From Heterodontus francisci (taxonomy: Eukaryota): a DNA stretch of 64,000 bases. Location: NCBI RefSeq assembly GCF_036365525.1, contig NC_090380.1, positions 22,889,271 to 22,953,270 of the forward strand. Reading direction: 5' to 3'. Below are positions 1 through 64,000 of this stretch, one piece after another (within the stretch, counting starts at the first letter, position 1; the number at the start of each line of letters is the position of its first letter). A program made the position numbers and the translations under genes. The notes beneath the pieces were generated by a model. The model did no database searches. It was not told where the DNA came from and saw nothing but the letters and a program-made list of their open reading frames with translations.

Positions 1-669
1 TGCTGTTCGTATATTCCCAAGTGAGGTATGGCTATTTGGATGAGGTGGGGAAGGACAACTGGTGTTGGTAGAACATGTATCTGCAAGACCCAATGGCTTC
101 TGGGCATGAGTGCATTGTGAAATTATCCTGCCAGTGACTATGAATATTCAGTAATCCCATAAGGCCTGTTACTGGAGTCCAGCTGAATGAGTGTTGCATT
201 CATAACAGTTTATAATAATACATGATTGAGTACTCAATAAATTGTTTTGAAAGTCTATCAGATCTTCAGTGGGAGATTTTGCACCATTTCTCAGAAGTGT
301 CTTTGCATTTTAAATTACACAACAAATAAATGTGTTAACTGAAATCAAGTGGGAATTAATTATTATAAGACCTATATGAATTTTCTCCATGGATCTTCTA
401 CTTAATCTCTTGTCCAATTGCCACTCCTTTAACAATGGGAGTGAACAACCTATTTATACAAGGTGTAGCCAAACTGTAAACATCTTCTTTATACAATGAA
501 GCACAAATCTTCACCGCTCCCCCCACCCCAACCCCTCCCCAAAGGCTAATTTTACAATTCTTGCACTCTGGCACAGAGTTACCGCTGGCAGGAACACAGA
601 TAGGGAATTCAGGCACAGAGATCAGGGTATGTGAGCTGAGTCAGATGCACTCACATCTGTATGTGGAAT

Positions 670-1955
670 TATCTAGAATCTATTATTAAGGACGTGGTAA
701 CCGGGTACTTGGAGAATTACAATATGATTAAATAGAGTTGACATGGTTTTATGAAAGGAAAATCGTGTTTGGCAGACCTGTTATGAGTTTTTTGAGGATG
801 TAGTTAGCAAGGTAGATAAAGGGAAACCAGTAAATAGGGTAGATTTACAGAAGGCATTCGATAAGGTGATGCACAGGAAGTTGTTAGTGCTCATGGGATT
901 CAAGGTAATATACTAGCATGGATTGAGGATTGGTTAATGGAGAGAAAAAGTGTAGGAACAAGCAGGTCATTTTCGGGATGGCAGGGTGTAAGGATCAGTG
1001 CTTGGGCCTCAGCTATTTACAATCTGTATTAATGACTTAGAAGAGAGGGACAGAGTATTGTTTGCTGACAGTACAAAGCTAATTTGGAAAATAAGTTGTG
1101 AGGAGGATGTAAAGAGACTGCAAAGGGAATGTAGACTGGTTACCTGAGTGGATAAGAAGGTGGCAGATGGAGTACAATGTGTGGAAGTGTAAAATTATCC
1201 ACTTTGGTAGGACGAATTGAAAAGTGGAATATTATTTTAAATGGTGAGAGACTGGGAAATGGTATTCAGAGGGATCTGGATGTTGTACATGAATCACAAA
1301 GTTAACATGCAGGTACAGCAAGCAATTAGGAAGGTGAATGGTATGTCAGCCTTTATTGCAAGGAGGGTTGGATTCTAAGAGTAAAGAAGTCTTGCTGCAA
1401 TTAGAAAGGGCTTTGAAGTACTGTGTGCTGCTTTGCTCCCTTTACTTAAGGAAGGATATACTTCCCCTAGAGGGGGTGCAATGAAGATTCACTAGATTGA
1501 TTCCTGGGATGAGAGGATTCTCCTATGAGGAGAGATTGAGTGGAATGAGTTTATATTCTCTGGAGTTTAGAAGAAAGAGAGGTGATCTCATTGAAACATA
1601 GGGCTTGACGGGGTAGATGCTGAGAGGCTGTTCCCCTGGTGGAGAGTTTAGAACCAGTGATCATAGTCTCAGGATAACGGGTCATCCATTCTGGATTGAT
1701 GAGTCCAAATTTCTTCACTTAGATTGTTGTGAAACTTTCAAATTCTCTATCGCAGGGAGCTGTGACTGCTCAGTCATGGAGTATATTTAAGGCTAAGATT
1801 GATAGATTTTTGGGCATGAAGGGAATCAAAGGAAATGGGGATAGCCAGGAAAGTGGAGTTGATATAGACATTCAGCCATGATCTAATTGAATAGTGGAAC
1901 AGGCTCAAGGGGCTATATGGCCTACTCCTGCTCCTATGTCTTAATTTCTTCTATG
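670..1955 (+). mobile_element. Degenerate CR1 LINE, RT and 3' UTR
   Basis: Decayed HGF..GKSC, KAFDKV and GSVLGPQLF coding motifs. 3' tail ggcctactcctgctcctatgtctt is shared with the younger CR1 copies at 16055, 30230 and 58640. Confidence 0.85.
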
Positions 1956-2293
1956 TCATCTGGAATTTCCTATACATGTTCTTGTCAGTCAAAACTCTGC
2001 AGCAGAGCGTGACATTGTAATTTTTACCCTGTGAGGTGAAGTTTTTATCTTTCTGCCAGGAAGAGCTAGTAATATGGTGTTGGTCCATTCTGAACTAGTG
2101 GGCCTCTATTGACAGTTAGTACACATAGATGGAATGGTAAAGTGTCATTGTATTAGAAAAACAAATGAACTAAAATAGCTAAATTGTATAAGTAACTTTT
2201 CACAAACGTTTTAAAAAATATGGGGAAAGTTTTGGCATTTGTATGCTTTGTGGATTTTGCACTGGTAAACAGACCTGCTTCCTCCTTTGCCAG

Positions 2294-2426
2294 ACCGCAC
2301 AGTTTAATGTGGAGCATTTCTCAGGGATGCATAACTGGTACGCCTGCTCCCACGCCCGACCTACATTCTGTAACGTCTGCCGAGAAAGTCTGTCCGGTGT
2401 CACCTCTCATGGACTCTCCTGTGAAG
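2294..2426 (+). CDS. DGKH: Type II diacylglycerol kinase (DGK-eta-like), internal exon: start of C1A domain
   Basis: Acceptor tttgccag|ACC and donor GAAG|gtaaag. Encodes [56 protein letters not shown] and RESL match DGKH rather than DGKD as recalled. 133 nt, phase 0 to 1. Confidence 0.93.
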
Positions 2427-2870
2427 GTAAAGAGCTCACACTCTACAAGACTTCAGTAGAACATACTAGAGTAGCTTGTTACTGATTATTCATTGCATTA
2501 GCCCAGGGGTGTCTAATCTGTGTCTCCTGTGCCTGATCAATTCAGGCCAGAGTCAGGCCAACTCAATCTCATTTACATTTATCTGGTTAACTGCTTTGTC
2601 CTCTTTGAATGTACAGGCCAGGGCTGTTCTTGGGCTGTTGCTTCATTGTTGGATAAAGCCTAAATCAGAACATCAAGTTACAATTACAGCACAGTAGCAG
2701 GCAATTCGGTCCTTCAGCTGTATGCTAGTGTCGGTGCACCACACAAGACTCCTCACACTCTGTTTCAACTCACCCTATCAACATATGCTTCTATTCCCTT
2801 CTCCCTCGTGCTTAACCAACTTCCCTTAAATTCATCTGTGCTATTAATCTCAACCATTCTATTCTGAAGG

Positions 2871-3210
2871 GTGGCGCAGTGGTTAGCACCGCAGCCTCAC
2901 AGCTCCAGCGACCCGGGTTCGATTCTGGGTACTGCCTGTGTGGAGTTTGCAAGTTCTCCCTGTCACTCCCAGGGTTTCCGCCGGTGCTCCGGTTTCCTCC
3001 CACAGCCAAAGACTCGCAGGTTTATAGGTAGATTGGCCGTTGTAAATTGCCCCTAGTATAGGTAGGTGGTAGGGGAATTGTGGGAAGGTGGGGATGTGGT
3101 AGGAATATGGGATTAATGTAGGATTAGTATAAATGGGTGGTTGATGGTCGGCACAGACTCGGTGGGCCGAAGGGCCTGTTTCAGTGCTGATTCTCTAAAT
3201 TAAAAAAAAA
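2871..3210 (+). mobile_element. tRNA-derived V-SINE (HE1-like)
   Basis: A box gtggcgcagtgg, B box ggttcgattc, V-domain core gggtttccgccggtgctccggtttcctcccaca and a CR1-type 3' tail. Close copies at 19399 and 32709. Confidence 0.88.
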
Positions 3211-3930
3211 GTGGGTGCAGGAGCAGAGAGACCTGGGTGTATGTATATGTGCATGGGTCATTGAAGGTGGTGGGACAGGTTGAGAGAGCATTTAATATTA
3301 GCATACAGTATCCTGGGCTTTATTAATAGGGGCATGGTGTACAGGAGCAGGGAAGTTGTGTTGAACTTGTATAGGACACTGGTTTGGCCTCAGCTGGAGT
3401 ATTGCGTCCACGCTTTGGGAAAGACGTGACAGCATTGGAGAGAGTACAGAAAAGATTCATGAGAATGGTTCCAGGGATGAGGAATTTCAGCTATGAAGAT
3501 AGTTTGGAGAAGTTAGGACTATTTTTTCCTTGGAGAAGTGAAGGCTGAGAGGTGATTTGATAGAGGTATTCAAAATCATGAGGGGTCTGGACAGAGTAGA
3601 TAGAGAGAAACCGTTCCCACTCGTGAAAGGATCGAGAACAAGAGGACACAGATTTAAAGTATTTGGTAAGAGAAGCAAAAGTGACATGAGGAAAAACTTT
3701 TTCATGCAGCGAGTGATTAAGGTCTGGAATATGCTGCCTGAGAATGTGGTGGAGGCAGGTTCAATTGAAGCATTCAAAAGGGAATTAGATAGTTATATGA
3801 AAAGGAAGAATGTGCAGGGTTATGGGGAGAAGGCAAGGGAATGGAACTGAGGGAAATTGCTCTTTCGTCAAGCTGGTGTGGACACGATGGGCCGAATGGC
3901 CTCCTCCTGCACTGTAAAATTCTGTGGTTC
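3211..3930 (+). mobile_element. 5'-truncated CR1 LINE 3' end
   Basis: ORF 3557-3850 (RTRGHRFK...RKNFFMQRV..WN.LP) is the CR1 ORF2 C-terminus. Tail gggccgaatggcctcctcctgcactgtaaaattctgtg. Confidence 0.85.
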
Positions 3931-4338
3931 TGTAGTGACTTCTGCATTCTCACCACTCTCTGGGTAAAGAAGGTTCTCCTAAGTTCCTTATTGAATTTTT
4001 TACAGAATCACAGAATTGTGTTCACACTGGCTCAACTATCTCATATTTATGGTCCTTGGTTTTGGATTCCCCACAAATGAAAACGTGTTTTTAGCATTGA
4101 CCCTATTGCAATCGTTCAAGGCTTTAAAGACAGACCTCTGTCAGCCTTTTCTAGAGGAAAGAGCCCCAGGCTATTTCATCTTTCCCGATAATTACAATCT
4201 CTCAGTTTTGGTATCATCCTTGAAAATGTATTTTGCATCTTCTCCATTTGCCTCTATACCCTTTTTGTAATATGGAGACCACATTATGTTAATATTAGTA
4301 ACCTGAGATATATGGGAATTCATAGCAACACAGGTTTA

Positions 4339-4341
<3 letters not shown>

Positions 4342-4389
<48 letters not shown>
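4342..4389. repeat. (TA)n microsatellite
   Basis: About 24 perfect TA units. Confidence 0.97.
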
Positions 4390-4393
<4 letters not shown>

Positions 4394-5079
4394 CAAAAGG
4401 TTTGGACACACCTTGATGCTACGTGAGAATGTCTTTTAGGGAAGTTAGTGTCATTCCTTGACATGTATGAAAGGATCTATAATACTCAGGCACTGTCAGC
4501 AGAATTGAGTTGTAATGGTTTTAGTCAGGGTTATAACAACTGTTTGTTGTAAGGTAGCATGTGTGATTCCTAGCATCTTACAGCTATTAATTAATTTTAA
4601 ATGTGCATCAGTCACCTGCAGTGACGGGTGTGAATTGTCATCTGCACTGTTCCTTATAAGATTCTATTTTTCACTTGTGAATTATTTCACTGGACAAAGA
4701 ATATAGAATTCATTTCTCCAGAGTAACACTGGTTCTTTAGTGTGTCCATGTCAGTTTGGGCTCATTTTGTAGGTCTCTTGCCTCTGAGTCAGAAGGCTGT
4801 AAAGTCAGACACCATTCTTTAGGATGTTATGAGGATGGGATAAGGCGCAATATAAAATGCAACTTCTTTCTCTCAAGCATTTAGTTTTTCTGAATTTCCA
4901 AGCCCAGAACAGGCAGATTTCTCTGATCAACTGTTAACTGTAAAGCCAAACAGAAGCAATTTGTTCTCATAGGCGTAGGGTGACCAAAATTCAATGCTGT
5001 GTTAGTAAATGTCAGTTACAGTACAGTACAGATGCAGTAGTGCACTGTTTGACTGCCTTCTTTCACATGAGATGTGTGA

Positions 5080-5518
5080 AAGAAAGAAAGTCTTGCATTT
5101 ATATAGCGCCTTTCACAACCTCAGGATGTTCCAAAGCGCTTTACAGCCAACAATTTAGCTTTTAAAGTGTAGTCACTTTGCTAATGTAGGAAACTCAGCA
5201 GTCAATTTGCACGCAGTAAGTTCCTACAAACGGCAATATGATAATGACCAGAGAATTTACTTTAGTGATTATGGCTGAGGGATAAATGTTGGCCGGAACA
5301 CCCCTTCTAGTTTTTGAAATGGTGCCATGGAACCTTTGATATCTATCTGAGAGGGCAGACAGTTTTAAGATCTCATAAGAAAGACAACCCCTCAGACAGT
5401 ACAGCACTGCACTGGAGTGATAGACTAGATTTTGTGCTCAAGTCCCTGGAGTGAGACTTGAACCCACAACCTTCTAACTCGGAGACAAGAACGCAACCCA
5501 CTGAGTTACAACTGACGC
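5080..5518 (-). mobile_element. Full-length tRNA-headed DeuSINE (SacSINE1/AmnSINE1-like)
   Basis: The reverse complement has A/B boxes (taactcagtgg...ggttcaagt), a Deu-like domain (tgtctttc..atgag...ccatggcac) and an L2-type tail (aaaggcgctatataaatgcaag). Confidence 0.8.
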
Positions 5519-5519
5519 T

Positions 5520-5772
5520 GTCTGTCTGCTCAGGTGGATATAAAAGTACTATTCGAAGAGTAAGGGAATTCTCCCATTGTCCTGGTTAGCAAATATCCCT
5601 CAACCAAAATCACATTATCTTGTCTGAGATCTGTTGTGTCCACATTCGTTGCCAGGTTTCCTTACATTATATTGGTGACGACACCTCAAAAGTACTTAAT
5701 TGGCTGTAAAGTCCTTCGGGACATCCTGAGGATATGAAAGGCACTTATAAATACGAGTTATTTTGATTCTTT
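5520..5772 (+). mobile_element. DeuSINE 3' half, inverted relative to the adjacent copy
   Basis: tctgtctgctcaggtggatataaaag...gaaaggcacttataaatacgag matches the reverse complement of 5080-5360. Confidence 0.75.
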
Positions 5773-7599
5773 AAAGCCGTGCTCACAAATTTGCAAGAGT
5801 TTTAAAACTAGTGTAAGTCTGGGTGCCAAGCACACAAGTGTGTCCTGCTGTGCTTGGGACATTTCCAATCTATCCCACGAAAGGCTCGGTATTTGGCTAG
5901 CTTCTAATGTAACATACACTGTGTGTGGGCAGCTGTTTGTTCAGGCTGGTCCATCAGAATTAATTCCATGGCACCAGGATGGAAAGGCTTTTTTTTTACT
6001 TCAATCAAATTAAAGAATTCAATTTGCTTTCAAAACCAGAGTCTAAATCCTAACCGACCAAATCACCTATGACATTATTATTGGAGGACCTGTGTTACAC
6101 AATCAGTCACCTCTCAATGTACAGTGCTATGACAGGGAGTTGACCATTTTATTTAATAATGTGCAAGGAGGATTGGATGGAGATAATTAAATGTCAAAAT
6201 GTCTAACATGTATGGTGTTGGCTGACAGATATGACAAAATTTACAAAAAGTAAGATGAGAATTCATAGTATTAACTGAGATCAATTTTTTTAATCTTAAG
6301 AATACAGATGATGTGCAAATGGGGAGTTTCTGATGATCTGATACAGCTATATTCATCACTTTGAATACACTTGGACAGACCCCGCTATATCTTTTTAGCA
6401 ACCGATGCGTCCAATTTTCTTGTCACATACATTAAACTTGTGACACCACTAAGACACTTGCAATTTAGACTGCTACATTTTATGTTTAAACATTTTAACC
6501 CAGTGCATGTTTTAACTCTGGAAATCAAAATCCTCGTTCCTCTCATATGACATCCCAGTGACAGGGTAAAATGGTGAGAAACCTTCTGATCAGTGCCTAG
6601 TTTACAACCAGGTCAAAATACCCACAAAAATTGGAATTTTTGCTTTAAAAATTGCAACAAAACTGCAAACCATTTGTGACTTTTTTACAATCATGATATC
6701 TAAACAGTCACCCATGCACCATTTATAGTCTCACATGGCTGTCATGGCACATTTTATTTTCAAATAAGCAGGTAGTTGCGATGTGAAACTAAAAGTCTGA
6801 AATGTAATTCTTTTTAGGACTATCGGAACATAGGAGCAGAAGTAGGCCTTTCAGCTCTTGGGCCTGTTCCACCATTCAATTAGATCATGGCTGATCTGTA
6901 TCTTAATTCCAATTACCACCACCAACACCCCCCCCACCCCACCCCCCGACAAAGAAAGACTTGCATTTATATAAAGCGTTTCATGATCAATAAACATCTC
7001 AAAGCGCTTTGCAACCAATGAAGTACTTTTGATGTATCATCACTGCTGTAATGGAGGAAACCTTGGTTCCACCAAGGTTATGCCACCCTGTTCTGGATTC
7101 TCCCACCAGAGGAAATAGTTTCTCTCTATCGACTATACCTAAGCTTTTAACCATCTTGAGCATCTCAATTAGATGCCTCATAATCTTCTATACCCAAGGG
7201 AATTCAAGTCTATTCTATGCAGCATGCCCTCATAATTTAACCCCTTTAGTCTCTGTCAGACGACTGAGGATTTCTGGATGATCTTGGATCTGATTTGACT
7301 TTGGCTATTTTTGCAGAATAATTGCTTTCTGGAAGTGAGCATCAGTCCTGGAAATAATACTCCATGCAAAACTTCTGATACAGAGTAGGAATACGAAAGG
7401 CATTCAGTACATTTGAATACCAGCAATATCACACACCAGGAAGGATCCATTGTTGGTTCTTGGAGAAATGTTGGTTATTGGCAGGCAACAAGAAAAAAAA
7501 ATTAGAATTAAAAAAACTCCCTGCAGATGTGAAAGGAAACAAATTCCAGCATTTATTGCCCATTCCTATTCGTCCTGAGAAGACTTATTGAACCACTGC

Positions 7600-7865
7600 A
7601 ACAACAACAACCTGCATTTATATTGGGTATCTAACATAGTAAATCGTCCCAAGGCGCTTCATAGGAGCATTATCAAACAAAACCTGACTCTGAGCCACAT
7701 AAAGAGATATCAGGACTGGTGCTTGGTCAAAGAGGTAGGTTTTAAGGAATCTCTTAAAGGATGAGAGAGAGATTGAGAGGTTTAGGGAGGGAATGCCAGA
7801 GATTAGGGCCCCTGGCAGCTGAAGGCACAGCTGCCAAGGGTGAAGTGATGAAAATTGGTGCAGCA
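7600..7865 (-). mobile_element. L2 LINE 3' end
   Basis: (aac)n tail, then the reverse complement of LKTYLFDQA, as in the L2 copies at 19735-20325 and 40450-41220. Confidence 0.75.
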
Positions 7866-9229
7866 ATTTGATGTAATTGTGGCTTGTATGGGCACTTCAG
7901 AGGGCAGTTAAAAATTAAAATGTTGTGAGACTGGAGTCATATATGGTCCTTCTCAAAAGGACAAATGCTGGAAATACAGCAGGTCAGTCAGCATTTATAC
8001 AAAGAAAAGACACCTAACTAATGGTGTTCGAGCTGGACATGGGTGGAGTGTTACCCTTTTCTACAGATGAATGTTACTGGCTCGTGTTCCAGTGCCCTGA
8101 TGGCCACGTGTGGACAATCAATCACTCCTTGCACAGGAGGGAAGCCAGACAACTGCTGCAAAACCGGGAGCTCTGTCTTGTTGATTGCTGAGGTCAGTGG
8201 GAAAGGTGATGTATTACCCTGTCCTTCAAAGATGCATTCAATCACCTATAATGTAGCTGTGAACTGCTGACTGTGATATGCAGCTAATATCCTCGTAGCA
8301 GTTGGAAAGGATCCAGTGGCAAGAAAATTCTGGGCTGTGGTGACTGTGAGGACTATTGGCATGGCATAATAGCCCTCTGGTCCAACAGGTCCTGTTCCGC
8401 CTCCACCTGCACTTCTCCTCAAAGAGATCCAAGAAGTTGACTCTTGGACTGCAGACCCTGTGTGCTGGCTGTGGCCTCCTACAAACAGTTGCCATCTGAG
8501 AGGCTGAAGTGCAGGCGGGTGGTGATTTCTGAAGCTTCTGCTCATCCTCCAAGCCTTGCTCCATTCAGAAAGAATGGCTCCTATAAATAAGCTGACAGTT
8601 GGGTTGTGAGGGCAACAAAAGTGTAGAAGTAGCAAACTGGAAACTCTCCTAGAAAACCAAACAGTATAAGATCCCGTGAGCTGCAATTGAGAGCCCCTTT
8701 TAGGCAGCGTTAGGTGCTCCTCAATACCAAAACAGCTGCAGTTTGACATGGGTCCTGGGTTGAGTGCGCTCCCCATTATTTTACTTACTTTCATTGTAAC
8801 TCCTGGCAAACAGCCCACTTTCTGCTGGTGTACACCCCCAGTGGTTGAGCTCTGCTTTCATATCTTGCTGTATTATATCTTCAATGTTTCTTTCAAATCC
8901 ATAGTTTCATACTCCATCACTAACATCACACCAGTTACTTTTTAGGCCAGAGAGGCAGTTTGACACTGAAAGAAACCGTAAATGCTGGAAATACACAGCA
9001 GAGTTGGTCAGTATGTATAAAGAGTAAAGACAGGTTCACTTACAAAGTCCGTACCTCTTGTCAGAACTACACTGCTGCGTTGCCAAGTGCTCCATCTGGT
9101 GGGTAGATTGACATCTAGTAAAGAATCATAGAATGCTTACAGCGCAGAAGGAGGCCATTTGGCCCATCATGTCTGTGTTGGCTCACTGCAAAAGCAACTC
9201 AGCTAGTCCCAAAGTATTGAGGTAAGTTA

Positions 9230-10945
9230 CTTTCAGATATGAATGAATGTATGAAGGCAATGGACATGGAGCAGAAACGGAGAGGTCTTGGGGTTCAAGT
9301 ACACAAATCTTTGAAGATGGTAGGATGTGTTGATTAAAGCTGTGAGAAGAGCATTTTGGTGCGGGCTTTATAAGTAGAGGCATAGAGTACAAGGGCTAGA
9401 AAGTTATGATAAATCTTTATAAATCACTAGTTAGGCCTCAGCTGGAGGATTGTGCCCAATTCTGGGCACTGTACTTTAGGAAGGGTATCAAGGCTTTGGA
9501 GAGGGTACACAGGTGATTTACCAGACTGGTACCAAGAATAAGTGATTTCAATCATGTGGAGAAACTAGAGAAGCTTTCGAGCAGAGGTTAAGGAAACATA
9601 TAATAGAGGTGTTCAGTACATGAAGGGTTTTGATAGACTGTTGGCATCCTTCCATCTATGAAAGATGATGGACACGCAGCAAACAATCCATTTAAGTGGG
9701 GTGTCTTCTCTTAATGCACCTTTGTTGATGGCTGTGAAACCCAATCCTTGAGAGGCAGTTTCTGTCACAAGTGCTGTACATGAAGCTGCCAAGTGACACT
9801 GTGAGTTGTTTTTGGCATTGGCGCCTGTTGCCAAGCTGCTGTAGCCACTGGCTGTCGTGATAGTCAGTCCACAGGATGTGTCACCATTTTCCTCTTTCAA
9901 CAGCTAGTGACACCCAGGTCCAATAGTTGACATTTAGAGCCTTCATGTCCTCTTGCAAGCATCCTTGAAGCAGAGCTTTGGGCGCCCCACTGGTCGTCTG
10001 GCCCCAGCTACCTCATCATAAAGAAAGTCCTTGGGTATGTGACTGTCTTCTATCCTGAAGACGTGTCCGATTCACCGAAGCCGCCTCTGTTTGATTAGTG
10101 CCAACACACTTGGGAGCTCTGCCTTTGAGTGGACTGCCACATTTGTGACTTTGTCCTGCCAGGATATACCCATGATGCGCTGCAAACAGTGAAGATGGAA
10201 ATTATTGAGCTGCTTTTCCTGGTAGCTGTAAGTTGCCCATGTTCCTCAGCCGTACAGAAAGGTGCTGAGAACACAGGCTTTATAAACCATCAGCTTGGTC
10301 CTAAGGGTCAGCTTGATGTTATCCCATATGCATTTTGCGAGTCGGCCAATGGTGGTAGCTGCTTTCCCTATGGGTGTATCGAGCTCTACATCGAGTGACA
10401 GATCATCTGTCACCGTGAACGCAAGGTAGCAGTATTTGCTAACCACTTCCATTGGGGTGTTGTTTAGTGTGTTCAGGGGCGGAGATGCAACGCCTTGTCC
10501 CATGACCACAGTTTTCTTGATGCTTATAGTCAAGGAGAACAAGTTGCAGGCATGAGAGAGACATTCTGTGGGTCTTTGTAGCTGAGTTTCCGTGTGAGCT
10601 ACTAGCGCACACTAGTCGCTCACACGGTTTTGGTAGAGTAGATAGGGAGAATCTATTTCTTCTGGCATGGGGGTCAGTAACCAGAGAGCACACAGTAAAG
10701 GTAATTAGCAAGAAATCCAGGGGATAAGAGAATTTTTTTTAACGTAGTGAATTGTTAAGATCTGTGAAGCACTGCTGGAAAGGGTGATACAGTTGTAACC
10801 TTCAAAAGGGAATTGGACGTGTACTTGAAAATGAGAAATTTGCAGGGCTATGGGGAAAGAGCAGGGGAGTGGGACTAATTGCATAACTCCTTTAAAGAGC
10901 TGGCACAGACATGATAGCCCAATTGCCATCCTCTGTGCTGTATGA
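9230..10945 (+). mobile_element. CR1 3' fragment split by an RTE insertion
   Basis: CR1 motifs (LVRPQLE.C.QFW; TR.H) on both sides. Broken at ggttttgataga / ggttttggtaga. Confidence 0.8.
9638..10625 (-). mobile_element. 5'-truncated RTE-clade LINE with a 12-bp TSD
   Basis: ORF 10246-10542 reads GKAATTIGRL...TKLMVYKACVLSTFLYG. TSD ggttttgataga (9626-9637) / ggttttggtaga (10626-10637), one mismatch. Confidence 0.88.
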
Positions 10946-11309
10946 TTTTAAGATTCCGTGATAATATCCGAGTGAATCCAGGCTGCACTTTTTCAATTGC
11001 TTATTATATCCGTCCTACACAGACATACAACATTGGATGCAATACTTCCAACGCGGGCTAGCTAATTAATCAATATAGCATTGATTTTAGTGGGAGTCCT
11101 TTCCATCTGTATGAGTGGGAGAGGAGGAAAGAAATGAAGTGGCTGCTACTCCGTGGTATTGCCTGAGCTTTGTAAATTTGTATGCATTTTCTCAGCTCTG
11201 CTTGCATTTAAATACAACTGTTGAAATGTCTGTACAGGTGGAGATTATCATGGAGTTGTGCCAACTCCATATTGGACTTATCTGCTCTAATCTGTACCCT
11301 TGGATTTTT

Positions 11310-11790
11310 TTTTACATTCATTCTCGGGATTAGGTGTTGCTGGCAAGGTTGGCATTTATTGCCCATTCTTATTTGCCCTTCAGAAGTTGATAGTGAGCTG
11401 CCTTCTTGAACCATTGTAGTCCATGTGATGAAGGTGTTGCTCCAAAAGTGTTGTTAGGTGAGGAGTTGGAAGATTTTGATCCACTTCAAAAAAAGGAATG
11501 GTTGATTATATTTCAAGTCAGGATGATGTGTGACTTGGAAGGGAGCTTGGAAATGGTAGCGTTCCCATGCACTTAATGCCCTCATCCTTCTAGGTGGTAG
11601 AGGTTGCAGGTTTGGGAGGTGTTGGGATTATTTTTGGAGATAGAATACACTGTAGCCATGGTGCACTAGTGGTTGAGGGAGTGAATCTTTAAGGCTGTGC
11701 ATGAGCTGCCAATCAAATGGATTGCTTTGTCCTGTTGGGGTTTGTGCTTCGAGTGTTGTTGGAGCTGCAGCTATCTTCTCTAAGTGTTTA
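11310..11790 (-). mobile_element. 3' end of a second CR1-group LINE family (family B)
   Basis: Reverse complement of the tail gggca...gggcaataaatgc..gcc..catccc..gaatgaat, also seen at 43995-44925. Confidence 0.7.
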
Positions 11791-12179
11791 GTTCCCTCTT
11801 GTGTGTTGCGACTGGGTCATCTGTCATAGCCACTGTGTTAATACATTCCATACTCAAATAACCCTTTGTATGCAAAACGATTCCCCTTATTTCTTCCATG
11901 TGTTTCTAGTACTAGTTCAAAATCTATTGTTCATCAATAAATGGGAATAATTTCTCATTATTCACTCCAATAATTGGATCAGTTTGTATGTTTAATCTAC
12001 GGACATACGTTTTCTGTGCTTGATAAGCTTTTTTCAGAATTTGCTAACTGGTATTAATATTATTTGAATTAGTCTTAAAGCCTGGTCTTTCATTTAGTCT
12101 TTGGAGGTTTATACAATCCTTCTAAAGATCCCAGTATGTCTTTGGGATTCCCGTATCCTAACTTGCACCAATTTTTGAT

Positions 12180-12560
12180 CACACGTCACCTCATGCTTGC
12201 TGATCTACATTGGCTCCCAGTCTGACAACACCTCAATTCTAAAATTCTTCCATGGTCTTACTCCTCCCTATCTCATTCCTCCAATTATGGCTCTTGGTGG
12301 ATCCCCAATTTTAATCTTCCCACCATTAGTGGTCATACCTTCAGCTGCCCAGGCCCTAAAATTCCATCCCGAAAAACTCTCTACCTCTCTCTCCTCTTTT
12401 AAGATGCTCTTTAAAGTCTACCAGTTTGATCAAGCTTTTGATCATCTGTCCACATACCTCCTTATGTGGCTCGGTGTCAAATTTTGTATGATGCTCCTGG
12501 GAAGCACATTGGCATGCTTTACATTAAATGCACTATGCAAATGCATGCTGTTGTTGTACG
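12180..12560 (+). mobile_element. L2 LINE 3' end
   Basis: Decayed LADLHWLP motif and tail gcactatgcaaatgcatgctgttgttg. Confidence 0.75.
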
Positions 12561-12798
12561 AGGATAAAAGCAGGAATGTTTCTGCTTGTTAAATTTTAAT
12601 TATTTTTGCTGCTGGAAATAATTTACTCCAGTCCTGTATGGAAAGTTTGCACCATCTCATTTTATAATCAAGTTATATATTTTTTGGTTTGCTCAATAAT
12701 AACCCTATTATGGTTTATACTTTTTCCTGATTGAGTTGGTGAAATGCTCTACAATGACGTATTGAGCACTCAGATGTGTGCCTTTGTCTCTTTTGCAG

Positions 12799-12905
12799 TT
12801 TGTAAGTTCAAAGCTCACAAGAGGTGCGCTGTGAGGGCAATCAATAACTGCAAATGGACAACCCTTGCATCAATAGGGAAAGATATCATCGAGGATGAAG
12901 ATGGG
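12799..12905 (+). CDS. DGKH: DGK-eta-like exon: end of C1A domain
   Basis: ttttgcag|TT...GATGGG|gtaggt. Encodes (V)[35 protein letters not shown]. 107 nt, phase 1 to 0, in frame with both neighbours. Confidence 0.93.
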
Positions 12906-13069
12906 GTAGGTATGAATAGTTTAAGAATAACCATCTCCATGATTAACCCTTCTGCTTTCACTGTCATGTGTGCAAAGATACTTTTGGTTCATAGATAAGA
13001 AGTTAAGGGGCAGCGGGTAAATTTGGTGCTCGCTGTGGGCAGCATTCTCAAAGAAAAGAGAAATCTTGA

Positions 13070-13275
13070 TAAATACCTATTCAACCAACACCTAAAAGAG
13101 ATTATCCGGCCATCATCACTTTACTGTTCGTGGGAGCTTGCTGTGCACAATTTGGCTGCCACGTTTCCTACGTTACCACAGTGACTACGCTTCAAAAGTA
13201 CTTCAATGGCTGTAATGCACTTTGAGACACCCTGAGAGTGAAAGGTGCAATGGACGTGCAAGCTTTTTTCTTTAC
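13070..13275 (+). mobile_element. DeuSINE 3' fragment
   Basis: tgggagcttgctgtgcacaatttggctgcc...gaaaggtgcaat matches the other DeuSINE copies. Confidence 0.7.
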
Positions 13276-16054
13276 AAACTGTAGCATCAATTCTCCAGTC
13301 CACATTGCCTTTGACTGCTTCTTTCTACCAGAAGTACTGAATTTAATCTTCGTCTTCCCACCCAATGGCCCAAGAATTCCTAATAAAAGGTCGACAATTC
13401 TAACTAAAGTAGGCATATTTAATAACAAGAAGCTCCTTTCACTTTCAACAATGGGCTATTTGTAGTGTGCCTGTGGAGTGCTCTTCCAACTTTAGTGTTT
13501 GTGACTAAAAGTGCATATGGCAAATGAAGACAAATGCAACATGCTCATTCAGTACCTCATTTATGCCCTCTGCTGCCACAAGAAGATTTCCTTTATTGTC
13601 CCTTGACAGCCCCACCATTCCTTTAACTATCCTTTTATGTTTTGTATGTTTATGAAATATTTTTGGGTCCCCTTTTATGTTGCCCACTAATCTTTTTCTC
13701 ATGCTCTCTCAAGCCCTTTTTATATCCTTTTTTCAGTTTCTCCCTTGTAGAAATAAGTGGAGAGATTTAATTTTTGTTACTTTGGAAAGAACTATCTGGA
13801 AGATAGGGCTCCGCATTCTATCAGCAAATAGCCTGCTGGGTGTTGTAAGGATATTTCTCTTGTTTCAGGTGACTGGGCTACAGTGACTATTTCTTTGGAA
13901 AAGCAAAGGAAAAATTCAAACGTGCAGTTTGCACCACACTGATCTGCTGAATCCAAATGGCTATTTTGTAACTACTACGTAGGATAAAACAATGAAACAC
14001 CACATTCTGGAAACTCGCATTTTGTCACCTTACAGACAAAACTTCAAACATATTTATATGTACAAGATGTAGTGGGGGTGAAATTGGGTCTTGTTGCCCG
14101 TTTTCAAGGTAGAAACTGGGTACAGAGATCCAATTTCCGAGATCAGCCTCCCATTCTGAAGTGTGTTTGAAACACACCTGATGCCATATTGATTGTGGTG
14201 CTGGAGAAGGGGCCACCTGAAGAGACATTAGGTTAATTGTGCATGCTAATAAGGGCCTAACCCCTGTTTTAGGACCCATTCTGGAAATTTCCAGTAGTTG
14301 AGTGGCCACAGATGAAAGATTATATGTTACTGATTTAGAATATAGGGCAAGAAAAACTTCTTTACAGGGAGTTGAGAGGTTGTGGAATTCATTTCCAGGG
14401 TTAATGGTTGAGACAGAAGCTATGTCAACTTTTAAGATTAGATTGGATAGTTGAATGAAGGGATATGGGAACAGGGTAGGTAAATGTGATTAGAACTGTT
14501 TGCCTGCATAAAGAGTGAACTCTGACATGATGTGCTGGATGGGCCGAACAGGCTGCTTCCATGTTGTAATTTCTATATGCACCGTCTCCCTCTCCCTCTC
14601 CGTCCCTTTCTTCTTCCCCTCACTGAGCCTTCCACCTTTTTGCTTTGTATACCCACCTTCCCCCTCCCTTACCCCAGAAGTCAGAAGATCCATAACTCCG
14701 CCTTAGAACAGCCCAGCACTGTCACAATTGTGTGCACCGATTTAAATACCTCTGAAGAAGTTGCAGGGACCACAGAGTGATAAAGTATCAGGGACTGGAG
14801 CTGGAAGATTTGTATTTCTTCAAATGTTCCCTTACAATGGTGTTACACAGTTCAAGCACATAGAGCACTTCCCCACAAATTTCTCCATTTAAAGGAAATG
14901 ACATGGGGCGTCATTCTGCAAGGCTGTGCTGCTGGCAGAATGTACAAGAGACAAAAGCAGAAATGCAGTTTGTTAATAGCTAGAATAAAAGTTCTCAATT
15001 GGGGAAAAGCTAATTTTACTCAGCTGAGATGTGATTTAGCTAAAGTGGATTGATGAGTGGGAAACAGTCAAGGAAAAGATAGTGAGGGTTCCGAGCAAGT
15101 ATGTTTTCTTAAAGAAAAGAGGTGGGGCTAACAAATCCAGAGCCCCCGGATGTCAAGGGGATTAAGGAGAGGATAAAGGAAAAAAGGGAAGTTTATGATA
15201 GATAGCGAGGGCTCAATACTGCAGAAAACTTAAGTGTATAAAAAGCGTACGGGTGAAATTAAAAGGAAATTATTAAAGCAAAAAGAGTGCATGAAAAAAT
15301 AGTTGCAAGTAAAATCAAGGAAAATCCTAAGATTTTTTATAAATACATAAAGTACAAGAAGATAACTAAAGAAAGAGTAGGGCCTATAGGGTACCGTAAG
15401 GGTAACCTGTGTGCGGAGGCAGAGAATGTTGGTATTGTTAATGAATACTTTATGTCTTTATCACTAAAGAGCGGAACGATACAGACATTGCAATCAGGGA
15501 GGAAGAGTGTGAAATATTGAATGAAATTAACATAGTGAGAGAGGAAGTATTAAGGGATTTAACATCTTTGAAAGCGGATAAATCCCCAGGCCGGGCGAAA
15601 TGTATCCTAGGCTGTTAAGGGAAGCAAGAGAAGAAATAACAAAGGCTCTGACCATCATTTTCCAATCCTTTCTGGCTACAGGTGTGGTGCCAGAGGACTG
15701 GAAGATGGCTTACATGAACCATTGCTTAAAAAGGGAGAAAAGAATAGACGGAGTAATTACAGGCCAGTCAGCCTAACCTCTGTGGTAGGAAAATTATTAG
15801 AAAAGATTGTGAGGGACAGGATAAATCTTCATTTCGAAGATGGATTAATCAAAGACAGTCAGCACGGATTTATTAAGGGAAGGTGATGTCAGACTGCCCT
15901 TGTCTGTTAAAACTGCTCACAATTTCAATATCATCCTGGATTGCAAGGTTAGCCCCCGGCTTCTTTTCTCAACTGAAAACCGTCTTCTTAAACCCCGTTC
16001 CCCTGTCCCCTCCACCCTCACCTCCAACAATAAGTTCAAAGAGCTCATGGACTT

Positions 16055-17135
16055 GGTTAACAGACAGGAAGCAACAAGTGGGCATCAACGGGGTATTTTC
16101 AAGCTGGCAGGCAGTGAATAGTGGAGTGCCACGAGGATCAGTGCTGGGGCCTCAGCTGTTCACAATCTGTAATAATGACTTGGATGAAGACACAGAGAGT
16201 AATGTATCTAAGTTTGCTGATGATACAAATGTAGGTGGAAAGGTAAGCTGTGGGAAGGACACAGAGAGGCTGCAAAGAGATATTGACAGGTTAAATGAGT
16301 GGGCAACAAGATGGCAGATGAAGTATAATGTAGACAAGTGTCAAGTTATTCACTTTGATTGTAAGAATAGTAAAGCAGAATATGTTTTAAAAGGTGTGAA
16401 ATTTGTAAGTGTTCATGTTTAAAGAGACTTGGGTGTGCTTGTATAAGGAACGCAAAAAGACAGCATGCAGGTACAGCAAGCAATTAGGAAGGCAAATGGC
16501 ATGTTTTCCTATATTGCAAGGGCATTGGAGTACAGGAATAAGGAAGTCTTCCTTCAATTGTACAGGGTTTTGGTGAGATCATATCTGGAGTACTGTGTGC
16601 AGTTTTGGTCTCCACATTTAAGAAAGGATATACTTGCATTGGAGGTGGTACAGCGAAATTCCTTAAATTGATCCCTGGGATGATGGGGTTGTCCTATGAT
16701 AGGATGTGTAAATTGGGCCTATATTCTCTGGAGTTTTGAAGAATAAGAGGCGATCTCATTGAAACATATGAGATTCTGGAGGGGCTGGATAGGGTAGACA
16801 CTGAGAGATTGTTTCCACTGGTTGAGGAATCTAAAACATGGGGCACAGTTTCAGTATAAGGGGCCGATCATTTAGGACTGAGATGAGGAGAAATTACTTC
16901 ACTCAAAGTGTTGTGAATCTTGGTAATTCTCTACCCCAGAAGGTTATGGATGCTCCATTGTTGAATACATATAAGGCAGGGGTAGGCAGATTCTTGGTTC
17001 CTCAGGGAATCGAGGGATATGGCAAGTGGGCAGGAAAGTGAAATTGAGGCCTAAGATCAGCCATGATTGTTTTCAATGGCGGAGCAGGCTTGATGGGCCA
17101 TATGGTCTACTCCTGCTCCTATTTCTTGTGTTCTT
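16055..17135 (+). mobile_element. 5'-truncated CR1 inserted in the L2
   Basis: SGVPRGSVLGPQLF and SKFADDT motifs, tail cctgctcctatttcttgtgttctt. The L2 word gactt is duplicated at 16050-16054 and 17136-17140. Confidence 0.88.
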
Positions 17136-17998
17136 GACTTCTTTGTTACTTAGATAGAGACCATCTGATCAGCTACCTCTGCCGCGTCCCTCCCTTCCAC
17201 CAGCCCGCCTGGCCACAATTCCTCTAACGCTCCCCCCTGCCCTAGCCCTGAACTCGCATCTTTCTTTAGTTTCTCGCCTATCTCCCCTCATGCACTCTCT
17301 GAGCTCATCACATCCTGCTCCCTCAACCCTGTTCTCACTGAACTGCTGATCACCCAACTTCCCCTTCTGGACCCATGTTAGCTGATATTATAAACGGTTC
17401 TCTTGCTTCAGGTGTTATCCTTCTCTTCTTTAAATCTGCGGTTTTCACAGCTCTCCTCAGAAAACAACCCTTGACCCCACTGGACTTGCAAACTACCATT
17501 CCATCTGCAACCTCCTATTCCTCTCCAAAGTCCTTGAATGTGTAGTTGCCTTTCAAATCATTCACATCTTTCCCGAGACTCCATATTTGAATCCATCCAG
17601 TCAGGTTTCTGACCCTGCCACAGTGCTGAAACAGCTCTTACTAAACCCTCAAATGACATCCTATGTGACTGTGACAAAGGTAAACTTTCTCTTCTCATCC
17701 TTCTCAGCCTGCCTGCAGCCTTTGACACGGTTGACACACCGTCCTCCTCCAACGTCTCTCCACTATCATTCAGCTGGGTGGGACTGTTCTTACCTGGTTC
17801 CATTCTTATCTATTTAATTGGAGCAAGAGAATAACTTGCAATGGCTTCTCTTCCCACTGCTGCACTGTTACCTCTGGTGTGCCCCAAGGATCTAGCTGTG
17901 CCTCCTCCTATTTCTAATCTACGTGCTGTCACTTGGCGACATCATCTAAAAGCACAGTGTTAGTTGTCACATGTATGTTGACGACACCCAACTGTACC

Positions 17999-18724
17999 CA
18001 GAGCTAGGCACCAACATGTTGCACCATGGACATTTGACAAAATTCTTGGCTCAGCCATGGACAATGGGGGCATTTAATCTGTATATAAAAAGTATAGCCA
18101 ATCTAATGCCATCAAAACGCATTCCAATTTAAAACACATTTCTCCCTATTTAGTGAAATACCTGGCATTTCTTTTGCTTGCACAAGTAGTCAATGTCTGG
18201 CTGCACATTTGATGTAGCGATGTGGAGTATTCCGGACAGATGTCCATCTGGCCAGGGTGATCTTGATCTCTCTCTCTCCCTCACTGTTTCTCTCTCTCTC
18301 TGTGTCCCTGCCCCCCCTCTCCATTTACTCACCTCAGCTGGTAGAGATGTGCTTTTGTGCCGTTGCTAAACGAATGTCCGCCACCATCTTTCATACTGGT
18401 GTCATGCCTTCTGCCAGTGCTTATAACAACCTCTGCCATCTTTAGTGCTGGCAAAAATGTTTAGAACTGCGTTTGCCATCTTTAATGCTGGCGAGCAGTC
18501 CTCCGCTGATGTCTTTAACTAGAAGAAATGCAAACTACAGCGAATGCTGGAGATCTGAAATAAATACTCCAGTAAAAGAAGAAGTCAGTGGCGTATTTCC
18601 GAAACCTCAATATCAGAAATCTGCCATTTGGCAGAAATTTTCGTCCCTGAATTAAAATACCACGGACCTCAAAATTTGTACCACAGACACTGGTGTCTGT
18701 GTACAGACACGTTGCTGACCCCTG
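17999..18724 (+). mobile_element. Non-autonomous hAT (Charlie-like) DNA transposon
   Basis: Termini cagagctaggca... and ...ttgctgacccctg (reverse complement caggggtcagcaa). Degenerate 8-bp TSD actgtacc / actctaac inside the L2 YVDDTQLY codons. Related copies at 33430-34178 and 45127-45295. Confidence 0.75.
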
Positions 18725-18942
18725 ACTCTAACTCACCACCACCTCTCTTGACTTCTCTACTGTTGCTAGACTATTCGACTGCCTTTCCGACAACCAGTAC
18801 TAGATGAGCAGCAATTTCCTCCCATTAAATATTGGGAAGACTGAAGCCATCATTTTTGGTCCCTGCTTCTAACTACTTTCCCTAGCTACTGACTCCATCC
18901 ATCTCCTTGGCAACAGTCTGAGGTTAACCAGTCTGTTAGCAA

Positions 18943-19292
18943 TAAAAACAGAAAGTGTTGGAAATATTCAGGTCAGGCAGCATCTGTGGAGAGTGAAGCA
19001 GAGTTAACCTTTCGTCAGAACTGCCAATGGTTAGAAAAGAATTAGGTTTTAAGCAAGTGAAGTGGGGGGGTGGAATGGTGGTTGGTGGGGAACAGAACAA
19101 AAGGGAAGGTGTGTGATAGGGCAGAGGGCAGGAGAGATTAAATAACAAACTTGTTCTGGGACAAAGGCAAAGGGTGTGTTAATGCTGTGGTGAAAGACAA
19201 AGCATTAGTCCAGAGAGAGTGTTAATAGCAGAATAATGAGCAACTCTGTCCACATGAAAAACAGGAACATGGTTAAAAAATTTAAAAAAAAG
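18943..19292 (-). mobile_element. Penelope-like terminal-repeat fragment with a perfect 12-bp TSD
   Basis: TSD gtctgttagcaa at 18931-18942 and 19293-19304. Contains an internally deleted hammerhead remnant (reverse complement agttctgacgaaaggttaact). Confidence 0.72.
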
Positions 19293-19398
19293 GTCTGTTA
19301 GCAACCTTGGTGTCATATTTGACTCCGTGATGAGCTTCTGAGCTCATTTCTGCACCATCATTAAGACTGCCTATTTCTACCTCCCTAACATCGCCTGC

Positions 19399-19735
19399 CA
19401 CAGTGGCGCAGTGGTTAGCACTGCAGCCTCACAGCTCCAGCGACCCGGGTTCGGTTCTGGGTACTGCCTGTGTGGAGTTTGCACGTTCTCCCTGTGTCTG
19501 TGTGGGTTTCCGGCGGGAGTTCCGGTTTCCTCCCACAGCCAAAGACTTGCAGTTTGATAGGTAAATTGGCCATTGTAAATTGCCCCTAGTGTAGGTAGGT
19601 GGTAGGAGAATGGTGGGGATGTGATAGGGAATATGGGATTAACGAAGGATTAATATAAATGGGTGGTTGTTGGTCGGCACAGACTCGGTGGGCTGAAGGG
19701 CCTGTTTCAGTGCTGTATCTCTCTATGACTCTATG
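19399..19735 (+). mobile_element. V-SINE (HE1-like) inserted in the L2
   Basis: Same A/B boxes, V-domain and tail as 2871-3210. Ends in a (ctctatga)n tail. Confidence 0.88.
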
Positions 19736-21904
19736 ACATCTGCTGCTGAAACCCTCATTCATGCTTTAGGTACCTCGAGACCTGACTATTGCACTGCACT
19801 CCTGCTGCTCTCCCACATTCTATCCTCCATAAGCTTGCAGTCATCCAAAACTCTGCTGCCCGTGTCTTAACTCGCACCAAGTCCCGTTCACCTATCACTC
19901 CTGTGCTCGCTGACCTACATTGTCTTCCAGTCAAGCAACGTCTTGTTTTCAAATCTCTCTGTGGCCTCGTCCCTCCCTATCTCTATAATCTCCTCCAGTC
20001 CCACAACTCTCCGAGATATCTGCATGCTTCTAATTCTGGCCTCTTGAGCATCCCCAATTTTCATCGCTCCACTATTGGTGGCTGTGTCTTCAGTTGCCTT
20101 TACCCTAAGCTCTGGAAAACCCTCCCTACACTTGTCTGCCTCTCTACCTTGCTTTCCTTCTGTAAGACACTCCTTGAAACCTACCTCTTTGACTAAGCTT
20201 TTGGTCATCTGACCTAATATCTCCTTATATGGCTTGGTGTCACATATTTTATTTTATAAAGCTCCTGTGAAGTGTCTTGGGATGATTTATTATGTTAAGG
20301 ACGCTATATAAATATGAGTTGTTCTCTAATATCATTGAATTTTTTGTGGAGGTAACAAGGAAGGTCGATGAGGGTAGTGCATTTGATGTAATCTATATGG
20401 ATTTTAGCAAAGCTTTTATAGGGTCCCACATGGCAGACTGGTCATGAAAGTAAAAGCTCATAGGATCCAGGCAAAGTGGCAAGTTGGATCCAAAATTGGC
20501 ACAGAGGCAGGAAGCAAAGGGTCAGTGATGTTTTTGTGACTGGAATGCTGTTTCAAGTGAGATTCCGCACGGCTCAGTACTAGGTTTCTTGCTTTTTACA
20601 GTATATGTCAATGATTTGAACATGAATGTAGCAGTCTGAAGAAGAAGTTTGCAGATGATACAAAAATTGGCCGTGTGGTTGATAATGAAGAAGAAAGCTG
20701 TAGACTGCAGGAAGATATCAAAGGACTAGTCAGGTGGGCAGAACAATGGCAAATGGAGTTCAATCTGGAGAAGTGTGAGGTAGTGCATTTGGGAAAGGCT
20801 AACAAGGCAAGGGAATACACAATAAATGGTAGGATACTGAGAATTAGAGGAACAGAGGGTCCTTGGAGTGCATGTCCACAGATACTTGAAGGTGGCTGGA
20901 CGGGTGGATAAGTTGGTCAAGAAGGCATACAGGATATTTGCCTTTATTAGCCAAGGCATAGAATATAAGAGCAGGGAGGTTATGCTGGAACTGTACAAAA
21001 CACTGGTTAGGCCACAGCTGGAGTACTGCATGCAGTTCTGGTCACTGCACGATAGGAAAGATGTGATTGCACTCGAGAGGGTACAGGGGAGATTTATGAG
21101 ATGTTACCTGGACTGGAGAATTTTATTTATGAGGAGAGACTGGATCAGCTCAGATTGTTTCCTTTGGACCAGAGGAGGCTGAGGGGAAACCTAATTGAAG
21201 TGTATAAAATTATGAGTAGTCTAAATAGAGTGACTAGGAAGGTTTTATTTCTCTTGGTTGAGGGATCCATAACCAGGGGGCATAGATTTAAGGTAAGAGG
21301 TCAGAGAATTAGAGAGGATTCGAGGGGGATTTTTTTCACCCAGAGGGTGGTGGGGATCTGGAACTCACTGCCTGAAAGGGAGGTAGAGGCAGAAACCCTC
21401 AAAACATTTAAAAAGTACTTGGATATGCACTTGAAGTGTCGTAACCTACAAGGCTATGGACAAGAGCTGGAAAGTGGGATTAGGCCGGATGGCTACTTGT
21501 CGACCGGCACGGACACAATGGGCCAAATGGCCTCCTTCCGTGCTGTAGATTTCTATGATTTTATGATATTGCACCCCTCCCATCTAGTCAGCAGTGGAGA
21601 CAGGCCCAAGTGCCTTCTCAACTGTATGTTTTTAAGTGTGTAATTTATTTAATGTAGCTTTATTGAGTCATTAGTTTCAATAAAGTGGTATCGTAAATTC
21701 CCTTGACTCACTCAAGTGATTCTATATTGATTTTATAACTAGATTCAGGTTTTTGAAGAGCCTTGATCAACTCATGCACACAGCGCAGAATTAAGTAAAT
21801 CCATTTTACAATTGAGTGCACCTTTACCACTTTCCTATAAAACACTGGAAGCATAGCTTCAAAGAACTCCATTTTTGGCAGACAAAAAGCAGAAAGAATC
21901 TCTG

Positions 21905-22300
21905 TCTGGCACTGGGTGGCGCATTGGGTTGACATTCGACACTTGGACCTCTCGGAGCTGGGTTTGAGTGCACCTCTGAATCATTGGACGAAAGTAGATA
22001 GCACTGGCTGCAAGCATCATACGTCAGTTAGCTGCAGATACAAGTAGCAGGTCACACAATGATCCTTTTCAATGTCAGTTATGCCAATCTGCCGTGAGGT
22101 TTTGAACAAATGAATAAAGATTTGTTGAGCACTTTATCATGGACTCAGTGCCTCTTCAATCACTTGCTTCCAGTGGGGACTGTCACTCAATGCAAGGGGG
22201 AGGTGGAAATTGGGCTACAACACTGGTGAGAATTGACTGACCTGCATAAAGCACTCTGTTGGAATCTTTGAATAAACCCTTTAATGCAATAAGAGCTTTA
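21905..22300 (+). mobile_element. Ancient LF-SINE-like element
   Basis: tRNA-like head (ctgggtggcgcattggg...cctctcggagctgggtttgagt) followed by gacgaaagt...tggctg, resembling the LF-SINE consensus as recalled. Very diverged. Confidence 0.4.
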
Positions 22301-22644
22301 TTTGCTTGAGATACGATCAGTCACATGGCAGAAGTGATCATTTATGTAAAAACTGTGGCCCAGAAATTCAGCTGCGCCTCTTGCAGCTGGTGAAGTGATG
22401 AGAACCACCAGTGAAGGAGAGTGTAAGATTGGGCCATTGCTAGTGTCACAGCAGCTCTCAGGTAAGTGGGGCTGGGGTCAGTCCTGAGAGAGAGCAGGGA
22501 AAATGGAACCTTCTTGAGAGGGGCCTACATCTCACGAAGGCAAGAAGGGCTGAAACACTTCTTTCCTGCGCTAAAAATGTCTTGTGTTTTGGCTTCAGAG
22601 TAACATAAACAACAGTGACTTAATGGTTTGCTTCATATGTGTAG

Positions 22645-22770
22645 ATTGCCATGCCTCATCAATGGCTCGAAGGTAACCTGCCTGTTAGTGCCAAATGTGC
22701 CGTGTGTGACAAGACATGTGGAAGTGTTCTCCGCCTGCAGGACTGGAGGTGTCTCTGGTGCAAAGCCATG
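22645..22770 (+). CDS. DGKH: DGK-eta-like exon: C1B domain
   Basis: gtgtag|ATT...GCCATG|gtaagc. Encodes [42 protein letters not shown]. 126 nt, phase 0 to 0. Not in the ORF track. Confidence 0.93.
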
Positions 22771-22879
22771 GTAAGCAGCTTGACTTATTTCTGCTGCTGC
22801 AAATGTGTCAGATAAGATTAAAGAGTGGAAGGAAACCACTCAAAAGTACACTCTTCAATTGTTCTATAAAATGTATTGC

Positions 22880-23320
22880 ATAGAATTACATGATAATTAC
22901 AGTACAGAATCAGGCCATTCAGCCCAATAGGTCTGTGCTGGTGCTTATGCTCCACATGAGCCTCCTCCCAGTCCTCTTCATCTCACCCTAACAGCATGTT
23001 CTTCAATCCTTCTCTCCCTCATGTATCTCACTTCCCCTTAAATGCATCTATGCTATTCACCTCAACCATTCCATCTGGTAGCAAGTTTCAAATTTTAACC
23101 ACTCTCTGGGTCAAAATGTTTTTCTTGAATTCCCTATTGGAATTATTAGCGACTATTTTATGTTTATGGCCCCTAGTATTGGACTCCCCCACAAGTAGAA
23201 ACATCTACATCTATCCTGTTGAATCCTTTCATAATTTTGAAGACCACAATCAGGTCACCATTCAGGCTCCTGTTTTCTGGAGATAAGAGCCAGAGCCTGT
23301 TCAGTCTTTCTGTAACTTTT
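22880..23320 (-). mobile_element. CR1 3' fragment
   Basis: Reverse complement of the CR1 ORF2 C-terminus (F.QRVV..WN) and 3' UTR. Confidence 0.8.
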
Positions 23321-23439
23321 AATTAATGGTCACCTTTTCAGTAGAAAGGAGATAGCTGACTGGAAAAGTCAATTTGTGAGGCAGCAGTATTGTAAAGCTA
23401 GTGCAATCTTGGAATGGAGCACAACTCCCAGGAGATGGT

Positions 23440-24485
23440 AATGAGGGCCCTGGTACAGCCATACCTGGAGTACTGTGTCCAGTTCTGGTCACTGTCTAAC
23501 AGCAAGGATATCTAAACATTGGAGGTAGGGTAGAAAAGGGTAATCATTCTAATAGTGAGTTCTGAGGAGAGGATGAAGAGCCTGGAATTGATTACTGAGG
23601 AGAATGGAAGCCTCAAGAGATATTATTGAAAGATTTATGATCCTGAGAGTATTAAAAAAAAAAATTGATATCCCTTCCCCCCCCCCCCCCACCCCCACCC
23701 CTCCGGGAAGGGACGGGGCAAGTGACACAGAGCAGGGAGGCGGGGTTGCGGAGATACAGGATGGGGCAGGGCAGGAGATGACGCACCTGAGCCCCCGATG
23801 TTCAATCCTGGCACACAAAGTTCCTCGTTAAGAGCTCAAAATCATAAAATCTAAATCAATACTGTATTATGTACCTTGCCCTAAGCACTGAAGTCCTGAT
23901 AGACATTCTTGTCACATGAAACTCTGCCAGTTGCATTAACAGTTGAAAAACTTATCTTAGTATTGAAAGGCATAGATCCCCATGGCATCAGTGTCATTAA
24001 ACTGGTTTGATTGAACAGTAATATGACATCTGCCTTGAATATAACAGATTTACAGGTGTATAAGATAATTAATGGAGTAGATAGGGAGAAACTATTTCCT
24101 TTGATGGGACAGTCCAGAACAAAAGGGAGGGGTGGAACGTGGGGGGGTGGGGGGCGCAGTGGCATTGGGGGCATGGGGTGGTGGCGGGGGAGAGAGAGCA
24201 GGTCATAACGTTAAAATTAGAGCTCGGCCCTGTAAGGATGATGCCAGGATGCACTTCACACAAAAGGGAGTGACAATCTGGAACTTTTACCCCCAAAAAA
24301 ATGTTGAGGCTGGGGGTCAATTAAAAATTTCAAAGCTGAGATAGGCAGACAGATATTCGTTAGGCATAAGTACTGGAGATCTGGAGCAAAGCCAGGTAAA
24401 CAGAGTTGAAATACAGATTGGCTATGACCTAATTGAAAGGAGAAACTGTTTCGAGAGGTTGAATGGCCTAGCTCTGTATGTTACC
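23440..24485 (+). mobile_element. CR1 3' fragments separated by an unassigned G/C-rich segment
   Basis: [16 protein letters not shown] at about 23445. VYKIINGVDREKLFPL..SRT and the CR1 tail at 24055-24485. Confidence 0.65.
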
Positions 24486-24539
24486 CTTTTGTCTGTGCCA
24501 CCTCTGCAGGTGGGATCCATCTCTGGATGAACACGGAGT

Positions 24540-26715
24540 TTTTTCTTTTTCTTTGGCCTCCTTGTCTCGAGAGACAATGGGTAAGCGCCTGGAGGTGGTC
24601 AGTGGTTTATGAAGCAGCGTCTGGAGTGGCTTTTAAGGCCAACTCCAGAGTGACAGACTTTTCCGCAGGTGCTGCAGATAAAATTGGTTGTCGGGGCTAT
24701 TACACAGTTGGCTCTCCCCTTGCGCTTCTGTCTTTTTTCCTGCCAACAGCTAAGTCTCTTCGACTCGCCACACTTTAGCCCCGCCTTTATGGCTGCCCGC
24801 CAGCTCTGGGGATCACTGGCAACTGACTCCCACGACTTGTGATCAATGTCACAGGACTTCATGTCGCGTTTGCAAACGTCTTTAAAGCGGAGACATGGAC
24901 GGTCGGTGAGTCTGATACCAGTGACGAGCTCGCTGTACAATGTGTCCTTGGGGATCCTGCCATCTTCCATGTGGCTCACATGGCCAAGCCATCTCAAGCG
25001 CCGCTGGCTCAGTAGGGGGTATATACTGGGGATGTTGGCCGCCTCGAGGACTTCTGTGTTGGAGATACGGTCCTGCCACCTGATGCCAAGGATTCTCTGG
25101 AGGCAGCGAAGATGGAATGAGTTGAGACGTCGCTCTTGGCTGACATACGTTGTCCAGGCCTCGCTGCCATAGAGCAAGGTACTGAGGACGCAGGCTTGAT
25201 ACACTCGGACTTTTGTGTTCCGTGTCAGTGCGCCATTTTCCCACACGCTCTTGGCCAGTCTGGACATAGCAATGGAAGCCTTTCCCATGTGCTTGTTGAT
25301 TTCTGCATCGAGAGACAGGTTACTGGTGATAGTTGAGCCTAGCTAGGTGAACTCTTGAACCACTTCCAGAGCATGGTCACCAATATTGATGGATGGAGCA
25401 TTTCTGACGTCCTGTTCCATGATGTTCGTTTTCTTGAGGCTGATGGTTAGGCCAAATTTGTTGCAGGCGGCCGCAATCCTGTCGATGAGTCTCTGCAGAT
25501 ACTCTTCAGTGTGAGATGTTAATGCAGCATCATCGGCAAAGAGGAGTTCCCTGATGAGGACTTTCCGTACTTTGGTCTTCGCTCTTAGACGGGCAAGGTT
25601 GAACAACCTGCCATCTGATCTTGTGTGGAGGAAAATTCCTTCTTCTGAAGACTTGAACGCATGTGAGAGCAGCAGGGAGAAGAAGATCCCAAACAGCGTA
25701 GGTGCGAGAACACAGCCCTGTTTCACGCCACTCAGGATGGGAAAGGGGTCTGATGAGACGCCGCTATGCTGAATTGTGCCTTTCATATTGTCATGGAATG
25801 AGGTGATGATACTGAGTAGCTTTGGTGGACATCCGATCTTTTCTAGTAGTCTGAAGAGATCACGTCTGCTGACGAGGTCAAAGGCTTTGGTGAGATCAAT
25901 GAAAGCAACGTAGAGGGGCATCTGTTGTTCACGGCATTTCTCCTGTAGTTGGCGAAGGGAGAACAGCATGTCAATGCTGGATCTCTCTGCTTGAAAGCCA
26001 CACTGTGCTTCAGGGTAGACACGCTCAGCCAGCTTCTGGAGCCTGTTTAAAACAACTCGAGCGAAGACTTTCCCCACTATGCTGAGCAGGGAGATTCCAC
26101 GGTAGTTGTTGCAGTCACCGCAGTCACCCTTGTTCTTATAGAGGGTGATGATATTGACATCGCACATGTCCTGTGGTACTGCTCCCTTGTCCCGCACAGG
26201 CAAAGCGTTCATGTAGTGCTGAAAGTATTGCAGGCTTGGCACTCTTGATTATTTCAGGGGTAATGCCGTCTTTCCCTGAGGCTTTTCCGCTGGCTAGGGA
26301 ATCAATGGCATCACTGAGTTCCTATTTTGTTGGGTACGTCCAGTTCATCCATGACTGGCAGAGACTGGGCTGCATTGAGGGCAGTCTCAGTGACAGCATT
26401 TTCCCTGGAGTACAGTTCTAGGTAGAGCTCCACCCAGCGGTCCATTTGCTTGCGTTGGTCAGTGATTGTGTCCCCTGATTTGGATTTGAGGTGGGGGCGA
26501 TCTTCTTGATGGTTGGCCCAAAAATTCTCTTAATGCCATCATACATTTCTGTGATGTTTCCGGTGTCAGAGGCCAGCTGAATATGACTGCATAGGTGTTG
26601 CCAGTAGTCATTTGTGCAGCACCTGACTGTTCTTTGTGCAGCATTTCTGGCTGCTTTAAATGCTGCGGATGTTAACTCGCTGGGGACTTGTAGTTCAACA
26701 GTGCAATGCGCTTCG
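24540..26715 (-). mobile_element. Young 5'-truncated RTE-clade LINE with a nearly intact RT
   Basis: ORFs 25343-26242 (NYRGISLLS, QCGF, FIDLTKAFD, GVKQGCVLAP, LLFADD) and 24599-25288 (LLYGSEAW, RLRWLGHV, C-terminal CxxC...H) are in one frame. They are separated by a single TAG in EFT*LGS. CpGs are retained. Confidence 0.93.
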
Positions 26716-26829
26716 CAGCTATTACAGGTTACAGCTCTTTAAAGTGAGATTTAGTAGAGGGTTATTCTATAGGATTGAGTGTTATGGAGGATTATTGAAT
26801 TGCCAACTGGTTTGCAAACACTCCAAACA

Positions 26830-27600
26830 TTTGTGGGAGCTGGATAGTGGTCTTGACACACTGGGACCTGACTCCAAGTGCAGCTCAGACTGATGTGATG
26901 AAAGTCTCCACCACTTGCTGGCTGCAAGGGCTTTATGTTGCTATGTGAGTTAAGTTTGTGTCACATCAACCTAATTCTCAATGGGACTATATATGGTTGC
27001 TAGCTCTGGTTGGACATATTCTTGGAAGTTTCATCTCACGACCTCCTGTCTCCAACCATCCTGCCCGAACGATCCCGCCATTGGTCACTTGACAAGTCCA
27101 TCCTAGCAATGCACTGCCTTCCCTCGCCAGTCAGAAAGCAAACAGGCTCTGAGTGACATGATTGACTTTTGGGCATCATCCAATCAAACAGCCTTTTTAT
27201 CTCATAACCCATACTTTTATAATTAATAAACAAAGGAAAATTAAACAAAAATCACACGCAGTGCTATTTTTCACCTGGGTGTTTCTTGCATCAAATTCCT
27301 GGAGATTAATGTTTAATTCCTGGAGATTCTAGGGCAATTCTGGAAGGTTTGCAATCCTTCAGCTCGAATCTACACTAAATTAGGCAGCAATTCATTCAGG
27401 GAAGTCAGAGATCAGCTGGTATGGGACAAATGTCATATTGGTGCAGTAAGTGGGGTGCTCTTCTGGGGTTTGTCTAAGGCACAATGTTCGGGTGGAGTAG
27501 AAGGAGCTTCTGGGCATCTGGTTGAGCTGTACCTGACATGGGAGTGCTTGATATTTCCTGGGTTCCTGAATATCAGAAGAATTCCATTCCTCAACACTGG
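26830..27600 (+). mobile_element. LF-SINE-like element interrupted by a hAT MITE
   Basis: cagctcagactgatgtgatgaaagtc...tggctg (26880-26990) and aaggcacaatg...gagctgtacctg (27360-27540) resemble the 5' and 3' halves of the LF-SINE consensus as recalled. Confidence 0.5.
26992..27359. mobile_element. Old hAT-type MITE (TAGGGTTGCCAAC-like termini)
   Basis: Degenerate inverted termini tatggttgctagctctgg ... ctggaaggtttgcaatcct. Subterminal ttcctggaga repeats. Confidence 0.55.
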
Positions 27601-27929
27601 AACGCACCTCAAGACAGTTCACCTGCAGGTAGTAATTAGGGTTCTCAGTGTTACCCCACAATAAAGTAGTTCTATGTAAAAGTATACTTATAATTCTGTT
27701 TTTTTTTCCATTTGTAACATCTTAACAAATGACAGTGGCATTAATCTTTTTACCCACCATTTTGTATTTTAATAAATTTAAACCTCCTGTCCAAACCTTT
27801 TAAAGTTTATAATATGTTAATGTATTTCTGAAATATTCCCCAAGCTGTCAACTGCTGGATAAAAAAATTCAGTGCATGCTGTTTTCTTGTCGATTCTTGT
27901 AATTCATGGACACGCTCTCTCTCTGCCAG

Positions 27930-28032
27930 GTACACACTGCCTGCAAGGAACTGTATCCCCGAAAATGTCCTCTGGGCCAGTGCAAAGTGTCCATCATTCC
28001 TCCCACTGCACTAAATAGCATTGATTCTGATG
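27930..28032 (+). CDS. DGKH: DGK-eta-like exon: end of C1B domain
   Basis: ctctgccag|GTA...GATG|gtatgt. Encodes [34 protein letters not shown](G). 103 nt, phase 0 to 1. Confidence 0.93.
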
Positions 28033-28409
28033 GTATGTAACGACATTGACAAGACCCATTGCCTTTACTTGGCTTCTGCTTGTCAATTAGCATCATGTGG
28101 TATGAATCTACTTTCTAGTTCTAGTTTCTTGATATTGCTTTTCACTGAATGTTGATTCTGTGCAAAATTTTACTGAGCGTTTATATGTCAAATCAGTGGA
28201 TTTGAATCTTGTCTTTAAGGATGATTAATATTCAGTTTAGTAATGCAGTAATTGGGTTCAAGATGTTTAAAAGATTTAATAGGGTAGATGGAGAGAAACT
28301 ACTTCCTGTGTTTGGGGGAGTCCAGAACAAAGGGACATAACTTTAAATTTAGAGCTAGGCCATTCCAGGATGATTACAAAAGTATTCCAGTGATTGTATT
28401 GTCAGAATG

Positions 28410-29540
28410 TATTCCTTGATTTTAAAATTCTCATTTTTATTCTCCATGGCCTCACCTTTCCTTATCTCTGTAGCCTCCTACCATCCTACAAATGCCCTCC
28501 TCGCCGAGATCTCTGCATTCCTCCAATTCTGGCCTCTTGTGTACCCCCAGTTTTCATTGCTCCACCAATGGCAGCAGTGCCTCTGGCTGCCTAGGCCCTA
28601 AGCTCTGGAATTCCCTCCCTAAACCTTTCAACAATAACTTATGTCTATGTCGCACCTTTAACATAGTAAAATGTCCCAAGGGACTTTGCAGGAGGATTAC
28701 CAGACAGATTCGGACAGATGACCAAAAGCTCTGTTCTGACTTGAAACATTAACTCTGTTTCATTCTCCACAGATACTGTCAGACCTACTGAGTATTTCCA
28801 GCATTTTTTGTTTTTATTTCAGATTCCCAGCACCTGCGGTATTTTGCTTTTGACCAAAAGCTTTGTCAAAGAGATGGTTTCAAGGAGAGAAGAGAGGCAG
28901 AAAGGTTTAGGGAGGGAATTCCAGAACTTAGGGCAGTGGCAGCTGAAGGCATGGCCACTAATTGTGGAGCAATTAAAATTGGGCTGCTCAAGAAATCAGA
29001 ACTGGAGTAATGCAGATATCTCAGAGGGTTACGGGGGCTGGAGGAGATTACAGAGATAGGGAGAGGTGATCCCATGGAGGGATTTGAAAACAAGAATGAG
29101 GATTTTAAAATTAAGGCTTTGCCTAACTGGGAGCCAACGTAGGTCAGCAAGCACAGGGATGATGGACGAACGGGACTTGGTGCAAGTTAGGAGATGAGCA
29201 GCAGAGTTTTGGATGATCTCAAGTTTATGGAGAGTGGAACATTGGAGGCCGACCAGGAGTTTGTTGGAATAATGTCTAGAAGCAACAAAGGCATGAATGA
29301 GAGCTTCAGCAGCTGATGAGCTGAGGCAGGGGCGGAGTTGGGCGCCTCTCTACCTCTCACTCCTCCTTTTAAGATGCACCTTAAAAGCTACCTCTTTGTC
29401 ATCCTTTTGGTCATCTGTCCTAATATCTCCTTATGTGCTCGTTCTCAAATTTTCAATGATTATGCTCCTTTGAAGTGCCCTGGAACATTTTACAATCTTA
29501 TTTTTGCTATTTAAATACAAGTTATTGGTATTGCTGTTGC
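28410..29540 (+). mobile_element. L2 3' end interrupted by an antisense L2 (28630-29345)
   Basis: The plus-strand L2 breaks at ccctaaacctttc and resumes at gcctctctacctctc. The intervening sequence is the reverse complement of an L2 3' end. Confidence 0.78.
28731..28850 (+). mobile_element. Short Penelope-like terminal-repeat insertion with a perfect 12-bp TSD
   Basis: TSD tgaccaaaagct at 28719-28730 and 28851-28862. Begins at a hammerhead remnant gttctgac..gaaacattaact with stem II deleted. Confidence 0.75.
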
Positions 29541-30229
29541 ACTCTGTGCTGTCCTGGGACAGTTCTATTTTTGATGACTACATTCTATGTGCTGTTTCTA
29601 TTTTTAATGCTCGAGTCCCAGTGTGCTCAATCATTCTTTCAAAGTCAATAGGCTGAAGTGTTCTTCCAGATGTAAATAGTTGCATGGTATGTCTGTGCCC
29701 CATATTCTGGTCAGACATGGCTAATTTTCCTTAACGGCCCTCGCATGTGCCCTTTTCAGTTTGAATTAAATAATGAGAAACTGAACACTGTGAAGCTTTG
29801 CAAATTAAATGAATGATGACAGTGCCTATTTGAGGATTTGCTGGCTGCATGCTGAGGCGTGAATCTACTCTTTGAAGTATAGTGGCCTGAATTTACTCTG
29901 CTGAAAGGCATTGTTTTCTCAGCCTTTACTTGGGCAGCTTTGAGCTGCTGACCATCATTAAAAGAAGGCCAACTAGTGTTGAGTGTTGCCCCAATTCATC
30001 AGGGATTCCACATACACAGCCTCTGCAGTACTGTCAACCTGATGTAAGATAAAAGACAGCAGCAATGTTTAAAGAGTATTTAAAGGACTTGTGTTTGTAT
30101 AGTGCCTTTCACATCCTCACAGCAGCACTAGGCATTTCACAGTCAAGGAAATACTTCTGAAGTGTAGTTACTATTGCAATGTAGGGAATGTGGCAGCCAC
30201 TTTTCACACAGCAAGCTCCTACAAACAAC

Positions 30230-31820
30230 ATAGAAATATAGAAAATAGGAGCAGGAGTAGGCTATTCGGCCCTTCGAGCCTGCTGCGCCATTCATTATGA
30301 TCATGGCTGATCATCCAACTCAGTAACCTGTTCCTGCTTTCTCCCCATACCCTTTGATCCCTTTAGACCCAAGAGCTATATCTAACTCCTTCTTGAAAAC
30401 ATACAATGTTTTGGCCTCAACTGCTTTCTGTGGTAGCGAATTCCACAGGCTCACCACTCTCTGGGTGAAGAAATTTCTCCTCATCTCAGTCCTGAAAGGT
30501 TTACTCCCTATCCTTAGACTATGACCCCTGGTTCTGGACTCCCCCACCATCGGGAACATCCTTCCTGCATCTACCCTGTCAAGTCCTGTTAGAATTTTGT
30601 AGGTTTCTATGAGATTTCCCCCCCCACCCCCACTCTTCTGCGCTCCAGCAAATATAATCCTAACCGACTCAATCTCTCCTCAGACGTCAGTCCTGCCATC
30701 CCAGGAATCAGTCTGGTAAACCTTCGCTGCACTCCCTCTATAGCATGAACATCCTTCCTCAGATAAGGAGACCAAAACTGCACACAATATTGCAGGTGTG
30801 GCCTCACTAAGGCCCTGTATAATTGCAGCAAGACATCCCTGCTCCTGTACTCGAATCCTCTCGCTATGAAAGCCAACATACCATTTGCCTTTTTTACCGC
30901 CTGTTGGACTTGCACGCTTACCTTCAGTGACTGGTGTGCGAGAACACCGAGGTCTCGCTGCATATTCCCCTCTCTCAGTTTATAGCCGTTCAGATAATCT
31001 GCCTTTTTCTGCTACCAAAGTGGATAACCTCACATTTATCCACATTATACTGCATCTGCCATGCATTAGCCCACTCACTCAACTTGTCCAAGTAACCCTG
31101 AAGCCTCTCTGCATCCTCCTCACAACTCACCCTCTCACCCAGTTTTGTGTCATCTGCAAATTTGGAGATATTACATTTAGTTGCCTCATCTAAATCATTA
31201 ATGTATATTGTGAATAGCTGGGGTCCTAGCACCGATCCCTGCGGTACCCCACTAGTCACTGCCTGCCATTCGGAAAAAGACCCATTTATCCCTACTCTTT
31301 GTTTCCTGTCCGCCAACCAATTTTCTATCCATTGCAATACACTACCCCCAATCCCATGCGCTTTAATTTTACACACTAATCTCGTATGTGGGACTTTGTC
31401 GAAAACTTTCTGAAAGTCCAAATAAATCACATCCACTGGCTCCCCCTCATCAACTATACTCGTTACCTCCTTGAAGAATTCTAGTAGATTTGTCAAGCAT
31501 GATTTCCCTTCCGTAAATCCATGCTGACTCTGTCTGATTCTACCACTATTCTCTAAGTGCTCTGCTATAAAATCTTTGATAATGGGCTCCAGAATTTTCC
31601 CCACTACCAATGTCAGGCTGACTAGTCTATAATTCCCTGCTTTCTCTCTACCTCCCTTTTTAAATAGTGGGGTTACATTAGCCACCCTGCAATCTGTAGG
31701 AACTGTTCCAGAGTCTATAGAATCTTGGAAGCTGACCACCAATGCATCCACTATTTCTCGGCCCACTTAAGTACTCTGGGATGCAAACCATCAGGCCTAG
31801 GGGATTTATCGGCCTTCAAT
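30230..31820 (-). mobile_element. Relatively young CR1 LINE, RT and 3' UTR
   Basis: 258-aa RT ORF 30990-31766 (QHGF, LDFQKVFDKV, GVPQGSVLGP, KFADD) plus C-terminal ORFs 30607 and 30320. Confidence 0.93.
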
Positions 31821-32708
31821 ATAGGATATGAATAAACAGAGCAATGCTTATGATCGGATTCACTTATTTCAATCAGTGCAATATATGCTTACATTATACA
31901 AAATAATGAACATGCCTTGCTTCCCCACATTGCTTGACATAAACAACATAATTTCTAACTTTTTAAAAATTTATTTTAACGAAGGAGGCAATCCTGACCA
32001 TTTCTAGTTCCCCTGAAAAGATAATGGACCTTCTTTATGAGCCACTGTAGCTCCCACAGTGGTTTTGGAGTAGGGATTTCAGGATTATAACCCAGGGAAG
32101 ATGAAGTAACAGTGACATACGTCCAATGCAGGATAGTGTGTGACTTTGTTGTTCTTGTCTTTCTGTGAAGTGGATGATCACAGGGGAGGGAGTGTTGTCA
32201 AAGTAGCTTTGGCGAGCTGCTGCAGTCCATCATATTGATCATACATACTGCAGCCATGCTTGGATCTTCGAATTGCACAGTGCTATAGGCAAAACTATGA
32301 ATAAAAGAAGCGTTCAGCAAAGCCAGGGTAGAGTCACACTGAATGGAAATTGGATCAGGAAATCAGACATGGAGAACATTGCTCTTGACTTACTAGTCAG
32401 TCAGTCAGGAAATTCGGTGCACTGAATTGCATGTCTGATTCTCCAATGTGCTGCCATCAGGCTGGGCTTTAGCCTGGTGGATTTGCCCTAAAGTGCCAAC
32501 TTCATAATTAACTTTTTTGGCAACACATGACAATAAATATAAGGAGCTTCTCTGTTGCCTTTAACAAGTTTCATATAACTATTTCATGCATCTGTACCAA
32601 ATGTCAGCTTGGCTGATTTGGGAGCACACTTGCCTCTAACTCAAAGTTGTAGTTTCAGTCCCCACGCCATCATCTTGGCTGACTCATTACAGATTTTGGG
32701 TTTGCCTT

Positions 32709-33040
32709 CACAGTGGCACAGTGGTTAGCACCGCAGCCTCACCGCTCCAGCGACCCGGGTTCAGTTCTGGGTACTGCCTGTGCGGAGTTTGCAAGTTCTC
32801 CCTGTGACCGCGTGGGTTTCCGCCAAGTGCTCTGGTTTCCTCCCACAGCCAAAGACTTGCAGGTTGATAGGTAAATTGGCCATTGTAAATTGCCCCTAGC
32901 GTAGGTGGAAGGAGAATGGTGGGGATGTGGTAGAGAATATGGGATTAATGTAGGATTAGTATAAATGGGTGGCTGTTGGTCGGCACAGACTCGGTGGGCC
33001 AAAGGGCCTGTTTCAGTGCTGTATCTCTAAATAAGTAAAT
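32709..33040 (+). mobile_element. V-SINE (HE1-like)
   Basis: Third copy of the family. Ends in a (taaa)-type tail. Confidence 0.88.
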
Positions 33041-33429
33041 ATTCTTAAGAGTTTCACTGATTTCTTCCCTAAGCAAATCTACACCCTCACAATTAAAGGT
33101 TGACTTTTGCTACCCAGTACCTTACAATGATATAATGTGAAACAAAATCATGATCCTCCTATATGCCCGTTTGAACACTTCACGAATCTTCCAAAAGGTG
33201 AACTGATTAATCCTTCAGTGAGACAAACTGGATACCAATCACTACACTGCTTTATTTTACAGGCAACAAGTAAACAACAACTTATGTTTATACAGCACCT
33301 TTAACTTAATAAAATGTCTCAAGGCTCTTCACAGGAGCATTTTAAAACAAAATATGACACCGAGCCACATAATGAAATGTTAGATCAGATGATCAAAAGC
33401 TTGATAGGTTTTAAGGAGCCTCTTAAAGG

Positions 33430-33990
33430 GGAGAGAGATCAAGAGAGGGGAGCGATTGGGGAGACAGAGAGAGAGAGAGAGTGGGGGGAAGAGAGAGGAA
33501 CACAGGAGGGGAGAAAGGGGTTAGAGAGATAGAAAGAGAGAGGAACATGGGATGAAGAGAGGAGGGAGCGAGAGAGGGACATGGGAGAGAGAGAGAGTGG
33601 GGGAAGAGAGGGACGCAGAGTGGGGGGTAGAGAGAGAGCAAGCGATGATAGAGAGGGACACAAAGGGGGGAGAGAGATAGAGGGGCGAGACAGATGAGAG
33701 GGGAGCGAGACCATGGAGTGAGACCGAGGGGAAGAGAGAAGGGAGAGAGAGATGGGGAGAGAGATGGACACAGAGGAAAGGGGGGAGAGAGGGGGACACG
33801 GGGAAAAGAGAAAGAGGGAAGAAGGATGGACACAGAGAAGGGAGACAGAGAGAGAGAGGGCAGAAGGATGGACAGAAAAGGGATTGAGAGAGGGGAGAGT
33901 TAGGGAAGGGAAGAGAAAGGAACTCAGTGGCAAGAGAGAGAGGGGAGAGGGATGGACATAGATGGAGCAAAAGAGAGAGGGGAGAGAAAG
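33430..33990. repeat. GA-rich polypurine low-complexity tract
   Basis: About 560 bp, almost entirely G and A on the + strand. Confidence 0.93.
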
Positions 33991-34178
33991 AGATTAAGAT
34001 CACTCCTGATAGATAGATATCTATCTGAACTCTCTGCATCACTGCATCAAGTGTGCGGGCAGACATTGACTACTTGTGCAAGCAAAAACAATGCCAGGTA
34101 TCCCACCAAAAAGGGAGAAATGTGTTTTAAGTTGGACTGTGTTTTGATGGCATTCGGTTGACTATACACTTTATATAC
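33430..34178 (-). mobile_element. Antisense copy of the hAT element at 17999-18724
   Basis: 33990-34178 is the reverse complement of about 18080-18270 (for example cagacattgactacttgtgcaagc versus gcttgcacaagtagtcaatgtctg). Confidence 0.75.
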
Positions 34179-35214
34179 TGTTACAGAAGTACTTCTTTTT
34201 TTGTTAGTTTTGAGGACTTGTGTTTTATTTGGGAAAACCGAAAAGTAATTTTTTTTCACTGGGGTCATTGAAAGGACTGAGAGGTCTTGTTTGCAAATAT
34301 GTACTGGAACATACAAACATACGAAGTCACCTGTCTTCAGGTAATTACCTAGCAGGGGCTTCCTTTGACTTGGAGGAGATGTTTACAGAGAAGTGACAGG
34401 TCAAGATTTATTGGAGTCAGGAAGCTCTACTCTTGAGATATTGTTTTTGGTTTTGCTTTGGACAGTCAGTTGGGGTTTGGACAATGTTCTGAAAGGAGTT
34501 TAAGAATCAACCTGAAGGACAAAACCCCAGCTCAGCCTGTTCCATCTCTTTGAAAAGCCTGTCAGTTTTTTCCATCTCTTTGACAAGCTCTTTGAAGCGA
34601 GTGTAAGCAACAGAGAAATTGATGCTGCATTCCTCCTGAAAGGCCTGCTTGAAACCCCTGTTGCAAAATTTCTTCTGAGACATTGGAAAAATCTGCTGGA
34701 TAAATCCTTGGCGCCACCTGAACAAATTGCTCCAGAGAGAGTCGCAGTGACAGTTGTCTACGCGTATTTGGGACGCCAAACCAAAAAAGGGACAGCTGAC
34801 ATCTTTCCGTATTTTTTTTCTTCAAGAATTAGCAAGTATTTGGCCAAAGTATTCTTTTTTGTTTTTTTTGTAACAGAGCTCTTAAAATGAAAATCTCCAT
34901 TTTTTCCACTTAACCTCTGTGTGTGTGTGTGTGTTTGTGTGTGTTTGTGTGTGTGTGTGTGTGGCCAAGGTAAAAGGGAACTTTCATATTGCAATTTGTG
35001 TGTTAATGCTTTGCTTCGTTACTGGTTATGTCTTGTTTTATAATAAACTGATAATTTTGTTGTTTATTAAAGAAACCTGGTTGGTGTATTTTATTCTGGG
35101 ATAAAGAGTAGAGTCTATGATTGACCATATCGGTAACTGGGCAAACATTTGTTGTGTCCTGTGGAGAAGTGGAACTACAAAAGATAATGCACTCCTCCCA
35201 TCCCTGGTGCAACA
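34179..35214 (+). mobile_element. LTR of an LTR retroelement (about 1.04 kb)
   Basis: TGTT...AACA termini, AATAAA at 35042 and an internal (GT)n at about 34918-34962. A second homologous copy lies at 55431-56129. Confidence 0.7.
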
Positions 35215-35229
35215 TGTTGGCGTCTATCC

Positions 35230-38200
35230 CTGCAAGAAACCTCCTGCTGATTACCACTTACCGGCTTCTCTCAGTTGATGAATCAGTACTCCTCCATGTT
35301 GAACAGCATTTGGAAGAAGCACTGAGGGTGGCAAGGACGTAGAATGTACTCTGGGTGGCGGACTTCAATGCCCATCACCAAGAGTGGCTCAGTAGCAGCA
35401 CTACTGACTGAGCTGGCCAAGTCCTGAAAAACCTATCTAACAGACTGGGCCTGTGGCAGGTGCTGGGGGAACCAACAAGAGGGAAAACCCTACTAGACCT
35501 CGTCCTCACCAGTCTGTCTGTTGCATAGGCATGTGTCCATGATAGGATTGGTAGGAGAGATCACCGCACAATCCTTGTGAAAATGAAGTCCCATCTTCAC
35601 TATGAGGATACCTTCCATGTTCTATGGCACTACCACCATGCGAAATGAGAGATTCAGAACAGATCTGGTAGGTCAAAACTGGGCATCCATGAGGTGCTGT
35701 GGACCTTCAGCAGCAGCAGCAGAATTGTATTCAACCAAAATATGTAACCTCATGGCCCGGCATATTCCTCACTCTACCATTACCATCAGGCCAAGGGATC
35801 AACCCTGGTCTAATAAAGAGTGCAGGAGAGCGTGCCAGGAGCAGCACCAGGCATACCTAAAAATAGGGTGTCAGGCTGGTAAAGCTACAACACAGGACTA
35901 CTTGCATGCCAAACAGCGGAAGCAGCATGCAATAGACAGAGCTAGGTGATCCCACAACCAACAGATCAGATCTAAGTTCTGCAGTCCTGCCACATCCAGT
36001 CGTGAATGGTGGCGGACAATTAAACAACTAACCAGAGGAGCAATCTCCACAAATATCCCCATCTGCAATGATGGAAGAGCCCAGCACATCAGTGCAAAAG
36101 AAAAGGCTGAAGCATTTGCAACAAGCTTCAGCCAGAAGTGCCAAGTGTATGATCCATCTTGGCCTCTTCCTGAGGTCCCAAGCATCACAGATGCCAGTCT
36201 TCAGCGAATTCGATTCACTCCACAAGTATACCGTTTTGGATACTGTTTGAGGGGGGGGGGGATGGCCTATCAGGGGAAAACAACAGCAGCAGCCAGAGCA
36301 GTGGCACCACGGCTGGCACTGTTGTTCAGTAGGGAGGGACAAAGCGCAGAAGAGCAATAAGTTATAGGGGACTCTATAGTCAGGGGCACAGATAGGCGCT
36401 TCTGTGGATGTGAAAGAGACTCCAGGATGGTATGTTGCCTCCCTGGTGCCAGGGTCAAGGATGTATCTGAACGGACAGGGGGCATTCTGAAGGGGGAGGG
36501 GGAACAGCCAGAGGTTGTGGTACACATCGGTACCAACGACATAGGCAGGAAGAGTGACGAGGTCCTGCGGGGGAGTTTAGGGAGTTAGGTAGAAAGTTAA
36601 AAGACAGGACCTCTAGGGTTGTAATCTCAGGATTACTCCCTGTGCCATGTGCCAGTGAGGCTAGAAATAGGAAGATAGTGCAGCTAAACACGTGGCTGAA
36701 CAGCTGGTGTAGGAGGGAGGGTTTCAGATATCTGGACCATTGGGATCTCTTCAGGGACAGATGGGACCTGTACAAGAAGGACGGGTTGCATCTAAACTGG
36801 AGGGGCACAAATATCCTGGCTGCGAGGTTTGCTAGCATCACTCGGGAGGGTTTAAACTAGTGTGGCAGGGGGGTGGGAACCAGAGCAGTAGGACAGCAGG
36901 TGAAATAAATGAGAGGGAACTAGTAAATAAGGCCAGTAAGACTAAGGAAGAGCAGGCAGGGAGATGTTGCTGAGCACAGCGGGACTGGTGGTCTGAAGTG
37001 CATTTGTTTCAATGCGAGAAGTATAACAGGTAAGGCAGATGAACTTAGAGCTTGGATTAGTACTTGGAACTATGATGTTGCTATTACAGAGACTTGGTTG
37101 AGGGAAGGAAAGGATTGGCAGCTAAATGTTCCAGGATTTAGAAGCTTCAGGCGGAATAGAGGGTGATTTAAAAGGGGTGGGGGAGTTGCATTACTGGTTA
37201 AGGAGAATATCACAGCTGTACTGTGGGAGGACACCTCGGAGGGGTCATGCGGCGAGACAATATGGGTGGAGCTCAGGAATAGGAAGGGTGCAGTCACTAT
37301 GTTGGGGTTTACTACAGGCCTCCCAACAGCCAGCGGGAGGTAGAGGAGCAGATATGTAGACAGATTTTGGAAAGATATAAAGGTTGTAGTGGTGGGTGAT
37401 TTTAACTTCCCCTAGATTGACTGGGACTCACTTAGTGCTCGGGGCTTGGATGGGGCAGAATTTGTAAGGAGCATCCAGGAGGGCTTCTTGAAACAATATG
37501 TAGATAGTCCAACTAGGGATGGGGCCGTACTGGACCTGGTATTGGGGAATGAGCCCAGCCAGGTGGTCGAAGTTTCAGTTGGGGTGCATTTCGGGAATAG
37601 TGACCATAATTCCGTACGTTTTAAGGTACTTGTGGATAAGGATAAGAGTAGTCCTCGGGTGAAGGTGCTAAATTGGGGGAAGGCTAATTATAACAATATT
37701 AGGCAGGAACTGAAGAATTTAGATTGGGGGCGGCTGTTTGAGGGTAGATCAACCTTTGACATGTAGGTGTCTTTCAGTTGATTAGAATCCAGGACCAGCA
37801 TGTTCCTGTGAGGAAGGAGGGTAAGTTTGGCAAGTTTTGGGAACCTTGGATAACGCGGGATATTGTGAGCCTAGTCAAAAAGAAAAAGGAAGCATTCGTA
37901 AGGGCTGGAAGGCTGGGAACAGACGAAGCCCCTGAGGAATATCAAGACAGTAGGAAGGAACTTAAGCAAGGAGTCAGGAGGGCTAAAAGGGGTCATGAAA
38001 AGTCATTGGCAAACAGGATTAAGGATAATCCCAAGGCTTTTTCTACAGATATAAAGAGCAAGAGGGTAACCAGGGAAAGGGTTGGACCACTCAAGGACAA
38101 AGGAGGGAATCTATGTGTGGAGCCAGAGGAAATGGGCGAGGTACTAAATGAGTACTTTGCATCAGTATTCACCGAAGAGAAGGACTTGGTGGATGATGAG

Positions 38201-40185
38201 CCGAGGGAAGGGAGTGTAGATAGTCTGGGTCATGTCGTTATCAAAAAGGTGGAGGTGTTGAGTGTCTTGCAAAGCATTAAGGTAGATAAGTCCCCAGGGC
38301 CTGATGGGATCTACCCCAGAATACTGAGGGAGGCAAGGGAAGAAATTGCTGGGGTCTTGACAGAAATTTTTGCATCCTCATTGGCTACAGGTGAGGTCCC
38401 AGAGGACTGGCGAATAGCCAATGTTGTTCCTTTGTTTAAGAAGGGTAACAAGGATAATCCAGGAAATTATAAGCCGGTGAGCCTTACGTCAGTGGTAGGG
38501 AAATTATTAGAGAGGATTCTTCGGGACAGGATTTACTCCCATTTGGAAACAAATGAACTTATTAGCGAGAGGCAGCATGGTTTTGTGAAGGGGAGGTCGT
38601 GTCTCACTAACTTGATTGAGTTTTTTGAGGAAGTGATGAAGATGATTGATGAAGGAAGGGCAGTGGATGTTATCTATATAGACTTCAGTAAAGCCTTTGA
38701 CAAGGTCCCTCATGGCAGACTGATACAAAAGGTGAAGTCACACGGGATCAGAGGTGAGCTGGCAAGATGGATACAGTACTGGCTCAGTCATAGACAGAAG
38801 GTAGCAGTGGAAGGGTGCTTTTCTGAATGGAGTGCTGTGACTAGTGGTGTTCCGCAGGGATCAGTGCTGGGACCTTTGCTGTTTGTAGTATATATAAATG
38901 ATTTGGAGGAAAATGTAGCTGGTCTGATTCGTAAGTTTGCGGAGTGACACAAAGGTTGGTGGGGTTGCGGATAGTGGTGAGGATTGTCAGAGGATACAGC
39001 AGGATATAGATCGGTTGGAGACTTGGGTGGAGAAATGGCAGATGGAGTTTAATGCGGACAAATGTGAGGTAATGCATTTTGGAAGATCTAATACAGGTGG
39101 GAAGTATACAGTAAATGGCAGAACCCTTAGGAGTATTGACAGGCAGAGAGATCTGGGTGTACAGGGCCACAGGTTAGTGAAAGTGGCAACGCAGGTGGAT
39201 AACGTAGTCAAGAAGGCATACGGCATGCTTGCCTTCATTGGTCGGGGCATAGAGTATAAAAATTGGCAAGTCATGCTGCAGCTGCCAGAACTTTAGTTAG
39301 GCCACACTTAGAATATTGCGTGCAATTCTGGTCGCCACACTACCAGAAGGACGTGGAGGCTTTGGAGAGGGTACAGAAGAGGTTTACCAGGATGTTGCCT
39401 GGTCTGGAGTGCATTAGCTATGAGGAGATTGATGGATAAATCCGGATTGTTTTCACTGGAACGACGGAGGTGGAGGGGCGACATGATAGCGGTTTACAAA
39501 GTTATGAGTGGCATGGACAGAGTGGATAGTCAGAAGCTTTTTCCCAGGGTGGAAGAGTCAGTTACTAGGGGACATAATTTTAAGTTGTGAGGGGCACAGT
39601 TTAGAGGGGATGTGCGAGGCAAGTGCTTTACACAGAGGCTGGTGAGTGCCTGGAACTTGCTGCTGGGGGAGGTGGTGGAAGCAGGTACGATAGCGACGTT
39701 TAAGAGGCATCTTGACAAATACATGAATAGGATGGGAATAGAGGGATACGGTCCCCGGAAGTGCAGAAGGTTTTACTTTAGGCAGGCATCATGATTGGCG
39801 CAGGCTTGGAGAGCCGAATGGCCTGTTCCTGTGCTTTTCTGTTCTTTGTTCTTTGAGATCAAGAGACGGCTGAAGGCACTGGATACTGCAAAGGCTATGG
39901 GCCCTAACAACATCCCCGCTGTAGTACTGAAGACTTGTGCTGCAGAGCTAGCCGCGCCCCTAGCCAAGCTGTTGCAGTACAGCTATAACACTGGCATCTA
40001 CCTGACGATGTAGAAAATTACCCAGGTATGTCCTGTCCACAAAAAAGACAAATCCAATCTTGCCAATTACGGCCTGATCAGTCTACTCTTGATCATCAGC
40101 AAAGTGATGGAAGGTGTCATCGACATTGCTATCAAGCGTCACTTAAACAGCAACAGCCTGCTCACTGATGCGCAGTTTAGGTTCC
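35230..40185 (+). mobile_element. Family B CR1-group LINE (endonuclease and RT start) split by a near-full-length CR1
   Basis: DFNAHHQEWL endonuclease motif on the left. KAMGPNNIPAVVLKTCA.ELAAPLAKL and ANY..ISLL..ISKVME on the right. Broken at ttcactccac | tgagatcaag. Confidence 0.78.
36224..39853 (+). mobile_element. Near-full-length CR1 LINE: ORF1 SGNH esterase, ORF2 APE endonuclease and RT (disrupted)
   Basis: ORF1 motifs VIGDSIVRG, VVVHIGTND and DGLHLN. ORF2 motifs NARSI, TETWL, YYRPP, GDFN and SDH, plus the 389-aa RT ORF 37778-38947. (ttctttg)n tail. Several stops and frameshifts. Confidence 0.95.
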
Positions 40186-40449
40186 AGCCTCGATCTTTGG
40201 CAGAAAGGCCAAGGCCTTACCTTCCTGTCTTTGCAAACCTTTACCGACTGACCTCAAAAATATGTCTTTGTTTTTCTTGTGACGTTTTGGGGCATGAGGT
40301 TTAGCAGTTTCATCCTGGCTCTGTTCCTGTCTCTGAGTAGGCCTATAGAGCTGCCAGTTAAGGTTGCTCCTCTGGCATCCAGTACTGGGTGAGCAGATGC
40401 TTCCTCTAACATAGTATTGGAAAGACCAAAGCCATTTTGTTTCTCTTTC

Positions 40450-41220
40450 ATTGTCTTTGGCCTCATCGTTCCCCAGCCACCAGCTACACTCCCCTCTCTG
40501 GCAACTGTCTGAGGCTGAACCAGACCATTTGCAACTTTTGTGTCATATTTGACCCTGAGTTGAGCTTCCAATCACATGTCTGCGCCGTCACTAAGACTGC
40601 CTACTTCCACCTCCGTAACATCGGCTGCCTCCACCCTGTCTCAGTTTTTCTGCTGCTGAAACCTTCATCCATGCCTTTAGACTTGGCTATCCAACGCACT
40701 CCTGGCCAGCCTCCCATCTTCCACCCTTCATAAACTTCAGCTCATCCAAAACATGTACCAAGTCACTTTCACATGCCACTCCTGTGCTTGCTGACTTCCA
40801 TTGGTTCCCGGATGAGCAGCACCTCGATTTTAAAATTCTCGTCCTTACTTTCAAATCCCTCGATGGCTTTGCCCCTCTCTATCTCTGTCACCTTCTCTAG
40901 TCCCAAAACCCTCCGAGATATCTGTGTTTCTCCAATTCAACCTGTTTTGCATTCCAGACTTCAATCGATTCACTATTGGTGGCCATACCTTCAGCTGTCT
41001 GGGTCCAAAGTTCTTGGATTTCTTTCCTAAACCTCTCTGCCTCTCTTTTCCTCCTATAATATGCTCCTTAAAATTTGCTTCTTTAACCAAGCTTTGGTTT
41101 TCTGTCCTAATATCTCCTGATTTGGCTTGGTATCAGATTTTATTTGATAAGACTCCTGGGAAGTGCCTTGGATCATTTTACTGGATTAAAGGTGCTTATG
41201 TTAAAGCAAGTTGTTGTTGC
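40450..41220 (+). mobile_element. L2 LINE 3' portion
   Basis: VIFDPELSF..H...VTKTAYFHLRNI (ORF 40437) and a (gtt)n tail. Confidence 0.82.
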
Positions 41221-41489
41221 TATGGCTCCTGTGAATTTGGACCCCATGAAACTATTTCCTGAAAAGATCAGAATGTTGGTCCCTTCTGTACCCTAAGGTG
41301 TGAATATTTGTTTTTTTTAAACATCTACTATTGTTTGAGGCCGTCAGGACAGACACTTCAGTCTATCATCTGCATCTCATAAAGTGGCTATCCTGAGAAT
41401 CTTGCCTCTTTGAAACTTACCACTTTTGAGTATAAGTCTCCCTTCCGTGATAAAATAACAATCCCACAGCTTAACAGTGATGCTTCAGT

Positions 41490-41795
41490 GCAGTACTGAG
41501 GGAATACTGCACTGTTGGAGGAGCTATCTTTCAGATGAAGCATTAAATCCAGACTGTTTAATAGATATAAATGTATTCATGAGATATCTTTGAAGAAGAG
41601 CAAGGCATTCCTAGGTAACATTCCTCCATCAACCAACATCACCAGATATAGACTAACTTTTCATTTATCTCATTTGAAAAACCTTGCTTTGCACAAATTG
41701 CATGCAGTATTTGCCTACATAACAGTGTCTGCACTCAAAAGTACTTCTTTGGTTGGGAAGCACTTTGGGATCTGGTAAGACGTTATATAAATGGT
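41490..41795 (+). mobile_element. DeuSINE, degenerate
   Basis: cagtgcagtactgagggaatactgcactgttggaggagctatctttcagatga Deu-like domain plus the tail. Confidence 0.7.
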
Positions 41796-42005
41796 AATGT
41801 GCTAAATAAATGTTCCTGTGACAAATCATCTGAATGAACTATAAATTGGCCATTGTGGTGAAGCAGTATGAATTTGCACTTGTAGCAGAGAGCTCATCCA
41901 AATGTGCAGAACTGTTGCTGATCGTCCTGTTTCATGGTGTTGTGTCAACCCTGTTGGATATTGTCAGGCAGATTGAGTTTTATGTGCCGACTGTTCTCTG
42001 TACAG

Positions 42006-42168
42006 GTTTCTGGAAAGCCAGTTGTCCCCCGTCTTGCGCCAGCCCACTTTTAGTCTTTGTCAACTCTAAAAGTGGAGACAATCAGGGAGTCAAGTTCCTG
42101 CGAAGGTTCAAGCAGTTGTTAAATCCAGCTCAGGTCTTCGATCTCATGAATGGAGGTCCTCATCTTGG
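42006..42168 (+). CDS. DGKH: DGK-eta-like exon: start of catalytic DAGKc subdomain
   Basis: tgtacag|GT...CTTGG|gtaagg. Encodes (G)[53 protein letters not shown](G). 163 nt, phase 1 to 2. Confidence 0.93.
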
Positions 42169-42774
42169 GTAAGGAAGATTTTGAAAATATTTTCAGCTGA
42201 ACTGATGTAGGACCTATTCTGTAAATGCATGTCTGTCCATGTGACAGTTAATGATTTCCCACAGAATATTTACTTTGTTATAAAGCTACTTAGAAATAGG
42301 ATGGTTCTGCTGTCCGCCAGTGTAACCTCGGAGGGTGGAACTTTGCAGAACCCCAGCTTTGCTGGCTGTGTACTTGGAAAGGTTAAATGCCCCTTTGCGT
42401 GTGAAGGTCCATATCTTTCAAGATCACGAATTTGTGAAATCAGCAACATGCAGTTGAGTATATATATTTTTTTTAAAGTGTAGTTCCTATTTTGATAAGC
42501 AAGTTTCATTAGTGTCTCAGTTTTGGTTTTCCATGCGCATACTGAGCTGCCCCAGCTTCTGGGACTTCCTGTGATTGTGCAGAGAGACTGCCATCATTTG
42601 TGTGGCAATGAGCGTTTCACACTGGGCTGAAGGTTGATGATGAGCCCTAGGTGTTTTCCGAACAGCCTTCCATTCTCACAACAGCATTGAATCTTGGGAA
42701 CTTCCATTTAACATTAGGCAGGTTTTATTCGAATCTCTGTCATGCTATATAATAGTAGAGTTGGTCTTTCGATA

Positions 42775-42958
42775 AACAAAATACTATGGATGCTGGAAAT
42801 CAGCAATAAAAGCAGAAAATACTGGAAATGCTCAGCGGGTCTGGCAGCATCAAGTTGATGATGAAAGATCATCCTAACTGACCTAGAATGTTAACTCTGT
42901 TTCTTTCTCCACAGATTCTGCCTGACCTGCTGAGTATTTACTGAATTTTCTGTTTTGG
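42775..42958. mobile_element. Penelope-like terminal repeat in inverted (hairpin) arrangement
   Basis: cagaaaatactggaaatgctcagcgggtctggcagcatc is complementary to gattctgcctgacctgctgagtatttactgaattttctg. A decayed hammerhead lies in the spacer. Confidence 0.65.
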
Positions 42959-42995
42959 TCTTTTTCATAAGTGTTTTTTTTTCTCTTTTTTACAG

Positions 42996-43104
42996 TTTAC
43001 GATTGTTTCAAAAATTTGACAATTTCCGCATTCTGGTTTGCGGAGGAGATGGAAGCGTTGGATGGGTTTTATCTGAGATTGATAAACTAAACCTACATAA
43101 GCAG
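42996..43104 (+). CDS. DGKH: DGK-eta-like exon: DAGKc with GGDG ATP-binding motif
   Basis: Long polypyrimidine tract, then tacag|T...AAGCAG|gtgaga. Encodes [36 protein letters not shown]. 109 nt, phase 2 to 0. Confidence 0.93.
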
Positions 43105-43994
43105 GTGAGAAACTGTCAGGTAAACTAAATCTACATGAACAGCTCCAGAAACCTCATGCAAACGTAATGCTATCAAACAGCATTCAGGCTATTTTTTTGG
43201 GGGATCTTCTGAATTGGCTACTTCACATGTATGAATCCTGGCTGGCAGACACTTTTTTAAATGTCTCACTTTAACATTGATGTATAATAAATTGGCTACA
43301 GATTACTTGCTATTTTATATTTTGTTCACAAGTACAAACTATCATGATAAAGTAGTCAGGATAAAGAGTGGTAAGGAGCAGCTTTTCTGGGAAAATGATT
43401 GTGCAATACAATGCCGCAGCATACCGGGATCCTGGAGCAATATGTTCAGGCATGAAATTACATCCCGTACTGTTAGATCATATCAATTTTCAGTTGCAGG
43501 GAAAGGCCATTATGCCAAAATAATCTATCCCTTATTTACAGATCAATCCTATCTACCCACCTTTTCATCATATCCCTCAATCAGTTTTCCTGCAAGAAAA
43601 GCATCTCATTGCCTGTTTCACTTCAATAATCTTCCTGAGTAACCTGTTCCACAACTCTGTGCAGTAAATTTCCATTTCTCTCGCTGTTAAGCATTCCCTG
43701 GGTGGAGTGGTGACAGAATGACCTGATGGGGAAAATCGTTGCCTCTCCCAGAACCCAGTAGATTTTCTAGCCATTCATTTTACCATTATTTATCCACATC
43801 TAATTGATACCCGTTGGCCCAGTTAGCCAAGAGATCTAAGTCCAGATGCATTGTTTCTCATTTTCGGCCCTGTCTGCTATATTGAAATCATTCACAGATT
43901 TGGAGCTTTTAGTTCATATATCATCCAAATTAATAATATAATACAAATGGCCTTCCCGCCATCATAAGTGCTGTAAGTACCCATAAGAAATGGG

Positions 43995-44925
43995 AATGTT
44001 CGCTGATGATTACAGAGTGTTCAATTCCATTCGCACCAGATAATAAAGCAGTCTGTGCTCACATGCAGCAAGACCTCACAGAATCGTTACAGTACAGAAG
44101 GAAGCCATTCGGCCCATCGTGTACGCACTGGCTCGCTGGACAACATTCAGGCTTGGGCTGATAAGTGGCAAGTAACATTCAAGCCACACAAGTGCCAGGC
44201 AATGACCATCTCCAACAAGAGAGAATCTGACCATCTCCTTTTGACATTCAATGGCATTACCATAGTTGAATTCCCCCACCATCAACATCCTGGGGGTCAT
44301 CATTGACCAGAAACTAAACTGGACCAGCCGCATAAATACTGTGGCTATAAGAGCAGGTCAGAGGCTGTGTCTTCTCAGCCTCCTGGCTCCCCAAAGCCTT
44401 TCCACCATCTACAAGACGCAAGTCAAGAGTGTGATGGAATACTCTCCACTTGCCTGGATGGATGCAGCTCCAACAACACACAAGAAGCTGGGCACCATCC
44501 AGGACAAAACAGCCTGCTTGATTGATCCACCAACTTAAATATTCACTCCTCCACCACCGGTGCACCATGTTTGGAGTGCGTACCATCTACAAGATGCATT
44601 GCAACAACTTGCCAAAGCTTCTTTGACAGCACCTTCCAAACCTGCGACCTCTACCTCCAGAAGAACACGGGCAATAGGCATATGAAACACCTCTGCCTGC
44701 AAGTTCTCCTCCAAGTCACACACCATGCTGACTTGGAAATATATCGCTGTTCCTTCACTGTCACCTGAGTCAAAATCCTGGTACTCCCTCCCTAACAGCA
44801 CTGTAGGTGTATCAACACCACACAGATTACAGTGGTTCAAGAAGATTGGGCAATTAGGGATGGGAAACAAATGTTGGCCTTGCCTAACCCTCATCACATG
44901 AACAAATGAATTAAATAAATAAATA
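43995..44925 (+). mobile_element. Family B CR1-group LINE 3' end
   Basis: MFADD motif, ORF 44266 (ILGVIIDQKLNW..IYKTQVKSVMEYS), tail gggcaattagggatggg...gaattaaataaataaat. Confidence 0.82.
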
Positions 44926-44993
44926 GAGTGAGCCAAGACCAATACATGGGATAGAGCCTCTTCCCAGCTACAAAAAACGTCCATTGATCCCCA

Positions 44994-46844
44994 GGGCTGG
45001 ATTTTTGTTAGAGATGGGAAACAGGAGCTGGGTCTGGTTTTGGGTCAGAAACCCACCTCCTGTGGGGAAACTAATTGAGATTGCAATTTTCAAACGGGTA
45101 AGCTCTTAATTAGTATGGAGAGGATACAGGGATAGGCACCAATACGTTGCACTATGGACATTTGACAAAATTATTGGGTTAGCCACGAACATGAGGAAAA
45201 TGAATCTGTATATAAAGTATATAGCCAACTTAATGCCTTCAAAACACAGTCTGATTTAACACACATTTCTTCCTATTTAGTGAGATACCGAGAGTTGTTT
45301 TTGTTTTCCGTCCCCTCTTGCTTCTCCTCTTAGCTCCTCCAATGAGCTGGCTCCTTCAAGGTCCTCATTGTCCTGAAGATCTACACCCCCCTCGGAAGTC
45401 TATGTAATGGAGAGCACAGCAGACCACCGCATGATCAAGATCCTTGCAGGAGGGTATTGGAGGGTGCCAGCTGACTGATCCAGGCACCGAAATTGCATCT
45501 TCAGAAACCCAATGGCCTGCTTAATGGTTGCCCTGCTGAGCAGGTGGCCTTAGTTGTTTCACCTCTGTCTGGGTCTCCCGTAGAGGGTTCGGTAGCCATC
45601 TCATCAAGGGATTTTCCTTGTCCCCTTGAATCCGTCCAAGCACTTTGGGATATGGAGTGAAGTACCAAGGCAGCCTGGATTGGCAGAGGACGAAGGAGTC
45701 ATGGCAGCTGCCAGGAAAGCGAGTGCACACATGACAGAAGCTCTTGTTATAGTCGCAGGCCAGTTGGACGTTGAGGGAGTGGAAGCCCTTCCTGTTGATG
45801 GATCTCATTGGCTGGTCGCTGGGTGCCTTCATGACCATATGGGCACAAGCGATAATGCCCTGTATCTAGGCTATCCAGCAATGGAGGCAATGCCCTCTGT
45901 GCCTGCGCAGGCCCATCTGTGTCAAAGTGGATGCAGTCCCCTCCCCTCCTGAAAGTGACCTGCCTGATGGCCTGATGAGCTGTTGACTGCGTAATGCCAC
46001 CTAGATCCACAGCTGATCCCTGGAATGATCCATTGCATAGAAATTCAGGGCGATGGTGACCTTGACGGTTGCAAGTAGGGAACTGCCATGGGGGCTGTGA
46101 GGCCTTAGGTCATTTTGGTCATAGCACACAGGTCCAAGACCACATGCCTGGATAAGCACAGGCTCCTTTGGCACTGGTGCTCTGTCATTTGCAGTTAATT
46201 GACTCTTGGGCTGTGCACCCTATGTAGTGCCTTCCTCCCCTTGACGACCCTACTGTGCTACCCTGGCCTCCTGCTGTCCGGGAGGTTGCATCTGCTGCCA
46301 TCTTGGATGCTTTGCCCAATGTCAGAGTAGTCTGTTCCCATTCAAGCTCCCTCAGCTGGGCTTTGTGCATTCATCATGGCTTCCCCTGCCGACCTCAGCT
46401 GTCCAAGTGTTGCCAGTGGCGTAATGTCCCATCCGGATTCCTGCCACTCACCACTGAGAAAAACAAGTCTCACAGTTCCAGAAGTGGCCACTCTGTGGCA
46501 CTTTTGAAGCAGCTGCGCTTTACTTTATGCCTCTGCAATATTTTAATCATCCCTTCCCATAGTCCTCATGGCCCACTGCAGTGTTCCCCACATGGCGTCC
46601 TGCATGGTCCCAGCTTTTGAAAATTAAAAACTGCTGTTGACAAATCTGTTAAAAAGCTCTTCAGTGAACTCGACAGGCACGTAATTGGAGGCGTGCGCCC
46701 TACCTGTTCCCTCCATTCGGGCGTCCCTTTAAAAATGGTGTTGTTTTCCGGAGGCGGCAGGTCCCAGCGCCGACCTCAGAATACAATCTTCAAATCACAC
46801 TCACCTCCATACCCGCACTCAGCGGGCTTTATAAATCCGACCCC
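44994..46844 (-). mobile_element. PIF/Harbinger DNA transposon remnant with a HARBI1-like transposase pseudogene
   Basis: ORF 45521-45838 (NRKGFHSLNVQLACD...RFPGSCHDSFVL...GDK) and 45747-46010 (DLGGITQSTAHQAIRQVT). Terminal inverted repeats gggctggatttt / ataaatccgacccc. Confidence 0.85.
45127..45295 (+). mobile_element. Left end of the hAT element family, nested in the Harbinger remnant
   Basis: cagggataggcaccaatacgttgcactatggacatttgacaaaatt matches 17999-18165. Confidence 0.75.
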
Positions 46845-46989
46845 TAATTTCTGTGACCTGGTTTTAAGCCCGTTTTCTGTCCAATGCAATATTTAACCTC
46901 TTATTGTGGGACTTCATATTTTAAGCATTAAACACCAATGTGGAAACATATGAAAATCGAAGTATACATTAACTGCTTTTCTCCTCTTT

Positions 46990-47361
46990 CTCATTCTTTC
47001 ATGGGATGTGGGCATTACTGGCAGGCCAGCATTTGTTGCCCATCCCTAATTGCCCTTGAACTGAGTGGCTTGCTAGGCCATTTCAGAGGACAGTTAAGAG
47101 TCAACCACATTGCTGTGAGTCTGGAATCACATGTAGGCCAGACCAGTTAAGGGCAGCAGATTTCCTTCTCTAAAGGACATTAGTGAACCAGATGGGTTTT
47201 TATGACAATTGATGATAGTTTCATGGCACCATTACTGAGACTAGCTTTCAATTCCAGGTTTTTATTAATTGAATTTAAATTTGAATCCATGTCCCCAGGA
47301 CTTTAGCCTTGGGTCTCTGGATTACTGGTGTGTGACATTACCACCACACCACCATCTCCCC
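46990..47361 (-). mobile_element. tRNA-derived SINE with a MER131-like central domain and a family B LINE tail
   Basis: Reverse complement: head gggagatggtggtgtggtggtaatg...ggattcaaa, core ggttcactaatgtcctttagagaaggaaatctg, tail gggcaattagggatgggcaacaaatgctggcc. Confidence 0.72.
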
Positions 47362-48571
47362 CTAAGTTTCCAATATTAATTATGCCACGCAAAGACTCCA
47401 GCAGGTTGGTTAAATATAAGTTTCCTTTCCTGAAACTGCTGTGTTTTATCAAGGTATCCTTGGCCAAGTCTTCAAGCAATGGATCTCTCAAGATCATTTC
47501 CAAAACTTCCCCTACAACTGAAGTTAAACTTACTGGTCAATGACTTCCAGCTATGTCTCTTGACCATTTTGTTAAATTGTACGTTTATATTAGCCACTTC
47601 CAATCTCGCTTCAAATTACCAAACTTGCAGGAATATCACTTGAAGCTTTACCAACTTCAGTCCTCATTTTGTTTAAGATTTAATGGTGCAAGCTTTCTGA
47701 GCGGAGCATTTGGCCTATTTAAAGAGCTGTTTGTAACCATAATATTCTTTGTAGTTGCTTACTTGCATGGTTAACTTCCTCTGTCACCATTCATAGAAAT
47801 CTGTTATTCTATTTGGACATTTTTCCCCCTCTTCCTACGTGAATATAGACATGAAATAATCACTTCATAATTCTTCCCAGATTCCAGCTTTTTATTTTAA
47901 TATCAAGTAAACTGAAAAAAAAAATCTCCATCCTTTGCTGCGTAAAGTTGCAACAAACCTCTGCGCTCTCAGCACATTCAGTGTTTTACTTGGCTTCCTT
48001 TTTTGTCTGTGTTTGCTTGTCTTCATAATTGACCTAATTCTGCTGCTTACTGGATTCCTTGCACTTTTATTGCCTCTCCCTAACATTCATCTTTATGTCC
48101 CTACTTAATCATCTTAACCTCTTTAGCCCTATTTTATGACTTGAATAGAATTCATTTTGATTGCAGCCTCAGCAGTATTTCCTTAAATATGTATTATCTT
48201 TTATAAACACAAGCATCTTTGTGCTCCAATTAATCTACTTGCAAGCAATTTAGTGCTTCCTCAAAGTTTGTCCTTTGTAGTCCAGTACTTTTCTCTTGCT
48301 GTTCCGTTTGCTTATTGGTATAAGCATTGTAGTTCAGCAGTCAGCTTCAGAATAACATTGGTGAGTGCTTGAGAGGATGTTTTCTTGGCTAGAGATGGTA
48401 TTCTGCATAGGAAAATCCAAGAAAGGAAGGGCAAGAAAATACATCACCAAGGCTGAGTCCACAAAAGAAGAGCAGATGAAGGAAAACATGTTTTTAAAAT
48501 TTAAGATGTACGTAGTTGTTCAAGGACTTTGTTTTTATAGCTGCTAACGTCCAGATCATGCTACTTTACAG

Positions 48572-48711
48572 TGCCAGCTTGGAGTCCTGCCACTGGGAAC
48601 AGGAAATGACCTGGCACGAGTCCTCGGCTGGGGTGGCTCATGTGATGATGACACACAGCTTCCGCAGATTCTGGAAAAATTGGAACGGGCCAGCACCAAA
48701 ATGTTAGACAG
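48572..48711 (+). CDS. DGKH: DGK-eta-like exon: DAGKc (PLGTGNDL motif)
   Basis: ctttacag|TGC...GACAG|gtatgt. Encodes [46 protein letters not shown](R). 140 nt, phase 0 to 2. Confidence 0.93.
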
Positions 48712-48732
48712 GTATGTGCATGTGTGATTGGC

Positions 48733-48888
48733 CATAGGGACCTAATGGGCAATGTGGTGATGCGACCTCAGTGGGAGATGTGTTGGTGGAGTCCCAAGAG
48801 TTGATGTGGTGATAGGACCTTAATGGGAGATATGATACTTAGGATCTGATAGGAGAAGTAGTGGTGTGAATCTAACGGGATATGCGGT
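48733..48888 (+). repeat. Degenerate 26-bp minisatellite, 6 units
   Basis: The anchor atgtg and its variants recur at 48752, 48778, 48804, 48830, 48856 and 48882. Consensus is roughly gataggacctaatgggagatgtggt. Confidence 0.75.
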
Positions 48889-49899
48889 AGTACAATCACT
48901 CGGCTGTGATCTAATGAGCAGATGACAGTGTTTGGCTGTGGTCCTGCTAAACAGTAAGATTTAGAGTTGAATCTATTTATGGGTTGTGCTGGTAAAAAAG
49001 ACCAAAATCTTGGAGGGAAAAAGTTTGTGCAAAATTGAAACTTATTCATGAACAGCAAGTAACTTCAACTTAATCTTGGCCTATGAGCTTGTTGTTTATG
49101 ATCTCATTTGAAAGTCTCAATTGGATTACTGACTAATAATTGTCATTTTTATTATTATGTATGTTTTCTGTGCTCTTAGTGCAAAGTTTGAATTTAGCAT
49201 TTTTCTGCAGCAAGTAATTGTTACAGAATTGAATGTAATGAACTCCTCATAACCAGACCTGGTGTCACGAGTTAAATATGAACATTTGAGCAGGACATTG
49301 AATGAGATGTAACTGACCATAAGAGATAAGAGATCTTTACAGTGAGCACATAATGCTGAGGTTACCAAGTAATGAGGCAACTGAAAATCAGACAAAGTTA
49401 TGGTAAACTTTACAATTGGGTGCTCCTAATGCCTTATGTGACAAGAGTGGGAATTTGGGCACAGTGGGCAGAATTCAAGAATGAGAAGCAGATCTTTTAT
49501 TGATTAATTTAAGATGATAGAACTTGTCAGGTGTAATTTCTATGCTATGCCAACTACTCAAATCTTCAAACAGATCTTGCAAGTTCTTCCTGTCACTTCT
49601 AACAATCCATTAGAAAGGAAAAAAGGCTTCCATCTATATGTGGCTTTTCATGACCTCAGGATGTCTCAAAGCCCTTTACAACCAATAAAGTACTTTGAAA
49701 GTGTGGTCACTGTTGTACTCTCAGAAATGTGGCAACCAATTTGCACACAGCAAAGCCCATTATACAGCAATGAAATAATGACCAGATAATCTATTTTAAA
49801 CTGATGACCCCTCATCACTAGCTGTCCAATCAGAGGAAATAGTCTTTCCCTATTCAATCTATCAAATTCATTCCTACTTTTAAAACGTCATCTAAATAC

Positions 49900-50320
49900 A
49901 TACAAACATACACATTAGGAGCAGGAGTAGGCCATTCAGCCCCTCAAGCCTGCTCCGCCATTTGATAAGATCATGGCTGATCTGATTGTGGCCTCAACTC
50001 TACATTCATGTTGACCCTCTATACCCTTTGACTCCCTTGTCAATCAAGAATCTATCTAACTCAGCCTGAAAAATATTCAATGACCTTGCCTCCACTGCAC
50101 TCTGTGGATGAGAATTCCACAGCCTAACAACCCTCTGAAAGAAATAATTTCTCCTCACCTCTGTCTTAAATGGAAGACCCCTTATTTTTAAACTGTGTCC
50201 CCTGGTTCTAGTTTCTCTCATAAGGGGAAACATCCTCTTAGAATCCACCCTGTCAAGTCCCCTCAAGATCTTATATGTTTCAATAAGGTCACCTCTCATT
50301 CTTCTAAATTCCAGTGGATC
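49900..50320 (-). mobile_element. CR1 3' end, followed by an opposite-strand CR1 tail to about 50550
   Basis: ORF 50006-50299 reads MRGDLIETYKILRGLDRVD...FFQRVVRLWNS. Confidence 0.88.
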
Positions 50321-51448
50321 TTTTAATTACAAAGGGTCGTGGAAATATGGAACCCTCTCCTCAAAAAGCTGTTGAAATTGGAGCCCAATTGAACATTTCA
50401 AAACTGATATTGACAGTATTTTATTAGGTAAGTGTATTAAGGGTTATGGAACAATGTTGAGTAGGTGGAGTTAAATACAGATCAGCCATGGTCTAATTGA
50501 ATGGCAAAATAGGCTTGATGGGCTAAATAGCCTACTGTGTTCTATGTTTCTCTCGAGCACTCTGGCACCAAATGGGCAGGGAAAGAGGAGTGCTGCAGCT
50601 CTTATAGGGCCACTGTTGCTGACTTGGATTGTTCAAGCTGGTCATTTGAAGACATTTTGAAGAGCTATGAATAAACTGAAAAATCATTTTTTTATAGTTT
50701 ATTCTGATGCAGAAATAATTTCAAAATCCTGATTTGGTTAATGTGTTTATAGGTAAAATCGTCAGTAAAACCATTCCTGTCTCAGTGTTAGCAGCAGAAC
50801 CACCTGGAACTGGATATTTGCATCGTCAGAACTGAAGTTCAGGAGTAGCAAATGTTCTGAAGCAGTGACAATGCCTCACCTCTTCTAACCATGTCAAGCA
50901 GAGCAGTTCATTTGAGAGTTCTGATTAGATTGTTATGAATCCTCACACATAAGCATCTGTTCATTACTTAATGTAGCCTGTGCTTTGACACTGTTTCTCT
51001 AATTGAGATACTATATTCTCTTGAATATGAAACTGTTTAAAAAAAAAAAATTAAGAAGGACATGCATTTATATAGTGCCTTTCACAACCTCAGGACATCC
51101 CAAAGGGTTTTGCAGCCAATGAAGTACTTTTGAAGCATAGTACGGTTGTATTGTAGGAAATATTGTAGCCTGTATGTGTACAGTAAGATCCCATTGCAGG
51201 CCTGACGATATCAAGTTGCAGTACATGACCAATATGTTCATGTTAGTTCAGTGTCCTCTTGCTTACGCTCTCTAACTTGGAGATGTAGGATGGAGTTTGT
51301 GCTCACAATTCCCCAAGTCATGAGTTTCCCATCTTGATTGTGTTGGCAGAAGGAAAATGGACTCTTCAGCCTTGAAAGAGGCATATGAGAAGCGACCTTA
51401 TAGACACACAATATGTGCTAAGGGGAATAGAGCAACTTAAGTCAGGCT

Positions 51449-51484
51449 GTTCCGAAGATGGGTCACTGACCCGAAACGTTAACT
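51449..51484 (+). ncRNA. Minimal type I hammerhead ribozyme motif (one core mismatch)
   Basis: gtt-CCGAAGA-t-GGGTC-act-GACCC-GAAACGT-T-aac. Core CUGANGA is present with U4>C, plus a 5-bp stem II, GAAA, palindromic ACGU stem III and gtt/aac stem I. Activity not shown. Confidence 0.6.
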
Positions 51485-51547
51485 CTGCTTCTCTTTCCAC
51501 AGATGCTGCCAGACCTGCTGAGTGATTCCAGCATTTCTTGTTTTTGT
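51451..51547 (+). mobile_element. 97-bp Penelope-like terminal-repeat insertion with a perfect 14-bp TSD
   Basis: TSD ttaagtcaggctgt at 51437-51450 and 51548-51561. Confidence 0.8.
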
Positions 51548-51569
51548 TTAAGTCAGGCTGTGTTTGCTG

Positions 51570-52405
51570 ACAACACAACCACTATGTGGCGCAGTACTTG
51601 CACATGCGCAAATGCAGCCTCATGCACTGAAACGCCACTGTCTGCAATGTTTATGGCAGCTGCCAGTAGTAAAGACGGCGCTGCTCAATTTATCACAAAA
51701 ACAAATGAAACCCAAATGCCCACAGTGGCTGTGATCGCCGTCTCTGTCCCACCCCCAACAGTACCCTGCTCCTTTCTGCCATTGCGCTTCGCCGCCGCCT
51801 CCCGCGCCTGTCTACTCGCCATTTGCTCCATGCCTCACCACTTCTCCCCCCTTGGCCACTTGCCGTCCGCTTCACCTCGCCACCACCACCCACCCCCTAC
51901 TCCACCTGTGGTCCACTGGCTCCCGGCCTTGCCGCTTCATCCCCTCTGCCGCTGCTCCTTGCTCCCTCCTGCTTCTGCTCCCGGCTCCGTCCGCTTGCAG
52001 TCTCCCTCCCCTCCCCTGCCTATCTTGTCACTCTCTCTTGCCCCCGCTTCCCCCGTGCGGTGAAGAAAGGCAGTGATTGCGAGAGGGAGCAGGGATCAGA
52101 AGTGGGAGGGAGGAGGAAACCGAGCAGAGGGGAGTAAGTGACAACGCGGGGAGTGAGTGGCCCACAGGTAGATGCAGGGGTGAAGTGGGGAGCGAGCGGC
52201 TGAGGGGAGAGAAGTGGCGAGGCGGGGAGCGAGTGGCGAGCAGACTTTGCAGTACATGATGATGTTTTCATGTGCATACGCGAATTAGTCCTGGCAAGCC
52301 AGGCGCAGCACCATACTGACAGCAAGGGTCCGTTCTGCGCATGTGCGAAGCTGGGAGTGCTCTGATGATGTTGGCACTGGGCAGTGTTGTAGGGGTCACT
52401 TTGTT
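51570..52405. other. GC/CpG-rich interspersed element of uncertain class
   Basis: CpG-dense, pyrimidine-rich then purine-rich halves. Inverted gcacatgcgca / tgcgcatgtgc motifs near the two ends. Confidence 0.45.
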
Positions 52406-53264
52406 TTTAAAAGACAAAATCAGTTTTTATTATTCTTCTGAGTTTAGTCCATGATTGTTGTATCATCGCACTTCTGGTGTGTGCGTGACAGTGAGAAAAT
52501 TTCCAGCTCTTTATGATATGCTACTTTTCAATTGATTATTCGAAGATATCCCCAAGCAACCTTGAATGAGGAACCGTATCTTACTGTCCCAAAGCACAGG
52601 ACCCTGGCAGTTGTTGCAATGCAATTGTTACCTCACATTTACCTCTATCCTTCCTGTCCTGTATGTGGAGGTCCAAGGCTAAGATTTGACAAAGACCAAA
52701 TGTGACTTCTGAGCAGGGAGCTCTGATTTGTATATCTGATGAGCAGCAATGATGGTAGTAATTGTTGTGAGGACATTTAAAATTATAGGTGCCATGCTAA
52801 AATATGACAGTCGTTCACCAAATTTGGAATAAGTCGAAAAGAATCTAGCTTGGAAAGATGAATGTTTTAAATGTGCACTCCCCATGATTTATTTCTGTGT
52901 TACTTATCAAAAAGATACATTCCCTACAAAAATAATTGAAATCCATTTAGTTATTAATAAATTAATAATGGGAAATTAGCGAAATCATTTTAACATGAAA
53001 AATGGATTCAGTGTAAATCCCCTGAGCTCTCTTTGATGTCTGGAGCTGATCACAGCACTGTGGCATTGATTTCTACCTGCTATTTTATACAAAATGTTGT
53101 TGTAAATCAATTTATCAATGAATTGGATGGGAAGTGTTTCCATTCTTTTAATTAAGAGTTTGTATCAATTTGCAGAAGTAGAGTCATGACCAAGGCAAGA
53201 TCTCTTTGTATTGATGTAAATGACCTCATTGTAATAATGGACGTAGTTGAATCATACTGATATA

Positions 53265-53400
53265 CAAAAACAAAATACAGCGGATGCTGGAAATCTGAAA
53301 AAAAAACAGAAAATGCAGGAAATTTGCAGCAGATCTGGCAGCAGCTGTAGAGAGAGAAACAGTATTAAGGTTTAGCATCAGATGGAAGGTCACACACCGA
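53265..53400 (-). mobile_element. Penelope-like terminal-repeat fragment
   Basis: aaaacaaaatacagcggatgctggaaatctgaaa...cagaaaatgcaggaaatt..cagcagatctggcagcag matches the other copies. Confidence 0.65.
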
Positions 53401-53779
53401 TATACATATAAACAGTGAACTTCTGGCTAAGGTTTTAAGGAACAGCCAGATAGTTTCGACTGTGTGGGGTGTAGTGAAATTGTAAACCTGTTTATAAAGA
53501 ACGGGTTTATGTTTTCTCTGAGTTGGCAGGAAAAGTCTCCCCACTCGGTTCTTTCTGAATCGATGAGCTTACCTTGTCATTGATCTTGTGATCATTGCAA
53601 AGGAGCAGGAGAGCATGGGTCTTGTTAGCATAGGAATAAATAAGTCAAGGGGGACGGAGCAGAGGTGCTCAATAAGTGAGTTGCCTGGAAATCGAAAAAT
53701 AAGGCATTACTGATGAAAAGAAATAATTTTGTGAGTTCTTGAGTAGAAAATAAAGAACTTGCATTTACATAAAGGAAGC

Positions 53780-54225
53780 AAGAGTTGCATTTCTATACAA
53801 CAGCTTTCACAACCTCAGGGTGTCTCAAAGTGTTTTACAGCCAATGCACTACTTTTAGGAATACAGTCACTGTTGTAATGTAGGAAATGTGGCAACCAAT
53901 TTGTGCACAGCAAAATTCCACCTATAACAATGTGATAATGACTAGATAATTGTTATAATAATGTTGGCTGAGGGATAGATATTGCTGGGACACTGGTGAG
54001 AACTCCACTGCTGTTCTTGGAATAATAGCATGGAATCTTCTACACTCACCTGAGAGGGCAGACAGGGCCTCGCTTTAACATGTCATCTGAAAGACGGCAC
54101 TTCCGACAGTGCAGCATTCCCTCAGCGCACAGGATTGTCAGCCTAGATTTTGTGTTCAAGTCTCTGGAGTGGAACTTGAACCCCCAACTTTCTGAATAAG
54201 AAGCGAGTGCTACCAGTTAACCAGG
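53780..54225 (-). mobile_element. Full-length DeuSINE
   Basis: Same head, Deu-like domain and tail as 5080-5518. Further partial copies at about 6950, 30085, 49615, 51055 and 57350. Confidence 0.8.
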
Positions 54226-54619
54226 CTCTCATTTGTAGAGTTACAGTTATAAATGATTAGTTGGGGCAGGCTAAATAGTTTTCTAATAACCTGGCATAAA
54301 CCTGGTTGATACAAGGGATATATTCCTTTGAAATAGGTTTGAACAAGAAGGCGAGCTACCAATTACATAGAAGTGCATAGAATTTACAGCAGGGAAATGG
54401 GCCATTCGGCCCTGCTGGTCCATGCTGGTGTTTATGGTCTACTCAAGCCTTCTGCTCTACTTCATCTCACCCCATCAAAAAATCCTTCTATTCCTTTTTC
54501 CATCATGCAGTTATCTAGCTTCCCCTTAAATACACTGTGCTATTGGCCTCAACCACTCCACGTGGCAGCGCGATTCACAGTCTAGCCAGTCTCTTGGTAA
54601 AGATGTTGCTCCTGAAGTT

Positions 54620-55430
54620 ATGGCTCTTATCAAAGTCACAAATTACATCTTATGTGACTGCAACAAAGGTAAACTATTCCTTCTCAACCTTTCTGCCGCC
54701 TTTGACATGGTGACCATACAAGCCTTATGCAGTGCCTCTCCACCATTGCCCAGCTGGGTGCGACTACACTCGGCTGGTTCTTATCTATCTATCCTTGGCC
54801 TCCACCTATTTTTCATCTACATGCTACTTCTCGGCGACATCATGCAGCAACACAGCATCAGTTTCCACGTGTATGCTGATGACACCCAGGTCTACCTCAC
54901 CACCACCTCTCTCGACCCCTTCACTGCCTCTAAATTTTCAGACTGTTTATACGACATCTGATGAGCAGAAATTTCCTCCAACCAAATATTGGGAAGACCA
55001 AAGCTATTGTCCTTGGACCCCTCCACAAACTCCACACCCTAGCAACTGCCTCAGTCCCTCTCCTGGCAACTGTCAGAGGCTGAAGTGGACAGTTCACAAT
55101 TTGACCTCGAGATGAACTTCCAACTACATATCCACACCATCACGAAGACTGCCCATTTCCACCTCCGTAGCATCGCCTGGCATGTCCTCTGCCTCAGTAC
55201 ATCTGCTGCTGAAAATTGATGCCTGCCTTTTGTTACCTCGACACTTGACTATTCCAACGCACTCCTGGCCAGCCTCCTACGTTCTATCCTCTGCAAACTT
55301 AAGGTCGTCCAAACCTCTGCTGCCCATATCTCACCAAGTCTCATTTATCTATCACCCCCACCTACTGTGCATGCTGACTTTCATTGGCTCCCAGTTAAGC
55401 AAAGCCTCAATTTTACAGTTCTCATCCTTG
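54620..55430 (+). mobile_element. L2 LINE RT fragment (tail at 56130-56192)
   Basis: ORF 54620 reads ALIKVTN..L...LSAAFDMV...HVYADDTQVYL. Confidence 0.82.
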
Positions 55431-56129
55431 TATTACGAAAGTACTTCAATTTTTTTGTTAAATTTTGAGGACTTGTGTTTTAAAACTGAAGAAAGGATTT
55501 CATAGATGTTGGACTTCGTGCTTTTTTTTAAAAAAGAGGTCACCATAAGGTGTTTTGGTCTTGGTCCTTACTGGAAGTCACCTGTCTTCACATAATTACC
55601 CAGCAGCGGCTTTTTGACTTGGCGGAGATATTTATAGAGAAGTGACAGGTCAAGATGTATAGGGGTCAGGAGGCTTGACTCTTGAGATATTGTTTTTGGT
55701 TTCACTTTGGACTGTCAGTTGGAGTTTTAAAAATCAACCTTAAGGACAAAACCCCAGCTCAGCCTGTTCCGTTTCTTTGAAAAGCATTCCAGTTTTTCCA
55801 CTTCTTTGAGAAGCTCTTAGAAGTAAGTGTAAGAAATAGAGAAATTGTCGATGCATTCTTCCTGAAAGGCCTGCCTGAAACCCCGGTTGCCGCATTTCTC
55901 CTGAGACATTGGGAAAAACCTGCTGGATAAATCCTTGACGCCGCCTGAATGAGCTGCTCCAGTAAAGGATCCCAGTGACAACTGTCTACGCATATTTGGG
56001 ACGCCAAACCAAAAAAAGGACAACAGACATCTTTCCATATCTTTTTTTTCAAGAATTAGCAAATATTTGGCTAAAGTATTCTTTTGTCTTTTTTTTGTAA
56101 CAGAGCTCTAAAATGAAAATCTCTATTTT
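55431..56129 (+). mobile_element. 3'-truncated second copy of the 34179 LTR
   Basis: Collinear similarity with 34179-34900 (ggacaaaaccccagctcagcctgttcc; tttgggacgccaaaccaaaaaagg). Confidence 0.75.
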
Positions 56130-56709
56130 GAAATGCCTCGGGACATTTTATTACGTTAAACGTGCTACAGAAATACAAGTTGTTGTTGTTGTTGAATTCC
56201 TTACTGGATTATATAGTGACATTCTTATATTTATTGCCTCTAGTTTTGGAACTTCCAGAAATCTTCTCTACATTGACCTTATTGAGCCCTCTATTGAAAA
56301 AGAGCCCCGCCTGTTCAGTCTTTCAGTCCATGTAGAGGAAGGAACACAAGGGCCGATGCCTTGCAGTTGCTCTTGGCTAGTGGTTCCTGAGAGATAGCTC
56401 GCGTGCACCATGGAATAGGAGAGGTACAGTGAGTGCTGGTGGCATCTTGCTCCAAATTTGTCAGGTTTTTGTTTTATTATGAGTCAGCTCTAGTGGTGTG
56501 TTGGCCTGGAAGTAGGCCAGAGGGAGAAATTGCCTCTTTTTAATGAACGCTGCATGTACTGCTCAACAGCTTCCATGGTCCAGCTTGAGAGCATCTATTA
56601 AATCAGTGGTTAGAAAATCTGGGCTCCCAGGGCATGTAATTTCCTGACCTGTGTTCCTTGCAAGTGCCTGATCAGGCAACCAGTCCTAAGATGTAAAGAA
56701 TACAAAATG

Positions 56710-57345
56710 GCAATGTTTGGAAGGTGCTGTCTAAGGAGCCTTGGTGAGTTGCTGCAGTGCATCTTGGAGATAGTTGCTGCCACTGTGTGTCGGTGGTGGA
56801 GGGAATGAATGTTTGTGGATGGGGTGCCACTCAAGTGGTTTATTTTGTCCTGGATGGTGTTGAGCTTCTTAAGTGTTGTTGGAGCTGCACTCATTCAGGC
56901 AAGTGGAGAGTATTCCATCGCACTCCTGACTTGTGCCTTGCAGATCGTGGACAGGCTTTGGGGAGATGGGAGGTAGGTTACTCGCCGCAGAATTCCCAGC
57001 CTCTGACCTGCTTGTAGCCACAGTATTTATGTGGCTGATCCAGTTCAGTTTCTGGTCAATGGTAACCCCTCGGATGATGATAGTGGGGGATTCAGCGGTA
57101 GTAATACCATTGAACGTCAAGGCCAGATGGTTAGATTCTCTCTTATTGGAAATCGTCATTGCCTGGCACTTGTGTGGCGCGAATGTTAATTACCACTTAT
57201 CAGCCCAAGCCTGAATGTTGTCCAGGCCTTGCTGCATTTCTACACGGACTGCTTCAGTATCTGAGGAGTTGCAAATGGTGCTGAACATTGTGCAATCATT
57301 GAACATCCCCACTTCTGACCTTATTATGGAGCTGCTGAAGATGGT
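56710..57345 (-). mobile_element. Family B CR1-group LINE fragment
   Basis: Reverse complement of about 44000-44640. ORFs 56869 and 56610. Confidence 0.8.
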
Positions 57346-58639
57346 TGAGCTTTCTCATTGCTGTTTGTGGGAGCTTTCTGTATGCAAATTGGCTGCCATG
57401 TTTCCTACAACAGTGAATACACATAAAAAATACTTCATTGGCTGAAAAACATGTTGGGGTGTCCTGAGGTTGTGAAAGGTGCTATATAAATGCAAGTCTG
57501 CCTTTCTTCTATTCTTTATTGGTTCGTGGTTCCATATTCACAATAATATTGTTAAGTCTCAATTAGTGAAAGTGTCAAAGTATATAAAAGATTTATATTA
57601 AAAACTTGCATTTCACGATGTGCCTGTTGCACTTAAGTGTCACAACTATAAAGGATGAGTGGAAGTCGGGGTTTTAACACATCTTTACAAAAAAAAAATT
57701 TCAGTCTGCAAAATTCCCTCAACAGATGGCATTTGAACTCTGATTGCAGGCTGTGTTTATTAAAATCAGCTGGCCTTTAGGACCTTAAAGAGAACAGGCC
57801 TGATTAAATACAGCTCCACCGTAGCATAATCATAGAATCATAGAAATTTATAGCACGGAAAGAGGCCGTTCAGCCCATCGTGTCTGTGCTTGCTAAGAAG
57901 TAGCCATCCAGCCTAATCCCACTCTCCAGCTCTTGGTCCGTAGCCTTGTAGAATGTGTCACTTCAAGTGCATATCCAAGTCCTGTTTAAATGTTGTGAGT
58001 GTTTCTACCTCTACCACCCTTTCAGGCAGTGAGTTCCAGATCCCCACCACCCACTGGGTGAAATCATTTCCTCTCAAATCCCCTGGAAACCTACTTTTAC
58101 CCTAAATCTATACAGTAGAATAATGTCAGGTTACTTGAAAGGCAGCTGCTCCTGTTGATGAGGTCACAAAATGGAAATCTAGGTTAATCACGAGGTATAA
58201 AATATTAAACCCAATAAGTAACAATGAGCCTCTATCACCTTCATTGGAGTACTATGTGCTCTTTTGGACTCCACACTATAACAAGGATATTGAAGCATTA
58301 GAGAGGGTACAATACAGATTCGCTAGGACGCTGCCTGGTGTAAGGAAACACAAGTACTTGTAAAGGTCTTGTTAGACAAACATAGATGATGGTGATGTAA
58401 TAGAAAAGTTAGAAGTTCTGAAAGGATGGGGCATGGTAGATGATTTTAAGCAGTTGAGGAATCAAGAATCAGCTCCATGGGTACAAGAGTAAATGAAACA
58501 GATTTACAACAGAGGGCAGGAGAAAGCTCTTCACACAGAGAGTTGTGAGGCTGTGGAATTTATTTCCAGGGTTAGTGATCGAGGCAAAAACTATGCCAAC
58601 GTTCAAGATGGGATTGGATAGGTGAATGAAAAATAAATA

Positions 58640-59740
58640 ATATATTGGCGCGGATAGAAGATTGGCTCGCTAACAGGAAACCGAGTGGGCATAAATGGGT
58701 CACTTTCTGGTTGGCAAGATGTAACGAGTGGTGTGTCACAGGGATCTGTGGTGGGGCCTCAACTTTTTACAATTTATATAAATGACTTGGTTGAAGGGAC
58801 CGAAGGTATAGTTGCTAAATTTGCTGATGAGACAAAGTTAGGTGGGAAAGTAGGTTGTGAAGAGGACATAAGGAGGCTACAAAGGGATATAGATAGGTTA
58901 AGAGAGAAGGCAAAAATCTGGCAGATGGAGTATAATGTGGGAAAATGCGAAGTTGTCCATTTTGGCAGGAAGAATAACAAAGAAGCATATTATTTAAAAG
59001 GTGAGAGATTGCGGAGCTCCGAGATGCAGAGGGATCTGGGTGTCCTAGTGAATGAATCGCAAAAGGTTAGTATGCAGGTACAGCACGTAATTAGGAAAGC
59101 TAATAGAATGTTATCGTTTATTGTGAGGGGAATTGAATACAAAAGTAGGGAGGGAGCTTCAGCTATACAGGGCATTGGTGAGACTATATCTGGAGTACTG
59201 TGTACAGTATTGGTCTCCTTATTTAAGGAAGGATGTAAATGCATTGGAAGCAGTTCAAAGAAGGTTTACTTGACTGATTCCTGGAATGGGCAGGCTATCT
59301 TTTATGAGGAAAGATTGGACAGGCTAGGCTTGTATCCGCTGGAATTTAGAAGAGTAAGAGGCAACTTGATTGAACCATATAAGATCCTGAGGGGTCTTGA
59401 CAGGGTGGATGTGGAAAGGATGTTTCCCCTTGTGGGAGAATCTGAAACTAGGGGTCACTGTTTAAAAATAAGGAGTCGCCCATTTAAGACAGAGATGAGT
59501 CTTTTTTTCTCAGAGGGTCGTGAGTCTTTGGAATTCTCTTCCTCAAAAGGCAGTGGAAACAGAGTCTTTGAATATTTTTAAGGCAGAGGTAGATAGATTC
59601 TTGATAAGCAAGGGGGTTGAAGGTTATCGGGGGTAGGTTGTAATGTGGAGAAATCAGTTCAGCCATGAAATTATTGAATAGCGGAGCAGGCTCGAAGGGT
59701 TGAGTGGCCTACTCCTGCTCCTAGTTCGTATGTTCTTTTG
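58640..59740 (+). mobile_element. CR1 RT and 3' end nested in an older CR1 fragment (58230-59840)
   Basis: ORF 58685-59581 (SGVSQGSVVGPQLF, KFADET). The older CR1 tail resumes at gaaggttatgggg. Confidence 0.9.
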
Positions 59741-60164
59741 TTTATATGAAGGTTATGGGGATGGAGTGGGTCAATGGATGAGGCGGGTAAATGTTGACAT
59801 GGATTGGCTGGGCTGAATGGCCTGTCTTGTAGCTTCTTAGTATTTTTCCATGGTGTAGCGTTCCTGTTATTATAGAACAGCCTATCATCAGACTCATTGC
59901 AAGCAATGTCGTGAGACATCACTGCGACAAACTCACAGTCTTGCTTTGCAATGGTTAATATAGTAATATGTTGTACAGTATTTGAAGCTGCTTAAGTCAA
60001 ATGTAATTTGTTTACAGTGTTCCCTTGGTAAGTAAAGATCACAGCATAACATATTGCAATACTGAATGTTCAACCAGCTGATGGTTTGTATATTCTTGTG
60101 CCTCCAATGTTATATTTGGTCAGCAGATGGTAATTAAATAAGAACTGCTTTTGTTTTTGCACAG

Positions 60165-60249
60165 ATGGAGCATTATGACGTATGAAATAAAAATACCACC
60201 AAAACATGCCCTAGCAGTGACCCCAGAGGAGGATGCTGAGGAGTCCCAA
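60165..60249 (+). CDS. DGKH: DGK-eta-like exon: end of DAGKc and start of the type II catalytic-domain insert
   Basis: tttttgcacag|A...TCCCAA|gtgagt. Encodes (R)WSIMTYEIKIPPKHALAVTPEEDAEESQ; WSIMTYE is eta-like. 85 nt, phase 2 to 0. Confidence 0.88.
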
Positions 60250-60924
60250 GTGAGTATTCAGCATTGCAAAATGCATGCAAACTTTGAGTTACAGAACATC
60301 ATTTTGCTCTCAGCTGGAATGTGAAAGAATAAATCTGCTAAGGCTGGACTCCAGTCCTGGAACTTTGCTTCATGAGAGAAACTTGCCTCAAGCTCCATTA
60401 CAGTCCGTTGCTGCAAAAATTGGGAGCACTGCAAATCAGATGTACTATCCTGCACTGGGAGTGAAGCTTAGGAAAATCTAGCCGATATTTTTTAAAAACA
60501 AGGGTTTTAAGTTTTTATGAATAATATTGAGAAATATCGATGCAAGAGAAGCCAGAGGTGTTTTCTGTAAAACAGTAATAATGTTGGGTACATTTGGTCT
60601 GTGGTTACCATTGCAAATGTTTTGGACACACGGTGAAGCTTGTTGTTTGTGCTGTGTGCAAATATTAATCTGGCAAGCTGTTCTGTAATGATTGCCTCTG
60701 GATAAATGTTGCTGATGAATTTACAAGCCCAGTAAAGCGTTGAAGCAATGTCTGATCATGAATTTCTCCTGATCTTATGCATTTTCTAGTAATCTATATA
60801 TTTTAAAAGCAATGTCCTCCCACTTTTGCTGTCCTTGATAGAATGGTAGCTGCATGAATGCGGAAGATTATTTGCCTTAATGCACTATTCCCTGGAGGGA
60901 CAGGAAGAGTCAATTGACCTACTC

Positions 60925-60979
60925 CTTTCTTTTGGGCCTCCTTATCTCGAGAGACAATGGATACGCGCCTGGAGGTGGC
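60925..60979 (-). mobile_element. About 55-bp extreme 3' end of the same RTE family as 24540
   Basis: gggcctccttatctcgagagacaatggatacgcgcctggaggtgg versus ggcctccttgtctcgagagacaatgggtaagcgcctggaggtgg at about 24555. Confidence 0.8.
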
Positions 60980-61151
60980 CTACTCCTAGGCCTTTGGTAT
61001 TATTGTTGCTACCTACTACTGGGAACTGTATTGACTCATCCAGTCTTTCTTTCTGCCCCTTCCCGCTGCTGCCTCCCCCAATGATCTAGATGAGGTCGGC
61101 TTAATGTGCTGAAGTTAGATTGCAAGTGGGCTATATTTATTGTATTCATGA

Positions 61152-61470
61152 CTAAAGCAAAATACTGCAGACTCTGGTAATCTGAAATTAAAACAGAAAA
61201 CGCTGGAAAACACTCAGCATCTATGGAGAGAAAATAGAGTTAACATTTCAGGTCCATGACCTTTCATCACAACTGGAGGATGTTACAGATTTAACAATTT
61301 CTAAGCAAGAACAGAGGTCAGGAAAAGGAGGCGGGTGGGAGGAAAGAACAAATGGAAAGGTCTCTGATAGCGTGGAGGACAGGAGAGATTAGGTAATAAA
61401 AGGCATGATCCGACAAGGCAAGTGCGGGACAATTAAAGAAACAAAAGATGGGTCCAAAGGAGAGTAGATG
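61152..61470 (-). mobile_element. Penelope-like terminal-repeat fragment with a hammerhead remnant
   Basis: Homologous to 18943-19292. The reverse complement of 61238-61274 is AGTT-GTGATGA-A-AGGTC-ATG-GACCT-GAAATGT-T-AACT. Confidence 0.72.
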
Positions 61471-61519
61471 ATAACGAGGGGGGGAAGCTTGGGAATGTGG
61501 CCGAGAGAGGTGGGTAAAC

Positions 61520-64000
61520 CCTATGAATATAACTTCCCTGCTTTTGTACTCTATGCCTCTATTTATGAAGCCCAAGATCCCATATGCTTTGCTAACCACT
61601 CTCTCAATAGGTCCTGCCACCTTCAAAGATTAATGCACATGTACCCCCAGGTTTCTCTGTTCCTGCACATTCTTTGGAACTGTGCCATTAAGTCCATATT
61701 TGCCACTCTCCAATCCTCTGGCACCTCCCCTGTATCCAGGGAAGATTGGAAGGCCAATCCTTCCGCTATCTCCACCCCCACTTCCTTTGGGAATCTGGGA
61801 TGCAAGGTGACTTATCTACCCTAAACATAGCCAGCCTTTTTAGTACCTCCTCCCTCTCAATTCTTACCCTATCCATTGCCTGTACTCTCTCTGCTTCTAC
61901 CTATATTTTGTCAGATTCCTCTTCCTTAGTAAACACTGTTACAAAGTACTCATTAAGTATTCTAGCATTGTCCTGCACCTCCAAGCATATATTACCCTTT
62001 TTGTCCCGAATGGGCCCCACTGCACCTCTTACTACCCACTTGCAATTTACATGCTGGTAGAAGATTTTTGGGTTCCCTTTTATGTTGATTGCCATTCTAG
62101 TCTCATTCTCTCTTTGCCAGTCTTATTTTCCTCTTCACCTCCCCTCTCAACGTATTGTATTTGGCCTGGTTCTTATACTACATTGTCAATATGTTGTTAG
62201 TATTGAATGAGGATAGTAGACTTTGGATCAAAGTAACAGTTTATCTCTAAGATATCTACATGAACACTGAGCAACACGTCTTTCAGACTCGTGACATCAC
62301 ATCCTGTGATGATGCTTAAGCTCTATATACATAATTTACCCAGAAACAGCTTATGTACATTTATACTACAGTTCTCACATGCATCATACACCCTCTTTTT
62401 CTTCTAACATAATCTCTATCTCCCTCGTCATCCGAGGAGTCCTGTTTTTGGTTCCTTTACCTTTCACCCTCGTTGGATTGTACCTAGCCTGTACCTGAAG
62501 CTTCCCCACAGACAGTTGCTCCACTTGGCCCACCTCATTTCCCAGCACCAGATCCAGCAATGCCTTCTTTCTAGTTGGGCCGAGAACATGCTGATGAAGG
62601 AAGTTCTCCTGAAGACATTTCAGAAATTCCTCCACCTCCTTACCCTTTCCTCTAACATCATCACAATTGTTATTTGGGTAATTAAATTGCCCCAAAATCT
62701 ACAGTTCTTGCACATCTCTGTAATTTCCCTGCAGATTTTCTCCTCTATCTCTTGCTCAGTATTTGGAGGCCTATAGAATACCCCCAATAGTGTGATCATA
62801 TCCTTTTTACTTCTCAATTCTTGCCAAATAGATTCTCTCCTTGCCCCCTCAAGAACATACCCCACTTTCCAACACTACAATGTCTTCCCTAATCAGTACT
62901 GCCACCCCACCTCCCATTTTTCCTTCTCTATCTTTTCTGAACACTTTATATCCTCACCATTTTTAAGCCACATTTCCGATATTGCCGCTACACCATTTTC
63001 CCATTTTGCTTTTTGTGCTTGTAGTTTACAAATTTTATTCACCACATTTGTGGGTTTACTTCTATATGCTGATACCCATCCCCTGCCAATTCAGTTTAAA
63101 CCACCTCAACCACACTAGTGAATCTCCCCACGAGGACATTGGTCCCACTTCTCTTGAGGTGCAACCTGTCCCTTTTGAATCGGTACCTCCTATCCCAGAA
63201 CTGTTCCCAATGCCCCAAGAACCTGAAGCCCTCCCTCCTGGTCCATGGTTCAAGCTACGCATTGATCCTCCATATCTTCCTATTTCTACTCTCGCTAGCA
63301 CTTGACACTGGGAGTAATCCAGATATTACTGCCTTCAAGGTTCTACTCTTTAAGTTCTTCCCTAGCTCCTGAAATTCTGACCGTAGGACCTCCAAACCTG
63401 CCCTTTCTATGCCGTTGGTACCAACATGTACCACAACGTCTGGCTCACTCCTTTCTCCCTGCAGAATATTCTGCACCTTCTCTGTGATGTCCTTTACCCT
63501 GGTAGCAAGGAGGCAACACACCATGCAGGACTCAAGATGACAGTTACAGAAATACCTGTCTGTGCCCCTGACTATGAAATCTCCTATAACAACTGCATTT
63601 CTAAACTTTGCTGCTCCCTCCTGTATGGTCCCTTAACATTAGTGCCGTGATCTGGACTACACTCCTTCAGGGTATTGTTACCTCCAGAAGTCTCCAATGC
63701 TGAGTATCTGTTAGAGAGTGACACGCACCTCGAAGACTGCTGCACTTCCTGCCTATTCCTACTCTTCCGATAGCCATGTACCTACTATCCTGAACTCTTA
63801 CTGCCTTTGGGGGGACCCCCTCCTGAAAAGTATGATCCAGGAAGATTCTGTTCCCTGATGCTCCACAGTGACTCCAGCTGCCCCTCAAGCTCAGAAATCC
63901 TGAGCTCGAGCTGAAGCAGCTGGAGACACTTCCTATACACGTGGTCACCCAAGACACATGAAGTGTCCTGAAGTTCCCAATTGACGCAGGAATTGCAAGC
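61520..64000 (-). mobile_element. Internally deleted CR1 with ORF1 (zinc finger/leucine zipper and esterase), running off the window end
   Basis: ORF 63255-63524 (VCCL..RVKDI...VVVHVGTN), LLGVFYRPPN, LLDLVLGNE and IKGNPKIFY. HVYRKCLQLLQLELRISELE in an alternative frame near 63900. Confidence 0.88.
62173..62370 (-). mobile_element. 198-bp solo-LTR-like insertion with a 4-bp TSD
   Basis: gttc is duplicated at 62169-62172 and 62371-62374 inside the CR1. The minus strand starts TGTAGTATAA and has a TATA-like gtatatag and a gataaa poly(A)-like signal. Confidence 0.55.

Follow-up and report, generated by a model that had tools for sequence, protein, structure and literature searches.

A 97-bp insert in a DGKH intron of Heterodontus francisci as a piece of a Penelope-like element end repeat with an inherited U4C hammerhead core

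Judged by its sequence, the 97-bp insert at positions 51451..51547 (+ strand) of the Heterodontus francisci DNA analysed here (64,000 nucleotides, hereafter the window) comes from the end repeat of a young Penelope-like element that is very abundant. It corresponds to +4..+100 of the pseudo-LTR of the autonomous element, numbered from the A of TCAGTT, the predicted RNA start (+1). We propose, with a probability of about 0.68, that an uncut RNA served as template, with reverse transcription beginning near +101 and continuing off the end at the predicted start +1, and that the C at position 4 of the hammerhead core (U4C, or C4) was inherited. The result bears on the disputed need for hammerheads in the transposition of Penelope-like elements, for which cleavage and circularisation have been proposed (PMC4209133), uncut RNA has served as the in vitro substrate (PMC11167929), and a merely parasitic role of the hammerheads has been considered (PMC8557442).

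The insert is bracketed by TTAAGTCAGGCTGT, which stands at both 51437..51450 and 51548..51561 (+ strand) as a perfect 14-bp duplication that can be extended on neither side and that encloses exactly 97 bp, as the preliminary description had claimed. Each end shows a 2-bp microhomology: the last two bases of the left copy (GT) are also element +2 and +3, and the first two of the right copy (TT) are also +101/+102. The Penelope piece was inserted at the edge of another repeat, whose first 7 bases are the last 7 of the duplication, and the presence of these 7 bases to the left of the insert as well supports a genuine target duplication. Compared with the repeat of an intact element, the insert is identical at 95 of 97 positions and differs at +12 and +79. 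The neighbouring repeat (51555-52410) is an older dispersed sequence of ~860 bp that starts with AGGCTG, contains an internal inverted GC-rich part and matches its relatives at ~92% at the start and ~75% overall.

Sequence, folding, and column and pair counts over 240 copies place a minimal type I hammerhead motif at 51449..51483 (+ strand), in agreement with the fold and palindromic stem III described beforehand. Stem I pairs GUU (51449-51451) with AAC (51481-51483), and its first two 5′-strand bases lie inside the duplication while also matching the family. There follow the core CCGAAGA (51452-51458), an extra U (51459), stem II as GGGUC-ACU-GACCC (51460-51472), GAA (51473-51475) and the palindromic ACGU of stem III (51476-51479), with the predicted cut 3′ of U 51480. 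Stem II, GAA, A15.1-U16.1, H17 and stem I are thus all in place, and the rest of the repeat up to the first cluster of 3′ ends at +93..+109 (51484..51547, + strand) includes a pyrimidine tract ending in CAG. Folding of a natural family copy gave pair probabilities of 0.96-1.0 for stem II and of 0.18-0.51 for stem I, which is weak and forms part of the time. The 125-mer folded no better than its shuffles (z = 0.0). An Rfam search with E-values up to 10 gave no match to a hammerhead model; minimal motifs may fall outside these models. Unconstrained co-folding of two copies favoured an extended stem II duplex over a dimeric hammerhead, which is weak evidence either way.

Two positions within the motif stand out. 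The C at core position 4 (51453, + strand) is shared with the young family and with the intact elements, whereas the copy counts identify the unpaired base between A9 and G10.1 (51459, + strand; element +12) as the only private change in the motif, an A>T (A>U in the RNA) that occurs in 36 of 28,188 copies. Because older subfamilies have CUGAUGA, we regard the motif with its U4C core as a hammerhead by descent. The expectation of a family consensus with CUGANGA therefore held for the older subfamilies and failed for the young one, which has CCGAAGA.

Searching the genome with the unit returned many copies of 98-100% identity, whose flanks contain the end of a GIY-YIG frame upstream and the start of a reverse transcriptase (RT) frame downstream. 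At three loci, the order repeat-ORF-repeat is seen with a period near 3.3 kb, so that the supposed Penelope-type origin is borne out by RT and GIY-YIG frames flanked by the same sequence, and the full-length elements that had been suggested as a search target exist. The 924-codon frame encodes an RT with a C-terminal GIY-YIG nuclease and visible DKG, YIDD and VY..YIG motifs; the Pfam matches to RVT_1 (E 7.5e-6) and GIY-YIG (E about 1e-3) are both below the curated cut-offs. By hand count, ~121 of the best 150 protein matches lie in open frames of at least 900 codons, some of them in tandem arrays. Between RT and nuclease, the frame has a CX4CxxC linker (CNRRRCNTC), and a CX2-5CxxC linker is a mark of the Neptune and Nematis clades (PMC8557442); the parent element would thus be a candidate for the Neptune/Nematis type. 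Homologue searches with the ORF found unnamed proteins only, and no solved structure matched it.

The parent element occurs with direct repeats, partial tandems, inverted partners and a 30-40 bp tail. Arrays of three to four full-length elements were found at G000:C2:92976981-92987618, G000:C384:916977-933211 and G000:C22:4572803-4580142; the period is constant within an array and varies from array to array (3280-3315 bp), and there are some head-to-head blocks.

The ATG lies at +173, beyond both clusters of 3′ ends described below. Upstream of +1 there are a CCAAT, a CACCC and, at about -30, a TTATAAT (TATA-like box at -31..-23), and the start itself reads TCA+1GTT. We take CCAAT, CACCC and TATA upstream of +1 to be a polymerase II promoter layout, and +1 is accordingly a putative polymerase II start. 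A TATA plus initiator has been noted in a rotifer repeat (PMC3846280).

The preliminary description had proposed that U4C crippled this one copy because an active self-cleaver in a host intron would be selected against. In favour of this idea, U4C lowers cleavage in vitro (PMC3088659), the copy lies in sense orientation in an intron, and Xenopus retrozymes are depleted in introns (10.64898/2026.07.22.740005). The copy counts refute it, and we consider it highly improbable: exact 35-mer counts over the genome gave 28,188 copies with C4, 1,303 with U4 and 1,164 with a G5A control change. Because C4-G5 is a CpG, a U4 count close to that of the control is what decay of a C4 master is expected to give. 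The cores beside intact frames are uniform as well, with CCGAAGA in 39 of 39 matched cores at 20 loci chosen for intact frames; with a downstream anchor at the same loci, 38 of 40 read CCGA and the other two are truncated ahead of the core. These comparisons indicate that the C4 core is inherited from the parent elements and was not gained in the intron.

A subfamily that is older and carries an A-U pair at the stem II base gave 5,501 matches. Among the 100 of these that were listed, counting by eye found 94 CUGA, three CCGA, two CCAA and one CUAA, and the lack of CCAA (2/100 listed) indicates that U4 is original in this subfamily. A middle class combines U4 with G-U at the base of stem II and accounts for 17 of 30 loci. 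For the 124 copies that could be parsed out of 155 unselected ones, the pair 10.1-11.1 is A-U in 20, G-U in 29, G-C in 75 and A-C in none. Mean divergence from the column majorities falls from 8.6-10.9% in U4/A-U through 3.3-5.8% in U4/G-U to 0.5-1.8% in C4/G-C, which argues that C4 is derived. The stem II pair appears to have been retained across the two steps, which would represent two events in masters rather than many independent ones. The genome thus holds a natural series at the stem II base, from U4/A-U and U4/G-U to C4/G-C, and many intact frames and tandem arrays belong to the C4/G-C stage. It is likely that the family spread either without a need for RNA self-cutting or with a core change that is usually considered to weaken it; in a viroid, U4C is reported to have lower activity in vitro and to be tolerated and infective in vivo (PMC3088659).

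The ends of the copies suggest how the insert was made. Our main sample comprises the first 100 matches on contig C1 to a 29-mer that lies 3′ of the predicted scissile bond (53,640 matches in total), and a second sample comprises 100 older, mostly U4 copies (32,827 matches in total); all unselected samples lie within the initial 17 Mb of a single contig. In the main sample, 32 copies have their 5′ end at +1..+9, six at -6..-1, 12 at +10..+20, one at +21..+30, none at +31..+37 and four later, with the remaining 45 upstream of -6. The 3′ ends fall into two clusters, with 52 at +93..+109 and 46 at +130..+146, one between them and one reaching into the ORF. The older U4 set also has 38 of 100 5′ ends at +1..+9, and three at +32..+36 that include one spurious short match. 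There is thus no 5′ peak at the scissile bond in the main set and none above background in the older U4 set, and this missing pile-up at the cut site argues that the templates were uncut at +33 in both age classes.

Short copies make up 55 of the 100, and 28 of these have an inverted partner or fragment. Among the 27 solo short copies, 21 start at -6..+9 and 16 are flanked by a duplication of 8-18 bp, compared with six of 702 swapped-flank controls, which supports retroposition with target duplication. Head-to-head pairs consist of one short and one long arm in 11 of 12 cases. An extra G before the start is expected from a copied cap. The base just before +1 is G more often than A (14 vs 6, p = 0.018), a weak signal from one of three junction tests, and T before +2 is not enriched (p = 0.37). 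We rejected a splice-acceptor origin of the 5′ pile-up (CTAAT..TTTGTCAG ends at +2): the 13 copies that begin at +3 share no common upstream exon, and +1/+2 are retained in many copies. Our literature search yielded no description of copies that run off at a mapped start.

In the reading that we prefer, the reverse transcriptase of the element would start inside uncut RNA near +101 and run off the RNA at the predicted start +1, yielding a short run-off cDNA. The source RNA would be a full element or a promoter-bearing solo repeat, and the two 3′ clusters would represent two internal priming sites, as in the Anolis element, in which two adjacent internal priming sites are described and hammerhead mutants leave insertion unaffected (PMC11167929). 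The two clusters also fit the 30-40 bp tail known for such elements.

The short copies might instead be 3′ tails left by normal retrotransposition with ordinary 5′ truncation, and the pile-up at +1..+9 would then reflect cDNA fold-back or microhomology at the quasi-palindrome TTCNGAWGAA and at stem II in place of an RNA end. We consider this unlikely, even though such elements are known to show 5′ truncation and to have inverted partners, tails and palindromes at their junctions (PMC8557442; PMC3846280) and some junctions here are perfect palindromes with centres near +3 or +13. The pile-up is also present in the solo copies that lack an inverted partner, a hairpin would halt the enzyme on reaching the 3′ side of the fold (+25 or +37), yet no peak is seen there, and full-length elements traverse the same sequence unstopped. 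Fold-back joins may nevertheless supply part of the pile-up, because 28 of the 55 short copies have inverted partners or fragments and several junctions lie in the local palindromes at +3 and +13. At the 5′ junctions of several short copies (L053, L060 and L099), a few inverted bases of the copy's own 5′ end suggest fold-back of the cDNA before joining.

The 97-bp unit had also been regarded as a non-autonomous mini-element, which would propagate itself from an internal promoter and be copied in trans by a Penelope-like protein. The large share of short copies fits this idea, as does a CCGAUGA subfamily found in 10 of 28 short but only two of 30 long copies (p = 0.009), a skew which implies that the sources of short and of long copies are not wholly identical. 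Penelope of Drosophila virilis has an internal promoter (PMC2377424), and rotifer repeats alone can drive integration in trans (PMC3846280). A separate lineage is nonetheless improbable in our view. The ends vary between copies, short and ORF-bearing copies have common haplotypes with no diagnostic change, and the T12 variant, at 0.13% of copies, occurs on several backgrounds that include full-length elements. The TATA-like box at -31..-23 lies outside the unit, which is therefore without the upstream TATA region, and the Anolis protein needs RNA well 3′ of the priming sites (PMC11167929), which is missing from a unit ending at +100. Copying in trans from solo repeats that carry the promoter is possible, as is an internal promoter in the unit.

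The run-off model has to be extended for the long copies. Of 23 full-length elements, none has its outer 5′ end at -6..+9; this end lies at +14 or later in three and between -17 and -209 in 10, and the other 10 extend past the fetched stretch. Among copies that reach +10, a stop at -6..+9 is seen in 0 of 20 full-length elements versus 38 of 83 unselected copies (p = 4e-5), so that a second type of template has to be added. The two repeats of one element show 1.2 differences per 495 bp (6 of 10 pairs identical) versus 8.6 between elements, and tandem units differ at 0-1 positions within an array versus 5-33 between arrays. This near-identity makes the long copies look like repeated copying of one unit, and the uniformity of arrays could also reflect later local duplication or assembly collapse.

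The long copies would require a template without a stop at +1, such as an RNA circle or a short cDNA transferred to the 3′ repeat. Three routes fit. A circle that arises when the hammerhead cleaves and the ends are ligated is a tentative candidate, as is, with equal weight, an upstream promoter from which transcription reads through arrays that are uniform already; passage of the short cDNA to the 3′ repeat is slightly less probable. Of the three, the circle alone would require an active C4 ribozyme. A more speculative and rather unlikely extension is that the stubs of ~100-140 bp are integrated 'strong-stop' cDNAs, which would be primed in the 5′ repeat, copied to the capped start and normally transferred to the 3′ repeat as in LTR elements. 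If this were true, full-length and tandem copies would arise via transfer and hammerhead cleavage would be dispensable, which would explain how U4C could reach fixation in the recent subfamily with the greatest success.

The repeats of metazoan Penelope-like elements were already known to contain minimal hammerheads (Cervera and De la Pena 2014, PMC4209133), and short duplication-flanked pieces of such repeats are a known kind as well; the present analysis adds U4C at the level of the master elements and the end statistics. The motif here shares with those described there the type I fold, the extra base A9/10.1, G10.1-C11.1, the palindromic 15.2-16.2, the missing loop 3 and the short stem I, and it likewise occurs in both repeats, mostly as a single motif tied to truncated copies. 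It differs in that the masters have CCGAAGA, whereas in the part of that paper cited here the core variant is U3-A8 and no shark is named, and in its stem II of 5 bp and near invariance over tens of thousands of copies. Our literature search found no U4C core fixed in intact Penelope-like elements; the catalogue of Penelope-associated hammerhead variants by Lunse et al. 2017 may already list the change, and supplement file 1 of PMC4209133 may likewise be relevant. The same core change has been described in a viroid, where it is rare and sits in a full hammerhead with tertiary contacts (PMC3088659), whereas here it is fixed in a minimal motif that belongs to an expanding retroelement.

With Neptune and Nematis elements (Craig et al. 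2021, PMC8557442), the parent element shares a single ORF with RT followed by GIY-YIG, the CX4CxxC linker, the DKG motif, partial tandems, an inverted partner and an optional one-end tail of 30-40 bp; unlike in the description of those clades, we saw no microsatellite targeting in the loci examined. Similarly, in Poseidon of Anolis carolinensis (Frangieh et al. 2024, PMC11167929) the tail is defined by two neighbouring sites of internal priming, and the template is uncut RNA, the cleavage site being without reads in the data cited. There, however, the ORF starts in the hammerhead and the core is canonical, whereas the present element has its ATG at +173 and a U4C core. Animal non-LTR retrozymes (PMC7229834; 10.64898/2026.07.22.740005) are also short hammerhead-bearing derivatives of Penelope repeats, but they are tandem units running from hammerhead to hammerhead, whereas the insert is a single duplication-flanked piece that begins in stem I and not at the cut site. 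We found no tandem short hammerhead units: close pairs among the 100 copies are head-to-head, and the direct repeats of the element lie 3.3 kb apart around the ORF.

The host intron belongs to DGKH. To locate its exons on the + strand, we used tblastn together with short peptide motifs that we take to be those of DGK. The upstream exon (48569..48715, + strand) matches shark DGK eta at 98% and the downstream exon (60154..60258, + strand) matches shark eta at 89% versus 39-42% for delta; both occur in spliced contigs, and contigs of runs X3 and X4 join 48707 straight to 60161. The insert thus lies in sense orientation within a DGKH intron, as had been described. The RNA runs found consist of contigs, none of which showed an empty allele of the insert site, a result that carries no weight.

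The insert carries a single hammerhead motif, and the only other relative found in the same intron is antisense. Older partial copies of the repeat family lie in DGKH introns at 28735-28851 and 42875-42957 on the + strand and at 42774-42852, 18937-19073, 53266-53381 and 61153-61312 on the - strand, with 42774-42957 forming a head-to-head pair; the relatives found across the window and a further 40 kb are old and incomplete and occur on either strand. Because the motif is single, the intron offers it no intact partner of the same strand and a 4-bp palindrome is the sole dimer contact, the intronic copy is most likely inert. Self-cleavage of the DGKH pre-mRNA would depend on a trans partner that four base pairs hold in place, and even canonical minimal motifs are described as having no activity as monomers and low activity as dimers (PMC4209133). 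Special selection on this copy is an unnecessary assumption; it is probably an ordinary single copy with no effect on DGKH.

A likelier effect on the host than self-cleavage would come from 51484-51502 (+ strand), where TTAAC, which is like a branch point, together with a pyrimidine tract and CAG gives the sense strand a likeness to a 3′ splice site; no use of this stretch was seen in the contigs of the runs examined. Long RT-like frames of other retroelements also lie in DGKH introns, at 37760-38944, 58658-59578 and 30993-31766.
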